The translations under genes and the position numbers were made by a program. A stretch of 64,000 bases of DNA from contig NC_086108.1 in the NCBI RefSeq assembly GCF_963921235.1, positions 14,322,001 to 14,386,000 on the forward strand, read 5' to 3'. Within the stretch, counting starts at the first letter, position 1. Every line of letters begins with the position of its first letter. Shown here in pieces: positions 1 through 64,000 of the stretch. The notes beneath the pieces were generated by a model. The model worked only from the letters and a program-made list of their open reading frames with translations, had not been told where the DNA came from and ran no database searches. Origin of the DNA: Mobula hypostoma. Its lineage: Eukaryota.

Positions 1-110
1 ATCCACTGACGCTACAAGCATTCTTCAAATCCTTCCCCATTCTTCAGTCCTGACGAAGGGTTCCGGCCCGAAACGTCGACTCATCGTTTCTGACTGATGC
101 TGCCTGACCT
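1..110 (+). mobile_element. Penelope-like pLTR fragment with hammerhead motif (46-81)
   Basis: AGTC-CTGACGA-AGGGTTCCGGCCC-GAAAC-GTC-GACT, shared with the other PLE termini in the window. Confidence 0.75.
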
Positions 111-1156
111 CTTATAAATGGATGCATCTCATTCTAATCTTCCCTCAGTTCTAAAGAAAACAACTCTGCTGTAGCTATTCTCTGCTAAGCTATTCAGGCC
201 TGACAATATCTTAAATGTCCTCTCTACTTGGTGTCCTCTCTCACACCTAAACTTCCATTCTGTAATATGGTGATCACAGAAATGCACAGTACTGCAGCTG
301 TGGTCTAGTTAGAATTTTACAGCATACAAACATGCTCCCTTTGTCAAAAAGGAGGAATACCCCATACATCTTCAAGTTACTTCAGGAGGAACATAGGGAT
401 ATATTTTACCTGAACATTCAATATAGTCACATGAACCAAAATTATATTAGATGTATTAACAGGTTTGAAGGTGGATAAGTTGAGGTATTGTAGTCAGCTG
501 TGAAAGGTAAGGAAGGAGATTGCTGGATCTTTGGCAACATAAGAGGTGTCGAGAACTCCAAATCTGGTATCTTTATTGAAGAAGGTAACAGGAGCTAAGC
601 CAGTTATTACAGCTGTAATATCAGTGGTAAGGAAATCAGTAAAAAAAAACATTTTGCGGGACAGCAATCATCTGCACTTGATAGATGGAGATTTAATTAA
701 GGATACTCGATTGAGGTCTTGACTGATAAATTTGGCTGAATTTTTTAAATGCTCAAATAAAGTAGGCAGTCAGTATCTTTTTCCCTGGGTTGAGATGTCT
801 AAAATTACAGGGTATATGCATTTAAGATGAGATGGAACAAGCTCAAAGCAGATGTATAGCACGTGTTTTTTAACATAGAGAGTGGTAGATGCCTTATGTG
901 TGCTGCCAGGAGTAGTAGTGCAAGCCAAATATGATGGAGGCATTTAAGAGTGTCAGAAATAGACACTGGAATGTACAGAGGGGATATCGACATTGTTTAG
1001 ATAGGAGCGATATAGGCATTATGTAGACAGGAAGGGTACGAGTGTTCTTTAAGCAGAAGGGATCAGTTAGGTTAGGAATTTAATTAATAGTTTAATTTAC
1101 TCAGCACATCGTGGCCTGTTCCTGTGTCATACTGTTCTCTGTTCTAAAGAAGTCCT

Positions 1157-3550
1157 ATGTGTATGATTGAGTGTAGTGTTAGTAATGTATTTCAGATGGA
1201 TTTCAATTGTCCAACTTGGGAGACTAGTCCAGAGGGTAAGAGCCTGTTAGATCTAGTGCAATATGAATTACGTGGAGATAGTTTCACCTTAGGTTCAGCA
1301 CACTGGTACCGCCCGGGGAGGGACATGGGAGAAACAGTCAGTGCAGGTTACCCTGTGGCTGTCCTGCTCAATAATAAGTATATTGGTTTGGAGAAGGGTC
1401 TTGGCCCAAAATGTAGACTACCTAATAATTTCCATAGACCTGCCTGACCTGCTGAGTTCCTCCAGCATTTTATGTGTGTTGCTTTGTTTTGGATACGGTT
1501 GCGTGGGTCAACCTAGCTGAGGAAACTCACAGCAGTCAGATCTCGGGCACTGAGCCTGGCTCTGTGATTCAGAAGGGAAGAGGAAGAAGAGGTGAGAAGT
1601 AGTGATAGAGGATTCGTTGGTTATGGGAACATACAGGAGGGTGTGCAGAAGAGAACAAAGTTCCCGGATGATATTCATTGTTCATTGACTATATTTAAGA
1701 GGGAGTTAGATATGGCCCTGGTGGCTAAAGAGATCACGGGGTATGGAGAGAAGGCAGGTACAGGGTTTCTTAGTTGGATGATTAGCCATGATCATACTGA
1801 ATGGCGGTGCAGGCTCGAAGGGCCGAATGGCCTATTCCTGCACCTATTTTCTATGTTTCTATATATTGCCTTCCAGGTGCCAAGATCAGGGACATCTCAG
1901 ATTGAGCCTATAGCATAATTAAGAGAGAGGGTGAGCAGCCTGAGGTCATGGTCCACTTTGGTACTAATATAGGCAGGAAGGCTGATGAGGTCCTGCAAAG
2001 TAAGTTCAGGCAGTTAGATGCTGGCTTACATTACAAGACCTCCAGGGTTGTGATCTCAGGATTGCTATTCTTGCTGTGTGCTAGTGAGACCAGAAATGGG
2101 AAGTTAATACCGTTTAAACACATAGATAAAAAGATGGTGTAGAAGGGAGGCTTCAGATTTTATTGCATTATTTTGCTCTCTTCTAGGGAAGGTGGCACCT
2201 TGTACATTCAGGACTGTTTACACCTGAATTGGAGGTGGATCAAGAGTACCAGGAGCTGTGATATTGTTTTAAAGTTGTATAAGACATTGGTGAGGGCTAA
2301 TTTGGAGTTCTGTGTGCAGTTCTGGTCACCTTAAGAAAGACATCAATAAGATTGAGAAAGAGTACAGAGAAAATTTACAAAGATGTTGCCGGGGCTCGAG
2401 GACCTGAGGTTCAATAGGTTAGGACTTTATTCCCTGGAGTGTAGGAGAATGACGGGAGATTTGATAGAGGAATACAAAATTATGAAGAGGTATAGATAGC
2501 GTTAATTCATGCAGGCCTTTTCCACTGAGGTTGCGTGGCTCTAGAAGTAGAGATCATAGGTTAAGGTTGAAAGGTGAAATATTTAAGGGGAAACTCAGAG
2601 AGTGGTGCAAGTGTGGAATGAGCTGTCGGTAGAAGTTGTTGATGCCAGTTCAACTGCAATAGTTAAGGGAGGTTTGGATAACTACATGTACGGTGGGTAA
2701 TGGTCCAAGTGCAGGTTGAAGGGACGAGGCAGAATAACAGTTTAACAAGGACAGGATGGGCCGAAGGACCTATCTGTACTGTAGTGCTCCATGAGGAGTG
2801 GCAGATGGAGTTCAACCCAGATAAGTGTGAAGTGGTTCATTTTGGTAGGTCAAATATGATGGCAGAATATAGCATTAGTAGCAAGACTCTTGGCAGTGTG
2901 GAGCATCAGAGGGATCTTAGGGTCTGAGTCCATAGGATACTCAAAGCTGGTACACAGGTTGACTCTGTGGTTAAGAAGGCATACAGTGCATTGGCCTTCA
3001 TCAATCATGGGATTGAGTTTAAGAGCCGAGAGGTAATGTTGCAGCCATATAGGACCCCGGTCAGACCCCACCTGGAATACTGTGCTCAATTCTGGTCGCC
3101 TCACTACAGGAAGGACATGGAAGCCATAGAAAGGGTGCAGAGGAAATTTACAAGGACGTTGCCTGAATTGGGGGGCATGCCTTATGAGAATAGGTTGAGT
3201 GAACTTGGCCTTTTCTCCTTGGAGCAACGGAGGATGAGAGGTGACCTGATAGATAAGATGATAAAACGGCTAACATGAGAGGGCACAGTTTTAAGGTGCT
3301 TGGAAGTAGGTACAGAGGAGATAGCGGTAAGTTTTTTTACGCAGAGGGTGGTGAGTGCGTGGAATGGGCTGCCAGCGACGATGGTGGAGGCAGATATGAT
3401 AGGGTCTTTTAAGAGACTCCTGGGTAGGTACATGGAGCTTGAAAAAATAGAGGGCTATGGGTAACCCTAGGTAATTTCTAAGGTAAGGACATGTTCAGTA
3501 CAGCATTGTGGGCCTGTATTGTGCTGTAGATTTCTATGTTTCTATGACTG
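1157..3550 (+). mobile_element. Stacked CR1-type LINE fragments
   Basis: ORF1-like pieces (VHFGTNIGRK; YPVAVLLNNKY) and RT 3' pieces (WQMEFNPDKCEV; HLEYCAQFWSP). Confidence 0.85.
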
Positions 3551-4269
3551 TGACAACTTAAAACACACAATACAGTGATAGGTTACAGAGATTGATGGTT
3601 GAGGTTGCACTTGTGACTGGTAACCTGCAACCAGCAGTAAATCATAGGGATTATCACCGAAGTCCATGCACTTTGTTGTATACATTAACAATCAGGATGT
3701 GCATTTGGGAAGTATGATTAGGAATTTGCAAATGACTTGATAGTAGAGAGATAGAGAGGACTCAGTAGTCTTTGATAACAAAACAACATTGCTCAATCAG
3801 TACAGTTGGCAGCAGATGGAATTTAATCCTGAAAAATGTGAATTGATGCATTTAGAAATGACTAATAAGGCCAGGGCATACACAATGAATGATGCAGTCT
3901 TCAGCGGTACTGGGGTACCAAGGGACCTCGGAGTGCAAGTCCAAGAATCTCTGACAGCAGCAGCACCAGCAGATAAAGTGGTCATAAAGACATACAGGAT
4001 ATTTGTCTTCACTAATCAGTGCATAGAATATAAGAGCAGGGAAGTCTTGATATAACTATGTGAATCATTGATTTGGACAGAAATGGAGTATTGTGTGACG
4101 TTCTCAGTAACCACACAATAGGAAAGATGTGAGTACACAAGAAACCATAACTGAGGACCAGAATCAGGCCATTCAGCCCATTGAGTCTGCCCCACCATTT
4201 CATCATGGCCGATTTATTATCCCTCTCAATCTCCCCAATCTCCTGCCATCTCCCCTTAACCTTTCATTT

Positions 4270-4525
4270 CATAGCTTGTCACACCAGACAGTCAGCCATT
4301 CTTGTCTGGCGTGTAATGTCAGGATTGATCTCCTTTCGGATTAACCGGGTCAGGGTATGAACATTCCTGACCCGACCCTTGTTTTTTTTTTACGAGGCCG
4401 AGTGGCTAGCTCGACGCTCAATCTGGCACGGATGGCAAGCATGCCGGGGGCGGGGGGGGGGCAACTGGGATCGAACTCGGGAGCCTTCGCTCCGAAGTCC
4501 GGCACTGATGCCACTGCGCCACCAG
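4270..4525 (-). mobile_element. tRNA-derived SINE inserted in a minus-strand CR1 (4140-5130)
   Basis: Minus-strand head GGTGGCGCAGTGG (A box) and GAGTTCGATCC (B box); related copies at 13310-13473 and 37049-37309. Confidence 0.75.
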
Positions 4526-5319
4526 CTGTCCTATAACCTTTGATGCCCTGACTAATCAATAATCTATCAGTATCCGCTTTAAATATACCCAATCACTTGT
4601 CCTCCACGGCCGCGTGTGGCAATGAATTCTCTACCCAAAGGCTAAAGAAATCCCTCCTCATTTCTGTTCTTAATGGATATCCCTCTAGTCTTGAGGCTGT
4701 GTCCTCCGGTCCTAGACTCACCTCTATAAGAAACATCCTCTCCACTTCCACTCTGTCTAGGCCTTTCAACACTTGATAGGTTTCAGTGGATCATGCCTTG
4801 TTCTTCTAAATTCCAGCAAATACAGGCCCAGAGCCATTAAACCCTCCTCATACTTGAACTCTTTCATTCCCAGGATCATTCTCATTAACTTCCCTCTCCA
4901 ACGCCAGCACATCCTTTTTTAGACAAGGGGACCAAAACAGCTCACAATACTTCAAGAGCAGTCTGACCAATGCGTTATAAAGCCTCAGCAGTACATCCTT
5001 ACTTTTATATTCTAGCCCTCTCAAAATGAATGCTAACATTGGATATGCCTTCCTTACCATTGACTCAACCTGCAATTTAACCTTTAGGGACCCTGCAAGA
5101 GACCTCCCAAGACCTTTTGCGCCTCTGCAGGTTTATCAAGAAGTTGCTTGAGTTGGAGGAGAATCTGGATGGGCTGAGTTTGTATTCTCCAGATTAGGAA
5201 AGACTGAAAAGTGACCTAATTGTGGTAAATAAAATTCTGTGGAACATGGATCAGGTAGATGATGAAAAGCAGTTATCCTAGCAGAGCGTCTATGACAAAA
5301 ATACAAACAAGGACCCAGG

Positions 5320-6625
5320 TAAATTAGGAACAGTCAACATGGATTTGTGCGTGGAAGTCATGTTTGACAAATCTTATTGAATATTTTGATGAGATTACTA
5401 GGAAAGTTGAGGAGGGTAAAGCGGTGGATGTTGTCTGTATGGACTTCAGTAAGGCCTTTGACAAGGTTCCACATGGAAGGTTAATTAGGAAGGTTCAATC
5501 GTTAGGCATTAATATTGAAGTAGTAAAATGGATTCAGCAGTGGCTGGATGGGAGATGCCAGAGAGTAGTGGTGGATAGCTGTGTGTCAGATTGGAGGACG
5601 GTGTGTAGCGGTGTGCCTCAAGGATCTGTACTGGGTCCAGTGTTGTTTGTCATATATATTAATGATCTGGATGATGGGGTGGTAAATTAAATTAGTAAGT
5701 ATGCAGATGATACTAAGATAGGTGGCGTTGTGGATAATGAAGTAGGTTTTCAAAGCTTGCAGAGAGATTTAGGACAGTTAGAAGAGTGGGCTGCAAGATG
5801 GCAGATGGAGTTTAATGCTGAAAAATGTGAGGTGCTACATTTTGGTAGGACTAATCAAAATAAGACATACATGGTAAATGGTAGGGCATTGAAGAATGCT
5901 GTAGAACAGAGGGATCTAGGAATAATGGTGCATAGTTCCCTGAAGGTGGAATCTCATGTGGATAGGGTGGTGAAGAAAGCTTTTGGTATGCTGGCCTTTA
6001 TTAATCAGAGCATTGAGTATAGGAGTTGGGATGTAATGTTGAAATTGTATAACGCATTGGTGAGGCCAAATTTGGAGTGAGGCCAAATTTTCAGTTCTGG
6101 TCACTGAATTATAGGAAAGCTGTCAATAAAATTGAGAGAGTACAGAGGAGGTTTACTAAAATGTTGCCTGGGTTTCATCTCCTAAGTTACAGAGAAAGGT
6201 TGAACAAGTTAGGTCTTTATTCTTTGGAGTGTAGAAGGTTGAGAGGGGACTTGATAGAGGTGTTTAAAATTATGAGGGGGTTTGATAGAGTTGATGTGGA
6301 TAGACTTTTTCCATTGAGAATGGGGGAGATTCAAACAAGAGGACATGAGTTGAGAGTTAAAGGACAAAAGTTTAGGGGTAACATGAGGGGGAACTTCTTT
6401 ACTCAGAGAGTGGTAGCTGTGTGGAACGAGCTTCCAGCAGAAGTGGTTGAGGCAGGTTCGATGTTGTCATTTAAAGTTAAATTGGATAGATATATGGACA
6501 GGAAGGGAATGCAGGGTTATGGGCTGAGTGCAGGTTGGTGGGACTAGGTGAGAGTAAGAGTACGGCACGGACTAGAAGAGCCGAGATGGTCTGTTTCTGT
6601 GCTGTAATTGTTATATGGTTATATA
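5320..6625 (+). mobile_element. Relatively young 5'-truncated CR1-type LINE
   Basis: Near-continuous [37 protein letters not shown]; (TTATATGG)n tail. Confidence 0.92.
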
Positions 6626-8004
6626 TAAATATGAGCAGGAATTGGCCATTCAGCCCTCAAGCTGGCCGCAATATTCTCTGTGAACATGGCTAATCTATCC
6701 CAGGCCTCAGCTCCTTCTCTGCCAGATCCCTATAGCACTTAATCCACCAACCTTTCAAACATTTATATACCTCCGCTTTAAATCCAATGTTCTGGCCTCC
6801 ATTAGTGTTCACCACCCTCTGCGTCAAAGGATTTTAAGGTTTCTCAGTTTTAATTGACCATACGTGTCTTGAAACTACATCTCGCGGCCTGAGATTTTCT
6901 CACCAGTGAACATATATCATGTGTCTTCAGGATCTTAAGGTAAGGTGTAAGAGAACCGGAAGGAATTTTGGGAAGGCCCTTTTCACCCAAGCAGTGGTTG
7001 AAATCTGGAAAATGCTGTGAGATAGGGTAGTGGAGATAAGTATTCAAACAGCATTTCATAATTATTGAGATCAGTATTTGGAGTAAATTTTGTAATTGTA
7101 CTGGCCTTAATCTCTTTCTCTGGAGTTTGTTCCATATCCACACCATTTTGTGTAAAAGATTGCCCCTCAGACCCTTTTTAAATCTTTCTTCTGACCTTAA
7201 ACCTGTGCCCTTTTAGACTCTAGCCTGGGGGAAAAAACTGTGACCAGTATAATGCCCCTCATAATTTAATAAACTTCTAAAGGTCACCACTCAAGCACCT
7301 TCACTCTAGAAAAACAATACCAGTCTATTCAATAATTCTTTATAACTGAAGCCCTCCAGTTCAACTTTCCTGTGAATCTTTCCTGCACCTTCTTTAGCTT
7401 ATTCACATCCTGTAGTGTGCTGACCAGACTTGCGCACCCAACTCCTATGCTCAGTGCCTTGTACGATGAAGGCAAACTTATTCTCCTCCTTTTTCACCAC
7501 CCTGTCTTTCTGTGTTGCCATTTACAGGAAACTTTGTATTTGTGTTCTATGGTCTAGTTGTTCAACAACACATGTACATTTATTGTACAAGTCCTGGTTT
7601 GATTTAACTTTTCAAAATGAATCCCTTTGCACTTGTTCAAGTTAAATTCCATTTGCCATTCCTTTGCCTATTTTCTTGTTGATCAAAATCCTGTTGAAAT
7701 GCTGATTACAACCATCTTCTCTGTCGTCAATTTTTGTACCGAATGCATAATTACTAATCATGCTGCCTGCACTCTTTTTCAAATCAATAATTATGTGTAA
7801 CAAACAGTAAAGGATCCCACACTTAGCCTGCAGAACACCATACTCTACAGGTCTCCTACTTGCAGAACAACTACCACTGCCATCCTCTGATTGCTTCTAT
7901 CATGCTGATTTTGTACATAATTTACTGTATCATCCTACATTCCAAGTTTTCTAACCTTCTAGACCAATCTTCTTATCAAAGGCCTTGGTAAGGTCCATGT
8001 AAGT

Positions 8005-9202
8005 CAGGGGTCCCCAACCTTTTTTGCAGTGCGGACCAGTTTCATGTTGACAATATTCTTGCAGACCGGCGGACGGGGGGTGCGGGGAGCGGGCGGGGTG
8101 GTGGCGGGATGGTTGCCAACGGATAAGAGTAGCAGTCAAATACGTTGCGTTCACCCAGAGAAAGACTACAATGACCATGAAGCCTTGCGCGGGCACCAGT
8201 GCGTATGCGTTATTTGCGCATGCGTGCACATGCTGATTATTTTTCTACAAATCGTTTTTGGCGATTCTGTTCGGAGAGGGGTGTTAATCACGACCGGAAT
8301 GTCGGTGATAAGTGGCTAATACACTCAATTTCGTTTCTAAAAGACTTTATCTAACGAATTTAATATTAAACACACAGCACATTTTCCTCGCATGAATATA
8401 ACGATAAGTCAATTATCAGGGGAGCTTGAAGTAAGTGTTGAACAAACTTCCAGTAGAAGTGTCAGAAGCAGATTCAATATTATCATTCAAAGAAAAATTG
8501 AATAGGTATATGGAGAGGAAAGTAATGGAGGGTTATGGGCTGAGTGCAGGTCGGTGGGACGAGGTGAGAGTAGCGTTCGGCACGGACTAGAAGGGCAAAG
8601 ATGGCCTGTTTCCGTGCTGTAATTGTTATATGATTATATAAGTCAATAGCATCATAACATTTTAAGTAACGTTTGGATATTAAACACAGCGCATATTTTC
8701 CCCGTATGAACTTATAAAATCATTGCAACGCACCAATATCGCTGAATCAGTGGGAGCCCTGGGCTTGCTTTCCTGCAAAAAGACGGTCCTATCGAGGGGT
8801 GATGGGGGACAGCGATACTCGAACGGGGTTCCTTATGTCCAGTCTAATCCGCAATTTAGTTTTTGTTACATTTATCGCAGAGATATGTTGAAAATGGAAG
8901 CAACGTTTTCGGTGCTTCCGTGGCTATCTCAGGATATTGAGCCTTGACTTTGATCCAGAATGCCAGCAGAGATGTTATGTCAAATAGACTTTTCAGCCCG
9001 CTGTCATTTGCAAGCTCGAGGAGTTGATCTCCTTCCCGTGCTGACATGGATGACGCGTGGGTAATGGCTCAACAGTGCGTGACGGGGAATGAGGAAAGGT
9101 GCAGCTGACTCATATCGGCAAATCATATCGTTTCCTTGCGGCTCGGTAGCGCATGCTCTGCAGCCCGGTACCGGTCCGCGGCCCGGTGGTTGGGGACCGC
9201 TG
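8005..9202. mobile_element. Non-autonomous hAT (Charlie/Buster-like) transposon
   Basis: TIRs CAGGGGTCCCCAACC / GGTTGGGGACCGCTG, exact 8-bp TSD ATGTAAGT and transposase C-terminal remnant (LLAFWIKVKAQYPEIATEAPKTLLPFSTYLC). Confidence 0.92.
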
Positions 9203-9530
9203 ATGTAAGTAATGTTTACTACCCTGTCCATGTCAATCATCTTGGTAACTTCTTCCAAAAAAAAGTTAAAGCAAATTTGGGAGGCACAATTTACCATGAA
9301 CAAAGGAACTTCTGCTATCCATTAAAATATTTGCTTTTCATGTCTTTCAGAATCCTTTCCACTAGCTCATCAGCCTGTAGTTCTGTGGCTTGTCATTGCA
9401 GCCCTTAATAAATTAGCAACATTAGCCAATCTTCAGCCTTCTAGTATCTCACTTGATTAAAGAGGATACAGAGTTCTGAGCCAGAGCGCCAGCCATCTCC
9501 TTTTTTGCTTCCCACAACATCCCAGGAAAT

Positions 9531-10390
9531 CACAAACACGAGGAAATCTGCAGATGCTGGAAATTCAAGCCACACACATCAATGTTGCTGGTGAACACAG
9601 CAGGCCAGGCAGCATCTCTAGGAAGAGGTACAGTCGATGTTTCGGGTCGAGACCCTTCGTCAGGACTAACTGAAGGAAGAGCTAGTAAGAGATTTGAAAG
9701 TGGGAGGGGGAGGGGGAGATGCAAAATGACAGGAGAAGACAGGAGGGAGAGGGATGGAGCCAAGAGCTGGACAGGTGATTGGCAAAAGGATATGAGAGGA
9801 TCATGGGACAGGAGGCCCAGGGAGAAGAAAAAGGGGGAGGGGGAAAAAAACCCAGAGGATGGGCAAGGAGTATAGTCAGAAGAACAGAGGGAGAAAAAGG
9901 AGAGAGAGAAAAAGAATGTGTGTATATAAATAATGGATGGGGTCCGAGGGAGAGGTGGGGCATTAGCGAAAATTAGAGAAGTCAATGTTCATGCCATCAG
10001 GTTGGAGGCTACCCAGACGGAATATAAGGTGTTGTTCCACCAACCTGAGTGTAGTTTCATCTTTACAGTAGAGGAGGCCGTGGATAGACATATCAGAATG
10101 GGAATGGGATGTGGAATTAAAATGTGTGGCCACTGGGAGATCCTGCTTTCTCTGGCGGACAAAGCATAGGTGTTCAGCAAAACGATCTCCCAATCTGCGT
10201 CGGGTCTCGCCAATATATAGAAGGCTGCATCGGGAGCACTGGATGCAGTATATCACCCCAGCCGACTCACAGGTGAAGTGTCGCCTCACCTGGAAGGACT
10301 GTCTGGGGCCCTGAATGGTGGTAAGGGAAGAAATGTAAGGGCATGTGTAGCACTTTTTCCGCTTACAAGGATAAGTGCCAGGAGGGACAT
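9531..10390 (-). mobile_element. Penelope-like element 3' part (GIY-YIG endonuclease plus pLTR)
   Basis: ORF 9963-10289 FTCESAGVIYCIQCSRCSLLYIGETRRRLGDRFAEH; pLTR with hammerhead motif at 9632-9667. Confidence 0.9.
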
Positions 10391-10825
10391 CCTCGAGATT
10401 TCTGCACCTTTATGCACTTCTGGCCTTCGTTCTTTGACATCACTATTCTCTTCTCTAAACTTCCAAGCTTCCAAACTTCCATGTTCTTCTCCGTGGTAAA
10501 TGCGGATGAGAAGTATTCACTTAGGACCTTGCTCATCTCCCACGGATCCATACATGTACTGATCTTTCTCCTAATCAGTGGATCAGGCACCATTTATTGA
10601 GAGAATCAGAATTAGGTTTGTTATCACTGACAGAAGTTGTGAAATTTGTAATTTTGCTACAGCAGTAGAGTGCAGTATATAAAGTACACCGTGGATTCCA
10701 GTTAACTAAGACACATCGGAACCAGTACATTTTAGACCCATTAAGTGGCTGCCCCAGTTAGCCAAAGTTTCATGGAAATTGTTAAAAAGGTATAAAAAAG
10801 ACAAATTACTATTTAACTGAGTAAC

Positions 10826-11908
10826 TACTACTACTACGTCGACTCAGGCCTTGGGGGTCATTGTCAGGCACAATGACGGACTCTTCACTTCCCCCTCTCC
10901 CTCATCAGTGTGTTCAGTTCATCTACATTAGCCACGCCGCTGTCTTCTGGGAGCATGTTGACCATAGCCCAGGGTTCATCCTCCCATGCTTGGGCTCCCA
11001 TATGATGACTAGGCTGGCAGGTAGCTCGGGGTGGCATAGACAGTGCCCCGCTAGTTGCCGTCTTCTAGCCTCGATTTTAGTGGTGAGCATCGGTAGGTCG
11101 TTATAGAGCTCAACGTTTATCATGTGCCTCATGTCAAGAGCCATCCAGAGCATTCGTGTCATCGTCGTTGTCGTCGTCGTGGCTATCCCTCGAGGTCGAG
11201 GATGATGGTCTTCATTCTGTTGATCAAGTGGCCCACAGAGTAAAGACGCCTGTGTGTGTATTTGTTTAATGTGAACTTGATGTTGCACTCCAAGAAGCAC
11301 ACAATACTTCACAAATCAACCAACTGATTCCAATGGCATGGAAACCATGACAATTGGAGCTGATGGATTTGTTGCAGCCTTCATCCGCCTTCACAGCCGT
11401 TGAGTTCGAAGTAACTTCGTCCGCCTGTTCCACCGTTGAGGTCTTGGTTGGATTGTTCTTTGTCAGGGACCTCACCTCGACCTTACCGCCATGGGTGACC
11501 CTACCAGGAGCATAGCTCCAGACTGCATTGCTCTCAGGATCACAGGACCACACAAGCTTCTCCACCGCAACAAGGTGACAATCCACGGAGAGGCATTCAT
11601 GTACAGCAGCCATCTAGGGACTTTCGCATAGTCTTGGTGACTGTCCACGTCTCGCATCCGTACATGAGAATGGACTCTATGACCGCTATGAAGATCCTCT
11701 TTTTAAGCCTTCTGGTCAGGTTCGACTTCCAGATTTCCTTCATGTTGTTCATAGCCCTCCACGCCAGCGCCTTCCGTATCGTTATGTCCTTCTCTGAACT
11801 CATCATTCTTGACCCAAGGTACTTGAAGTCAAAGACTTTCTTAATGGTATCATTCTTTACAGTCTTGAGAGTACCTTCGTCGCAGTTAAACGCCATGTAC
11901 TCTGTCTT
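10826..11908 (-). mobile_element. RTE-clade LINE 3' fragment
   Basis: DFKYLGS...ESILMYGCETW...RRRQLAGHC; (TAG)n tail; 14-bp TSD TTTAACTGAGTAAC (10812, 11909). Confidence 0.88.
11160..11592 (-). mobile_element. Non-autonomous RTE-related retroposon nested in the RTE
   Basis: TSD GCATTC(G/A)TGT (11150, 11593), (GAC)n tail; interrupts the RT frame. Confidence 0.75.
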
Positions 11909-13473
11909 TTTAACTGAGTAACAAATTGGTTATTTAAATGAAATACAGAACAAATTAGAACACTACCAATAGAACTGCAGTGTTATAAAACTGTGTATTC
12001 ATGATAGTTGTTGATGGAGGAATTCATCCAATGAATGTTGCCACGTTCTTTTGATTAACTGTAAATTAACAAAATCAGCACAGCCATGTAGTGCAGATAA
12101 TGGATCGCCTTCATACAATACTTCTAACGATTACACCCTCCAAATCTTCATTTTCATTGTAACATTCAAGATAATTGTCAATACCTTCGAATTCTCTGTA
12201 GTTCCTAACTTGCTGAAGTAATGAAATGGTTTCAATTTTACACCTGGTTATTTCTGCCATCTGCAAGCCTGAATGCTTGAAACCGCTGTGAGCAAGAGTT
12301 CTGAATTGTCTTATTGCTTACTTCTCGCCAACTATCAGTGACTAAAATTACTGCTTTTTGAACACAAACACACACAACTGACGCTTAAAAAAAATATTTG
12401 CTTAAGCACATTGTAATGTCTAATGGTCATATAAGTACACATGACTGACACTGGTTAGAAACTATTCTGCAACAGTTTCCAGTCTCAATTAAGTGGCATA
12501 GTGTCCCAAATAAGTTAAAATAGTAGTGAAATAAGCATTCATGGACTACTTACAAATCTGATGGTGGAGGGGAAGAAGCTGTTCCTGAAAAGTTGAGTTT
12601 GTATCTTCTGGTCCTGTATTTCCTCCCTGATAGTAATAATGAGAAGAGGGCATGTCCAGGGTGGTGGGGGCCCTTAATGATGGATGCCATCTTTTTAAGG
12701 CATCACTTTTTGAAGATGTCCTCGGCGATGAGGAAGCTAGTTCAGTGATCATGATATGAGTGCAGTGATTATTGTCCAGTTGCGTGCATATTATGATCAC
12801 TGCTTCTTGAGGGTTTCTTTACCTTAAGCTCCCTAATTAAATCTGGTTCATTACACAGCATTCAATACAGAATGGCCTTTTCCCTATTTGGCTTAACCAC
12901 AAGCTGATTTAAAAAGCCATCTTGTAGGCATTCTACAAATTCCTTTTAATTACTGCCTCAATGACTATCACCCAGTTGCTCTCACATTTACTGGAGTCAT
13001 TGTGGCAGCTCCTCTGCTCTTCATGGACACTGGTATGATTGATGCTCTTTTGAAGTAAGTGGGAACCTCCGAGCACAGCAGTGAGAGATTGAAGATATTC
13101 TTGAACATTCCAGCCAGTGCCCTACCAGCTACACTATTTTGCGAAGATTCACACTCTTGAAAGATGTTCTGACATCAGTCTCTGAAACAGCTATCACAGG
13201 GTTGTCAGATCCTGTAGGGGTGTAGTGTTTTACTTCCTTTCAAAGCATGACTGGTGAAGGTTTTTGGCACCCTGGCAAAACATTGATTACTAGTGAGTAT
13301 ATGTATAGGTTCGTCCATCGTCATCAATGAAGATCTCGACACCATTAGTACTTTTTACGAGGTTGAGTTGCTAGCTCGACACTTAACCCGGCATGGATGG
13401 AAAGCATGCCCGGAGCGGCCCGACTGGATTCGAACTTGGAAACCTTTGCTCCAGAGTCACTGCGCCACCAGCC

Positions 13474-13995
13474 GGTTTGATGGTGTCGAGACTAGTGCTC
13501 GATTTGGATTTAAGTGAGGGAGAGTTGCGCAGCGTCAGCCTCACTCTCTCTTCCCAATTCCCATCTGGATCCCGTGGCAAGACAAGAGTCGAGATGGCTG
13601 GGGATGGGACTAGGCGCAGTGGATGACCAGGACATCATCTGTGTCTTGTCCTGCTCTACACGTTCCACGACACTTGCAGAGACCACATTCTTGACCGTTG
13701 AACCTTCCATTGGTCTCGTCGGCTCAATCCGCCGGAGTCTGTCTTCACATGCTGGGATAGACAACTCTCTATCTCACCGAGGGTTTGAGACCCGTCGGCT
13801 ACCCTCACCTGGTTTAGCCGGCTTGTTGAAGCCGTTGCCCGGGGTGTGGCCGCTGTCGCATGCAAACAGCTACAAGGAACCACAGGTGAGAGCTGAGTGC
13901 AAGGTGGGGACCAAAGGTGGACTAACCACCTTGAAAAGGACACGACATGTTCCCCCACCAGAGGTGCTACCCCTCCCTGACACCCCATACACCCC
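13474..13995 (-). mobile_element. Unclassified short retroposon adjacent to a SINE
   Basis: GC-rich, CpG-retaining block distinct from its flanks; no coding motif recognised. Confidence 0.4.
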
Positions 13996-15534
13996 AACTA
14001 GTGAGTATCAAAATAAATGAATGTTGAGTATTGAAGTTGGGCTGTTATGTTTTAAGATGCTGGAGGAGCCTGATTTGGGATGGTGTTCATTTATAGTCAC
14101 CCTGCTATAGGAAAGATGAGTTCAACTTGAAATTTGATAGGGAGAAAGTATGATGTAGCAGTATTTCAGTGGAGTAGGGGAAATTACAGCGGTATTGGAG
14201 AGGAGTTGGCCAAAGTAAATTGGAAGGAGCTGCTGGCAGGGATGTCAGCAGAGCAGCAATGGCGTGCGTTTCTGGGAAAAATGAGGAAAGTGCAAGACAT
14301 ATGTATTCCAAAAATGAAGAAATGCTCAAATGGTAAAATGGTACAACCATGACATAACTAACAAGAGAAGTCAAAGCTATTGTAAAAACAAAAGAAAGGG
14401 CATAAAACAAAGCAAAAATTCATGGGAAGATAGAGGATTGGGAAGTTTTTAAAAACCTAGAGAGCAACCAAAAAAATCATTAGAAGGGAAAAGATGAAAT
14501 ATGAAAGCAAGCTAGCAATTAATATCAAGGGATAGTAAAAGTTTTTTCAAGTGTGTTAAAAATAAAAGAGAAATGAGAGTGGACATAGGACCGCTTGTTT
14601 GGTAGATACATGAGAGTGAATGTGATGGGAGCTATAGTGGACGAATGGTTTTCATTAGTGCTGTACAAATAGATGATGAGGTAATGCCAGTCGCTGGGCA
14701 GGAGCTCAGTGCTCACTGTTAATCTAGCCAGGATCATTGCCAGGAAGCTTTGAGGCACATAGTGTTTGAGAATCATGGCCTTTACTAAGCACAGATAAAT
14801 TCCCTCTCATCTCTGTTTTGAGCTCAGTATATTGCAGTCATTCAAATGTCACGTCGCCCTGGCAGCCTACAATTCTTGTGGCTGATTGCCATGGAGATTT
14901 CTTGGCTGCCAGGTAACCGTTCAATTACTTTGTTCTCATCTTTAGTGTGAAAACTCTGCTAAACCTTTATGTCAAAGCAAGATAATAAAAATCAAACAAG
15001 GAAGTCACTCCAGCCCACAATGTCTGCCTGGTCCAGTCAAACTCTCCATTTAGTCCAAATCCCCTGTTATGGCTGCTCAATTCTTCCTTTTCTGCATATG
15101 TAACCAGTAATAGTGCTAGAGAAATCAAAATGAGTATGTTGACGAGATACTAAATGGGAGGGAATTAGATAAATATAAAAGAAACAATAGAGAAAAGGAA
15201 GGATTTAAAAGGGAACCAAGATGGAATGAAGCCACTTGATAAATTGACACAAAATATATTCAGCATTCTGAGCTTTTTTTATTGGGACACCATGAGCAAA
15301 AGCCTTGTATTCCCTTCATGTAGTGCTTATCAGTTTGGCACATTGGTAATGCCATCTGTTATGTATCTAATTCTGAGCCTGAACATAGATTCTTAGGCAC
15401 AGACTTTAGTCTGGCATATGTCTGGGAAACACCTCGCTCGCTGGCAGTCTGTGAAGATGGCCAGGTGTTTGGAGTTCAGTCACGGGCCCTGCCTCTGCTA
15501 TCATTTTTTTCATTCCACTTTCAACGTTTGGTTA

Positions 15535-16030
15535 GTAGTAGTAGGCACCCGTCGATCCAGGGGATCATGGGTTTGCGCCTCTGGTGGACAGTGTCTTCTC
15601 TAGGGCGCAAGCCTGGGCAGGAAGATTGCCCGTGCAGCGGGTTCCCCCTCTCCATGTCACTGACATTGTCTAAGGGAAGGACAAGCACCGATACAGCTTG
15701 GCACCAGTGTCGTCACAGAGGTTGCCAGAGTGAAATTGTGAACAACATCAAACTGCCTTAGGGACCCTCGGGCTTTACTCCTGAAGCCTTTCCCATGGGT
15801 GGGTATGGCCGCAAAGCAGCCGGAGTTTAAAATCAGAGCTTTCCTTCTCCTAGGTGTGCTGTGTTCAAGGCTGATGAACCCCACCTGCCCAAAGCAACAG
15901 GTCTAGAGGCGCCAGGTGGTCTGCCTTTGCTCCTTCTCTTGTCAGTAGAAACAATTCCTCTGGGCTAGTAGCTAAGCCACACATGAAGGCCAAGAGTTGG
16001 GCCCGGTTGTTAGAGTCGTACGCCATGTTC
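15535..16030 (-). mobile_element. Short interspersed element, probably RTE-related (related copy at 58890-59230)
   Basis: Shared blocks TTTGCGCC, GCCTGGGCAG, CCCCTCTCCA and ATACAGCTTGGCACC between the two loci. Confidence 0.55.
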
Positions 16031-17622
16031 AGTTAGTGCTAGTAGAATCACATTTACAACCCGCATTAGTTACCCTTGAGAAAGTAGTGGTGACCTACTG
16101 TAGTCCTTCTGCTGAAGGTACCATCGTTAGGGAAATCAAAGCTGTTAAGGTTCAGCTGAGTAGCTTGCTGGATCATCTCAGAATCTACCACATGAGACTT
16201 GTATAGACCAGAGAAGGACAGCATATTTCATCCTCTGAGTAAATAACAGAGTTATAAACCATGTCAAACAGGCCCTTTGATCCAACTCACCCATGCCAAC
16301 CAAGTCATCTCCCTCATCTAGTCCCACTTACTTGTGTTTGACCCACATCCCTCTCAACCATTCATACTAACAAGTCTGTAAAAATGTCTTTTAAACATTG
16401 TAATTGTCCTTGCATCTACCCTTATACTGTCAGCTCGTTCCACATACCCACTTGTCCCTCAAGTCTTCCTTCACCTTAAACCTGTAGTTTAAGACTCATC
16501 TACCCTGGGTAAAAGACTATGACCATCCACCTTATTTATGTCCTCATGATTTTATAATGAGAGAAGTTACTCCTCAGCCGTCTTTCACCCATGGTAAGGA
16601 CTCCCAGCCAAATGGTGGGCAGACTCTACACTGATATGGACTTCGTAACAGCAGACTGCCTGGAATAGGTGAGAACTCCTCTGATGTGAAATCTGGCAGA
16701 CAGTTTTTAACAGAAGGATGGCTCTCGTTTAGAAGAGCACCAGGACTAACGATCCGGAGTCAGGCTCCAGCTCATCGCCAACCAAATCGAACAGTGTAAG
16801 CTGTCAATGTTCATCCAAACTGGGCCGAGTTTTATTTTCAGACGGGGGGAGGGTTAACAAGAATTCTCCAATAAATTTGTAGTTGGATATTTTGAATAGG
16901 TTACAGCAGGAGATGCTGTAAGTTCTGTATTGGGGTGAACAAACAGTGTCTGAGGTCAGACATAAACACAAAAATTGAGCAAGTGCACGAGGCTAAACTG
17001 ACAGAGGGAGAGAAAAACAACCAGGAGCCACACAGTGACAAATGGCAAAGATAATCTTTCTAAGGAGCTTCAAAAACTGAAAAGGCCCTGGGGAAATTTT
17101 CAAAAGCCTCGTCAATATTTAACACTCTGTGATTAATGTGACGACCGAGGAGAGTGATGAGGTTCGGGTTTATAAAAATAAATTGCTCTAAGAATCCTTC
17201 AATCTGACATGTCCCTCAGGGTAAAGCAACATTAAATAAAAACAGAGGATGTCTTTGTGTTCGTGTGAAGTGGAGAGTGAGCTGATGTGAAAGGCATTGT
17301 CTCTCAGAATCAAACGGGGTTAATAAACAATCCAGTTTGTGCTGATCAGCCGTCCTTCCAGGAAAATGGCTGTTGCAGTTTCAGATTCATTAGGCCCTCT
17401 GCCCCTAACTTGTATGCACAGCCCTGTGTCCCTTTCTACTGACAGCACTGTCACCAACCCTGACCACATCATGTCTCCACTTCTCATCATAACTCTCATT
17501 CATTTCTCTGGTCCTCATCTTTGCGGCTGATGAGGACTTCACTCGGAGTATTGTGTTCGATTCTAGTCACTGCATTAGACAAGTACATAGAGAAGTTCAA
17601 CAGGATGTTGCCTGGATTAGAG

Positions 17623-18393
17623 CAGGGCTCCACAACCTTTTTTGCACCGCGGACCGGTTTAATATTGACAATATTCTTGCGGACCGGCTGACTGTGGGGG
17701 GGGGGGGGGTGTTCAAGTAGGGTTAAACTCACCTCAACATGTCTTTTACAGTTAGAGTTGCCAACTTTTTCACTCCCAAATAAGGGACAAAAGTAACAGT
17801 CAAATACGGGACACTTGTGTTTACCCCAAGAAAGACTACAATGACCATGAAGCCTTGCACGGGCACCTGTGTGCGCATGCATGACGTGTGCGTACGTGTA
17901 CATGCTGGGTTTTTTTTCCCACAAATCGGTTTTGGCTTAATCTTCCCAACTACACTGTACATACATTATTTCTACCTTATATAGGCTGTGTATTTATCAT
18001 ATCATTCCTGCTTTTACTATATGTTAGTGTTATTTTAGGTTTTATATGTTATTTGGTATGATTTGTTAGCTTATTTTTTGGGTCTGGGAATGCTCAAAAG
18101 TTTTTCCCATATTAATAAATGGTAATTGCTTCTTTGCTTTATGCCATTTCGGCACAAAAGGTTTCATAGGAACGCTCTACCTTAGTGGGGGAAATACGGG
18201 ACCGCCCTTGGTCCCGTATGGGACAAACCATTCCCGGCAAATACGGGACAGTTGGCAACCCTATGTTCAAGTTCAATGGTGCATGACAGGGAATGAGGAA
18301 AGGTGCAGCTGACTCATATCGTTTCCTTGCAGCCCAGTAGCACATGCTTTGTGGCCTGGTACCGGTCCGCGGCCCAATGGTTGGGGACCACTG
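17623..18393. mobile_element. hAT (Charlie-like) MITE containing a nested hAT-type element (17718-18263)
   Basis: Outer TSD GATTAGAG (17615, 18394) with TIRs like the 8005 element; inner TSD TGTTCAAG (17710, 18264) with TAGGGTT/AACCCTA ends. Confidence 0.88.
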
Positions 18394-19329
18394 GATTAGA
18401 GGGCATGTGCTAGAAGAAGAGGATAGACAGCTGTGTGTTGTTTTCTCTGGAGCAGCAGAGGCTGAGGGGAGACATGATAGAAGTTTATAAAATAATGAGA
18501 GGCATAGATAGGGTAGACATTCAGAGTTATATTCCCAGATGAGAGGGGGAAACTTTAAAGGTGATTTACAAGGCAAAGTTTTACCCAGAGGGTGTCAAGA
18601 ACAAGCTTCCAGGAGAGGTGGTGAACGCAGGTGTAATAGTAGTGTTTAAGAGGCATTTAGACAGGAACATGAATATGCAGGTAATGAAGGGATCGAAATC
18701 ATATGTAAGCAGGTGGGATTTATTAAAATTGGCATTGTGGTCAGCACAGATTTACTGGGCCGAAGGGCTTGTTCCTGTGCTGTACTGTTCTGTGCTCTTT
18801 ATTGCAGACCCTCTACTCAACATATTCCTCAATCCTACTCACCCACCTTGACGGGTTTTTCAGTTCCACCATCTGATCTCCTCTCCTTGCTTTAAATCTC
18901 ACTCCCTCACCATAACACTCCTTTGCCAAGAGCACGTCTTTGCGCATTTATCAGCCTCAGCATCCTGCGTAGGAACCTTTTTATTTCATTTCTTAATCCC
19001 AAGTAACACCTTGGCCTCATAGATCCAGAGATCCAGGTTCAATCTCAACCTTCCATGCTGTCTGTGTGGAGTTTGCACGTTCTCCCTGTGGCTTCATGGG
19101 TTTCCTTTGTGCTCCAGTTTCCTCCCAAATTCCAAAGAAGTGGGAGTTGGTAGTTAATTGGTCATTTAAACTGACCCTAGGGCACAGATGAGTGAAGATG
19201 GGGTGAAAATAAAACGGTTTCAATGTTAATAAGTATTCGGTGGGGTGAAGGGCCTGTTTCAGTGTTCTGACCCAATCAATCCCGGAAACCCATCTACCCA
19301 ATCTTGCATTGTGTCCCACATCACTGATA

Positions 19330-21660
19330 CCTTTCTCACTGTGTACCTTTGACTAGCATCATCTTGTAACCTTAGCATGCCCTCCATGGGTAAACACCGA
19401 TGACCTATCATCTCATTCAAACTCTCAATCAGACCTACACACCAGCTCACCATATCCCTCAGCTCTACCAGCTGTCGTGTTGTCATGCTTTGTTTACTTG
19501 AATGCTGTTTCTCATCTTTCTGACCTTTCACACTTGGCTCCTGTCTGTAACAATGCATTAAATGTGGCAATGTTTGGGAGAAACCGGTGGTAGTAGTTTA
19601 CAAGGCCCAAGTATGACCTGAGTTGTGACATATTTTATGGTTTGGGTGCTTCAGTCTTCTCTTGTTCCATGCTTGTCAATGACATGTCCACAATATGAGA
19701 TTTCATTGTTGAAAAACTCACACTTTTCTCTCTTTGCATGCAGTCCATACTCACGCAGCCTGGTAAGCACTTTACTGAGGTTCTGGAGGTGTTCTTCATC
19801 GATTTTGCCAGTCACGATTAAGTCATCAGGGTAACATTGTGCTCCTGAGATTATCTTGGAGCACTTAGTCCATTGCTCTTTGCCAAGTTGCTGGAGCCTG
19901 ATGCGATTGTGAGGAACTTCCTGATTGACTCCTCAATCTCCATTTACAGATAGGCTTGTGAGAAGTCAATCTTTGAAAACCTCTCCCCACCTGCCAAGGA
20001 TGCAAAAATCTACTCATGGCAGGGAATGTACGCAGCACAGGGTTGCTGCTCACCTTGAAGTACCTGCATATGCAAGCAGCTCCGCCCTTCCCTTTATTGA
20101 TCACCGTGGCCCAGTCATTCCACTCAACCGTGGAGAGAATGCCAGACACCGCCAAGCTCTGAAGTTCAGCATCCACTTTAAGACACTGGACGCACTCTAT
20201 GGACTCTTGGTGTTGCTGCTTTATCCAGTTCAGTTCTGGCCTTCATGCCTTTGAGTTTACCAGTCCCCTTCTCAAATACCTCTCATTAGCATTAAGCAGC
20301 TGTGACCGTCTCTGGTTAGTTGTTATTGTTTGGACTGCAGTTGCCTGTTGATGATACATTGAGAGCTTTGATTATGTGCCATTCTCAACCATTCTCGTCA
20401 GAAAAGTGCTGGCCTTCCGCAGTAAGCTTTTGGGAAATGCTTTTTTTGCCTGTGTAGGTCTTCAGCATCACTGAGGTCTTTTCTAAAGGTAGCTCAGGAA
20501 ACGTTCTGTTGTAGTCGGCCTCTGAAATTAAAGGCCGACCCTGTATCCAGTTCCATTTTCAGTTTTACACCAGACTCTATATTGTAATCCATATGATTCT
20601 GTGATCCGCTTCAGTAATGCAATGCAGTTCTAGGCACGACAGCTCATGTTTGTCAGACTTTGTGACCATCTCACATTTGGTCACTTTGTGCATTTGTTTA
20701 GTTTTGTATTTGAAACTTTTCACTCTGTGTGGTTTTTCTCCTTGGTTGTGATTTTTGTCTGACTTGCACATTCTCTCTTTGTGATCTTGTCTGTGACACT
20801 TTCTGCAAACTTTTTCTTTGAACCAACAGTTATTTGCATAATGGGAGGATTTGCCACATCGATGACATTTTTGGTTTCCTGAACTATTCAGGGACATGTT
20901 GTGCATTTCACATTCTAAGCTCTTTTTCTGAGGTTCTGATGCAACCATTTCTGCCGTCTCCAATGATACTGCAATGGTCAATACTCATTCTAAGGTTAGG
21001 TCGCTTTCTGCCAGTAGCCTCTTTTGAGTACTTTGACTATGTGTGCCACATACAAGCCTGTCCCTTAACACATCAGAAAGTCCATCTGTGAAGTCACAGT
21101 ACTGGGAAAGTTTGCGTAGTTCTGCAATGCATTCAGAAGTGCTTTCATCCTTTGGCTGGTTCCTTTTGTTAAATCTAAATCTCTCAACTATAACTAGTGG
21201 TTTAAGTGATACTGTAAAATTGTAACAATTTCATCGAATGTCTTGCTTGCTAGCTTTGCAGGAGTTGTGTAAAAGCCTGTATATCTTAGCACCCATTAGA
21301 CTCAGAAGCATGGAAAATTTATTTACCTCATGCACGTGGTTCATGTTACAGTACAGTTCAACCCCCTCTATATACAATTCTCAGTCCTCATTAGCACTAT
21401 CAAATTCATCGACTTTCCTGACTAAGGGCCATCGTCACTTTATTTTCACATTTTGTTAGTTGTGCGTCTTTCACTATGCAGTTACTCACACGTCCCTTCA
21501 TTAGCATCTATGACCGCCTTCTCCATACTGTTTAACTCTGTCCTCTCGCAGTCCCTCTTCTTCCTCTGAAGTCTGTCAACTCGTAACAGTCAGTGCAGTT
21601 GGTGATACTCACTGACATTCAGGTTCGTACTCGGCACCAATTTGTTGTGCCTGTACAACT
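19330..21660 (-). mobile_element. Decayed Gypsy LTR retrotransposon
   Basis: Two CCHC knuckles (CHRCGKSSHYANNC, CRKCHRQDHKERMC), protease MELDTG (~20545-20560), RT remnants and PBS-like TGGTGCCGAG (21630-21639). Confidence 0.85.
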
Positions 21661-21784
21661 ACATTTCAATTAAATAAAAGCATGCACATGATTAATTGAC
21701 TGTTTGGATTCAGACCTGGCTTGTCCATGGAGGACAGAGGGTAGTGGTCAAAGGGACTTATTCTAGCTGGATGTCTGTCATTGA

Positions 21785-23815
21785 ACGTCCCCTCTATTTT
21801 TTTTATTAATACACCATTGCTCTGAGCAGAAAATTTTTACACGGCCAGAAATCTACACAGCACTTAAAATTTTTTTTTGTTAAATGAATACTATGAAAAT
21901 TTAGAATGTAAATTTAAAAATCATGTCCTTTTGATTTTATTTATTAATTGAAGGGTATAATGGAGTACAGTACAATATAGAAAATCTGTCATGTTTTGTA
22001 AACTTTTTCTCACCTGTCTTTATTATAAATCCATTGTCTATAAACACTGTCCAGATCAATTTTGCATCCACATCTTAATCCTCATTAGATTATCCAAATG
22101 TTCGACTTCTGTCTCTTTTTGGATTTACATGTGATTGAATTCACAAGACTGAATCCATGTTCACAGTCAGCATTAAAAGTTTCAAATGTTTCAATGATGC
22201 CAAGAAGGATTGACAGTTCTTCAAATTCTTCATTTCTAAGCATGTAGTTCAACATATCATTGAAAGTCTTAATTGCAACAGTCTTAACTTTTTCCAGAAA
22301 TGACAAATTTTGAAATCTTGATATTGTGATCATTTTGAGGTGACATTTTGTTTTTGTTCATAATAGTAGATGAATATTTTTTGTTGGTGTTCAGTAGGTC
22401 AGCAGTTTATTAACAACTAGACAACGGGGTGACCCGCTGGGGCACCCTTTGAGAGAAGGGTAGTGCAGTCTGATGTGACCAGAATGAACATTAAATTTTC
22501 CTGAATTCTATTGGTATTGCTTTGCTTTGGAAACTGAAGTAGAAAACCTCAGTTTATTAAAGAAGAACGACGTGTAGCAAAGCAAATATAGCTCCTCCTC
22601 ATTTAACGAAGGACACTTTTGATGGCATTATTTCTGGTTTATCTGCCACCCTCGTGCCTCTCGTTGTCATTCTGGAGACATGCAGCCCTTTCATCCCCCG
22701 TCTCTCATCTCTTCTGCTGTTTGTTGTTTGTCTCTGATCCTGGAGTATGCTTCTCCTTCTCTGTCTCTTCTTCTCTCATCACTTTTTGTCCTGACTCATT
22801 GATCCTGGAGTCGTGCGGCCCTGGCCTCATCCGATTCTTGTTCTCTTCCTCTCCTTGCCGCTTCCCAACGACGTTTGGCGTTATCTCTTGACCATACTGT
22901 CCCCCTTTCCTTTCCACGTGGCAGAATTAGGCTGACCATTTTTTTTTACCCTAATGCTGGATAGAAGATACGAAGCAGTAACACCAAAGGATGCTGATTA
23001 TTCTTGATGATGTGGTTGGCGCTCTCCTAAATGGACGTGATATAGTCACTGCTGTCCTTTGACTGCAGTAAAGGGTCTTATGGGTGTCTCGAAGTACATC
23101 ATTACAATAAGATTTAATTATCTCTTATTGATGGGTGGCAGTTAGAGCTGTCCCAATCCTGCACATGCTGATGGTGATTAGTTGAATGTGAGCCCTCGAA
23201 ATACAGCTGCCCTGCCCTTTTGCTCCAGTAGGTGTTGCTGCTGAGGCTGGCCGTGCGCATGCGTTGGGCTGTCGTGTCCCGATTTCCATGATGGCAGATC
23301 GGGTCTCGGGTGAAAGCCAGCCTGTTGATTTTTGGCGAATGAGCAATTTTATACGAATACATAACCCTGAACTTTGCCTGCATTGTGTAAGTTAGCGCAT
23401 TTTAATTTGATTTAGCCAAAAAAGGTGCCGCTGTAATGCACCGTGTGCGCTAATTGGAGGTCAGAGACAGAGCATGAGAGTTTTAGTAGCATATAGATAA
23501 ATTGCCAACTTCCATTCTGTGTTTATTGTTACAACTTGTAAGTGTTGTAATTTGGAACACTGATAATGTAAGTACATTGAAGCTCCAAAATGTTTCAAAG
23601 TAAAGGTTGTGGTATGTTTATTATTTAGAAAACTCATGGATTATATTAATTAATACGTAATTACAGAGTATTTCACAACTATATTAACAGAGATTTCAAA
23701 ATTACATTAACGTTATATCAAAGAAAATTCCAGCTGTGTGGCAACGAAGGCTATGTGCACAGAAGCATTTCAGTTACTGCGCGGCCGCATACCCATGCAA
23801 CTTAGAGAGAATGGC
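21785..23815 (-). mobile_element. Internally deleted hAT transposon (ZNF862-like transposase family) inserted in a CR1
   Basis: Dimerization-domain remnant NADCEHGFSLVNSI (22085-22333); degenerate CCCTCTA/TTAGAGAG termini; the CR1 continues on both sides. Confidence 0.65.
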
Positions 23816-23817
23816 GT

Positions 23818-24685
23818 TAGTGGTCCGCAGGGACCTGTACTGGCACCTCTGTTGTTTGTGTTGTGTATATATAACCTGGTTTAAAATGTAGATGCTTGGA
23901 TTAGTAAATTTGCAGATGATATGAAGATTGCTGGTGTTGTGGATTGTGTAGAAGACTGGCAAAGGATACAATGTGATAAAGACACAGTTGCAGTTAATGG
24001 CAGTGAAATGGCAGATGTAGTTTAACACAGCCAAGTCTGTAGTGTTGCATCTTGGTAGGTCAAATGTGAAGAGACAGTACATTGTTCAGACTCCTAATAG
24101 TGTTGATGAGCAGAAGGATCTTGAGGTCCAAGTTCTTAGCTCCCTGAGAGTGGCTGCAAAGGTGGACAGGGTGGTCAGGAAGGCAGATGGCATGCTTGCC
24201 TTTACTAGTCAGGAAGTTAGCTTTATAAAACTCTAGTATGGCCAATTCTGGAGTGTTGGTCCATTATAGGAAGGATGTCCAGGCTTTGGAGGGTGTGCAG
24301 AAAAGGTTTACCAGGATGTTGCCTGGATTAAAGGGCATGTGGTATAATGAGAGATTGGACAAACTCGGGTTATTTTCTCTGGAGCGGCAGAGGCTAAGGG
24401 GAGATCTGATTGAGGTTCGTAAGGTTATGAGAGGCATCGGTGGAGTAGGCAAAGAATACGTTTTCCAAGGCTTGAAATAGCTAATACCAGAGAGCATGCA
24501 TTGAAGGTGAGAGGTGGTAATTTCAAAGGAGACACGAAGAGCAAGTTTTTTCTAATGCAGAGTGTGTTGGGTGCCTGGAATGCGCTGCCTGTGTTGGTGG
24601 TAGATGCGGAAACATTAGGGACTTTTAAGGGACATTTGGATAGACACGTGACTGTGAGGAAAAGGGAGGGATATGGACATTGTGT
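23818..24685 (+). mobile_element. CR1-type LINE RT 3' fragment
   Basis: KFADDMK and RLRGDLIE motifs. Confidence 0.85.
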
Positions 24686-25564
24686 TACATTGTTGTACCT
24701 CATGTCCTGTGAGTGTGGAGTATCTCTTTAAAGCTAACAGGTTGCTGCTCAATGTTTGGCAGTGGTGTCTGCAAAATGCAGGCAGAATTGTGTTTCTCCA
24801 CACTCAGAGGTTGAGCTCATAGCCATCATCAGTGCTTTCACTGCAGTTAGCACCCGGTTAGTTTCTTGTCACCAGCTTGATGGTCAGTTTATGTTCAGGC
24901 TATTTCAAAAGTGACTAGTGTCCCTCATTTTGTGGGTTCTTCAAGTTTGTCATCCCCTGTACTTCACTCAAGTCTGGCCTTTTAATGAAACATTCATGAC
25001 TAGTGGAAGGAAATCATTGAAAATAGAACAGAACACTACAGCACAGGGGCTGGCCCTTCAGGGAGGAGGTGGTGTACATATAAGTTGTTCTTTGAAAACA
25101 AGACAGTCTAAAAAAAGAACTGAGGACCTCAAGCTTTATAAATTGAGGCTCAGAAGAGCAATTAAGTTGGGATGAGTCCGATGTAAAACATTGGTTGAAC
25201 CACAGCTCAGGTATCATAAGTAATAGGACAGGACAGCACAGGAAAAGGCCCCCTTGGCCCACAATGCCAATTTAAATTAGTCTTCTGCCAGTCCCTCCAG
25301 TTCCTCCCTATTCATCTATCTGTCTCAATGCATCTTAAACATTGTTCCACCACCAGTCCTGGCAGCATATTCCAAGCCCCTCGACCGTCTACGTCAAACA
25401 ACACCGACCTGCCTCATCTCCTATGAACACCCCCCCTCCCCAAGTTAAGCTTATCCCTTCTAGATTTGACATTTATCGCCCTGTGAACCTCCCCTGCCAA
25501 TGTCATTTTTCACCCTGGGAGAAAGGATCTGACTATCTCCCCTGTCTATGCCACTCATAGTTTC

Positions 25565-26365
25565 AAAGATTTCGAAAGTACCTTTAATGTCAGAGAGATG
25601 TATACAATGTACATCCTGAAATGCTTTTTCTTCACAACCATCCAGGAAAACAGAGGAGTGTCCCAAAAAATGAATGACGGTTAAATGTTAGAACCCCAAA
25701 GTACCCCCCAGCTCCCCTCCTTCCCGTGCGTAAGCGGCAACAAGCAACGATCCCCCTTCCCCCCACAGGCAGAAAAAGCATCAGCATCCGTCACCAAGCA
25801 CTCAAGCATGCAGCAAAGGCAACAGTAAAGACCCAGACTTGCAGTACTCCAAAGACTACATGTTCACCCAGTATTTGACATACCACGGGTTCTCTCTCTC
25901 CCTAATAAGGGAAAAGGAGATGTCTCTGTTTCATAGTGAGAGGGGAGACATAACAAACAACTCGCTGGTTTATGATGTTAAAAGTCCGTTGCGTCGCTTT
26001 TTCTGAGCTCTGCCCAAAGATCTCAGGTCTCTTGGCACACAGCCAAAGATCTTCCAGCTCCGACCACACACCGATCCGGGACATCGACCTTCAATCCACC
26101 TGTCTCCAGAGCCTCAGATCCTAGGCCTCCAAAGGAAAGATGAACACTTCGGCCGCGCCCTTGGCACGTCGGATAATGGCCGGTCATGACACCCCTAGAG
26201 TGGGTCCCATTCCCGCAAAGAACCGAAGTCAGCGTGTAGCTCCAGGTCAGAGTCTTCAAAAGAACCCTGAAAGGGATAAATAAAGATTGTGAAAATGGAA
26301 GTAGAGCTGTTTCCGAAGATGCAAGCAAGGGAGTTGCCGTTGACAAAGCTCCGCTCTCCGACAAT
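25565..26365 (-). mobile_element. LINE 3' UTR-type repeat (second copy at 44805-45482, + strand)
   Basis: Reverse-complement similarity between the two loci, ending in a TTTGAA-type tail. Confidence 0.65.
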
Positions 26366-26442
26366 TTCATAGTTCATGAAATTTTGATCTGGTATCTGGG
26401 AAGCCTCGACCCTCAGAGAAAACAACCCAAGTTTATCTAACC

Positions 26443-26522
26443 CAGAGGTTCCCAACCTTTTTTATGCCATGGACCCCTATTACTAACTGAGGGGTCAATG
26501 GAGTCCAGATTCGCAACCCCTG
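26443..26522. mobile_element. 80-bp hAT MITE
   Basis: CAGAGGTTCCCAACC...GCAACCCCTG termini; degenerate 8-bp TSD ATCTAACC/GTCTGACC. Confidence 0.6.
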
Positions 26523-26929
26523 GTCTGACCTCTCATTATAGTATGTGTCCTCTAATTCAGGCAGCATCCTGGTTAACCTCTTCTGCACCCTTACTAAAGC
26601 CTCTATATCCTTCCTGTAATGGAGTGACTAGAATTGAATGCAATATTCCAGATGCAGCGTAACCAGAGGTTTATGAAGTTGCAACAACTTCCCGAATCCT
26701 GAAAGCAATGACTTGACTAATAAAGGCTGTCATGCCAAAAGCCTTCTTCGCCATCTTGTCAACATGTGTAACTGCTTTTAATGAGCTATGGATTTGGACC
26801 TTTAAAATTCCTCTGTATGCCAACACTGTTAATGTCTTGCCACTGTCCATTTGATTTCCCAAAGTGCAATACATCACACTACATCTCAAAGTTCAAAGTA
26901 ACTTTGTTATCAAAGTGTGTGTGTATATA

Positions 26930-27753
26930 CAGGTGCACATTCCTTTATCTGAAATTCTGAAATCCAAAAAGCTCTGAAAACCAAAGTTTTTTTTTGCCAA
27001 CAGCTGACGTCACTCAGGTGTGACGTGGCAGCACTGACAGAGGCCGCCAGACATCAGTTGTGGCTCAGAGCTCGTACTGGTTACACGTGCATTTGCTGTT
27101 CGCTGATATTTTGTGTTCACTGTTGAATTTGTGTTTAAGTTCACTGATGTCAAAAAGAGCTGCAGATACCCCTATGGGTAACAATGAGAAAAAGAGAAGG
27201 AAGCATCTGTTTCATTATCAATAATGCAGAAAGTGGAGTTATTGGAGAAGCTTGCTCTGTGTAAGTGTCTGTGCAGCGTCTTACTGAAGAAAATAGTGTC
27301 AGAACTACCACTGTACATGATTTAAATAAACAAAGACAAGTTACTGAAATTTTATAGTGACAGTAACAGTGACATTCTATATTTATTCCAATAAGTCGTT
27401 TACCATGTGTTTGATTGGGTTCATTTGAAGCTGTATATTTTTATGTTTTATTGAATGTTTTTGTTGGAAATAAAATTTCTTGTCATTATTCCCTAAAAAA
27501 TACAGTATAACAATTATTTACATAGCATTTACATTGTATTAGGTATTATAAGTAATCTAGAGATGATTTAAAGTTTAGGGGAGGATGTGCGTAGGTTTGG
27601 TGCGCCACTGGGTCCTAAACTCAACGGCACTGAAACAGGTTAAATAAGGGACTTGAGCATATGTGTTTTTTGGTATCGGAGGAGTGGGGGTCTGAAATCC
27701 TAAATGCAACTGGCCTGAAGAATTTTGAATAAGGGGATAAGGGATTGTGGACC

Positions 27754-27755
<2 letters not shown>
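26930..27755 (+). mobile_element. Tigger/pogo-like non-autonomous transposon
   Basis: TIRs CAGGTGCACATTCCTTTATC / GATAAGGGATTGTGGACCTG, TA flanks and an N-terminal HTH remnant (MSKRAADTPMGNNEKKRRKH...QKVELLEKL). Confidence 0.85.
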
Positions 27756-27800
<45 letters not shown>

Positions 27801-27832
27801 GTATATATATATATATATATACACACACACAT
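27756..27832. repeat. (TG)n(TA)n(CA)n microsatellite
   Basis: Directly visible in the sequence. Confidence 0.95.
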
Positions 27833-29195
27833 AGTGGCATGCAAAAGTTTGGGCACCCCTGGTCAAAATTTCTGTTACTGTTAATAGTTAAGTGAGTAGA
27901 AGATGAGCTGATCTCCAAAAGTCATAAGGTTAAAGACAAAACATTCTTTTCAACATTTTAAGCAAGATTAGTGTATTATTTTGGTTTTGTACAATTTTAG
28001 AGTGAAAAAAAGGAAAGCAGCCCCATGCAAAAGTTTGGGCCAAGAGATTTGAGCTCTTTTACCAAGTTCTCAGACCTTAATTAGTTTGTTAGGGCTATGG
28101 CTTGTTCACAGTCATCATTAGGAAAGGCCAGGTGATGCAAATTTCAGAGCTTTATAAATATCCTGACTCCTCAAACTTGTCCCAACAATCAGCAGCCATG
28201 GGCTCCTCTAAGCAGCTGCCTAGCTCTCTGAAAATTAAAATAAATGATGCCCACAAAGCAGGAGAAGGCTATAAGAAAATAGCAGAGCATTTTCAGGTAG
28301 CCATTTCCTCAGTTCGTAATGTAATTAAGAAATGGCAGTTAACAGGAACAGTGGAGGCCAAGTTGAGATCTGGAAGACCAAAAAAACTTTCCAAGAGAAA
28401 GGCAAATCAAAATTCCCGTTGTACTGCAAAAGACCTTCAGCGACAACTGCACAAATATGACCTTCATGGAAGAGTCATCAGAAGAAAACCTTTCCTGCGT
28501 CCTCACCACAAAATTCAGCGTCAGAAATTTGCGAAGGAACATCTAAACAAGTCTGATGCATTTTGAAAACAAGTCCTGTGGACTGATGAAGTTAAAATAG
28601 AACTTTTTGGCCGCAATGAGCAAAAGTATGTTTGGAGAAAAAAGGGTGCAGGATTTCATGAAAAAAACACCTCTCCAACAGTTAAGCACGGGGGTGGTTC
28701 GATCATGCTTTGGGCTTGTGTTGCAGCCAGTGGCACGGGGAACATTTCACTGGTAGAGGGAAGAATGAATTTAATTAAATACCAGCAAATTCTGGAAGCA
28801 AACATCTCACTGTCTGTAAAAAAAAAAGCTGAAGATGAAAAGAGGATGGCTTCTACAACAGGATAATGATCCTAAACACACCTCAAAATCCACAATGGAC
28901 TACCTCAAGAGGCGCAAGCTGAAGGTTTTGCCATGGCTCTCACAGTCCCCTGACCTAAACATCATCGAAAATCTGTGGATAGACCTCAAAAGAGCAGTGC
29001 ATGCAAGACGGCCCAAGAATCTCACAGAACTAGAAGCCTTTTGCTAGGAAGAATGGGCAAAAATCCCCCAAACAAGAATTGTAAAAGATGGAAAAAAAAG
29101 TCATCTTGCTTAAAATATTAATGAAATGTGTCATCTTTAACTTTATGCCTTTTGAAAATCAGGTCATCTATTACTCACTTAGCTAGTCTCAGTAA
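27832..29195 (+). mobile_element. Tc1-like (IR/DR) transposon with broken transposase
   Basis: [21 protein letters not shown] and [11 protein letters not shown] motifs; CATGCAAAAGTTTGGGC repeated at 27838 and 28024; truncated right IR at 29100-29195. Confidence 0.93.
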
Positions 29196-29503
29196 AGACC
29201 ACACCTAACTGCATAGACAAACAACCAATGTGCCAATGTCATACAACACAGCACATAATAATGATGTTGTCTTTTGCAAATGGGTGTTTGTCCGTCTTGT
29301 TGAGTGCAATTTTTCACTGATGTTGGTAATCATGGTTTTTCCATGACCATGATTGTTCTTGGCAAATTTTTTCTACAGAAATGGTTTGCCATTGCCTTCT
29401 TCTGGGAATTGCCTTTACAAGACAGGTGACCCCAGCCATTATCATTATTCTTCAGAGTCTGTCTGCCTGGCGTCAGTGGTCGCATAACCAGGGCTTGTGA
29501 TAT

Positions 29504-30866
29504 CCCCTCCCCTTTCTAGATCTTTCTGTCTCTATCTCTGGAGACAGCTTATCTACTGATGTCTACTATAAGCCTACTGACTGTCACAGCTATCTGGACG
29601 ATTCCTCTTCTCACCCTGTCTCTTGCAAAAATGCCATCCCCTTCTCGCAATTCGTCCATCTCTGCCGCATCTGCTCTCAGGGTGAGGCTTTTCATTCCAG
29701 GACGAGGGAGATGTCCTCCTTGTTTATAGAAAGGGACTTCCCTTCCTCCACCATCAACTGTGCTGTCAAATGCATCTCCCCCATTTCACGCACATCTGCT
29801 CTCACTCCATCCTCCCGCCACCCCACTAGGAATAGGGTTCCCCTGGTCCTCACCTACCACCCCACCAGCCTCCGGGTCCAACATATTATTCTTCGTAACT
29901 TCTGCCACCTCCAACGGGATCCCACCACTAAGCACATCTTTCCCTCCCCACCTCTCTCTGCTCTCCGCAAGGATCGCTCCCTACGTGACTCCCTTGTCCA
30001 TTCGTCCCCCCCATCCCTCCCCACTGATCTCCCTTCAGGCACTTATCTCCCTCCTGGCACTTATCCTTGTAAGTGGAACAAGTGCTACACATGCCCTTAC
30101 ACTTCCTCCCTTACCACCATCCAGGGTCCCAGACAGTCCTTCCAGGTGAGGCAACACTTCACCTGTGAGTCGGCTGGGGTGATAAACTGCGTCCGGTGCT
30201 CCCGATGTGGCCTTCTATATATTGGCAAGACCCAACGCAGACTGGGAAATCATTTTGCTGAACACCTACTCTCTGTCTGCCAGAGAAAGCAGGATCTCCC
30301 AGTGGCCGCACATTTTAATTCCACATCCCATTCCCATTCTGACGTGTCTATCCACGGCCTCCTCTACTGTAAAGATGAAGCCACACTCAGGTTGGAGGAA
30401 CAACACCTTATATTCCGTCTGGGTAGCCTCCAACCTGATGGCATGAACATTGACTTATCTAACTTCTGCTAATGCCCCACCTCCCCCTCGTACCCCATCC
30501 ATTATTTATATACACATATTCTTTTTCTCACTCTCCTTTTTCTCCCTCTGTCCCTCTGACTATACCCCTTGCCCATCCTCTGGGTTTCCCCCCCACCCCT
30601 TTTCCTTCACCCTGGGCCTCTTGTCCCATGATCCTCTCATATCCCTTTCGCCAATCACCTGTCCAGCTCTTGGCTCCATCCCTCCCCCTCCTGTCTTCTC
30701 CTATCATTTTGAATCTCCCCCTCCCCCTCCCACTTTTAAATGTCCTACTAGCTCTTCCTTCAGTTAGGCCTGACGAAGGGTCTCGACCCGAAACGTCGAC
30801 TGTACCTCTTCCTAGAAATGCTGCCTGGCCTGCTGCGTTCACCAGCAACTTTGATGTGTGTTGCTT
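29504..30866 (+). mobile_element. Penelope-like element (RT C-terminus, GIY-YIG endonuclease, pLTR)
   Basis: FLDLSVS...YYKPTD...IPFSQF RT motifs; ORF 29711-30472 with GVINCVRCSRCGLLYIGKT; hammerhead motif at 30766-30801; GCTTGTGATAT repeated at 29493 and 30863. Confidence 0.92.
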
Positions 30867-32539
30867 GTGATATGCAGCAGCTGCTCATACAACCATCCAC
30901 CACCTGTTCCTATGGCTTCATGTGACCTTGATCAGGAGTGGAGGAGGGGGGAAGCTAAGCTGGTGCTATACCTTGCCAAAGTGTGACCTGTAAGCTAACA
31001 GAGGGAAGGAGGGCCTTGCACCTCCCTTGGTGGAGATGTAGCTCCACGCTACGCCAAAAGATAACAAATTGTGTGAATACAAAAGAAATAATAACAATAA
31101 TAATGATGATAAATAAGTAATAAATATTGAGATATGAGATGAAGAGTCCTTGAAAGTCAGTCCATAGGTTATGGGATCAGTTCAGTGATGAGGTGAGTGA
31201 CGTTATCTCCTCTGGTTCAAGAGCCTGATGGCTAAGGGGTGATAACTGTTCCTGAACCTGGTGGCGTGGGTTCTGAGGCTCCTTTACCATCTTCCTGATG
31301 ACAGCAGTGAGAATAAAGCATAGCCTTGGATGGTGGGGGTCCTTAAAGACTGCCTTCCTGCAAGAGCACTTCATGTAGATATCCTCCAATATACCCCCTC
31401 TGAGTGCAGCTGGTGATATTGTCCCTGATTAATAACGTATCTCCACCACCCCTTTTATGTCCTTCTCTAACTTTACTAAAACATCAAAACACTGGAAAAT
31501 AAAGCTTACAGCCTCATCTGGAACCATAATGTCTCAGGGGAAATCAATAGTGGTTTCCGCTCATTAATAGAGTATGGTTGCACACTCTTCCAAACTGTAT
31601 GAGAGACCGAGATCATTTTCTCAATGACCAAAGTATGAATATTCCTCAGTCCCAGATGGCTATCGAGCTATCACCTGAATTTTATTATAATATTCCAAAT
31701 CTGTAAGTCATTCCAGAAAGCTATTCAGTAAACTTTCACCCTGTAACTCACAGGTGTCTTTTATTCTGTGTATATAGTGCCTGGACTTCACATTCCAAAC
31801 ATGTGTTAGTTGTTGTTTAATTGGTTGCATTCCTCTTACATTTGGCTGCATGTTCAAATCCCAATCCAGAGATGTGATCACAGATCACTTCAGTGCTATG
31901 TTGACCTGTCCTCTCAGGAGATTAGAAACATAGAAAACCTACAGCACAACACAGGCCCTTTGGCCCACAAAGTTGTGCCGAACATGTCCCTACCCTAGAA
32001 ATAACTCGGCTTACTTATCCTCCGTCGCTCCAAGGAGGAAAGGCTGAGTTCACTCAACCTATTCTCATAAGGCATGCTCCCCAATCCAGGCAACATCCTT
32101 GTAAATCTCCTCTGCACCTTTTCTGGCTTCCACATCCTTCCTGTAGTGAGGCGACCAGAACTGAGCACAGTATTCCAAGTGGGGTCTGACCAGGGTCCTA
32201 TATAGATTGTAAAGATCTTTGACACTGTCAAAAGACTGTGAGAACTTGAGGACCAAATGTGTTGAGTACTTGCATGTATTTGTGAGAATTGTAGATTCCA
32301 AATTTCTTAGTATCATCTGGGCAACCCAGAGTGCCAAGGGCCTGGATGGAATTTGTGTAGTGTGACCTAGACAGTTTCCTATTACAATATGTAGAGGAAC
32401 ATACACGAAGAGAAAAGCTAACATCACACATGGCCGTGATGCTTCACTCTCATATTAGTTCACCTTTTATGCACACTTTGAAAGGGAGAATAAAACTACA
32501 CCTGTGGCTGCCAGGTACGCCACTGGGGCCTGGCAGTTC

Positions 32540-33047
32540 TGGCGACCCTGAGAAATCTGTCGCAGGGGCAGACATCAGAACAGCTTTCAAGAGGGTGAAC
32601 CCTCACAAGGAGTCGGGCCCTGATGGTGCACCTGGCAGGGCTCTGAAAACCTGTGCCAACCAACTGGCTAGAGTGTTCAAAGACATCTTCAATCTCTTAC
32701 TGCAGCAGATGGAGGTTCCCATTTGCTTCAGAAGGGAATATATCACACTGGTGCCCAAGAAGAGCAGAGTGAGCTGCCTCAGTGACTATCGTCACTTTGA
32801 CAGATTGATCATGGTCAGAATCAACTCCTGCCTAAGCAAGGACCTGGACCTGCAGCAACTTCCCTATTGCCACAATAGGTCTACGTCAGATGCAATCTCA
32901 TTGGCTCTCCGGTTAGCGTTGGACCATCTGAACAACAATGTCAGGGTGCTGTTTATTGATTACAGCTCAGCGTTCAACACTATCACCCCCTCAGTACTAT
33001 TCAATAAGCTACAAAAACCATCAAACAAACCTTCAAAACCACTGTAG
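32540..33047 (+). mobile_element. Rex1/Babar-like LINE RT fragment
   Basis: KESGPDG...LKTCANQLA...VRVLFIDYSSAFNTI. Confidence 0.85.
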
Positions 33048-34004
33048 GAGTGGAAATTGTGTGAGTGAATGGTGGTAGATTGGTCAGGGCTTTGGCTCAA
33101 CAGGCTTGGGCAAGAACAGACAGTGGTTCTAAATAAGTTTCTAGTAAGTTCTTTTTCTTTCTTTGTCTATTAGTAACATAGGTAGTGAACTGAGAATGGA
33201 CCCAGAGTTAGTGGTATGTTCTTAGTGTGAGATGTGGGAACTCTGGGAGACTTCCAGTTTCCCTGATAACTATGAATATCTGCATGAAGTAGGCTGAGCT
33301 GCAGTCCGATGACCTTTGGGTCGTACAGGAGAATGAGGAGGTGATAGATAGGAGCTACAGGGAAGTAGCCACCCATAAGTTGCAGGACGCAGGTACCTGG
33401 GTGACTGTCAGGAGAGTGAAGGGAATAAGCGCCAGTGCAGAGTACCCCTGTGGCAGATTGCATGAATATTAAATATACAGCTTTGGATACTGTTGAGTGG
33501 GGGTGGCGGGGTGGGGGGCAGGGGGCAGGGGGATAACCTGCCAGCAAACAGCCGCAGGAGCAGTTCTCTGGCACTGTTGCTTGGAAGGGAGGGGAAGAAT
33601 CAGAGAGCAATAGTGATAGGGGATTCTGTGGACATGAAAAAGAAACCCGGATGGTATTCACCTCCCAGGTGCCAGGATCAGAGATATCTCGGATCAGGTT
33701 CATAGCATGCTAAAGGGGGAGGGTCAGTAGCCAGATGACATATTGGTACCAGTGACAGAAGCAGGAAAACAGATTCAAAGTACATTTGTTACCAATGTAC
33801 TAGCAGGGAAGACAGCAGAACAGCTGTCGCATTGAGTATTAAATATACTCAATGACTTGGCCCCCACAGCCATTTGTGGCCATGAGTTCCACAGATTCAC
33901 CATTCTCTTGCTAAAGAATTTCTTCTCTTCTCTAGAGGAAGTTCCTCTATCCTGAGGCTGTGCCCTCTGGCTTTAGACTCATCTACTCTTGGCAGCCTCA
34001 GCTT

Positions 34005-34323
34005 TGTCAGAAAAATCAGAGAAGTCTTGACCCAAATACAGCACAGCAGAGGTGATTTAGTGGTGGGCAATCACTTTAATAATAAACTGGAAAATAACAA
34101 GCCACAAGGGGTCACAGAACAAGAGGGAATGGATACTTAACACAACAAGGTAACTAAAGGCTAGGATCAATTAGTTCAGATTGGCTGGTTAGTGTTAGTG
34201 TACAAGGATTGTGGATGAGAGCTAGGTTTAAATAGGCTGCAGGAGATGTGTTGGAAATGAGTGGCAGGTGACTCCTTTTAGCTGGGTGGAGACTGGGAGT
34301 TGCATGCCTGTGCAGGCCTGACA
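34005..34323. mobile_element. Probable solo LTR inserted in a CR1
   Basis: TGTCAG...CTGACA termini; interrupts a minus-strand CR1. Confidence 0.5.
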
Positions 34324-36149
34324 CTCTCCACATCCAATCAGTCTAGCCCTTTTAATATGAGATAGGTTTCAATGAGATCGCCTCCTGATTCTTCTAAATT
34401 CCAGTGAGTACTGGTCAAAAGCCATCAAACTCTTCTCATATGTTAACACTTTCGTTCCCAGAATCATTCTCATGAACTTCCTCTGGACCCTCTCCAATGC
34501 CAGCACATCTTTTCATCGATGATGGCAAAAAAATACAATACTCCAAGTGCAGTCTGACCCAATATCTTATAAGGCCCCAGCATTACATCCTTGCTCTTAT
34601 ATTGTAATCCTCTCAAAATGAGTTCTAACATTGCATTTGCCTTCCTCGCGACAGTTTAATCTACAAATGAAACTTTGGGAAATCCTGCATGAGGACTCCC
34701 AAGTCCCTTTGCATTTAGTTTTTTTTTATTTTTATCCCATTTAGAAAATACTCTACGCTTTTATTCCTGCATGACCATACACTTCTCAACACTGTATAGC
34801 CTTCTATAGCCTCTCCAAACACTTGTGAATCCTGCACAATAATGTGCAAAACTCACTGGTCTAGAATTCCCAGGATAATCCTTTTTACATCTTGAATAAT
34901 GGAACATTTGTCATTCTCCAATCCTGTTGTACCACTCCTGTGGTCAGGGAAAATGCAGTGATCATCATCAATGCCCCAGCAATCTCTTCCCTTGCTTTCT
35001 GCTGTAACCTGGGTTATATCTGACCAGCCCCAGGGATTTATGTACCCTCATATTTCAGAGCACCTGGATAACAGCAATACATATAACATGCTACTGTTTA
35101 TTGATTACACCTTGGCATTCAATACCATCATCCCCTCAGTGCTAATCAATAAGCTTCAAAACCGAGGCCTTACCCTCTGTTCTGTCAGATTACTAAAGGG
35201 TCCGTGAACCCATGCAAGCTGCTATGCTGTTCCTCTTTACACTTTTTATTTATTTATTTGTTTTTGTAACTCACGGTAATTTTTATTTTTTGCACTGTGT
35301 CATTGTTCCCCAAGTAAATACTTTCGAATGACATCAGCACCTATCCTAAAACATGGCTATTATTGTGTACTTAATATTTCAGTAATATCTGAGTAATATT
35401 GTAAATATATTGTTTGTTTAAGCATTCTTTGTTGTTTACATTATTCATTACGGGTTATATGTAAAAGTACGTGAATAGCATACGACATTGCACCACCACA
35501 CCTCTCTAAAGTAAAACAAAATGTACATGAGTTATCGCCAGCTCCTGTGTTTTTCTTTCAATTTGTTTTGCAGTTACAAAGCCTAACAGCTATGCTAAAG
35601 GTGGATGAGTTGTGATCAATATCTCCAAGATGCTTGCACTCTGAGAGGTCTGTCATCTGACAGCATTCATTGTCTAGTACCAGATCCAGTATGACCTCTC
35701 CTCTGGTCGGCCCAACAAATTCTGCCCCATCTAAATCTTTTGCACTCAGGAGCTGCCAATCAATATAAGGAATTTAGTCACCCTTAACAACAACCATTCC
35801 AAATTCTGTCTATTTAACTACTCAATGTCCTGGTGGCTATTTGGAGGGGTGGGGGTACTCCCAATAGAGTGATTACTCCTTTCCTGTTTCTGACTTCCAC
35901 TCACATTGACTCCCATTGATAATGATCCCTTTCTGACTTTCTGCCCCTCTGATTCGCAATACAATCTCAACCTTTCCTCCCTGTGTTCTTAACCTTCCTC
36001 CCTATACCTTTTGAAATATCGAAACGCCAGAACATCAGGCAGCCAATCCTACCCTTTACACCAACTGCTCCATCTGACCTATTACTCTGGTTCCCATCCC
36101 AAACCTGTTCATAAGGATATTAGACCCTTTTGAGTTCAGTGTAACCCGT

Positions 36150-37600
36150 CCCTTTTGTACAGATCATACTTTCTGATCGCCTGTGAGAATATGTGCGCAG
36201 GTGCATGGCAGTTGATTGATCATGCAGTGTATCAATTTGGCCCTCTCTGTTCATGTGGGCTTTTGAGTGTGCATGGTTTTTGTCTCAGTGGCAATGTTCT
36301 AATTTGTAATGACCAGTATGCGCAAAAATCTTGTGCTGTGTAATTTTTTGCACTGAATTTTATATAAAGAGACATTCATTTTAACAGCTAGCAAATCACT
36401 GTCAATAAGAACTTTGATCTCCTCTGGGTTTGATCATTTTCGCTCCCATTCATCAGTACTCTCACAAAACATACATAGCAGGCCTGTAGCAGGTAACGAA
36501 TGATTTTTTCGCCGGAGCTTTTGCACACTTTCCTTGCTAAATGACATGATTTGTTTGCTAAATGACGTTTTAAAAAGTCAAGTTTCCAAATATCACTCCA
36601 CTTCTTCCCACTTGCCAATTCTCCAGCAACTTTTGCATTGCGACAATACATACAGGTAACACCAGTTTCTGTATTGTACATAAATATTTCTCATAGCTGC
36701 ACGTTCCTGACCTCATGAGCTTCCGGTGTAGCAGTTTCATTAAGCCGTTCCGCTTTAAATGAACTAATGAAGGGAGGGTCAGACACCCTGAGCCAATAGA
36801 CTGGTCCTGGACTTATTTTCCATCTGGCATAGTTTGCATTTTGTTATTTGATTGTTTGTTGTTTTTGTATTGCTATATTTATGCTCTATTCTTGGTTGGT
36901 GCGGTTGTAACGAAACCCAATTTCCCTCGGGATCAATAAAGTATATCTATCTATCCATCTATAGCAATTCTTTTGTGATTCACACTCTCTTGCTCTGGAA
37001 TTCCACATGGTGAATCAATGGTTTCTTCATTAAAAACAGTATAAATAAAAAAGGAAAGGTACGTCGCGTCTGGAGTTTCTCCGGTTAATGGACGATCTCC
37101 CTCCATGCTTCTCTGACGTAGTGGGGAACCACGTACAAGGCAAGTTACAGCAGTTGTTTGCTACTGCCTCCTGCCGGGTGAGCTTCCAAAGAGATCACCA
37201 GCTCGTAACCCAGCACAGATGGAAAGCGTGCAGGGGAGCTGGCTGGATTCGAACTCGGGACCTTTCATCCTGAAGTCTGGCATTGATGCCACTACGCCAC
37301 CATCTGAGTCAGTATAAATAAGCCGGTTCTAAAATCCGCAGACAAATCATCACAAACTCCATGTTGTCAACACCGCCTGCATCAGAAACTGGAAAAGGGG
37401 AATGTGATTGTGTACGATTGTGAAATACACTAAACATGCAAACAAGCACACCTTAGAGTTATCCAGGGTGTACCATGGCTTACACGAATCAATAAAAACG
37501 TTTAATCTGCCTAATGCATTCTTGCTCCACGCATACATAACACCTTCCCCATAAGTAATCCCAGTTATCCACAAATCTGAATGTATACTAACTCTTCACC
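36150..37600 (-). mobile_element. hAT transposase N-terminal remnant with nested SINE
   Basis: CMYC...WKLDFLKRH zinc-finger-like remnant (36388-36681); SINE 37049-37309 with 12-bp TSD CAGTATAAATAA. Confidence 0.55.
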
Positions 37601-38399
37601 TACACATTCATTGGCCATATTTTCCTAATCTTACCCTCACTGGAGTATAGCACAGGCAGCAAGCTAAAGATTATTATCCTTGAGGTTCTGCTTTTTAGCT
37701 TCCTACCTAACACCCTCTTCAGGAGCTCACCTCTTTTCCTAACTATGTTGTTGGTACCAATGTGCACCAGTATTTATGGCTGCTCACGACTCCACCCCCC
37801 CCCCCCACCCCTAGGAGTGTTGTGGTCTTGATCTGAGATACCTCTGATGCTAGCATCTGGAAGGCAGCATAAAAACTGGGAGTTTCAATCTTGCTCACAA
37901 AATCACCTTTTTGTAACTAATGAATCCCCTATCTATATCAATACTGCTCTCTTCTCCCCCCCTACCTTTTTCCTTTCTGAGCTACAGAGCTGGACACATT
38001 GCCAGAGACCTGGCTGCTGTGGCTTTTCCATGTGGGGGTCATCCTCCCAACAGTATTCAAAGCGGCACACTTGTGATTAAGGGGAGCAGCCACTGGGGTA
38101 CCTTACACTGACTGCCTATTCTATTTCCATCTCCTGACTGTCCACTATGGCTCTTATCATTTTGTACACCTCTATCGAGTCACCTCTTATCCTTCAGCGC
38201 TCCAAACAGAAAACCCCTAGCTCACTCAACCTCATAAGACCCTAATTTAGCCAATTCTGAAACCACCTCATCAGTTCACCCTGAATCCCACATAATGCAA
38301 CCTTCCAGATCATAGAGACAACGTCCAATGCCCTACCTTCATCTATCCCCTAAAATACAGTTACCTGTATCCTACCACCTTGGTGTGACTGCTTCTCCA

Positions 38400-41300
38400 T
38401 TACTCCTGTTTGATCAAATCCCCAAGGCCTGACCAAGTGCACTCCCCAGAGACTAGAGAAGAAATTGCAGAGGTGCTTATAGAGATATTTACTTCTTCAT
38501 TAGCCACTGGTGAACTTCCAGATACTGGAGGGTGGTTAATGTTGTTCAAGAACAGTAGCAATGACAGGCCAGTTGTTGTGAAGTTACAGCAGGGAAATCT
38601 GAGGGACAATATTTACCATCACTCAGGTAGTCAGGGCCTGATCAGGAATAATCAGCATGATTTTGTGCATGGAAGGTCAAGCTTGAATGCTTTGGAGTTT
38701 TTCAGAGTTATTTAAGGGGATAGATGAAGGTAGGGCATTGGACGTTGTCTCTATGATCTGGAAGGTTGCATTATGTGGGATTCAGGGTGAACTGGTGAGG
38801 TGGTTTCAGAATTGGCTAAATTAGGGTCTTATGAGGATAGGTTGAGTGAGCTAGGGGTTTTCTGTTTGGAGCGCTGAAGGATAAGAGGTGACTCTATAGA
38901 GGTGTACAAAATGATAAGAGCCATAGTGGACAGTCGTGGCCCGTGGGCTTTTCTCACAAGGCAGAAATGGCTAAAATGAGGGGCCAAAATATTAAAATCT
39001 GGAGGAAAGTGTAGAGGGGATGTCAGAATTAGGTTTTTTTTACACAGAGTGGTTAAGTGTATGGAACATGCTAATAGGGGTGGTGGTAGAAGAAAATATG
39101 AGTTTTTCAAGGAGGTTACCAGGAAAATTGATGAAGGCAAGGCAGTGGATGTTGTCTGCATGGACTTCAGCAGGGCATTTGACAAGGACCCACATGAGAG
39201 GTTGGTCAAGAAGGTTCAGTCGCTTGGCATTCAACATGATGTGTTAGACATTGGATTAGACATTGGCTTTAAGGGAGAAGTCAGAGAGTGGTAGCAGACA
39301 GTTGCCTCTCTGTCTGGAGGGCTGTGACTAGTGGAGTGTCGCAGGGATCAGTGCTGGGTCTGTTGTGTTTGTCATGATAATGTGGTTAACTGGATCAGCA
39401 AATTTACAGATGCCACCAATTTTAATGGATAGCAAGGAAGACGATCAAAGCTGACAGCAGGACCTAGAACAGCTGGAAAAATGGGTTAAAAGTGTCAGTG
39501 GGCAGGTATTGCACATTGGGAGGGCCAGCCTGGGTTAGCGGTAGAGCACTGAGGAGTGTGGTAGAACAAAGGGATCTGAGAATACAGGCATCACATAGGG
39601 TCATAAAGAAAGCTTTTGGCACATTGGCATTCATAATAGAAGCAGTGAGTACAGGAGATGGAATGTTATCTTGAAGTTGCATAAGGTGTTGATGAGGCCT
39701 AGTGTGGAATATTGTGTACAGTTTTGGTCACCTACTTACAGGAAAGATGTAAATAAGGTTAAAAGAGTACGGAAAAAAATTACAAGGATGTTGCTGGGAC
39801 TGGAGGACCTGAGTTATAAGGAACTCAGGTTAGAAAGGTTAAAAGGTTAGAACTTTATTCCCTAGAACATAGTAGATTGAGAGGGAGATTTGATAAAGAG
39901 GCATAGATAAGGTAAATACAAGCAGGGATTCTCCACTGAGAGGCTACAACTAGAGGTCATAGGTTAAGGGTGAAAGGTGAAATGTTTAAGGGGAACATGA
40001 TGGGAAACTACTTCTGTCAGAGGATGGTGAGAGTGTGGAACGAGTTGCCAGCACAAGTGGTGGATGTGATTTCGATTTCAATGTTTAAGAGAAGTTTGGG
40101 TAAGATGGGAGGGGTATGGAAAGCTATGATCCTGGTGCAGGTCGATGAGACTAAGCAGTCTACATGGTTCAACATGGAGTAGATGGGACAAAGGGCCTGT
40201 TTCTGTGTTGTAGTTTTCTATGACCGTGGATGAAAGGAGACTGGAGGTCTATGTGGGAGGGAAGAGTTAGGTTGATCGTAGGTTAAATGGTCAGTACAAC
40301 ATCGTGGGCCAAAGTGATAGTGAAGCAGGTAACAACGAATTGCAAACAACTTGAATAGATAAGAGAGATGGAAATTTGTGGATAACAGCAAGATTGGGGT
40401 GTAGTGAACAGTGAGGAGGCTATCAAAGCTTGCAGCGGGGTCTGGACCAGCTGGAAAAATGGCAGAGGTGCTGCACTTTGGGAGGACAAACCAGCATAGG
40501 ACTGACACAGTGAATGAAAGGGCACTGAAGTGTGTGGTTGAACAGAGGGATATGGGAATACAATTCATAACTCATTGAAAATGTAATTACAGGTCATAAA
40601 GAAAGCTTTTGCTATGTTGGATCAAAGTATTGAGTACAAGAATTTGGTTGTTATGTTGAAGTTGTACAAGACATTGGTGAGGCCTTATTTGGAGTACTGT
40701 GTTATAGGAAACATGTAAATAAGATTAAACGAATACAGAGAATATTTACATAGGTTGTTTCCTAGACTTGAAGATCTGAGTTACTTAATCTGAGAATTTT
40801 ATTCCCAGGAGCATAGGAAAATGAGGAAAGCTTCGAAAGCGATATACAAAATGATGAAGGGTATAGCTGTGGTAAATGCAAGCAGGTTTTTTCCACTCAG
40901 GTAGGGTAAGTCTTGAACTAGAGGTCATAGGTTTAGGGTGAAAGTGGAAATATTTAAGGGGAACATGAGTGGAAACAACTTCACTCAGAGGGTGGTGAAA
41001 GTGAGGAACAAGCTACCAGTAATAGGTGCAAGTTCAATTTCAACAATTAAGAGAAGTTTAGAAATGCACATGGTTGGGAGGTAGTGAGAAAGAGCTCTGG
41101 TCCATGTGCAAGTAGATAGAACTAGGCAGAATAACAGTTTGGCACTGACTAGATGGGCTGAAGAGTCTGTTTCTGGTGCTGAGGTACTCTAATGGCCTGA
41201 GGAACGGCAAATAGATTCTAAGGTAAATAAGGGTGAGTTGAAGCATCTTGAACATTGAAATGAATGAATGTCTGGCCATTGACAAGTGTTGTGGAATAGT

Positions 41301-41930
41301 GAGACACTGAGGTACAACTGCACAGTTTGCTGAATGCAGATTCAGAAGTCAACAGAGTGGGGAAGAATGCAGTAGCATGCTGTTTTTCATTTATCAGGAC
41401 ATTGTTTAGGAGTGGAGACATTAAGTTTTGGTCACCTTGTTATAGGAAAACATTATCAAGCTAGAGAGGGTACAGAAGTGATTTACAAGGATGCTGCTTG
41501 GACTCAAGAGCCTGAGTTCAGGGAGAGGTTGTCCATGCTGGCTTTATATTTATTCTTTGGAGTGCAGGAGAATAAAGAGAATTCTATAAAATCGTGTGGG
41601 GTATGGATAAGATGGACAGTCAAAGTCTTTTCCCCAGACCTAGGGTATCCAAAACTAGAGGGCACAGATACAAGATAGGAGTGGAGAGGTTTAAAACAGT
41701 CCTGACAGGCAACTTCTTTACACAGAGGGTAGTGAATACTTGGAGTTTTCTGCCAGTGGAAGTGGTCAAGGCAGGTACAATTGCAAGATTTGAGACTCTA
41801 TCGGGGAGGTATCTGGAATGGGGGAACTTGAATGGTTTGGGCCGAATGCAGGCAAATGGGAGTAGCATGAGAATGTTCCGGTTGGTGTGGATCAATTGGG
41901 CTGACGGTCCTGTTTCCATGCTCTATAAGG
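38400..41930 (+). mobile_element. Tandem pile of decayed CR1-type LINE fragments
   Basis: Repeated DFSRAFDK, FFTQRVV and LQQDLEQL motifs. Confidence 0.85.
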
Positions 41931-43753
41931 ACTGTTTTGAAAAGGAGTAGTGGTTCTTGCCCTCCCATTGTGGTCAACGTTCATTCATCAGTCAATGTAG
42001 ATTTTCCTCAGTTTTGCAGTTAATAGCATGACAATTGTGAGCTCAAGAACTTAGTGTTTGGTTTTACACCATTATGCTAGCAAATGCCAATAATTTTGTG
42101 GTGATTACACATGGTGATTGTGCAATTGCTGCCTGTTAAAATGTCTATGTGCAAATTGGCTATATGGCGCCAACAATGTACTCTTGTCTGCTGTCAGTAA
42201 AACACTTTATCAGCTCTAGGAAGCTTTGGGAAGCCAGTTGTAATTATGTTTCATTCTGTATGAAAATCATCTGATCTCCTTGAATCAATGTACCAGGAAA
42301 ATTACCCCCAGCTGCTTGACTATATAATATTTTATTAATATTCATAAAATATTTGAGTCTCACTCTCAGTTTGGTTAATATATAAGTCTCACTATTTACT
42401 CTTTCAAATGACAATAATAAAAAGTAGTATAAATAGCAATAAAATAAGACTGGCAGTATGCAGTGCCAGTGCATTTTGCGGGCAGCTCACAGAGAAAGTA
42501 CTAGATGTACTGTACATCCTTTTGCAGCCTGTAATTTCCCTTTAAGAAATGCACTCTTGAACTGTCTTAGTTCTGAATGAGTCTGAAGGACTTGCCAAGC
42601 TTTAGTCTCTGAAATGCAGTTGTGGCACCTGGAAGCGAGCAGGTGTCTGTCAGCGACTCAAGAAACAAGGACACCAGAGGGGTCCTCAGGCCAGAGTGAA
42701 GCAGTGGGGGAAACGACCCTCACTCTCTAGCATCCTCCTGGCCAATATGCAGTCATTGGAAAGCAAAATAGAGCACATAAGGGCAAGATTGCTATATCAT
42801 CAGGTTTCTCAGTGGTCCATGAAACCGTGAATGTTATCTCACCATTTTGCTCTTTTTTTGCTCTACTTGTTTATTTTTTGTATGCAATTTATTTCTTCTT
42901 GTAACTAACAATGTATTTGATGTATACACATATTGCTGTTATAAAGCAACAGATTTTACAATATATGTCAGTGATAAAAAAAAAAGCCTGATTCTGATTC
43001 TTGCCAGAGACTTCATTCTGGCTACTTTGAAGAAATATCTGAGCAACTCACACAAAATGCTGGAGGAACTCAGCAGGCCAGGCAGCATCTATGGAAAAGA
43101 GTGCTGTCAACATTTTGGGCCAAGACCCTTCAACAGGACCCTTCCTGAAACATTGACTGTATTGGATTTCCAGCATCTACAGATTTTCTCTCGTTTGTGG
43201 TTGAAGAAATATCGGTTCAATTACCATCCGCGCGTGACCTAGAGTACCAGAGGCCACTGCTACACTATCATCAAGAATGCCACTATTCCATCCTCCGACT
43301 GCGTTTCAGGAAATCTGACTAATTAGCTGTTTTCCTCCTACCTGTATATAAGCAGAGACCAAAGGGCAAGGCACCAGACATAAAGACAACAAAGAGGTGT
43401 CATGAAAGGCAGAGAAGTGTCTTTGAGTCGTGGACTTATCCATGTTCAAGCACTCATCAGGGGACCTGAATGACAAGCATGGTTGTCCCCAGAAAATCAT
43501 TCAAAATCTTCCCCAAAAAGAAATCCTGGATGTCCTAAGAGATTTAAAATTTGCTGAAGGCTAGATCTGTGGCGTTCAGATCTGGGAAGTCCAGGAAAGT
43601 ACAAGTGGTCCAAGTATGACTTCTGGAAGGCCACCTCACATGCAAAGGGGCAATTTCAAACTAATATAGAATCACAGAGAGATGTTGGACAGCTGTGGCA
43701 GAGCTTGAACGGCATCACCTCACACAAAGCAAAACCAAGCAGCACTAAGTTCA

Positions 43754-44738
43754 CACCTCAAAGTTGCTGGTGAACGCAGCAGGCCAGGCAGCATCTCTGG
43801 GAAGAGGTACAGTCGCCGTTTCAGGCCGAGACCCTTCATCAGGACTAACTGAAGGAAGAGCTAGTAAGAGATTTGAAAGTGGGAGGGGGGGAGGAGATCT
43901 GAAGTGATAGGAGAAGACAGGAGGGGGAGGGATGGAGCCAAGAGCTGGACAGGTGATAGGCAAAAGGGATACAAGAGGATCATGGGACAGGAGGCCCAGG
44001 GAAAGGGAAAAGGGGGAGGGGGGAAAACCCAGAGGATGGGCAAGGAGTATAGTCGGAGGGACAGAGGGAGAAAAAGGAGAGAGAGAGAGAAAGAATGTTT
44101 CTATATAAATAAATAACAGATGGGGTACGAGGGGGAGGTGGGGCATTAGCGGAAGTTAGAGAAGTCAATGTTCATGCCATCAGGTTGGAGGCTACCCAGA
44201 CGGAATATAAGGTGTTGTTCCTCCAACCTGAGTGTGGCTTCATCTTTATAGTAGAGGAGGCCGTGGATAGACATAGCAGAATGGGAATGGGATGTGGAAT
44301 TAAAATGTGTGGCCACTGGGAGATCCTGCTTTCAGCAAAACGATCTCCCAGTCTTACGCAGATTCTCTCTCTTTCTCCTTTTTCTCCCTCTGTCCCTCTG
44401 ACTATACCCTTTGCCCATCCCCTGGGTTTTTCCCCCCTCTCCCTTTTCCTTCTCCCTGGGCCTCCTGTCCCATGATCCTCTCATATCCCTTTTGCCAATC
44501 ACCTGTCCAGCTCTTGGCTCCATCCCTCCCCCTCCTGTCTTCTCCTGTCATTTTGGATCTCCCCCCCCCCCACTTTCAAATCTTTTACTAGCTCTTCCTT
44601 CAGTTAGTCCTGACGAAGGGTCTCGGCCCGAAACGTCGACTGTACCTCTTCCTAGAGATGCTGCCTGGCCTGCTGTGCTAACCAGCAACTTTGATGTGTG
44701 TTGCTTGAATTTCCAGCATCTGCAGAATTCCTCGTGTT
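43754..44738. mobile_element. Penelope-like insertion made of two inverted pLTR arms
   Basis: Minus arm 43754-~44360 and plus arm ~44361-44738; 13-bp TSD AGCACTAAGTTCA (43741-43753, 44739-44751). Confidence 0.88.
44606..44641 (+). ncRNA. Type I hammerhead ribozyme motif (best-preserved internal copy)
   Basis: Stem I AGTC/GACT, core CTGACGA, stem II GGG/CCC, GAAA, palindromic ACGT stem III and GTC cleavage triplet. Confidence 0.75.
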
Positions 44739-45169
44739 AGCACTAAGTTCAGCAAGGTTTCACTCCCAGATAAGCTCAATGCCTTTTATGCTTGCTTTGG
44801 CGAACAGAAGGTGGAGGCTCTTTCACAAACCCCCACTGCTTGTGACGACCCTGTGAAACGGAGACACCTCTTTCTCCCTTAATAGGGAGAGAGAGAGCCT
44901 GTGGTATGTTGAATGCTGGGTGAACAATGTAGTCTTTGGAGTACTGCAAGTCTGTGTCTTTGCTCACGCTTGAGTGCTTGGTGGCGGGTGCTGATGCTTT
45001 TTTTTGTTGGGGAGAGTGGGGGGGATTGTTGCTTGCTGCCTCTTACACGCGGGAAGGAGGGGAGCTGGGGGGGGACTTTGGGGTTCTAACATCTAACTGT
45101 CATTCATTCTTTGGAGGCACTCCTCTGTTTTGATGGATGGTTGTGAAGAAAAAGCATTTCAGGATGTAT

Positions 45170-45432
45170 TTTACGCAAACAACAGGAATTCTGCAGATGC
45201 TGGAAATTCAAACAACACACATCAAAGTTGCTGATGAACGCAGCAGGCCAGGCAGCATCTCTAGGAAGAAGTACAGTCGACGTTTCAGGCCGAGACCCTT
45301 CGTCAGGACTCTCTTACTAGCTCTTCCTTCAGTTAGTCCTGACAAAGGGTCTCGGCCTGAAACGTCGACTGTACTTCTTCCTAGAGATGCTGCCTGGCCT
45401 GCTGCGTTCAGCAGCAACTTTGATGTGTGTTG
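45170..45432. mobile_element. Minimal fold-back Penelope-like insertion
   Basis: Two inverted pLTR ends, each with a hammerhead motif (45275-45310 minus, 45335-45370 plus); TSD TCAGGATGTAT (45159, 45433). Confidence 0.85.
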
Positions 45433-45484
45433 TCAGGATGTATATTGTATACATTTCTCTGACATTAAATCTACCTTTGAAACC

Positions 45485-46220
45485 TCGGTCTCTGAGGCCA
45501 GCGTGAGAGCATCTTTCAAGTGGGTAAATCTATGGAAAGCATCTGGCCCATACAGCGTCCTAGCTGAGTACTGAACACCCGTGCTAATCAACTGGCTGGA
45601 GTGTTTATGGACATCCTCAGCCTCTTGCTTTGGCAGTCTGAGGCATCCTTCTACTTCAAGCAGACTTCAAGTATACCTGTGCCCAGGAAGATTCTAGTAA
45701 TCTGCCTCAATGGTTGTATCCAGTAGCACTTAAGTCTACTATGATGAAGTGCTTTGAGAGGTTGATTAAGCGTATTAATTTCTACCTGAGAAGTGACTTG
45801 GATCCGCTCCAATTTGCCTACTGTCATAATAGGTCCACAGCAGATACCATGTTATTGACTTCACTCAGTTTCAGAACACCTGGACATTGAAGATGTATAC
45901 AGTAAGATGCTCTTCATTGACTACAGATCAACATTCAGCACTATCATCCTCTCAAAATTCATCACTAAGCTCCAAGACATTGGCTTCAACACCTTCCCCC
46001 ATGCAACTGGATCTTCTATTTATTCACTGGCAAACCACAGACTGGCAACATCTCTCCTCCGATCATCATCAACACAGGTGCACCCCAAGGCTATCCGCTT
46101 AGCCTCCTGCTTTGCTAACTTTATACCTAATGTGTGACTAAGTGCAGCTTGAATGCTGTATTTAAGGTTGCTGATAACACTTGGCCAAACCAAAACGAAT
46201 AGGTGACGAATTGACTTATG
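45485..46220 (+). mobile_element. Rex1/Babar-like LINE RT fragment, left half of the ERV target
   Basis: LDPLQFAYCHNRSTAD and MLFIDYRSTFSTII motifs; ends at GGTGACGAATTGACTTAT at the LTR edge. Confidence 0.75.
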
Positions 46221-46223
46221 GTG

Positions 46224-46656
46224 TGTTGTTCGCAGGTTCAATGAGTGGAGACAGAAGAGACTCACTACCGGTAAGTAGGTTAACTATTTATTTACAAGAC
46301 ACAACAGACACTAAACATTAAAGCTGAACTCGGTTACAGATACTGAATGCCCGAAGTAGCAGGACAAAACGGACACTAAACGTACATACACACTGCGAAT
46401 ACTTATTTAAAGTGTGTGCCCAGGCCCTCTCCACTGCAGCAAACCAACCACTGTCTACCGTTTCAGCAGCACCCTCATTTACTTGGTCCATGGTGAACCG
46501 AGAGGAATAGAAACAACATGGTTACCACACACGAGATTTAAACCCTATTGGTGCTGTGAAATCATCAGCTAACTGGAAGCTAGTGGGAAGGGCTGAAGTG
46601 CTCCTTACATGGACCAATCCCCACTTTCAATGAACAGCTAAATTAAAGTCACAACA
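46224..46656 (-). mobile_element. 3' LTR of the same ERV
   Basis: TGTTG...CAACA termini. The reverse complement shares blocks with 51332-51801 (GTAAATAAATAGTTAAC, TTTTGTCCTGCTACTTCG, CCCACTAGCTTCCA) and abuts env. Confidence 0.8.
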
Positions 46657-47640
46657 TGCTCAGCCTGTAGGCTAATATAACCCCCATAGACACCCCACTA
46701 TACTACACATGAAACATAACACAATACTACCCAGAATTATCAGTCCACCAGTTACTACGCAGTGTTTTACGGTAACCTACCAAAGGACCACTGCCTTTCC
46801 CCCAGGGTACAGTAGTTACAGAGCTAGCCCTCCACAAGTGACTTATTTACTGACTGCTGGATACAATCAGCTATGTGTGTAATGTTCACCGTCTTTGTCA
46901 GGGTTGTAGATGCAGCCCTTCTGACCAGTCACAGCACAGGTGCCACCTTTCTCTGCGAGCAGGTGGTCCAAGGCCACCTGGTTTTGTAAGACCACCATCC
47001 AAAACAACCGTCTTCTCAGTGCATCCATCACAGAGGCCATGCATATCAGTTCCCAGGACAGCCTGGCCCAGGCACAACATATCTAGTTTAGAGTCCTGGA
47101 AGTGCCCACCTTCATGTCACCATTCGGTGTTGACGCAGTCATCCCAGAATACTGGTCCTGTTCATACTCACTGTGCCCAACTGATTGGTTGGCCCTGTGG
47201 TCATCATACCCCTTGCACTAGCACTCCTTCCCCTTCCCTGTTGGCAGAGCGTCATTCTCCAAATCGGGACCTTGGGATTAGACAATTAGACAGCCCTTAA
47301 TTCACTTACTCCACCAGGGTTACTGAAACCTCAGTTATTTAGGGCTATTCCCTGTGGGGCGAGGTTGACTGAAATGGACTGCTTCTTCCTGGTTTCCCCC
47401 AAGACAGAATGGCAAAGCTGGGGAAGCTGGACAAGTTTCTCCAGCTGTTCTGTTCTTCGTCATTAAAGGAGATCAGTACTAGCCTTCTGCAGCGTGTGAT
47501 AGTACCTTCATGCAGACTTAACAGTCTGAAGTTTAAGTGTGGTTTGTATTCTCATACGCCATCCATAGGAATGTTGATAGGATCTCCCTCTGACCACCAT
47601 CGTTACCACTCCTGTAAGCATCCATCACTTTGCCTTTCAC
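46657..47640 (-). pseudogene. env: Retroviral env remnant with gamma-type TM subunit
   Basis: The minus strand at 46897-47007 reads VLQNQVALDHLLAEKGGTCAVTGQKGCIYNPD (immunosuppressive domain plus degenerate CX6CC). It is followed by a hydrophobic anchor VVTGGLIILGSIVLCFMCSI (~46700-46760). Confidence 0.85.
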
Positions 47641-47643
47641 AAG

Positions 47644-48715
47644 ATCACAAGACAAAGGAGCAGAAGTAGGCCATTCGGCCCATCGAGTCTGCTCCGCCAC
47701 TCCCCCATGAGCTAAACTATTCTCCCATCTAGTTCCAATTTCCGGCTTTTTCCTCATATCCCTTGATACACTGACTAATTAGATACCTATCAACCTCCTC
47801 CTTAAACACCCTTAGTGATCGGACCTCCACAGCTGTATGTGTTAACGAATTCCATAAATCCACGACCCTCTGGCTAAAAAAATTTCTCCTCATCTCTGTT
47901 TTAAATTGGTACCCTCTAATTCTAAGACTGTGGCCTCTTGTCCTGGACTCACCCACCAAAGGAAACAGCCTTTCCACATCTACTCTGTCCAACCCTTTCA
48001 ACATTCGAAATGTTTCTATGAGATCCCCTCTCATTCTTCTATACTCTAATGAATACAGTCCAAGAGCCAACAAACGCTCCTCATATGTTAGCCTCTGCAT
48101 TCCAGGAATCATCCTTGTAAATCTTCTCTGAACTCTCTCGAACATCAGAACATCCCTTCTAAGATAAGGGGCCCAAAACTGCACACAGTATTCCAGATGA
48201 GATCTCACCAGTGCCCCATAGAGCCACATCAACACCTCCTTACTCTTATATGCTATTCTTCTTGAAATGAATGCCAACATAGCATTCGCTTTCCTTACTG
48301 CCGATCCAACCTGGTGGTTAACCTTTAGGGTTTCCTGCACGAGGACCCCCAAGTCCATTTGCACTTCCGATTTTTGAATTTTCTCCCCATTTAAATAACA
48401 ATCTGCCTGATTATTTCTTCTTTCAAAATGTACAACAATATATTTCTCAACATTGTATCTCATCTGCCATTTCTTTGCCCACTCTCCTAAACTGACCAAG
48501 TCTCTCTGCAACCTTTCCGTTTCTTCAACACTTCCTGCTCCTCCACCTATCTTGGTGTCATCCGCAAATTTAGCCACAAGACCATTTAATCCATAATCTA
48601 AATCATCGATATACATTGTAAAAAGAAGCAGCCCCAACACCGACCCCTGCGAACACCACTAGTAACCGACAACCAAACAGAATAGGATCCCTTTATTCCC
48701 ATCCTTTGATTTCTG
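47644..48715 (-). mobile_element. 5'-truncated CR1-type LINE inserted inside the ERV
   Basis: 303-aa ORF 47729-48640 with KFADDTK, HLEYCVQFWAP and RMRGDLIE motifs; CR1 3' tail. Confidence 0.9.
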
Positions 48716-48719
48716 CATT

Positions 48720-49110
48720 TCTGTAATGCAGGAAGACACAAACTCACTCCCTCCTGGTTAGCTGCAGGGTATTTTGACAGACTATCCCCTGTTGCCCCAG
48801 TAACACCACCCATCCTGTATTCCCCGGTCTCTGCGTGCTACAACCTACTTGAGCCCTGGTGGCCCCCCCCACCCCCACCCCCGGGCTGCTGGCCGGGAGT
48901 TCACTTTGTCTGCTGTCTGTAACAGCACACTCCTCACCCCTGAAGGGTGTGGGTGGGAGTCAATTACTTAATCAGCTGTTTCTGCAGCCTGTCCTTCGCT
49001 TGGTCAGCCCTTCGGCTTCTGTGTGGTTGGGGATGTGGAGCAGCCACAGAGTGCCAAACATATTATCCATGTCCATGTTTCCCTTCCTGCAGACCCTTTG
49101 CAAGTAACTG
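48720..49110 (-). pseudogene. pol: ERV integrase fragment (no protease or RT seen)
   Basis: GTLWLLHIPNHTEAEGLTKRRTG resembles the ERV-L integrase segment GIHWSYHVPHHPEAAGLIERWNG. Confidence 0.65.
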
Positions 49111-49240
49111 AAAAACATAGAACAAACAATTAATTTCCACAGTGGAAAACTTAAGCACATTTACCAAAGAACAAAGGGACTTAATTCATTCACTCAGCCA
49201 TGAAGTGTAGCCCTCTTAAAATATAAGAGCTCCTGCAAAT

Positions 49241-49620
49241 TCATTTCAGTGAAGGATAAAGGGAATCCTGTGGAGGACAGAAGGCGCCCTTATTGGTAGA
49301 GGGCTTGAAGAATGACCCTTCCCACTTAGTGGCCTCCTGACCTCTCTTCTCTGGGCAGTGTTCCCTCCAGATGGCACAGAGGGTGGGAGTGGGAACACAA
49401 TTTACTTGCTCCTTTGGGAACCTGGCTCTGAGCAATGCCAGATACAGTTCTTCACGAGTCATGCGAGGCCCTCCATTCCAAGGCAATCGACTACGGGGAC
49501 CCTCCCCCATCTACTCTAATTCCTCCAATAATCAGATGGCAGCATCTGTCTATCGCTTGTCCCAAGAAGGGCAGCACCATTCCCTTTAGATCGTGTGCTG
49601 CCACTTTAACTAAATAAGGG
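49241..49620 (-). pseudogene. gag: ERV-L-like gag, C-terminal part
   Basis: YLVKVAAHDLKGMVLPFLG and MTREELYLALLRARFPKEQVNCVPTPTLCAIWRE resemble ERV-L FVRGAPASLKSSV and LTRxELWHWLINHGVPRSEIDRKPTAFLLxLY. Confidence 0.7.
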
Positions 49621-49785
49621 TGGTGCTGTAGGTTGTGCACAACGTTTACAGTACAGGCGACCCGGGTTCAATTCCTGTCACTGATGGTTGGTAGATAAAT
49701 TGGTCATTGTCAACTGTCCTGTGATAAGGCTTGGATTAAAATGAGGGATTGCTGGGCAGCGTGACTCGAAATGGTTGAAGTTAAC
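49618..49785 (+). mobile_element. Decayed tRNA-derived SINE at the inversion breakpoint
   Basis: B-box-like GGGTTCAATTCC with a SINE-like body (TAAATTGGTCATTG) similar to 19020-19260. Confidence 0.5.
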
Positions 49786-49952
49786 CTATGATCCTCTGGT
49801 GGAGAAGTCACTGTTATGATAGATCAGTAGCAAGAGCCAAGAAGGTATGGCCAGGGGAGGCGCAGGAACGCTTACAGGACTACTTTGAGTCAGAAGGCTG
49901 GAGTCAATGGCTCTCACACGGCCTTAGATCGCCTGAACGATACAAATATTTA

Positions 49953-50550
49953 CATAGAAAACATAGAAACATAGAAAATAGGTGCAGGAGTAGGCTATTC
50001 GGCCCTTCGAGCCTGCACCGCCATTCGGTATGATCATGGCTGATCATTCAACTCAGAACCCTGCACCAGCCTTCCCTCCATACCCCCTGATCCCTTTAGC
50101 CACAAGGGCCATATCTAACTCCCTCTTAAGTATAGCCAATGAACTGGCCTCAACTGTTTCCTGTGGCAGAGAATTCCACAGATTCACCACTCTCTGTGTG
50201 AAGAAGTTTTTCCTAATCTTGGTCCTAAAAGGCTTCCCCTTTATCCTCAAACTGTAACCCCTCGTTCTGGACTTCCCCAACATCGGGAACAATCTTCCTG
50301 CATCTAGCCTGTCCAATCCCTTTGGGATTTTATATGTTTCAATTAGATCCCCCCTCAATCTTCTAAATTCCAACGAGTATAAGCCTAGTTCATCCAGTCT
50401 TTCATCATATGAAAGTCCTGCCATCCCAGGAATCAATCTGGTGAACCTTCTTTGAACTCCCTCTATGGCAAGGATGTCTTTCCTCAGAGGACCAAAACTG
50501 CACACAATACTCCAGGTGTGGTCTCACCAAGCCCTCGTACAACTGCAGTA
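49953..50550 (-). mobile_element. CR1-type LINE 3' fragment
   Basis: ORF 50053-50505 with RRLRGDLIE and FFTQRVV motifs; (TTTCTATG)n-type tail. Confidence 0.9.
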
Positions 50551-50559
50551 ATACTGGAG

Positions 50560-51331
50560 TGTCTATGTTACCATATACTACCTTGAGATTAATTTTTGTG
50601 CGGCATTTACAGGAAGAATAATTTACAGGAACAATATAATTTAGGAAAACTATACATAAACAAAGACTGACAAACAAAAAATATAAAAGGACAAACTATG
50701 CAAATAAAACATAATACTGGCGACAGGAGTTGTAATACTGAGAACGTAAGTTGTAAAGGGTCCCTGAAAGTGGGAGTGTAGGCTGTAGAGTTGTGGTCAA
50801 TAAAGTTATCCATGCCAGGTCAGGAGCCTGATGATCGTAAGGTAATAACTGTTCCTGAGCCTGGTGTTGTGGGACCTAAAGCTCCTGTACCTCCTGCCCA
50901 ATGGCAGTAGCGAGAAGTGAAGATAGACTTGATGGTGGAGATTTTTAAAGATGGACGCTGCTTTCTTGTGGCAGCACTCCATATAAGTGTATTCTGTGGT
51001 GAAGAGGGCTTTGCCCGTGATGGACTGGGCAGTGGTACCAAGCTGTGATGCAACCAGTCAGGATACTGTCCACTGTGTATTTATAGAAATATATCAAAGT
51101 TTTTGGTGACATTCCAAAGTTTATGCAAACTTCCAAGAAAACTGAAGTGTAGCCGCGCCTTCTTTGCATGTACTGGTCCCAGAACAGATTCTTTGATATG
51201 TTAATGCCAAGGAATTTAAGCTACTGACCCTCTCGTAGACTTCCAGCTTCTTTCTCCTTTAGTCGATTACTAACCCATTGGTTTTGCTGATGCTGATTGA
51301 GAGATTGTTGCATATTTTTAGTCTCCCTCCT
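50560..51331 (-). mobile_element. Rex1/Babar-like LINE 3' part, right half of the ERV target, inverted
   Basis: FGMSPKTLIYFYKYTVDSILTGCITAWY. The reverse complement starts AGGAGGGAGACTAAAAAT, continuing the sequence seen uninterrupted at 62140-62180. Confidence 0.75.
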
Positions 51332-51801
51332 TGTTACAATATGTGTCTTACCTTACCTGCTCATCGAAAACCGCTGTCCCTTGGGAGGTGAGGACTGGTC
51401 TGTGTCAGGAGCATTGCCTCCCCTCCCACTAGCTTCCATTTAGCTCACAGTGTCAGTAGGGTTTATATCTAGTGTGCAGTAACCAAGCGGGCTCCTTTCT
51501 ACTCGAGTTGCCGAGGACCAGGTAGACGAGGGTGCCATGGAAACACTGGATAGTGGAGGTGTGCTGCAGTGCAGATGGCCCAGGCGTACACTCTAAATAA
51601 GTATTTGCCACTGTGTTTACATTTAGTGTCTGTTTTGTCCTGCTACTTCGTGCACACAGCTTAGGTAAGTATCTGCAACCAAGTTTAGCTTGAAACGTTT
51701 AGTGTCTATCTTGTCCTGTAAATAAATAGTTAACTTACTTACTGGTAGTAAGTTTCTTCTGTCCCCACCCACCCAGCCGACAAGCGTGGTTTCTCACAAC
51801 A
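51332..51801 (+). mobile_element. 5' LTR of a class III-like endogenous retrovirus
   Basis: TGTT...AACA termini, TATA-like TTTATAT (51462), AATAAA (51721) and a PBS immediately downstream. Homologous in reverse complement to 46224-46656. Confidence 0.85.
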
Positions 51802-51803
51802 AT

Positions 51804-51824
51804 TCGCGCTGCAAGCAGGGTTCG
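51804..51824 (+). promoter_or_regulatory. Primer binding site complementary to the tRNA-Ser 3' end
   Basis: TCGCGCTGCAAGCAGGGTTCG lies 2 nt after the LTR end and matches TGGCGCAGCGAGCAGGGTTCG (complement of the recalled vertebrate tRNA-Ser(UGA) 3' end plus CCA) at 18/21 positions. Confidence 0.75.
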
Positions 51825-51899
51825 GTGTTTGAACAGAACGTAAGTATCTTTGGAAGGAAAACTTAGAGAGAGAACCCCTGGTAAGAGGAGAGCTGAGTT

Positions 51900-52905
51900 C
51901 TTGGATGGACCAATGATGGTGGGGGATTTGGGAGTCACCTACCCATTGGCAGACTATAGGATGCCCATAGATGGTCTAAGGGGTGAAAATCGAACACCAC
52001 ATCATGTCTGTACATAATAAGCCAGGGTTCCCCAAGAGGCAGGGGAGCCGGAGGGATGCCTTCTCACTGCTGTACTGTGGCAGCAGCAGGAGATAATCTC
52101 ACAAAAGGAGAAAAAAGTAGATAGTTTGAAGAAGGCAATGGAATCAATAAACCAGCAATGTGTGACCACAGGAGAGGTCCCTGGGCAGTGCAGACCCGGG
52201 CCAGGGAGTTAGAAGGTAAGAGCCTAGAGGTGGCCTGTTGGCTAGTGAAGGTGCAACAGTTAGAGGGTATTCGAAGGTCTAATTTGCATCTGGACCTCAT
52301 TAAGGTGCAAGAGCTGATGTTGCCAGGAGCAAAACCCAACACGTGGATGAAGGACGGGAACATTTAGTTAGATGGTAAGGATGGGAAGAGAGTCTTGGGG
52401 ATCCTCCTCTGAGTGAGTGCCCTTCCCCATTTGCATTACAGGCCAGATCGGTCACCACACAGTCCCAGACCAGGTAGGGGGCTGCCAGATTTTAGTCCCT
52501 CCAGCTTCTATGGAACAGGATGAGGAAGAGCAGCAGACTGGGAGAGAAGGATCTGGGGAGGATAACACCGTGGGTCTCACTGAGATGACTACCATCTGAG
52601 TGTTCTCCGCTAAGGAACTGGGAAAGCTGGGAGACAGGTATGGGCAGAAGTTAGGGAAGCCTGTGCCCTGCTGGGCTGCACGGAGTGTTGGAATGGGCCT
52701 ATCCCAGGGGGCCTGTCGGCCCACCGGACGATCAACAATGCCGAGAGTGCCACCCGCTTCCCATGGGGTTGAGGAATCTCTAGGAGGTGGAGTGATAGTA
52801 GTGGTTATGGTCAGGCATCCCTCACTGTTCGAATGGGATTTGCAGCTCTGGGTGGAGTGGAGCCCAGTGGAGGAAGGGAACAGGCCCTTTAGCAGTGGGG
52901 TCTAG
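51900..52905 (+). pseudogene. gag: ERV-L-like gag, N-terminal part, decayed
   Basis: LIKVQELMLPGAKPNTWMKDGNI* resembles ERV-L KVRALIGKEWDPxTWxGDVW, and FSAKELGKLGDRYGQK resembles YTPKELLEFSNLYKQK. Contains stops and frameshifts. Confidence 0.7.
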
Positions 52906-52911
52906 TCACAA

Positions 52912-54050
52912 GAGATCAGAATCAGGTTTAATATTACTGGCATATGGTGTGAAATTTGTTAACTTTGCAGCAGTAGTACAATGCAATACATGATAAATAT
53001 AGAAAAAACAGAATTACAATTAGTATCTGTATATGTATATTAAATAGTTAAATTAAGTAGTGCAAAAATAGAAATAAAGAAGTAGTGAGCTGTTTTCATG
53101 GGTTCAATGTCCATTCAGAAATCAGATGGCAGAGGGGAAGAAGCTGTTCCTGAATTTCTGAGTGTGTGCCTTCAGACTCCTGTACCTCCTTCCTGCTGGT
53201 AACGATGAGAATTGGGCATGTACTGGGTGATGGGGGTCCTTAATGATGCACGCCGCCTTCTTGAGGCACCACTCCTTGTAGATGTCTTGGATACTATGGA
53301 GGTTAGTGCCCATGATGGAGCTGACTAATTCTACAACTTTCTGCAACTTACCTTGGTCCTGTGCAGTTGCCCCACCCCCTACCCCCATACCAGACGGTGA
53401 TGCAGTCAGTAAGGATGTTCTCCACAGTACTTTTGTAGATGTTTTGGAGTGTTTCAGGTGACATACAAAATCTCTTCAAGCTCTCATTGAAGTATAAATG
53501 CTGTCTAGCTGCATCAATATGTTGCATCCAGGTTACGTCCTCAGAGATATTGACACCCAGGAACTTGAAATCGCTCAGTCTCTCCACTTCTAATCCCTCT
53601 GTGAGGATTGGTTTCTGTTCCCTTGACTTACTCTTTCTTAAGTCCACAACCAGGTGTTTGGTCTTGCTGTTGTTGAGTGCAAGTTTGTTGCTACGACACC
53701 ACTCAATTGACTGGTATATCTCACTCCTTTGCGCCCTCTCATTTCATTTTAAATTCTGCCAACAATAGTGTATCATCAGCAAATTTATCGCTGGCAATTG
53801 AGCTATGCCTATCCTCACAGACATGGGAATGGAGGGAGTAGAGCAGTGGGATAAGCAGTGGGAGTTGTGCCAGTGTTGATTATCAACAAGGTGGAGATGT
53901 TATTTTGAATCAGCACAGATGGTGGTCTTCCAGTTAGGAATTCAAGGAACCAGTTGCAGAGGTATAGAGGCCAAGGTTCTGTAGCTTTTTGATCAGGACT
54001 GTAAGAATGATGGCGGTAAACCCTGAGCTATAGTCAATAAGCAGCATCCG
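52912..54050 (-). mobile_element. Rex1/Babar-like LINE 3' part
   Basis: FKFLGVNISED, IIKDPHHP and RYRSLKAHTQKFRNSFFP motifs; (ATTCTG)n tail. Confidence 0.85.
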
Positions 54051-54065
54051 TTCCCAACAAAAATA

Positions 54066-54629
54066 CACTCAGTGGCCACTTTATTAGGTACACCTGTATA
54101 CTAGTTCATTGATGCAAATATCTAATCAGCCAATCATGTGGCAGCAACTCAATGCATAAGAGCATGTAAACATGGTAAAGTGCTTCAGTTGTTCAGACCT
54201 AACATCAGAATGGGGAATTAACATGGAATAATTGCTGGTGCCAGATAGGGTGGTTTGGGTCTCTCAGAAACTACTGATCTCCTGGGATTTTTACATATAA
54301 CAGTCTCTAGAGTTTACAGGGAATGGTGCAAAAAACAAAAAAAAAAATTCAGTGAGCAGGAGTTCTGTGTGCAAAAATATCTTGTTAATGAGAGAGGTCA
54401 GAGGAGAGTAGCCGCTGAAGGAAGGCAACAATAACTCAAAATAACCATGCGTTACAATAGTAGTGTGCAGAAAAATATCCCTGAACACACAACATGATGA
54501 ATCTTGGTTGGGCTACAGCAGCAGAAAACTACGAACATACACTCAGTGCCCACTTTATTAAGTATATTCCTGTACACTACTGTGGTAATGCATGGTTATT
54601 CCTGTACTTAATGAAGAGGTCACTGTGTG
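54066..54629. mobile_element. Tc1-derived non-autonomous element
   Basis: Left TIR CACTCAGTGGCCACTTTATTAGGTAC, degenerate inverse at the right end and TA flanks. Confidence 0.75.
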
Positions 54630-55135
54630 TATATACTTTGATAATAAGTTTACCTTGAGCTTTAATCAGCTGATAATGCTGGTACCCAGGTGACATATTC
54701 AATGGCTGTTGTTGTATGGGAACAGAAGTTCACTACCTGACAGTGCAATCCTTCTGTGTAATGTTGTTATGTTAACTCATTCAAGTCCAGGTCCTCTCTG
54801 GATTACAAGTTCCTGACTTATGGGAAGCCCTGACATACAAAGCCCAGCTGAGCAGAGCAGGTACCATTGAGCAGACATACTCAATATGTTAGTGAGACTT
54901 GCTGATAGCCACTTTTCCCACGCCTTGCTCTGCTGATACAGCTCTTCCTGTGGTCCTCTCCATATGCTGTGTTCATTTCCAACTGACAGACAGTTCTCAG
55001 GAATGAAGCCCTGCCATTACCTGGGACTGCCTGTTCTCACAGCAGCACAATTAACTGGTTGAGGTGTGGTGGAGCAGTGTGAGTTCTCTTCCTAATCCCA
55101 AGGTCACAGCCCAACTCTCTCCTTTTTCCTTCCAG

Positions 55136-55227
55136 GCTCCTGGCCACAGCAGCAACGCACTTCAACCTCCGAACTCTGAGGGCAGTCCGTGTTCTGCGAC
55201 CTCTGAAGCTGGTGTCTGGGATTCCCA
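55136..55227 (+). CDS. CACNA1E: Internal coding exon of a Cav2 voltage-gated calcium channel alpha-1 subunit (domain I S3-S4, equivalent to exon 4), most like Cav2.3
   Basis: Pyrimidine tract, AG acceptor (55134-55135), CTAAT branch-like motif (~55092) and GTGAGT donor (55228). The 92-bp exon translates (G)[30 protein letters not shown](S), the Cav2 IS4 motif. THFN favours CACNA1E over CACNA1A (TEFD) and CACNA1B (TDFD), from recalled sequences. Cav2 identity is near certain; the paralog call is less so. Confidence 0.9.
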
Positions 55228-56499
55228 GTGAGTCTGCTTTTCATGGAATCAGAAATCTTCAACATTTTATAAATTTCCATCTAATCTGCACTCAGCTTCT
55301 CTCTCGTAACTACTGGCCCTCTTACTGTATACGTACTGCACCCTCTCTCATGGCTTCACCTCCTTGTGAAGTGACCTGAACAGAACACATTACTCCAGCT
55401 GAGGTTGGGCCAGAAGGTTCAGGACAATCTCCTTGTTTTTATACTCAGTACCTTGATAAAACCCAGATTTGTGTATGCCTGATTAAGCCTACCCAACCTC
55501 TTTCAATGATTGTGTTCCCACACTACCCCCCCCAAAGACGTTCTGTTCCTGAACCTCTTTAGACAGTGTCGTTTATTCCAAATTGCCTCTTCTCATTCTT
55601 TCTAACACCTCACATGTCTAGACATTAATCTCTATAGAGTTGGGGTAAGATAGCATGCAAACAGACTCCGGCCCAACTGGTCCATGCCGATCATAGTTTC
55701 CTTCCTGCCAGTCCCTGTTGCCCCCATTTAGCCCATATCATCCAAGCCGCCCCCCGCCCCCCCGTATACCTATCCGAATGCCTCTTAAATCTTGCAATAG
55801 GATCCACCTCAACCACTTTCTCTGGCAGCTCATTCCTGGTGTTCACTGCCATCTGTGTAAAGAAGTTGCCTCTCAGGTCTCTTTTAAATCCCTCCACTCT
55901 TATCTTGTATCTGTGCCTTATAGTTTTGGACATCCCAAGTCTGGGGAAAAGACAATGACAGTCCAGCTCATCGATATCCCAGGTGATTTTATAAAATTAT
56001 ATGTCACCTCTCCTTCTCCTACGATCCTGAGAATAAAGATCCAGTGTGGCAGATTCATCTGCCATGTCTGCCCATTCCACCAGGCTGTTTATATCCTGCA
56101 ACATTCTGTTACTCTCCTCTTCACAGTTCAAAGAAACCGTGACTTGTACCAGCACCAATCCCCCAGGTAGGCTGTCATCCAGTTTGAAATATCACCATCC
56201 TGACATTCACTTTTTCCCTCCATTCCCTGCATATTTATGTGCTTGTTAAACACCACCATCATTAATGCTTTCACCAGCACCCTGGCAGCCCATTCCAGGA
56301 ACCCACACTTTCTGTGTAAAATAAAACTTGCCCTGACACAACTTCTTTAAGCTTTCTTCCCACTCCTTAAATGTACATTCTCTCATATTTGATACCTCAA
56401 CCTTGGAAGAAAGATTTTGACTGTTTACCCATGGGTAGATGTGGGTATGTAATGTTGCTGGTATTACAGCAATGGGTAACCAGAGGTGGGGAGTTGAGA

Positions 56500-57175
56500 T
56501 AAAAGACACAACAATGGGAAAGTCGGGGGAGGATTGAAGTGGGGGGGGGGTGTTGTGGCAGGACAGGAAGAAGAAGAAGAGAAAGTCAAGCTACCAGAGG
56601 TGAGAGTTACCTAAAACTAGACAATTCAGTGTAGCCTACCCAGGGAGAGTTTGAGGAGTTGTTTCTCTAGTTTGTGCTGGGCTTCATTCTCACAGTGGGG
56701 AAGGGTGAGAGTGGACAGGTCAGTGTGGGAATGGGTCGGGGAAGTGAAATAGTCTGCAACTGAGAACTTGGGATGATCCTTGCAGACCGAACATAAATGT
56801 TCTGCGAAACAGTCCTCCAGTCCGCAGTTGATCTCATCAATGTGGAGGAGACCATATCAGGTGCACCGAATGCAGTAATGAGGTTGGAATGCCATCCTCC
56901 CACATCTAGCTCATCTGGAGGGGCTGTTTAGGTCCCTGGATGGTGATGAGGGAGGATGTGTAAGACTAAAAGTAAGGGCAGAGGGATGTGCCAATGGTAA
57001 GAGAGGGGGAGGTGTGGAAGGATGAGAACACCAGGGGATCACGGAGGGAGTGGTACCTGCAGAAGGTGGAAAGGGGTAGTGAGGAGAAGATGTGTCTGGT
57101 GGTGGGACCTTGTTTCAGCTGGTGGAAATGATGAAGGCTGCTGTACTGGATGTGGAAGCTCAAAGGGTGAAAGGA
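56500..57175 (-). mobile_element. Old, decayed Penelope-like fragment
   Basis: Degenerate homology to the GIY-YIG region at 29850-30470 (GPTTRHIFSSLPLSTFCRYHSLRDPLV). Confidence 0.7.
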
Positions 57176-57689
57176 ACGCATCTCATCCAGTATAGGAGTT
57201 GGGGCATTATGTTGCATTTGTACAAGATGTTAGTGAGACCACACTGTTAGTATTATGCATTATTAGCATTTGTTCATCTTGTGAAGTGGAAGACATCATT
57301 AATCTGCAAAGAGTGTAGAAAAGATTGTCAAGGACGTTGCCAGAGCTTGAGGCCTGAGTTATAGGGAGAGAGTAGGCATGTTGGACGATAACACCATTTA
57401 AAAGATATTTGATAGGAAGGGTTTAGAGGAATATAGGCCAAGCAAGAGCAAATGGGACTATCTTGATGGCCACCATGGTTGGCCTGGATGAAATGGGCTA
57501 ATGGATCTGTTTCCATGCTGATTTACTTCATGTCTCTTTGACAGGTCCAGCATAGAGACTAGTTCAAAAAATTAGAGCCCATGGCATCTAAGGCAAGTTG
57601 GCAAATTGGTTCCAAAAGTGATTTGGTTATAGGAGGCAGAGGGATGGTGGAAGGTTATTTTTGTGACCAGTGGTAAACTGTCATTCCTG

Positions 57690-60600
57690 ACACATTTCAA
57701 ATATAGTCAAGGACTTGTTTGAAGAAATCTCTGCCTAATTATCATGAGTTTATAACCTGCAGCACCAGAGGCTCCAACACACTTGACCACTTCTATACTA
57801 TGATTAGGAGGGCCTACTGTTCGTGCCTAGATCGCGTTTCAGAAATCTGAACACTTGGCTGTCCTCTTACCTGCGTACAGGCAGAGGCTAAAGGGCAAGG
57901 CTTCAGAGATAAGAACAACAAAGAGGAGGCATGGGAGCAGAGGAGCAGTTATGGGATTACTTCAGGTCAATGGACTGGGCCATATCAAGGACTCATGAGA
58001 GGATCTGAATGAATACAACACAGTGGTCATTAACCTTATAGCAGCAGTTGTAGACAACTGTGTTCCCACAAAATTATTCAGGGTCTTCCCCAACCCAAAG
58101 CCCTGGATGAACCATGAGATCCACAACCTGCTGAGAGCCAGATCAGTTGCATTCAGGTCTGGCATCCAAGTAAGATACAAGAAGTCCTGGTATGATCTCT
58201 GGAAAGCCATCTCACCTGTGGTTCGGGACCAAACTTGAATCACTGAAGGATGACCGACAGCCGTGGCAGCAGTTGAATGATATCACCTCCTATAAAGTGA
58301 AACTAAGCAACATAGGTGACTACAAGGTTTCTCTCTCTGTTGAGCTCAATACCTTCTATGCTGGCTTTGACTGCAAAACAAGGAAGAACTTCACAAACTC
58401 CCACAGCCCGTGATGACTCTTGTGATTTCAGTCCCAGGCCGATGGGAGAGCATCCTTCAGGTGGGTGAACCCACAGAAAGCTTTCAACCCAAATGGGGTA
58501 CCTGGCCGATCACTAACGACCTGTGCTGATCAACTGGCTGTGATAACCTTAACCTCTCATTTTGGTCGTCTGAGGTACACACCTGCTTCGAGCAGGCTTT
58601 AGTTTCAGTGCCCATAAAAAGTATTCACCCTCCATGGAAGTTTTTGCTTTATCATTTTACAACATTGAATCACAGTGGATTTAATTTGGCTTTTTTGACG
58701 CTGATCAACAGAAAACGACTTTTGTGTTAAAGTGAAAACATCTCTACAAAATGATCAAAATTAATTATAAATATAAACACAAAATAATTGATTGCATAAT
58801 TATTCACCCCTTTAATATGACACACCAGATCATCACTGGTGCAGCCAGTTGGTTTTAGAAGTCACATAATTAGTTAAATGGACTGTGTGGCAATGAGAGG
58901 GAAGAGGTGGCTGCGTAGCTGTAGGCATCCGTTAGTCTCATGAGACCATGGATTTGCGCCTTGGAAGGATTCCAGGGCACAGGCCTGGGCAGGGTTGTAT
59001 GGAAGACCAGCAGTTGCCCATGCTGCAAGTCTCCCCTCTCCACGCCACCAATGTTGTCCAAGGGAAGGGCACTAGGACCCATACAGCTTGGCACCGGTGT
59101 CATCGCAGAGCAATGTGTGGTCAAGTGCCTTGCTCAAGGACACGCACGCTGCCTCAGCCAAGGCTCGAACTAGCGACCTTCAAATCACTAGATGAACGCT
59201 TTAACCACTTGGCCACATGCCAACACTGCATATCACAGTGGGGAAAAACACAGCAGGGCACGAGGTTGGCTAGCTGATATCCAAGACTCCAGCATCATTG
59301 GGCTGAACCTGATGTCTCACTGGGGGGCCCATGTGGATGTGCCGGGGGCAACACCCTATCTCAGCTGGTCCAACACCACATTAAAACTGGGGACACCTGC
59401 CCGATCTGCCTGCTGCCCCATCACCTGGCCCTTGGCAAACGCCAGGCAGCGGAGCAGTGGATCAGTACTGGGAGCGGCTGGCATCATCAAGCTCTCAGAC
59501 AGCCTGTGGGCAGCCCCGGGCAGTGTTGGTTAGGAAGCGAGATGGATTGTGGTGGTTCTGCATAGACTAACACCATTTCAGTGCCATGACGCAGAAGGAT
59601 TCCTACCCGCTGCCCCGAATTGAGCTGCTCTGGACTGTATCGTGGGTTTGACCTGGTTCAGCTCTCTCGATCTCCACAGTGGCTTCTGTCCCGGGAGGTC
59701 TGACCCAAGACCACTTTCACCATTGGTCAAGGGCTGTGGCACTTTTGGGTAAATGCCGTTTGGCCTGTGTAACGCCCCAGCCACATTCAAGAGACTGGTG
59801 GAGAGAGTGCTGGCTTACATTCTACGGAGTCGCTGTGTCATCTATTTGGACGATCTCCTGGTAAACACTGTCATTTCTAATGATGCTCTGCGGAACCTGG
59901 AAGAGGTCTTTGCTGCCGTCCGCCAGGCGAAACTCCGCCCTAACCCCACAAAATGCTGTCTGCTGCACCGGCAGACAAAGTTCCTGGGGCGCGTGGTGAG
60001 TGCGGAAGGAATGGCGATCGACCCTGAGAAGGTGGCAGTGGTCAAGGAATGGTCCACTCTGGCAATGCTTTGAGCTTTGCAGCATCCTGCCGCCTGTTTA
60101 TTAAGTACTTCACTGCTGTCGCCAGTTCCCTGCATCAGCTCACCAAAAGGGGAGACCCTTCACCTGGACTGCCACCTTCGACCAGCTCCAAACTGTGTCC
60201 ACCGAGGCCCCAGTGCCAGTGTATCCCAATCCAGCACACCTTTTCATTGTTGACGCAGAGGTCAGCAATGGGGGTATCGGCGCAGTGCTATATCAAACCA
60301 CTACGTTTTGTGGCCATGGATAACTTCACAAATTGGCCACAGGCATAAGGGTCCCGGACCAGAGTGCCACCACCACCACTGAGAGACTTGAAGAGGAATT
60401 CTTATGCCACTTCAGCATCCCTGAGGAACTCCAGTGCTACCAGGGTGCAACTTTGAGGCGCAGGTGTTTGGCAAGGGCTGTAGGCAGCTGGGAATCACCA
60501 AAATGTGGACCACCCCCTTCATCTGCAAAGTGATGGGCTGGTGGAATGATTTAACTGACCCTGGCTACACAGCTTACCATCCTTGTCAGCCAGCACCAGT

Positions 60601-63600
60601 GCAATTGGAATCACCACCTAGCCCTAGCATACCGGATAGCAGTTTAGGAGAAAACTAGGTGTACGCTGGCTGTGCTTGTGTTTGAGTGGGAACTGCACAT
60701 GCTGGTGGATAGGGTGTTTGTTTCCCTCCCCAGCCAGAGATTCCTGGGGGCGGGAGGGGGCGCCAGGTTGGATTACCTGCAGCACCTCAGAGGGCACCTG
60801 CGGGTTGTTCATGTTGTGGCTCAGCAGAACCAAAGTGCAGCCAGCTGCCGTCAAAAATAAGCTTATGATGACGACAGTCAGGGACAGGACTTTACTGTGG
60901 GGAACCGAGTATGGGTCTACTGCTCATACTTGAGCAGTATGAGCTGGAGTGTGGGCCATACCCAAGTATGGGTCTACTGCTCCACCTGGAAGAAGGCTCT
61001 GTCTCCCAAACTTGGAAGCTATTGGAAGGGGCCGGGAGAGGTGTTCAACCACATCTCCGATATAGTATACCAGGCGCGGCTACCTGCACAGCTTTCGGCA
61101 GTTGTGCTGCAGCAGGACCAGCTGCCATCGTATCGGCCCTTGGCAGCCAAGTTGAGGGAAGGGGGTGACACTCTGGCTACCCTGCCTCTTGCCTCATCAT
61201 ACAGTGCCTCCCCTGGGGGGTGGGGATACAGCCACCCCCGAGTGCCCCAGATGGCAGAGTCGACCATCACCGGGACTTAAGGTCTTTGTTGCGGACTCTG
61301 GGGTTGCTGGGATGGCTGACCCCTCAGGTGGGGGCATTGTGCCGCTCTGGGGCGGGGGGGTATGGTCGACAGATTGCCCCAGTATTCCTTGTGGCCAGCA
61401 CTAATTATTGTTCTTGTTTTAAAAGGCTTTCGTGGTGTGCGTGTTCAGTAGAATCATGATGAGATGCTCAAGTTCATTTATTTTAGCTCTGCTTATACCT
61501 TGCTCACTTGTGTGTTTGTGTGCCACCCTGAAATGTAGCCTGGGTGTGTAATAATCACCTCCCCCATCTGTATGTGACTGAGTTAGTTCTCACTGAGCTA
61601 TTGTGCTCTGACTGTTATTGTGCTTGTCACAACAAAAGTGGCTGTTGAGATAAACAAGCTTTTCTCGTCTGTCATCATGGACTGAATGCTTGCCACGGTA
61701 TGAACTCCTGCCTGAGATGCAACCTGAATTCACTCCAATTTGCCTACTGGCACAACAGGTCCACAGCAGATGCCATCTCATGGGCTCTTCACTCAACCCT
61801 GGAACATCTGGACAGCAAAGATGCATCCATCAGGACGATCTTTATCAAGTACAGTTTGGCATTCAATACTATCATCCCCTCAAAACTAATCAATGTTTCA
61901 AGACCTTGACCTCAATACCTCCTTGTGCAATTGGATCCTTGATTTCCTTGATCCCAGTCAGTTCTAATTGGCAACAACATCCCCTCCACGATCTCCATCT
62001 GCACAGGTGCACCACAAGGCTCTGTGCTTAGCCCCCTGCTCTACTTGCTTTGTACTTATGACAATGAGGCTAAGTACACTTCTACGCCATATTTAAGTTT
62101 GCTGATGACACCAGTGTTGCTGGCCAAGTGAAAGGAAGGTGGTGACGAATCAGCGTATAGGAGGAAGATTGAAAATCTGGCTGAGTGGTGCCACAACAGG
62201 ATCTCACTCAACATCAGTAAGACCATTTGACTTCAGGAGGAGAAAACCGAAGGTCCATGTTATCGTCCTCATCGGGGGATCAGAGGTGGAGAGGGTCAGC
62301 AACTTTAAATTCCTCTGTGTTATCATTTCAGAGCATCTGTCCTGAGCCCATTACAAAGAAAGTATTGCAAAGATTCAACATGACTTTAAAACTTTGACAA
62401 ACTTCTATAGATGCATGGTGGAGAATATATTGGTTGTATCATGGCCTTGTATGGAAATGCCAAAGCCCTTGAACTGAAAATCCTACAAAATGTAGTGGAT
62501 ACAGCCTTCTCCATCATGGAGCACATCTATACAGTGTGCTATTTCAGGAAAGCATCATCCATCTTCAGGGACACCCACCACCCAGGCCAAGTTTGAGTTC
62601 AAGTTCAGGTTTAATGCTCATTCAACCAGACATGAATACAGCCAAACAAAACAGTGTTACTCCAGGGCCAAGGTGCAAAACACAGTACTGATCATCACAT
62701 ACAGCACAAGCTTCAGTAAAATACAATCACACAAAAAATACTGTATAGTCCATTACTGTATGGACCCTGTCCATGAATTTTGTAGAAATCTAGTCAATCA
62801 GCTGAGCAAACATAGTGCGGGGGGGGGGGAGGGCGGGGTGCTGGGGCAGCACTGACTTCAGCTTAGACACAGCACCACACCGCCTCTGGTGGAGCGCACC
62901 ATCTCCAACGCCTCTCTCCTGGGCAGCTGTAAATAGATGACACCACAGCTTGAGACCTAGTTGTCACTATGACCAAGGCCACGCAGCTCCCCTGGTGTCC
63001 ACCAATAAAACAGTGAATCAGACTTGCAGCATTCCACATTGACTATGTCCAACAGGGTCTTGCAATTACAAGGAAAGTGACTAAGACGATTACTCGCTGT
63101 TAGACTGCACACCGCCTTCGTGCAGTGACTCCAGTGGTGCCTCTCTGACGCAGACAGCAGCTCCTTTGCCATCGAACAACTCACTGATTTGCGGTACTTT
63201 AATATCTTAATCTCCAGCAGGGTGTTGTGATCGTGAGAAAGTACGTTTAAAAAGGACAGTATCACCTTTGATTGGCTCCATAGAAGCTGCTACCGTCAAA
63301 CACGGCACCATCTCTCTTCTTGCTGCTGCCATTAGGAAGGTGGTACAGGAGCCTCAGGACCCACACCACCAGGTTCAGAACAGTTACTACTCCCCAACCA
63401 TCAGGCCCTTGAACCACAGGGGATAACTTCACTTACCCCACCATTGAAATGTTCCCACACCCTTGGACTTACTTTCAAGGACTCTTCATCTCATGTTCTT
63501 GATTTTTAATGCTTATTTATGTATTTTATTTTGTATTTGCACAGATTGTTGTCCTTTGCATAGGGGTGGTTTGCCCATCCTGTTGCGTTCGATCTTTCAT

Positions 63601-63660
63601 TGATTCTACTGTTTTTCTTGGATTTAGCATGTACGTATGCCCACAAGAAAATAAATCATC
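57690..63660 (+). mobile_element. Rex1/Babar-like LINE interrupted by a Tc1 end (58607-58885), a short retroposon, a Gypsy remnant and a LINE tail
   Basis: FPNPKPWMNHEI (58023), LQFAYWHNRSTADAI (61700), KFADDT (62095) and NFKFLCVIISE. Confidence 0.75.
59230..61635 (+). mobile_element. Decayed Gypsy pol with PPT and 3' LTR
   Basis: MPFGLCNAPATFKR...YLDDLLV, integrase remnants, KLGSYWKGP, G-rich PPT (~61348-61360) and LTR ending ACAACA. Confidence 0.85.
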
Positions 63661-64000
63661 TATGTACTTCGATAATAAGTTTACTTTGAAATTTGGTGTA
63701 GTGCAGGGAGTGGTGCTGGATTCCTAATGTTTATTGTATATTTTAACAATTTGAACGTGAATGCAAGTTGTTGGTGATGAATTCATGGGTTACAGGATGA
63801 TAATGACCTGCTGGTCAAACAGGCAGAGCAATGGACAGTGATATCTAACCCTGATAAGGTGGAAACAAAAGCACACAGGATACTTGCCTTCTTTAGCTGG
63901 GTCACCAAAGGATAAGAGCAGGGACATTTGGTTAGAACTGTATTAAATATTGGTTTGGCCACAGTAGGAAATACAGTTCTGTTTGCTAGAGTATAGATAA

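Follow-up and report, generated by a model that had tools for sequence, protein, structure and literature searches.

A probable pol-less, inverted provirus of an ERV-L/ERV-S-type retrovirus family with a gamma-type envelope in the ray Mobula hypostoma

Among the class III endogenous retroviruses (ERVs), HERV-S has a primer binding site (PBS) for tRNA-Ser, while the PBS of ERV-L is Leu. A frog element, XtERV-S of Xenopus tropicalis, is described as having a Ser PBS and combining class III gag-pol with an env of class I, with a splice acceptor near the end of pol (Yedavalli et al. 2021, PMC8278194), and its authors foresaw that this combination of genes could be common in ancient ERVs. The initial annotation of the locus studied here called such a layout best described in amniotes, which overlooks this frog element (PMC8278194). 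In the account of a 2016 review, HERVS/L-like ERVs are given for tetrapods only (PMC4977317). For cartilaginous fish, 2,843 clade III RT loci are reported from six genomes (PMC11089739), ERVs with a gamma-type env are treated for six species in bioRxiv 2021.11.23.469661, and the parts of PMC8672886, PMC9967133 and bioRxiv 2024.07.05.601823 available to us add no chondrichthyan data. No description of the batoid lineage was found in the papers searched.

The window, meaning the whole 64,000-nucleotide stretch of M. hypostoma DNA that was analysed, contains a locus which we read, with good confidence, as a single long-dead provirus from a family of batoid class III (ERV-L/ERV-S-type) retroviruses: a pol-less derivative that later decayed and was inverted. 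Retroviral LTR, PBS, gag, IN and env parts were all recovered, but on both strands, with the N half of gag on the plus strand and its C half, together with IN and env, on the minus strand. No RT was found in this copy, and an Rfam search of the whole window gave no match. Later LINE and SINE sequences make up about 3 kb of the interval. The copy is dead and ordinary, with no sign of present function or host role.

The paired LTRs of the initial annotation held up in part. There are two related LTRs, a 3' LTR at 46224-46656 (minus strand, on which it starts TGTTG and ends ACAACA) and a 5' LTR of about 470 nt at 51332-51801 (plus strand, TGTTAC...CACAACA), which are 78.9% identical over 412 columns (K2P 0.253). 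They are inverted relative to each other, the inverted alignment scoring 439 where shuffles reached at most 68; a direct-repeat pair was rejected, since the alignment in the same orientation scores 48 and shuffles reached up to 63.5. Given the rearrangement of the locus, a plain provirus between paired LTRs is not supported. The left flank junction of the 3' LTR is also present in contigs of organisms B and C, and contigs of both cover the flank junction of the 5' LTR. Among 51 LTRs the left LTR is the nearest to the right one, and, measured from the left LTR, at least 8 of 50 others lie closer than the right one does, so the pair is no proof of a single provirus. The candidate TSD matches at only three of five positions (CTCCT versus CACCA); across the family, an exact 5-bp TSD was seen in 1 of 14 copies (L057, ACAAT).

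Downstream of the 5' LTR, at 51804-51821 (plus), lies a PBS for tRNA-Ser(CGA/TGA), the type proposed initially. It matches the host's own tRNA-Ser at 16 of 18 positions and is the sole site with at least 14 matches in the 64 kb, both strands having been scanned. The loci matching the PBS motif in the host genome were all tRNA-Ser (8/8; five CGA, three TGA), and at least 14 of the 18 positions match in 18 of 23 family copies, with 18/18 in copy L109. As this complementarity shows, the family virus primed reverse transcription on host tRNA-Ser.

The N-terminal two thirds of an ERV-L/Fv1-type gag, with stops and frame changes, follow at 51885-52915 (plus), matching the ray ERV gag proteins P0010 and P0068 by tblastn (E 3e-13 and 6e-10; 7.5-kb subject). 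The C-terminal part, from the capsid C-terminal region onward, is at 49247-49616 (minus) and matches the N-terminus of P0002 (E 4e-10; 7.5-kb subject) and P0001 (E 4.7e-7). The window gag is homologous to lizard and stingray proteins that RefSeq names Fv1-like, these names being automatic annotations. None of the frames from the window's gag or IN matched Pfam, where scores came only from env (TLV_coat) and one LINE RT, and a Gag_p30 search of the genome gave none, its control being likewise silent. With the gag C ORF of copy L061, a word-based protein search returned 0 of 510 candidates and a full HMMER search two matches; the Atlas matches of this ORF (bacterial acetyltransferases, below 0.9) were taken as noise.

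An integrase remnant, comprising the C-terminal half of the core and the C-terminal end, lies at 48722-49075 (minus) and matches the IN of P0017 weakly (E 4e-5; 7.5-kb subject). For the IN of two other family copies, the matches to Pfam rve (E 1.5e-7 and 6e-7) fell slightly short of the curated cut-off, and ranking IN against the PDB gave 19-22 bits for every match and no discrimination. At 48716-48745 (minus) the end of the IN frame, a pyrimidine tract with AG (a putative env splice acceptor) and the env start codon come together, env starting directly where the IN frame ends. The gamma-type SU/TM envelope would probably have been expressed from this splice acceptor just upstream of the env start.

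The env remnant itself (46670-47645, minus) consists of the SU start, an internally deleted SU, TM and the membrane anchor, with stops and frame changes. It matches the Hypanus protein P0002 (E 6e-10 and 2e-7) and, slightly under the 22.5-bit cut-off, Pfam TLV_coat (21 bits, E 1.6e-4). The immunosuppressive domain (ISD) and degenerate CX6CC noted initially were found again as an ISD-like stretch and C-X6-G-C in TM on the minus strand; the CX6CC is broken, and the CWxC position is interrupted by a stop. The env of the family is gamma-type, the TM of copy L050 matching syncytin-1 at E 1.6e-5, and decayed copies retain intact motifs: CX6CC in 10/24, CWxC in 10/32, a stutter N-x-S/T in 7/24, furin in 5/27 and a strict ISD pattern in 2/24. 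The 5' part of env is present in 32 of the 40 loci L031-L070, 20 of these loci having been chosen by env.

Several repeats interrupt the provirus. A LINE 3' fragment, which we take to be CR1-type, is inserted just past the env start codon (47650-48715, minus; Pfam RVT_1 E 9.5e-6). The repeats at 49617-51331 are read as the original 5' flank brought in by the inversion; they are presumably a tRNA-like SINE head (about 49620-49790) and two LINE fragments, one of CR1 type (49963-50559, minus) and one of L2/Rex type (about 50550-51234, minus). A further LINE, assumed to be L2/Rex-type, lies at 52916-54050 (minus) with its 3' end abutting the gag break and may itself lie within the inverted block; contigs have loose ends at 52915.

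In relatives, gagN and gagC are contiguous on the same strand, and colinearity of this kind suggests that, alongside neutral decay and LINE and SINE insertions after integration, a block from 49616 to at least 52915 (5' LTR–PBS–gag) was flipped and some 50-70 nt of gag were lost with it. The LINE ending exactly at the gag break could, speculatively, have had a part in this; recombination between inverted LINEs was rejected, since the breakpoints show no inverted LINEs that match each other. The alternative is that two independent insertions of the same family stand back to back, each later truncated, with no inversion at all. The LTR pair, 25% diverged, is about as far apart as unrelated copies (median 0.27-0.31), the TSD is unconvincing, and family loci are many (295-591 first-look candidates per query). 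We nevertheless consider this improbable, since the two window gag halves do not overlap in gag coordinates and meet within a gap of 46-75 nt in 9/9 relatives tested, chance would hardly place two copies whose breaks are complementary within 2 kb of each other, and internal inversions are also seen in copies L043 and L107.

Other copies in the genome retain gag-PR-RT-RH-IN-env; gagC, pol and env 5' occur together within 10 kb in 7 of 20 RT-selected loci, L114 and L046 having the same order. As shown in these other copies, the complete family element measures roughly 6.5-7 kb and reads LTR(about 470 nt)-PBS(Ser)-gag-PR-RT-RH-IN-env-LTR; no dUTPase was detected (best tblastn E 0.17 across 90 loci and the window). 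The family has the TG...CA LTR ends, tRNA PBS and gene order of Retroviridae ERVs, the window copy being without PR-RT-RH. LTR K2P is 0.16-0.38 in 15 family copies.

Many family copies have no pol, and one subset shares a spacer of 400-540 nt in place of PR-RT-RH, of which the window retains a remnant at 49044-49245 (minus; no family match). The spacer is present in 13 of the 40 loci L031-L070 and in 0/23 pol-bearing loci. It gave no Pfam match in 12 frames and no Rfam match, and the 40 loci scored, out of 142 candidates, included no source locus with higher identity. In the DNA tree, which is star-like (mean p 0.24-0.27 both within and between classes) and kept 34 of 45 rows, the spacer copies form no supported clade, so that only the shared spacer speaks for a common origin. 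The many pol-less copies, together with the shared-spacer subset, point to mobilisation in trans. In one ancient burst, derivatives lacking PR-RT-RH would have spread too, one subset of them with the shared 400-540 nt spacer, using the enzymes of complete copies in trans, as the structure common to many loci suggests; the window copy would be such a derivative.

The RT of the family supports class III. Against the PDB, the RT of family copy L046 scored 51 bits with foamy, 32 with MLV, 29 with Ty3 and 22 or less with HIV, whereas a class I control RT of the same genome scored 199 with MLV and 121 with foamy. In IQ-TREE the family forms a clade (97.8/100) whose sister is the Hemitrygon protein P0010 with L091 (97.7/100), and its RT sits among ERV-L-type Pol sequences from rays, amphibians, teleosts, reptiles and birds; the separation from class I has support of 99.9/100. 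In these trees class I was represented by four loci of the same genome and ERV-L/S by proxies, a chicken cluster and dUTPase-bearing Pol, with no named MuERV-L, HERV-L, HERV-S, XtERV-S, SnRV, foamy or Gypsy sequences. Gypsy is excluded by PDB score and env only, and an IMG/VR scan for a reference retroviral RT returned none. The features are those of class III with a HERV-S/XtERV-S-like layout, which supports the initial call of ERV-L-type gag/pol with a Ser PBS, a gamma-type env and no dUTPase; the ray host also appears correct, judging from the nearest named relatives. The term deep-branching, however, is left without support, the root within class III having values of 14.6/51 and 85.4/62.

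A class III family of the SnRV-like or foamy-like branch known in cartilaginous fish, rather than ERV-L/ERV-S, is a distinctly unlikely alternative. In the literature, the class III ERVs of chondrichthyans are given as SnRV-like or foamy-like (PMC4422223, PMC10699275, bioRxiv 2021.11.23.469661), the Atlas cluster nearest to a Hemitrygon gag is a foamy Gag (0.87, a lead only), and our tree held no SnRV or foamy reference. The best PDB match of the family RT is foamy as well, but the PDB contains no ERV-L RT, so foamy is probably just the nearest entry there. Against this branch, the mean RT identity of decayed copies is 38-48% to Pol references, many of them dUTPase-bearing, and 25-33% to class I, the gag relatives are annotated Fv1-like in lizard and stingray, and the env is gamma-type.

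That the inversion is an assembly error of the M. hypostoma genome is the least credible explanation: high-copy repeats adjoin both breakpoints, but a same-organism contig covers 49292-49674 with 0 differences (the best run, possibly the source sample itself, is not independent) and the gagN-LINE join stands in contigs from three organisms. The insertion and this join are also present in two other species-labelled runs, organism B (about 97.5% identical) and organism C (about 89-92%). Contigs of organisms A, B and C extend only 25-29 nt beyond the gagN-LINE junction (bridging rule 31 nt), and those of run X19 cover repeats only.

Returning to the single inverted provirus of an ERV-L/ERV-S-type family, no date is claimed for it, because a K2P of 0.253 would correspond to about 57 My with the mammalian rate (2.2e-9) but to an implausible 575 My with the 2.2e-10 that PMC4422223 assumes for sharks; the rate given in the part of PMC10587355 available to us is per generation only. 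Orthologous insertions common to ray species offer datable markers for the presence of this branch in cartilaginous fish. An ERV-L/ERV-S-type retrovirus with a gamma-type envelope is hereby placed in rays, a branch given for tetrapods only in the review's account (PMC4977317), and the family is a case of env-retaining non-autonomous ERVs. A bolder proposal, which we regard as rather doubtful, is that the batoid clade is an old, host-codiverged ERV-L/ERV-S branch with the ancestral layout, and its derivatives that kept env, lost pol and captured a spacer an early MaLR-like parasite lineage. If so, a Ser PBS and a gamma-type env with a stutter glycan and no dUTPase would be the ancestral state of ERV-L/ERV-S, dUTPase-bearing and env-less ERV-L would derive from that layout, and the group would date to early jawed vertebrates.

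The nearest named sequences are Hypanus sabinus XP_059826944.1, Hemitrygon akajei XP_072911374.1 and XP_072891825.1, and Narcine bancroftii XP_069782200.1. These ray RefSeq proteins are automatic gene models and not described ERV families, and in the Hypanus model the C-terminus of a gag is fused with an env from the same lineage. CmiERV lineage I and similar elements are, like the ray family, class III in chondrichthyan genomes (PMC4422223, PMC10699275, PMC6001957, PMC11089739), but are reported there as SnRV-like or foamy-like, unlike the ERV-L/S-type features found here. With ERV-L (MuERV-L, HERV-L) and Fv1 the family shares a gag homologous to the RefSeq Fv1-like proteins, along with a DTG protease motif in 2/21 copies and a YIDD-like motif in 3/21. 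It is not ERV-L proper, having an env and no detected dUTPase, as well as a Ser PBS, whereas ERV-L is listed with no env and a dUTPase after IN (PMC8278194, Table 2).

As far as the published description allows comparison, XtERV-S shares with the ray family the ERV-L-type gag, PR-RT-RH-IN order, Ser PBS and TGT...ACA LTR ends, a gamma-type env that carries CWxC close to the SU start together with ISD, CX6CC and a glycosylation site in the heptad stutter, an env start adjoining the pol end, and deleted non-autonomous copies (PMC8278194). Its TSD is 5 bp, the length of the exact TSD in the single ray copy of 14. XtERV-S is intact and recent, a dUTPase follows its IN, its LTRs measure 705 nt and its PBS is Ser(AGA/TGA) (PMC8278194), whereas the ray family is dead, with no detectable dUTPase, LTRs of about 470 nt and a Ser(CGA/TGA) PBS. 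ERV-S/HERV-S, by its description in the same source, has class III gag-pol with an env and no dUTPase, as in the ray family, and differs in its host. The ray family thus extends the known ERV-L/ERV-S group of frogs, reptiles, birds and mammals to rays, and is no new group.

The locus is a dead, rearranged, real copy of a batoid ERV-L/ERV-S-type family, whose exact place in that branch is provisional. A related LTR pair is present, as the initial annotation had described, on the minus strand at 46224-46656 (left) and the plus strand at 51332-51801 (right), with 78.9% identity over 412 columns (K2P 0.253). The plain LTR-to-LTR provirus did not stand, however, because the two LTRs align in inverted orientation only (score 439; highest score after shuffling, 68); the same-orientation score was 48, under the shuffle maximum of 63.5, and gave no direct-repeat pairing. 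The other features described there were recovered. The 18-mer 3' of the right LTR matches the 3' end of host tRNA-Ser at 16 of 18 positions, supporting a tRNA-Ser-type PBS, and is the sole site within the window with at least 14 matches to that end. In the genome searched (3.48 Gb, 200 contigs), tRNA-Ser genes were found at all eight loci fetched from nine motif matches (five CGA, three TGA). Both gag and integrase remnants were found, the N-terminal gag part (gagN) on the plus strand, ending at 52915, and the C-terminal part (gagC) on the minus strand at 49247-49616, together with the IN remnant and env, all heading to the left LTR. A LINE fragment splits env directly after its start codon, and the TM contains an ISD-like stretch together with C-X6-G-C, in agreement with the ISD and degenerate CX6CC reported.

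Relatives of this copy carry LTR-PBS-gagN and gagC as an uninterrupted block on a single strand, and 46-75 nt separate the end of the window gagN match from the start of the gagC match in 9/9 relatives. Undoing one inversion would recover a normal provirus. Counted against a single provirus are the window LTR pair, whose members resemble each other only a little more than unrelated LTRs do, and a TSD candidate of 3/5. The left break was bridged with 0 differences by a contig from the same organism (A), for which the best sequencing run may be the source sample itself. The LTR-flank junctions were covered by contigs from organisms B (~97.5% identity) and C (89-92%), therefore the insertion is common to three species-labelled organisms. 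The inversion is probably common to them as well; the B and C contigs continue past gagN for 25-26 nt of the LINE, a little less than the bridging rule of the tool requires. The LINE has its 3' end exactly at the gag break, but no inverted repeat pair was found at the breakpoints. The window LTR divergence is about twice that between A and C, which gives no absolute age.

Genome DNA searches returned 295 (env), 591 (LTR-gag) and 307 (gagC-IN) first-look candidates, and the 40 per query that were scored mostly had 66-85% identity. Forty loci were fetched from the window-DNA searches (L031-L070), 20 via a database gag (L079-L098) and 20 more (L099-L118) by using the RT of copy L046, in which gag and env still flank PR, RT, partial RH and IN. 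Copy L114 has the same gene order, and gagC, pol and the env 5' part occurred together in 7 of the 20 RT-selected loci. The PBS matched at 14/18 or better in 18 of 23 family copies, reaching 18/18 in L109. LTR pairs inside 15 copies gave K2P values of 0.16-0.38, some from short alignments, an exact 5-bp TSD was present in 1/14 copies, and no long family ORF was left among L031-L070. Inverted internal segments were also seen in two further copies (L043:6170-7198 and L107:8310-8431), and another carries a ~3 kb tandem array within gag (L065:5075-8475), with matches at multiples of ~36 nt and open in several frames.

Among 1.84 billion proteins, the gagC ORF of copy L061 matched two, a 521-aa gag and a gene model from Hypanus sabinus in which a gag end is fused to an env. 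Relatives of the 521-aa gag include newt proteins, a monitor-lizard Gag-Pol and a lizard protein named Fv1-like, a name that stingray relatives also carry. Ray ERV gag proteins matched the window gag at E 3e-13 and 6e-10 (7.5-kb subject). The L046 RT scored 51 bits with foamy RT, 32 with MLV, 29 with Ty3 and at most 22 with HIV, whereas a class I control from the same genome ranked in reverse (MLV 199, foamy 121). An RT search with L098, a copy of a related family rather than of the ray family itself, found 35 Pol proteins of ray, lungfish, teleost, amphibian, reptile and bird origin, many of which carry a dUTPase. RT trees were built by FastTree (61/65 rows; L102, L114, L089 and L043 were left out for low coverage) and IQ-TREE (28 chosen rows), without named ERV-L, HERV-S, XtERV-S, SnRV, foamy or Gypsy sequences. 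The ray family was recovered as monophyletic (97.8/100), with a Hemitrygon protein and L091 as its sister group (97.7/100), and was nested in a batoid clade of moderate support (92.8/84), and ray-family and related class III RT were split from four class I loci at 99.9/100. Both the RT scores and the trees uphold the class III call. The trees did not resolve the root within class III, so the "deep-branching" position that had been proposed is neither demonstrated nor ruled out.

A second, younger class III family is present in this genome (L079, L080, L081, L084, L087, L090, L097, L098), with gag ORFs of 384-471 aa, and groups with Hemitrygon and Narcine Pol. Its PBS in L079 and L097 is unlike that of the ray family and Ser-type, with an anticodon type that we presume, and env in L079 and L098 has apparently only the start and membrane anchor left. 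The RT YIDD-motif segment is tandemly repeated in three small-scaffold copies (L081:5834-6583, L087:5809-6597, L090:5900-6757), which may be a true expansion or an assembly artefact. Class I-type ERVs are plentiful genome-wide (MLV integrase C-terminal family, 150 scored matches of 1235 candidates).

Among 20 loci selected by env only, gagC and the env 5' part were both present in 10, with pol sequence kept in three (one partial, one inverted) and absent in seven. Many pol-less copies depart from and return to the complete form at similar places. A spacer of 400-540 nt occupies the pol position in 13 of the 40 loci L031-L070, which is no frequency estimate as these were partly selected with spacer-containing window DNA; it is also partly present in the window copy and occurred in 0/23 pol-bearing loci. 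The spacer gave 142 first-look genome candidates and no Pfam or Rfam matches. A DNA tree (34/45 rows) was star-like, with mean p of 0.24-0.27, and did not resolve a clade of spacer copies. We infer a single old burst, during which complete and pol-less forms spread side by side, the latter mobilised in trans.

The ray-family env is gamma-type, and the TM of copy L050 matches syncytin-1 (E 1.6e-5). Intact motifs were found for CX6CC in 10/24 copies, CWxC in 10/32, the stutter glycan site in 7/24, furin in 5/27 and the strict ISD in 2/24, a minority of copies in each case, as would be expected under neutral decay.

Elsewhere in the window, a Tc1/Sleeping Beauty-type transposase fragment lies on the plus strand at 28093-28566 (Pfam PF25787 and PF01498 over cut-off). 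A 323-aa open frame without a Pfam match (29501-30472, plus strand), which we take to resemble a Penelope-like element, sits in a repeat recurring within the window. GC is 0.50-0.56 at 59000-62000 and ~0.44 elsewhere.

In the available parts of earlier reports, 2,843 clade III RT loci were counted across six chondrichthyan genomes (PMC11089739), clade Huo, class III included, infects all major vertebrate lineages (PMC6001957), elephant shark ERVs are SnRV-like and epsilon-like (PMC4422223), and gamma-type-env ERVs occur in six cartilaginous fish, with a class III Pol called SnRV-related (bioRxiv 2021.11.23.469661). Fish and shark terms gave no match in nine supplements of PMC8278194, and no paper on an ERV-L/ERV-S-type family in rays was found by a search outside which most subscription papers, Dfam and Repbase lay. 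In the accessible text of PMC8278194, XtERV-S of frogs combines class III gag-pol with a class I env, a Ser PBS, deleted copies and a dUTPase, while ERV-S has env without dUTPase. The ray family is like XtERV-S in gag-pol class, env class, Ser PBS and deleted copies and differs in that no dUTPase was detected in it (best E 0.17), a combination of env without dUTPase that is found in ERV-S. It falls outside ERV-L proper, from which it differs because env is present and no dUTPase was detected. With class III gag-pol, gamma-type env and Ser PBS, its layout is that of XtERV-S/ERV-S, as the proposed HERV-S-like layout had anticipated, and the ray family adds to this already known ERV-L/ERV-S kind.

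Follow-up and report, generated by a model that had tools for sequence, protein, structure and literature searches.

We ask how one stretch of ray DNA came to carry two retroviral LTRs in opposite orientation, with pieces of gag lying on both strands. The window analysed here is the whole 64,000-nucleotide stretch of Mobula hypostoma DNA, and all positions refer to it. A preliminary description had read the locus as a single provirus that an inversion of about 3.3 kb had divided within gag; this is still the best reading, and the coordinates given for it hold. Judging from the sequence, we consider it likely that inversion of about 49618-52910 cut a single old provirus in gag, possibly as a LINE (LINE-B below) inserted. 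The inversion of some 3.3 kb is probably real but ordinary.

The LTR pair and the interrupted LINE

The LTR-like sequences form an inverted pair in which 46242-46638 matches 51771-51373 at 74% with gaps (E 2.6e-69). The 3' LTR occupies 46224..46656 on the minus strand (its start is uncertain by about 6 nt) and the 5' LTR occupies 51332..51801 on the plus strand, with an AATAAA at 51721, so placed that it is now sense to the host gene. Both are bounded by TGT...ACA, as in class III ERVs. Across ungapped columns they are identical at 331 of 421 (79%), which gives a K2P distance of 0.257 (range 0.23-0.26); several indels separate them, and the unevenness of identity along their length is not significant (chi2 11.4, p 0.12). 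Directly after the 5' LTR, at 51802..51822 (+), lies a primer-binding-site-like stretch whose reverse complement has, by eye, the layout of a tRNA 3' end; it has no match to the Rfam tRNA model, and we take it to correspond to tRNA-Ser; in class III ERVs of this type a tRNA-Ser or -Leu site would be expected. There is no clear polypurine tract directly before the 3' LTR. When metagenome contigs and viral contigs were scanned by exact pattern for further copies of the LTR or the SINE, both scans gave 0. At the elephant-shark rate assumed in the available part of PMC4422223, the LTR divergence would translate into 516-584 My, which is impossible; only at rates of 1-2.2e-9 does it give an age of 52-128 My. 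LTR dating of this kind is what that part of the source applies to the elephant shark CmiERVs, which are likewise old ERV fossils in a cartilaginous fish.

Against the outer ends of the two LTRs we find the two halves of one interrupted LINE, LINE-A. The half before the insertion site (45480..46223, +) aligns to an intact copy at 61698-62150 over 324 of 429 columns and has an RVT_1 match of E 0.012 in one frame, while the half after it (50560..51331, -), now inverted, aligns to the same copy from 62159 on. This uninterrupted copy (61650..62600, +; RVT_1 E 7e-05) is our reference for the insertion site; RVT_1 matches are weak and occur in 2 of 12 LINE frames, and the label Rex1 for LINE-A is our assumption. 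In line with the preliminary description, LINE-A breaks off at 46223 (+) and is taken up again at 51331 (-); aligned with the intact copy (61.6-62.6 kb), the two halves fall on opposite sides of a single point. Past the last aligned block the left flank continues for 12 nt, against 13 nt in the intact copy, so that the halves overlap by 4-5 nt. This overlap is where the putative, decayed target-site duplication lies, with one copy of 4-5 nt at 46219..46223 (+), the position of AGGAG in the intact copy, and the other at 51327-51331 (-), the end of the inverted half. The duplication proposed earlier (TGGTG/AGGAG) is indeed 3/5 identical when ungapped, with the halves in register within 4-5 nt; a duplication here needs a 1-nt loss, and AGGAG is also found in two other LINE copies. 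The halves differ from the intact copy by about equal amounts (K 0.31 and 0.36), and both values exceed the 0.26 between the LTRs, which fits LINE-A as the older target. Two unrelated fragments would resume LINE-A in register with a probability that we roughly put at about 1%, from 13 positions in some 1000.

What does this continuity establish? It had been counted, together with gag, as one of two independent junctions that rejoin when the segment is flipped, but of the two it is the gag break alone that the inversion made. The LINE junction is the insertion site of the provirus; LINE-A continuity bears on the pairing of the LTRs and not on a second breakpoint. For that pairing there are two competing accounts. 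In favour of two separate proviruses of related subfamilies, one per strand and each partly deleted, are LTRs only 79% identical and parted by indels, an imperfect target-site duplication and gag ends that are probably not flush; such a pair, however, would have had to hit the same position, within 5 nt, in two LINE copies and to retain complementary, non-overlapping parts of gag, and we judge it very unlikely. Aberrant reverse transcription prior to integration could also yield inverted LTRs, but it is barely credible here: the outer LTR ends that face the two LINE-A halves are one U5 (the ACA end of the 3' LTR, against the left half) and one U3 rather than like ends, and 1.7 kb of host repeats lies within the flipped piece.

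The break in gag

The gag sequence falls into a leader and 5' piece at 51830..52910 (+), which has many stops and frame slips, carries the major homology region (MHR) at 52639 and ends at the right breakpoint, and a 3' piece at 49244..49617 (-) with a C-terminal block at 49462. Compared by eye, the pieces on opposite strands are in colinear order and do not overlap: the MHR and a GEGIQR-like block lie on the plus strand, and two later blocks follow on the minus strand. We identify these pieces as putative Gag by motif layout and by-eye comparison, with motifs that were chosen after the sequence had been seen. In the parts of PMC8278194 available here, the frog class III Gag of the African bullfrog ERV (suppl. 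5) is identical to the MHR block at 11 of 32 positions and to the C-terminal block at 13 of 33, both by eye, and the MHR has the ERV-L-type layout of Fig. S6 with its conserved Glu replaced. Homologous-protein searches found 0 Gag relatives among 97, 30 and 2231 candidates, the Pfam scan no Gag family, the gag queries in the ESM Atlas no usable match, and those against the PDB 2 chance matches in one case and 0 in the other. Two kinds of hit were set aside: P0001, the sole match among 1.84 billion representatives, is a bacterial repeat protein matched by chance, and the IMG/VR loci L001 and L002 lie in viral contigs that are unrelated and were likewise matched by chance.

Both gag peptides quoted in the preliminary description are found where it placed them, but its flush junction through a PFT motif is not borne out by comparison, with 1/9 identities to the frog Gag. 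A neighbouring frame, read as the GEGIQR block, has 3/10 identities and 3 conservative changes to the one reference used (PMC8278194, as far as available) and extends to 52910. By-eye comparison with the frog class III Gag suggests that the break cost gag some 75-100 nt; if so, the two pieces would probably not meet flush, and the PFT reading would probably lie in the wrong place.

The flipped piece also contains host DNA (a LINE-A half, the end of a CR1-like LINE and a SINE-like element), and the inversion must for this reason postdate integration of the provirus. Could the segment be reversed in the assembly only? The window holds 0 N bases, and the longest inverted match between 49300-49950 and 52600-53300 is 9 nt, with nothing longer to mislead an assembler. 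An artefact would need two misjoins without inverted repeats or gaps and would leave the loss of gag sequence unaccounted for, which makes it most unlikely. Recombination between inverted repeats was also considered as the cause and rejected, there being no inverted homology at the breaks beyond those 9 nt.

Retroposon ends at the breakpoints

Each end of the flipped piece meets the end of a retroposon. At the left end lies a SINE-like, tRNA-derived element (49618..49785, +) whose head begins at the break or no more than about 10 nt from it. It is single-copy in the window, its best Rfam tRNA comparison (49614-49686) is below threshold at E 8.4, and we assume that it is a SINE with its 3' end at 49785. 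ARAGORN finds no tRNA gene, and Rfam finds nothing meaningful in 49400-53200. Further inside is the end of a young CR1-like LINE (49958..50545, -; 92% to 1680-1862). At the right end the 5'-truncated LINE-B (52911..54049, -), which aligns to an intact LINE copy, abuts the gag 5' piece with its 3' tail. From base 52911 onwards the tail matches another copy, at 10600-10680 (78%, E 1.9e-12); it directly follows the last gag-like codon on the GEGIQR reading and is 5 nt away on the PFT reading. The decay of LINE-B is modestly below that of LINE-A (longest open run 131 against 92 and 91 aa). The reciprocal junction, which would pair the 49618 side with the 52911 side or with DNA beyond it, brings two repeat ends together; no duplication and no continuing element was found there, and tests for microhomology and duplication at the breaks are at chance level.

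Our preferred mechanism, held tentatively and with a little less than even confidence, is that the inversion was coupled to the insertion of LINE-B. The sequence of events would begin with a class III-like retrovirus that integrated on the minus strand into LINE-A with a 5-bp duplication, leaving a provirus with gag and a gamma-type env but no pol, which then decayed. Later, the chromosome would have broken at two places, within gag and in the host repeats about 1.7 kb past the 5' LTR, and the intervening segment would have been put back in reverse with about 75-100 nt of gag lost. Reverse transcription of LINE-B, primed at the gag break, would fuse its 3' tail to gag; its truncated 5' end would be attached at the far break, and end joining would close the pair of ends still left. 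According to the available part of PMC13526784, L1 intermediates can link distal breaks in cell assays, and the resemblance to such rearrangements is that a 5'-truncated LINE bridges the junction: its 3' end sits at one of the breaks, and the usual duplication is missing. Unlike the human cell assays in that part of the source, the present case would involve another LINE clade and a germline fossil, known only by inference. On the LINE-B model, the presence of a SINE head at the opposite break would be coincidental, in a region with about 3 repeat edges per kb.

That same density of repeat edges also suits another course, in which two plain double-strand breaks and end joining produced the same inversion and the LINE-B tail and SINE head already stood in tandem. 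Breaks without inverted homology are as expected from end joining, the loss of 75-100 nt fits end resection, and no link between LINE-B and the event is required; yet one break must then have hit the precise boundary of two elements that have next to no spacer separating them, and no duplication links tail and head. We rate this course as somewhat unlikely. Alternatively the SINE may have entered gag first, with a subsequent exchange near the SINE 3' end and the LINE-B tail in which the two traded the DNA downstream of them, so that the inverted piece would be about 49785-52910. This would account for the SINE head adjoining gag, and it can point to a 13-nt similarity of 49789-49801 to the minus strand at 52906-52920; that similarity, however, was noticed post hoc and is matched by 1.8-8.9% of 3190 background tiles, the gag bases are not duplicated at the right junction, and the missing gag stretch is left unexplained. 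We consider the SINE-first order improbable.

The class of the provirus and its host gene

Between the 3' LTR and gag lies a decayed env (46660..47620, -) with a CxxC-like site at 47523, a transmembrane (TM) part with an immunosuppressive domain (ISD) at 46989, a degenerate CX6CC and a hydrophobic anchor. The ISD is clear, one of the three cysteines of the CX6CC is gone, and a stop falls within the CxxC site; the match to Syncytin-1 has E 1.1e-05, and that to TLV_coat (E 0.00015) is below the Pfam cut-off. A later LINE has inserted in env (47625..48710, -), with a 309-aa open frame (RVT_1 E 9.5e-06) and copies elsewhere in the window; we take it to be CR1-like. What remains between the end of gag and this insertion is a spacer with the likely env start (48711..49243, -), about 530 nt as read from the sequence and with no Pfam match in three frames. 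It leaves no space for pro-pol between gag and env. The missing pol, the retained env and the retroposon ends at both ends of the flipped piece had been overlooked in the earlier reading.

We read the provirus as a decayed, pol-less, ERV-L/S-like element with a probable gamma-type env; because pol is absent its class cannot be fixed by reverse transcriptase, and we file it as class III-like rather than as a proven member. In the available parts of PMC8278194, the class III elements XtERV-S and the African bullfrog ERV share with it TGT...ACA LTRs and an ERV-L-type MHR; they also have a tRNA primer site after the LTR, a gamma-type TM with ISD and a CxxC in SU, to which its primer-binding-site-like stretch, its ISD and its CxxC-like site would correspond. 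Their class would predict a 5-bp duplication, here 3/5 identical. Unlike them it has neither pol nor dUTPase and is far more decayed, and it retains both gag and env, whereas all that is left in the deleted copies of XtERV-S is 5' gag and the polypurine tract. Gamma-type-env ERVs of anamniotes, in the portion of bioRxiv 10.1101/2021.11.23.469661 at hand, also occur in cartilaginous fish, including a class III backbone with a class I env; a pol-less gag-env element or an inverted copy, present here, does not appear in that portion. The CmiERVs of PMC4422223, in its available part, carry pol and have an LTR divergence of 0.024-0.033, against 0.23-0.26 here. No description of the present locus was found in the literature searched, which is weak evidence of absence.

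Downstream of the provirus and outside the rearrangement is a 92-nt exon of a Cav2-family calcium channel alpha-1 gene (55136..55227, +; AG...GT), which matches CACNA1B (E 3.1e-12), CACNA1A (E 8.1e-12) and CACNA1E (E 1.7e-10). A scan of open frames, covering 96 of the 130 long and 107 of the 121 short ones, showed no further Cav2 exons, so the intronic location is read from this one internal exon. In a comparison by words, organism B has a share of 0.42-0.45 of the window against 0.82 in the best run, or about 2% divergence if evenly spread; such shares show the presence of words only, and runs at 0.15 or below (organisms C-H) were excluded as evidence.

We find no sign of any function at the rearranged locus, and the event reads as a neutral rearrangement of dead repeats, part of ordinary genome decay in which small inversions of this kind are routine. 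It is doubtful, though conceivable from the sequence, that a LINE-coupled germline inversion turned an antisense intronic 5' LTR into the sense orientation within a Cav2 gene, where its poly(A) signal may end transcripts early, and that the provirus represents an undescribed pol-less gag-env class III family. If this were true, the LTR pair of the family would be some eight to ten times more diverged than the dated elephant shark pairs. The locus matters little by itself. It is a usable dated marker, because its split LINE, its provirus and the two insertions that came later can be put in sequence, and that sequence could be followed in relatives. The provirus also hints at an old ERV-L/S-like element with env but no pol, which would escape screens based on pol. 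Were the inversion coupled to LINE-B, the locus would offer a germline case, found in nature, of a process so far demonstrated mainly by assays in human cells.

The LTR pair and its insertion site

Repeats are dense across the window, 35% of which matches itself. Self-BLAST pairs 46242-46638 with 51771-51373 in inverted orientation (E 2.6e-69), and the match extends to two LTRs of 433 and 470 nt, both TGT...ACA: a left, 3' LTR on the minus strand (46224-46656) and a right, 5' LTR on the plus strand (51332-51801). They are identical at 331 of 421 ungapped columns (K2P 0.257, or 0.227 without CpG sites). Directly after the right LTR lies a stretch whose reverse complement resembles a tRNA 3' end by eye, presumably of tRNA-Ser type, and for which an Rfam search gave no tRNA match. 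A decayed env adjoins the left LTR on the minus strand; its TM matches Syncytin-1 (E 1.1e-05) and, below the cut-off, TLV_coat, and it is interrupted by a later LINE carrying a 309-aa frame. Only about 530 nt separate the end of gag (49244) from that LINE insertion, and a Pfam search found no pol domain there. The layout is LTR-PBS-gag-env-LTR, and the provirus (46224-52910) retains gag and env without pol.

One LINE, which we call LINE-A, flanks the pair in two halves: one (45480-46223, plus) beyond the U5 end of the left LTR, the other (50560-51331, minus) beyond the U3 end of the right LTR. Against an intact copy (61.6-62.6 kb), with each half aligned on its own, the left one reaches 62150 of that copy plus 12 nt and the right one begins at 62159, an overlap of 4-5 nt (TGGTG versus AGGAG). 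AGGAG is present also in the intact copy and in a second LINE, LINE-B (52911-54049, minus), and 5 bp is the target duplication given for XtERV-S copies and ERV-L in the part of PMC8278194 consulted. By our estimate, fragments without a common origin would fall into such close register with a chance of about 1%. The halves differ from the intact copy by K 0.31 and 0.36, exceeding the LTR-LTR distance, which fits the LINE being the older target. This register within 4-5 nt is the strongest evidence that the inverted LTRs are one provirus, as the preliminary description held, and two separate proviruses in opposite orientation are very unlikely. The same description counted the LINE junction as an inversion breakpoint; it is instead the site where the provirus inserted.

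Just left of the LINE-A piece at 45480-46223 lies a short palindrome (45175-45436; 99-nt arms 98% complementary, 24 nt apart), in which two pieces of one repeat meet head to head; that repeat is found also at 9.5, 30.7, 43.8 and 44.6 kb. Elsewhere, 38136-38935 is a young inverted-repeat element of 800 nt (arms 97-128 nt, 98-99% complementary), 28093-29044 (plus) holds a Tc1/Sleeping Beauty-type transposase remnant (HTH_SB, DDE_3), and 59300-61650 (plus) another, unrelated LTR-type element in decay, probably of Gypsy type, with matches to RVT_1 (E 3.5e-14) and RNase H-like sequences.

Gag pieces on opposite strands

Neither gag piece was recognized in database searches, and the Gag call rests on an MHR alignment and a bullfrog ERV sequence from the supplements of PMC8278194, matched by eye in translation. 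An MHR block stands at 52639 in the plus-strand piece (11/32 identical), and a C-terminal block at 49462 in the minus-strand piece (13/33); the first 14 residues of the latter piece show 3 identities and 4 conservative changes to an earlier block. Judged by eye, the blocks on the two strands are ordered and non-overlapping. Using patterns chosen after the sequence had been seen, strict MHR and ISD occur once each in the window and in 0 of 30 shuffles, and per-shuffle averages are 0.13 for the C-terminal pattern and 0.53 for a relaxed MHR. An inversion of about 49618-52910 that split one provirus through gag is quite probable.

The first part of the PMC8278194 GEGIQR block is matched by residues at 52858-52878, and in a neighbouring frame the match runs ten codons further, to 52910 (3 identities, 3 conservative changes). 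On this by-eye reading, the 5' gag piece likely ends at 52910 in a GEGIQR-like block, leaving a gap of 33 frog codons between the two pieces. The flush join through a PFT motif proposed earlier fares poorly: it scores 1/9 against the same frog reference and requires an additional loss of about 100 nt immediately upstream. Measured against ERV-L instead, the stretch missing on the GEGIQR reading would be roughly 25 codons.

Ends of the flipped segment and possible origin of the probable inversion

At the right end, the 3' tail of the 5'-truncated LINE-B starts at 52911, where the match to another tail copy starts. At the left end, a tRNA-like head (Rfam tRNA, E 8.4, below threshold), which we take to be that of a SINE, starts at 49618 or no more than about 10 nt away; a history in which this SINE inserted into gag first is improbable. 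After it, a short stretch at 49790-49950 (plus) presumably resembles in translation upstream LINE sequence of the same clade, and has no match to other copies in the window at E 0.05. Just past the LINE-B 5' end, a 49-nt repeat occurs twice in the same orientation (54057-54103 and 54531-54579; 84%); the two copies resemble Tc1 end repeats and may mask the original LINE-B flank.

The longest inverted match between the two break neighbourhoods is 9 nt, which lends no support to repeat-mediated recombination. Duplication and microhomology tests at the breaks gave chance-level results (best 13 nt, reached by 1.8-8.9% of 3190 tiles). A fused LINE tail, 5' truncation, missing target DNA and the lack of a duplication would fit a LINE-B insertion intermediate joined to the distal break, its 3' tail becoming fused to one break. 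Such joining of L1 intermediates to distal breaks in cell assays appears in the part of PMC13526784 consulted, and by analogy we put this route forward tentatively. Plain end joining would give the same inversion and is rather less likely. Sampled words of 46000-54200 were present at 0.77-0.82 in four organism A runs and 0.42-0.45 in four organism B runs, a measure of word presence only. Misassembly is highly unlikely. Inverted LTRs as a by-product of reverse transcription are contradicted by host DNA inside the flipped segment and are extremely unlikely.

Relatives, age and host gene

In its arrangement the element works like the XtERV-S-type class III ERVs with gamma-type env in the consulted part of PMC8278194, although, since it has no pol, class III membership is not provable. 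The consulted portion of bioRxiv 2021.11.23.469661 reports gamma-type env from cartilaginous fish, the parts seen of PMC6001957 and PMC10699275 are background only, and the literature searches returned no description of this locus. LTR divergence translates to 52-128 My at 1-2.2e-9 per site per year. At 2.2e-10, the rate assumed for elephant shark in the section of PMC4422223 consulted, it gives an impossible 516-584 My. The explanation is either a much higher rate of change in this lineage or LTRs that were already unlike at the outset; along their length, identity is not significantly uneven (p 0.12).

A 92-nt exon at 55136-55227 (plus) encodes the S4 region of a voltage-gated calcium channel alpha-1 gene, placed at the level of the Cav2 family rather than the paralogue. 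Further Cav2 exons were absent from the frames scanned (96 of 130 long, 107 of 121 short), and the intronic position of the provirus is inferred from this single exon. It would originally have been antisense to the gene, the usual bias of intronic ERVs in the part of PMC1794541 consulted. The flip would have turned one LTR, with its AATAAA motif at 51721, into the sense orientation. The locus is probably a real, neutral rearrangement of dead repeats.
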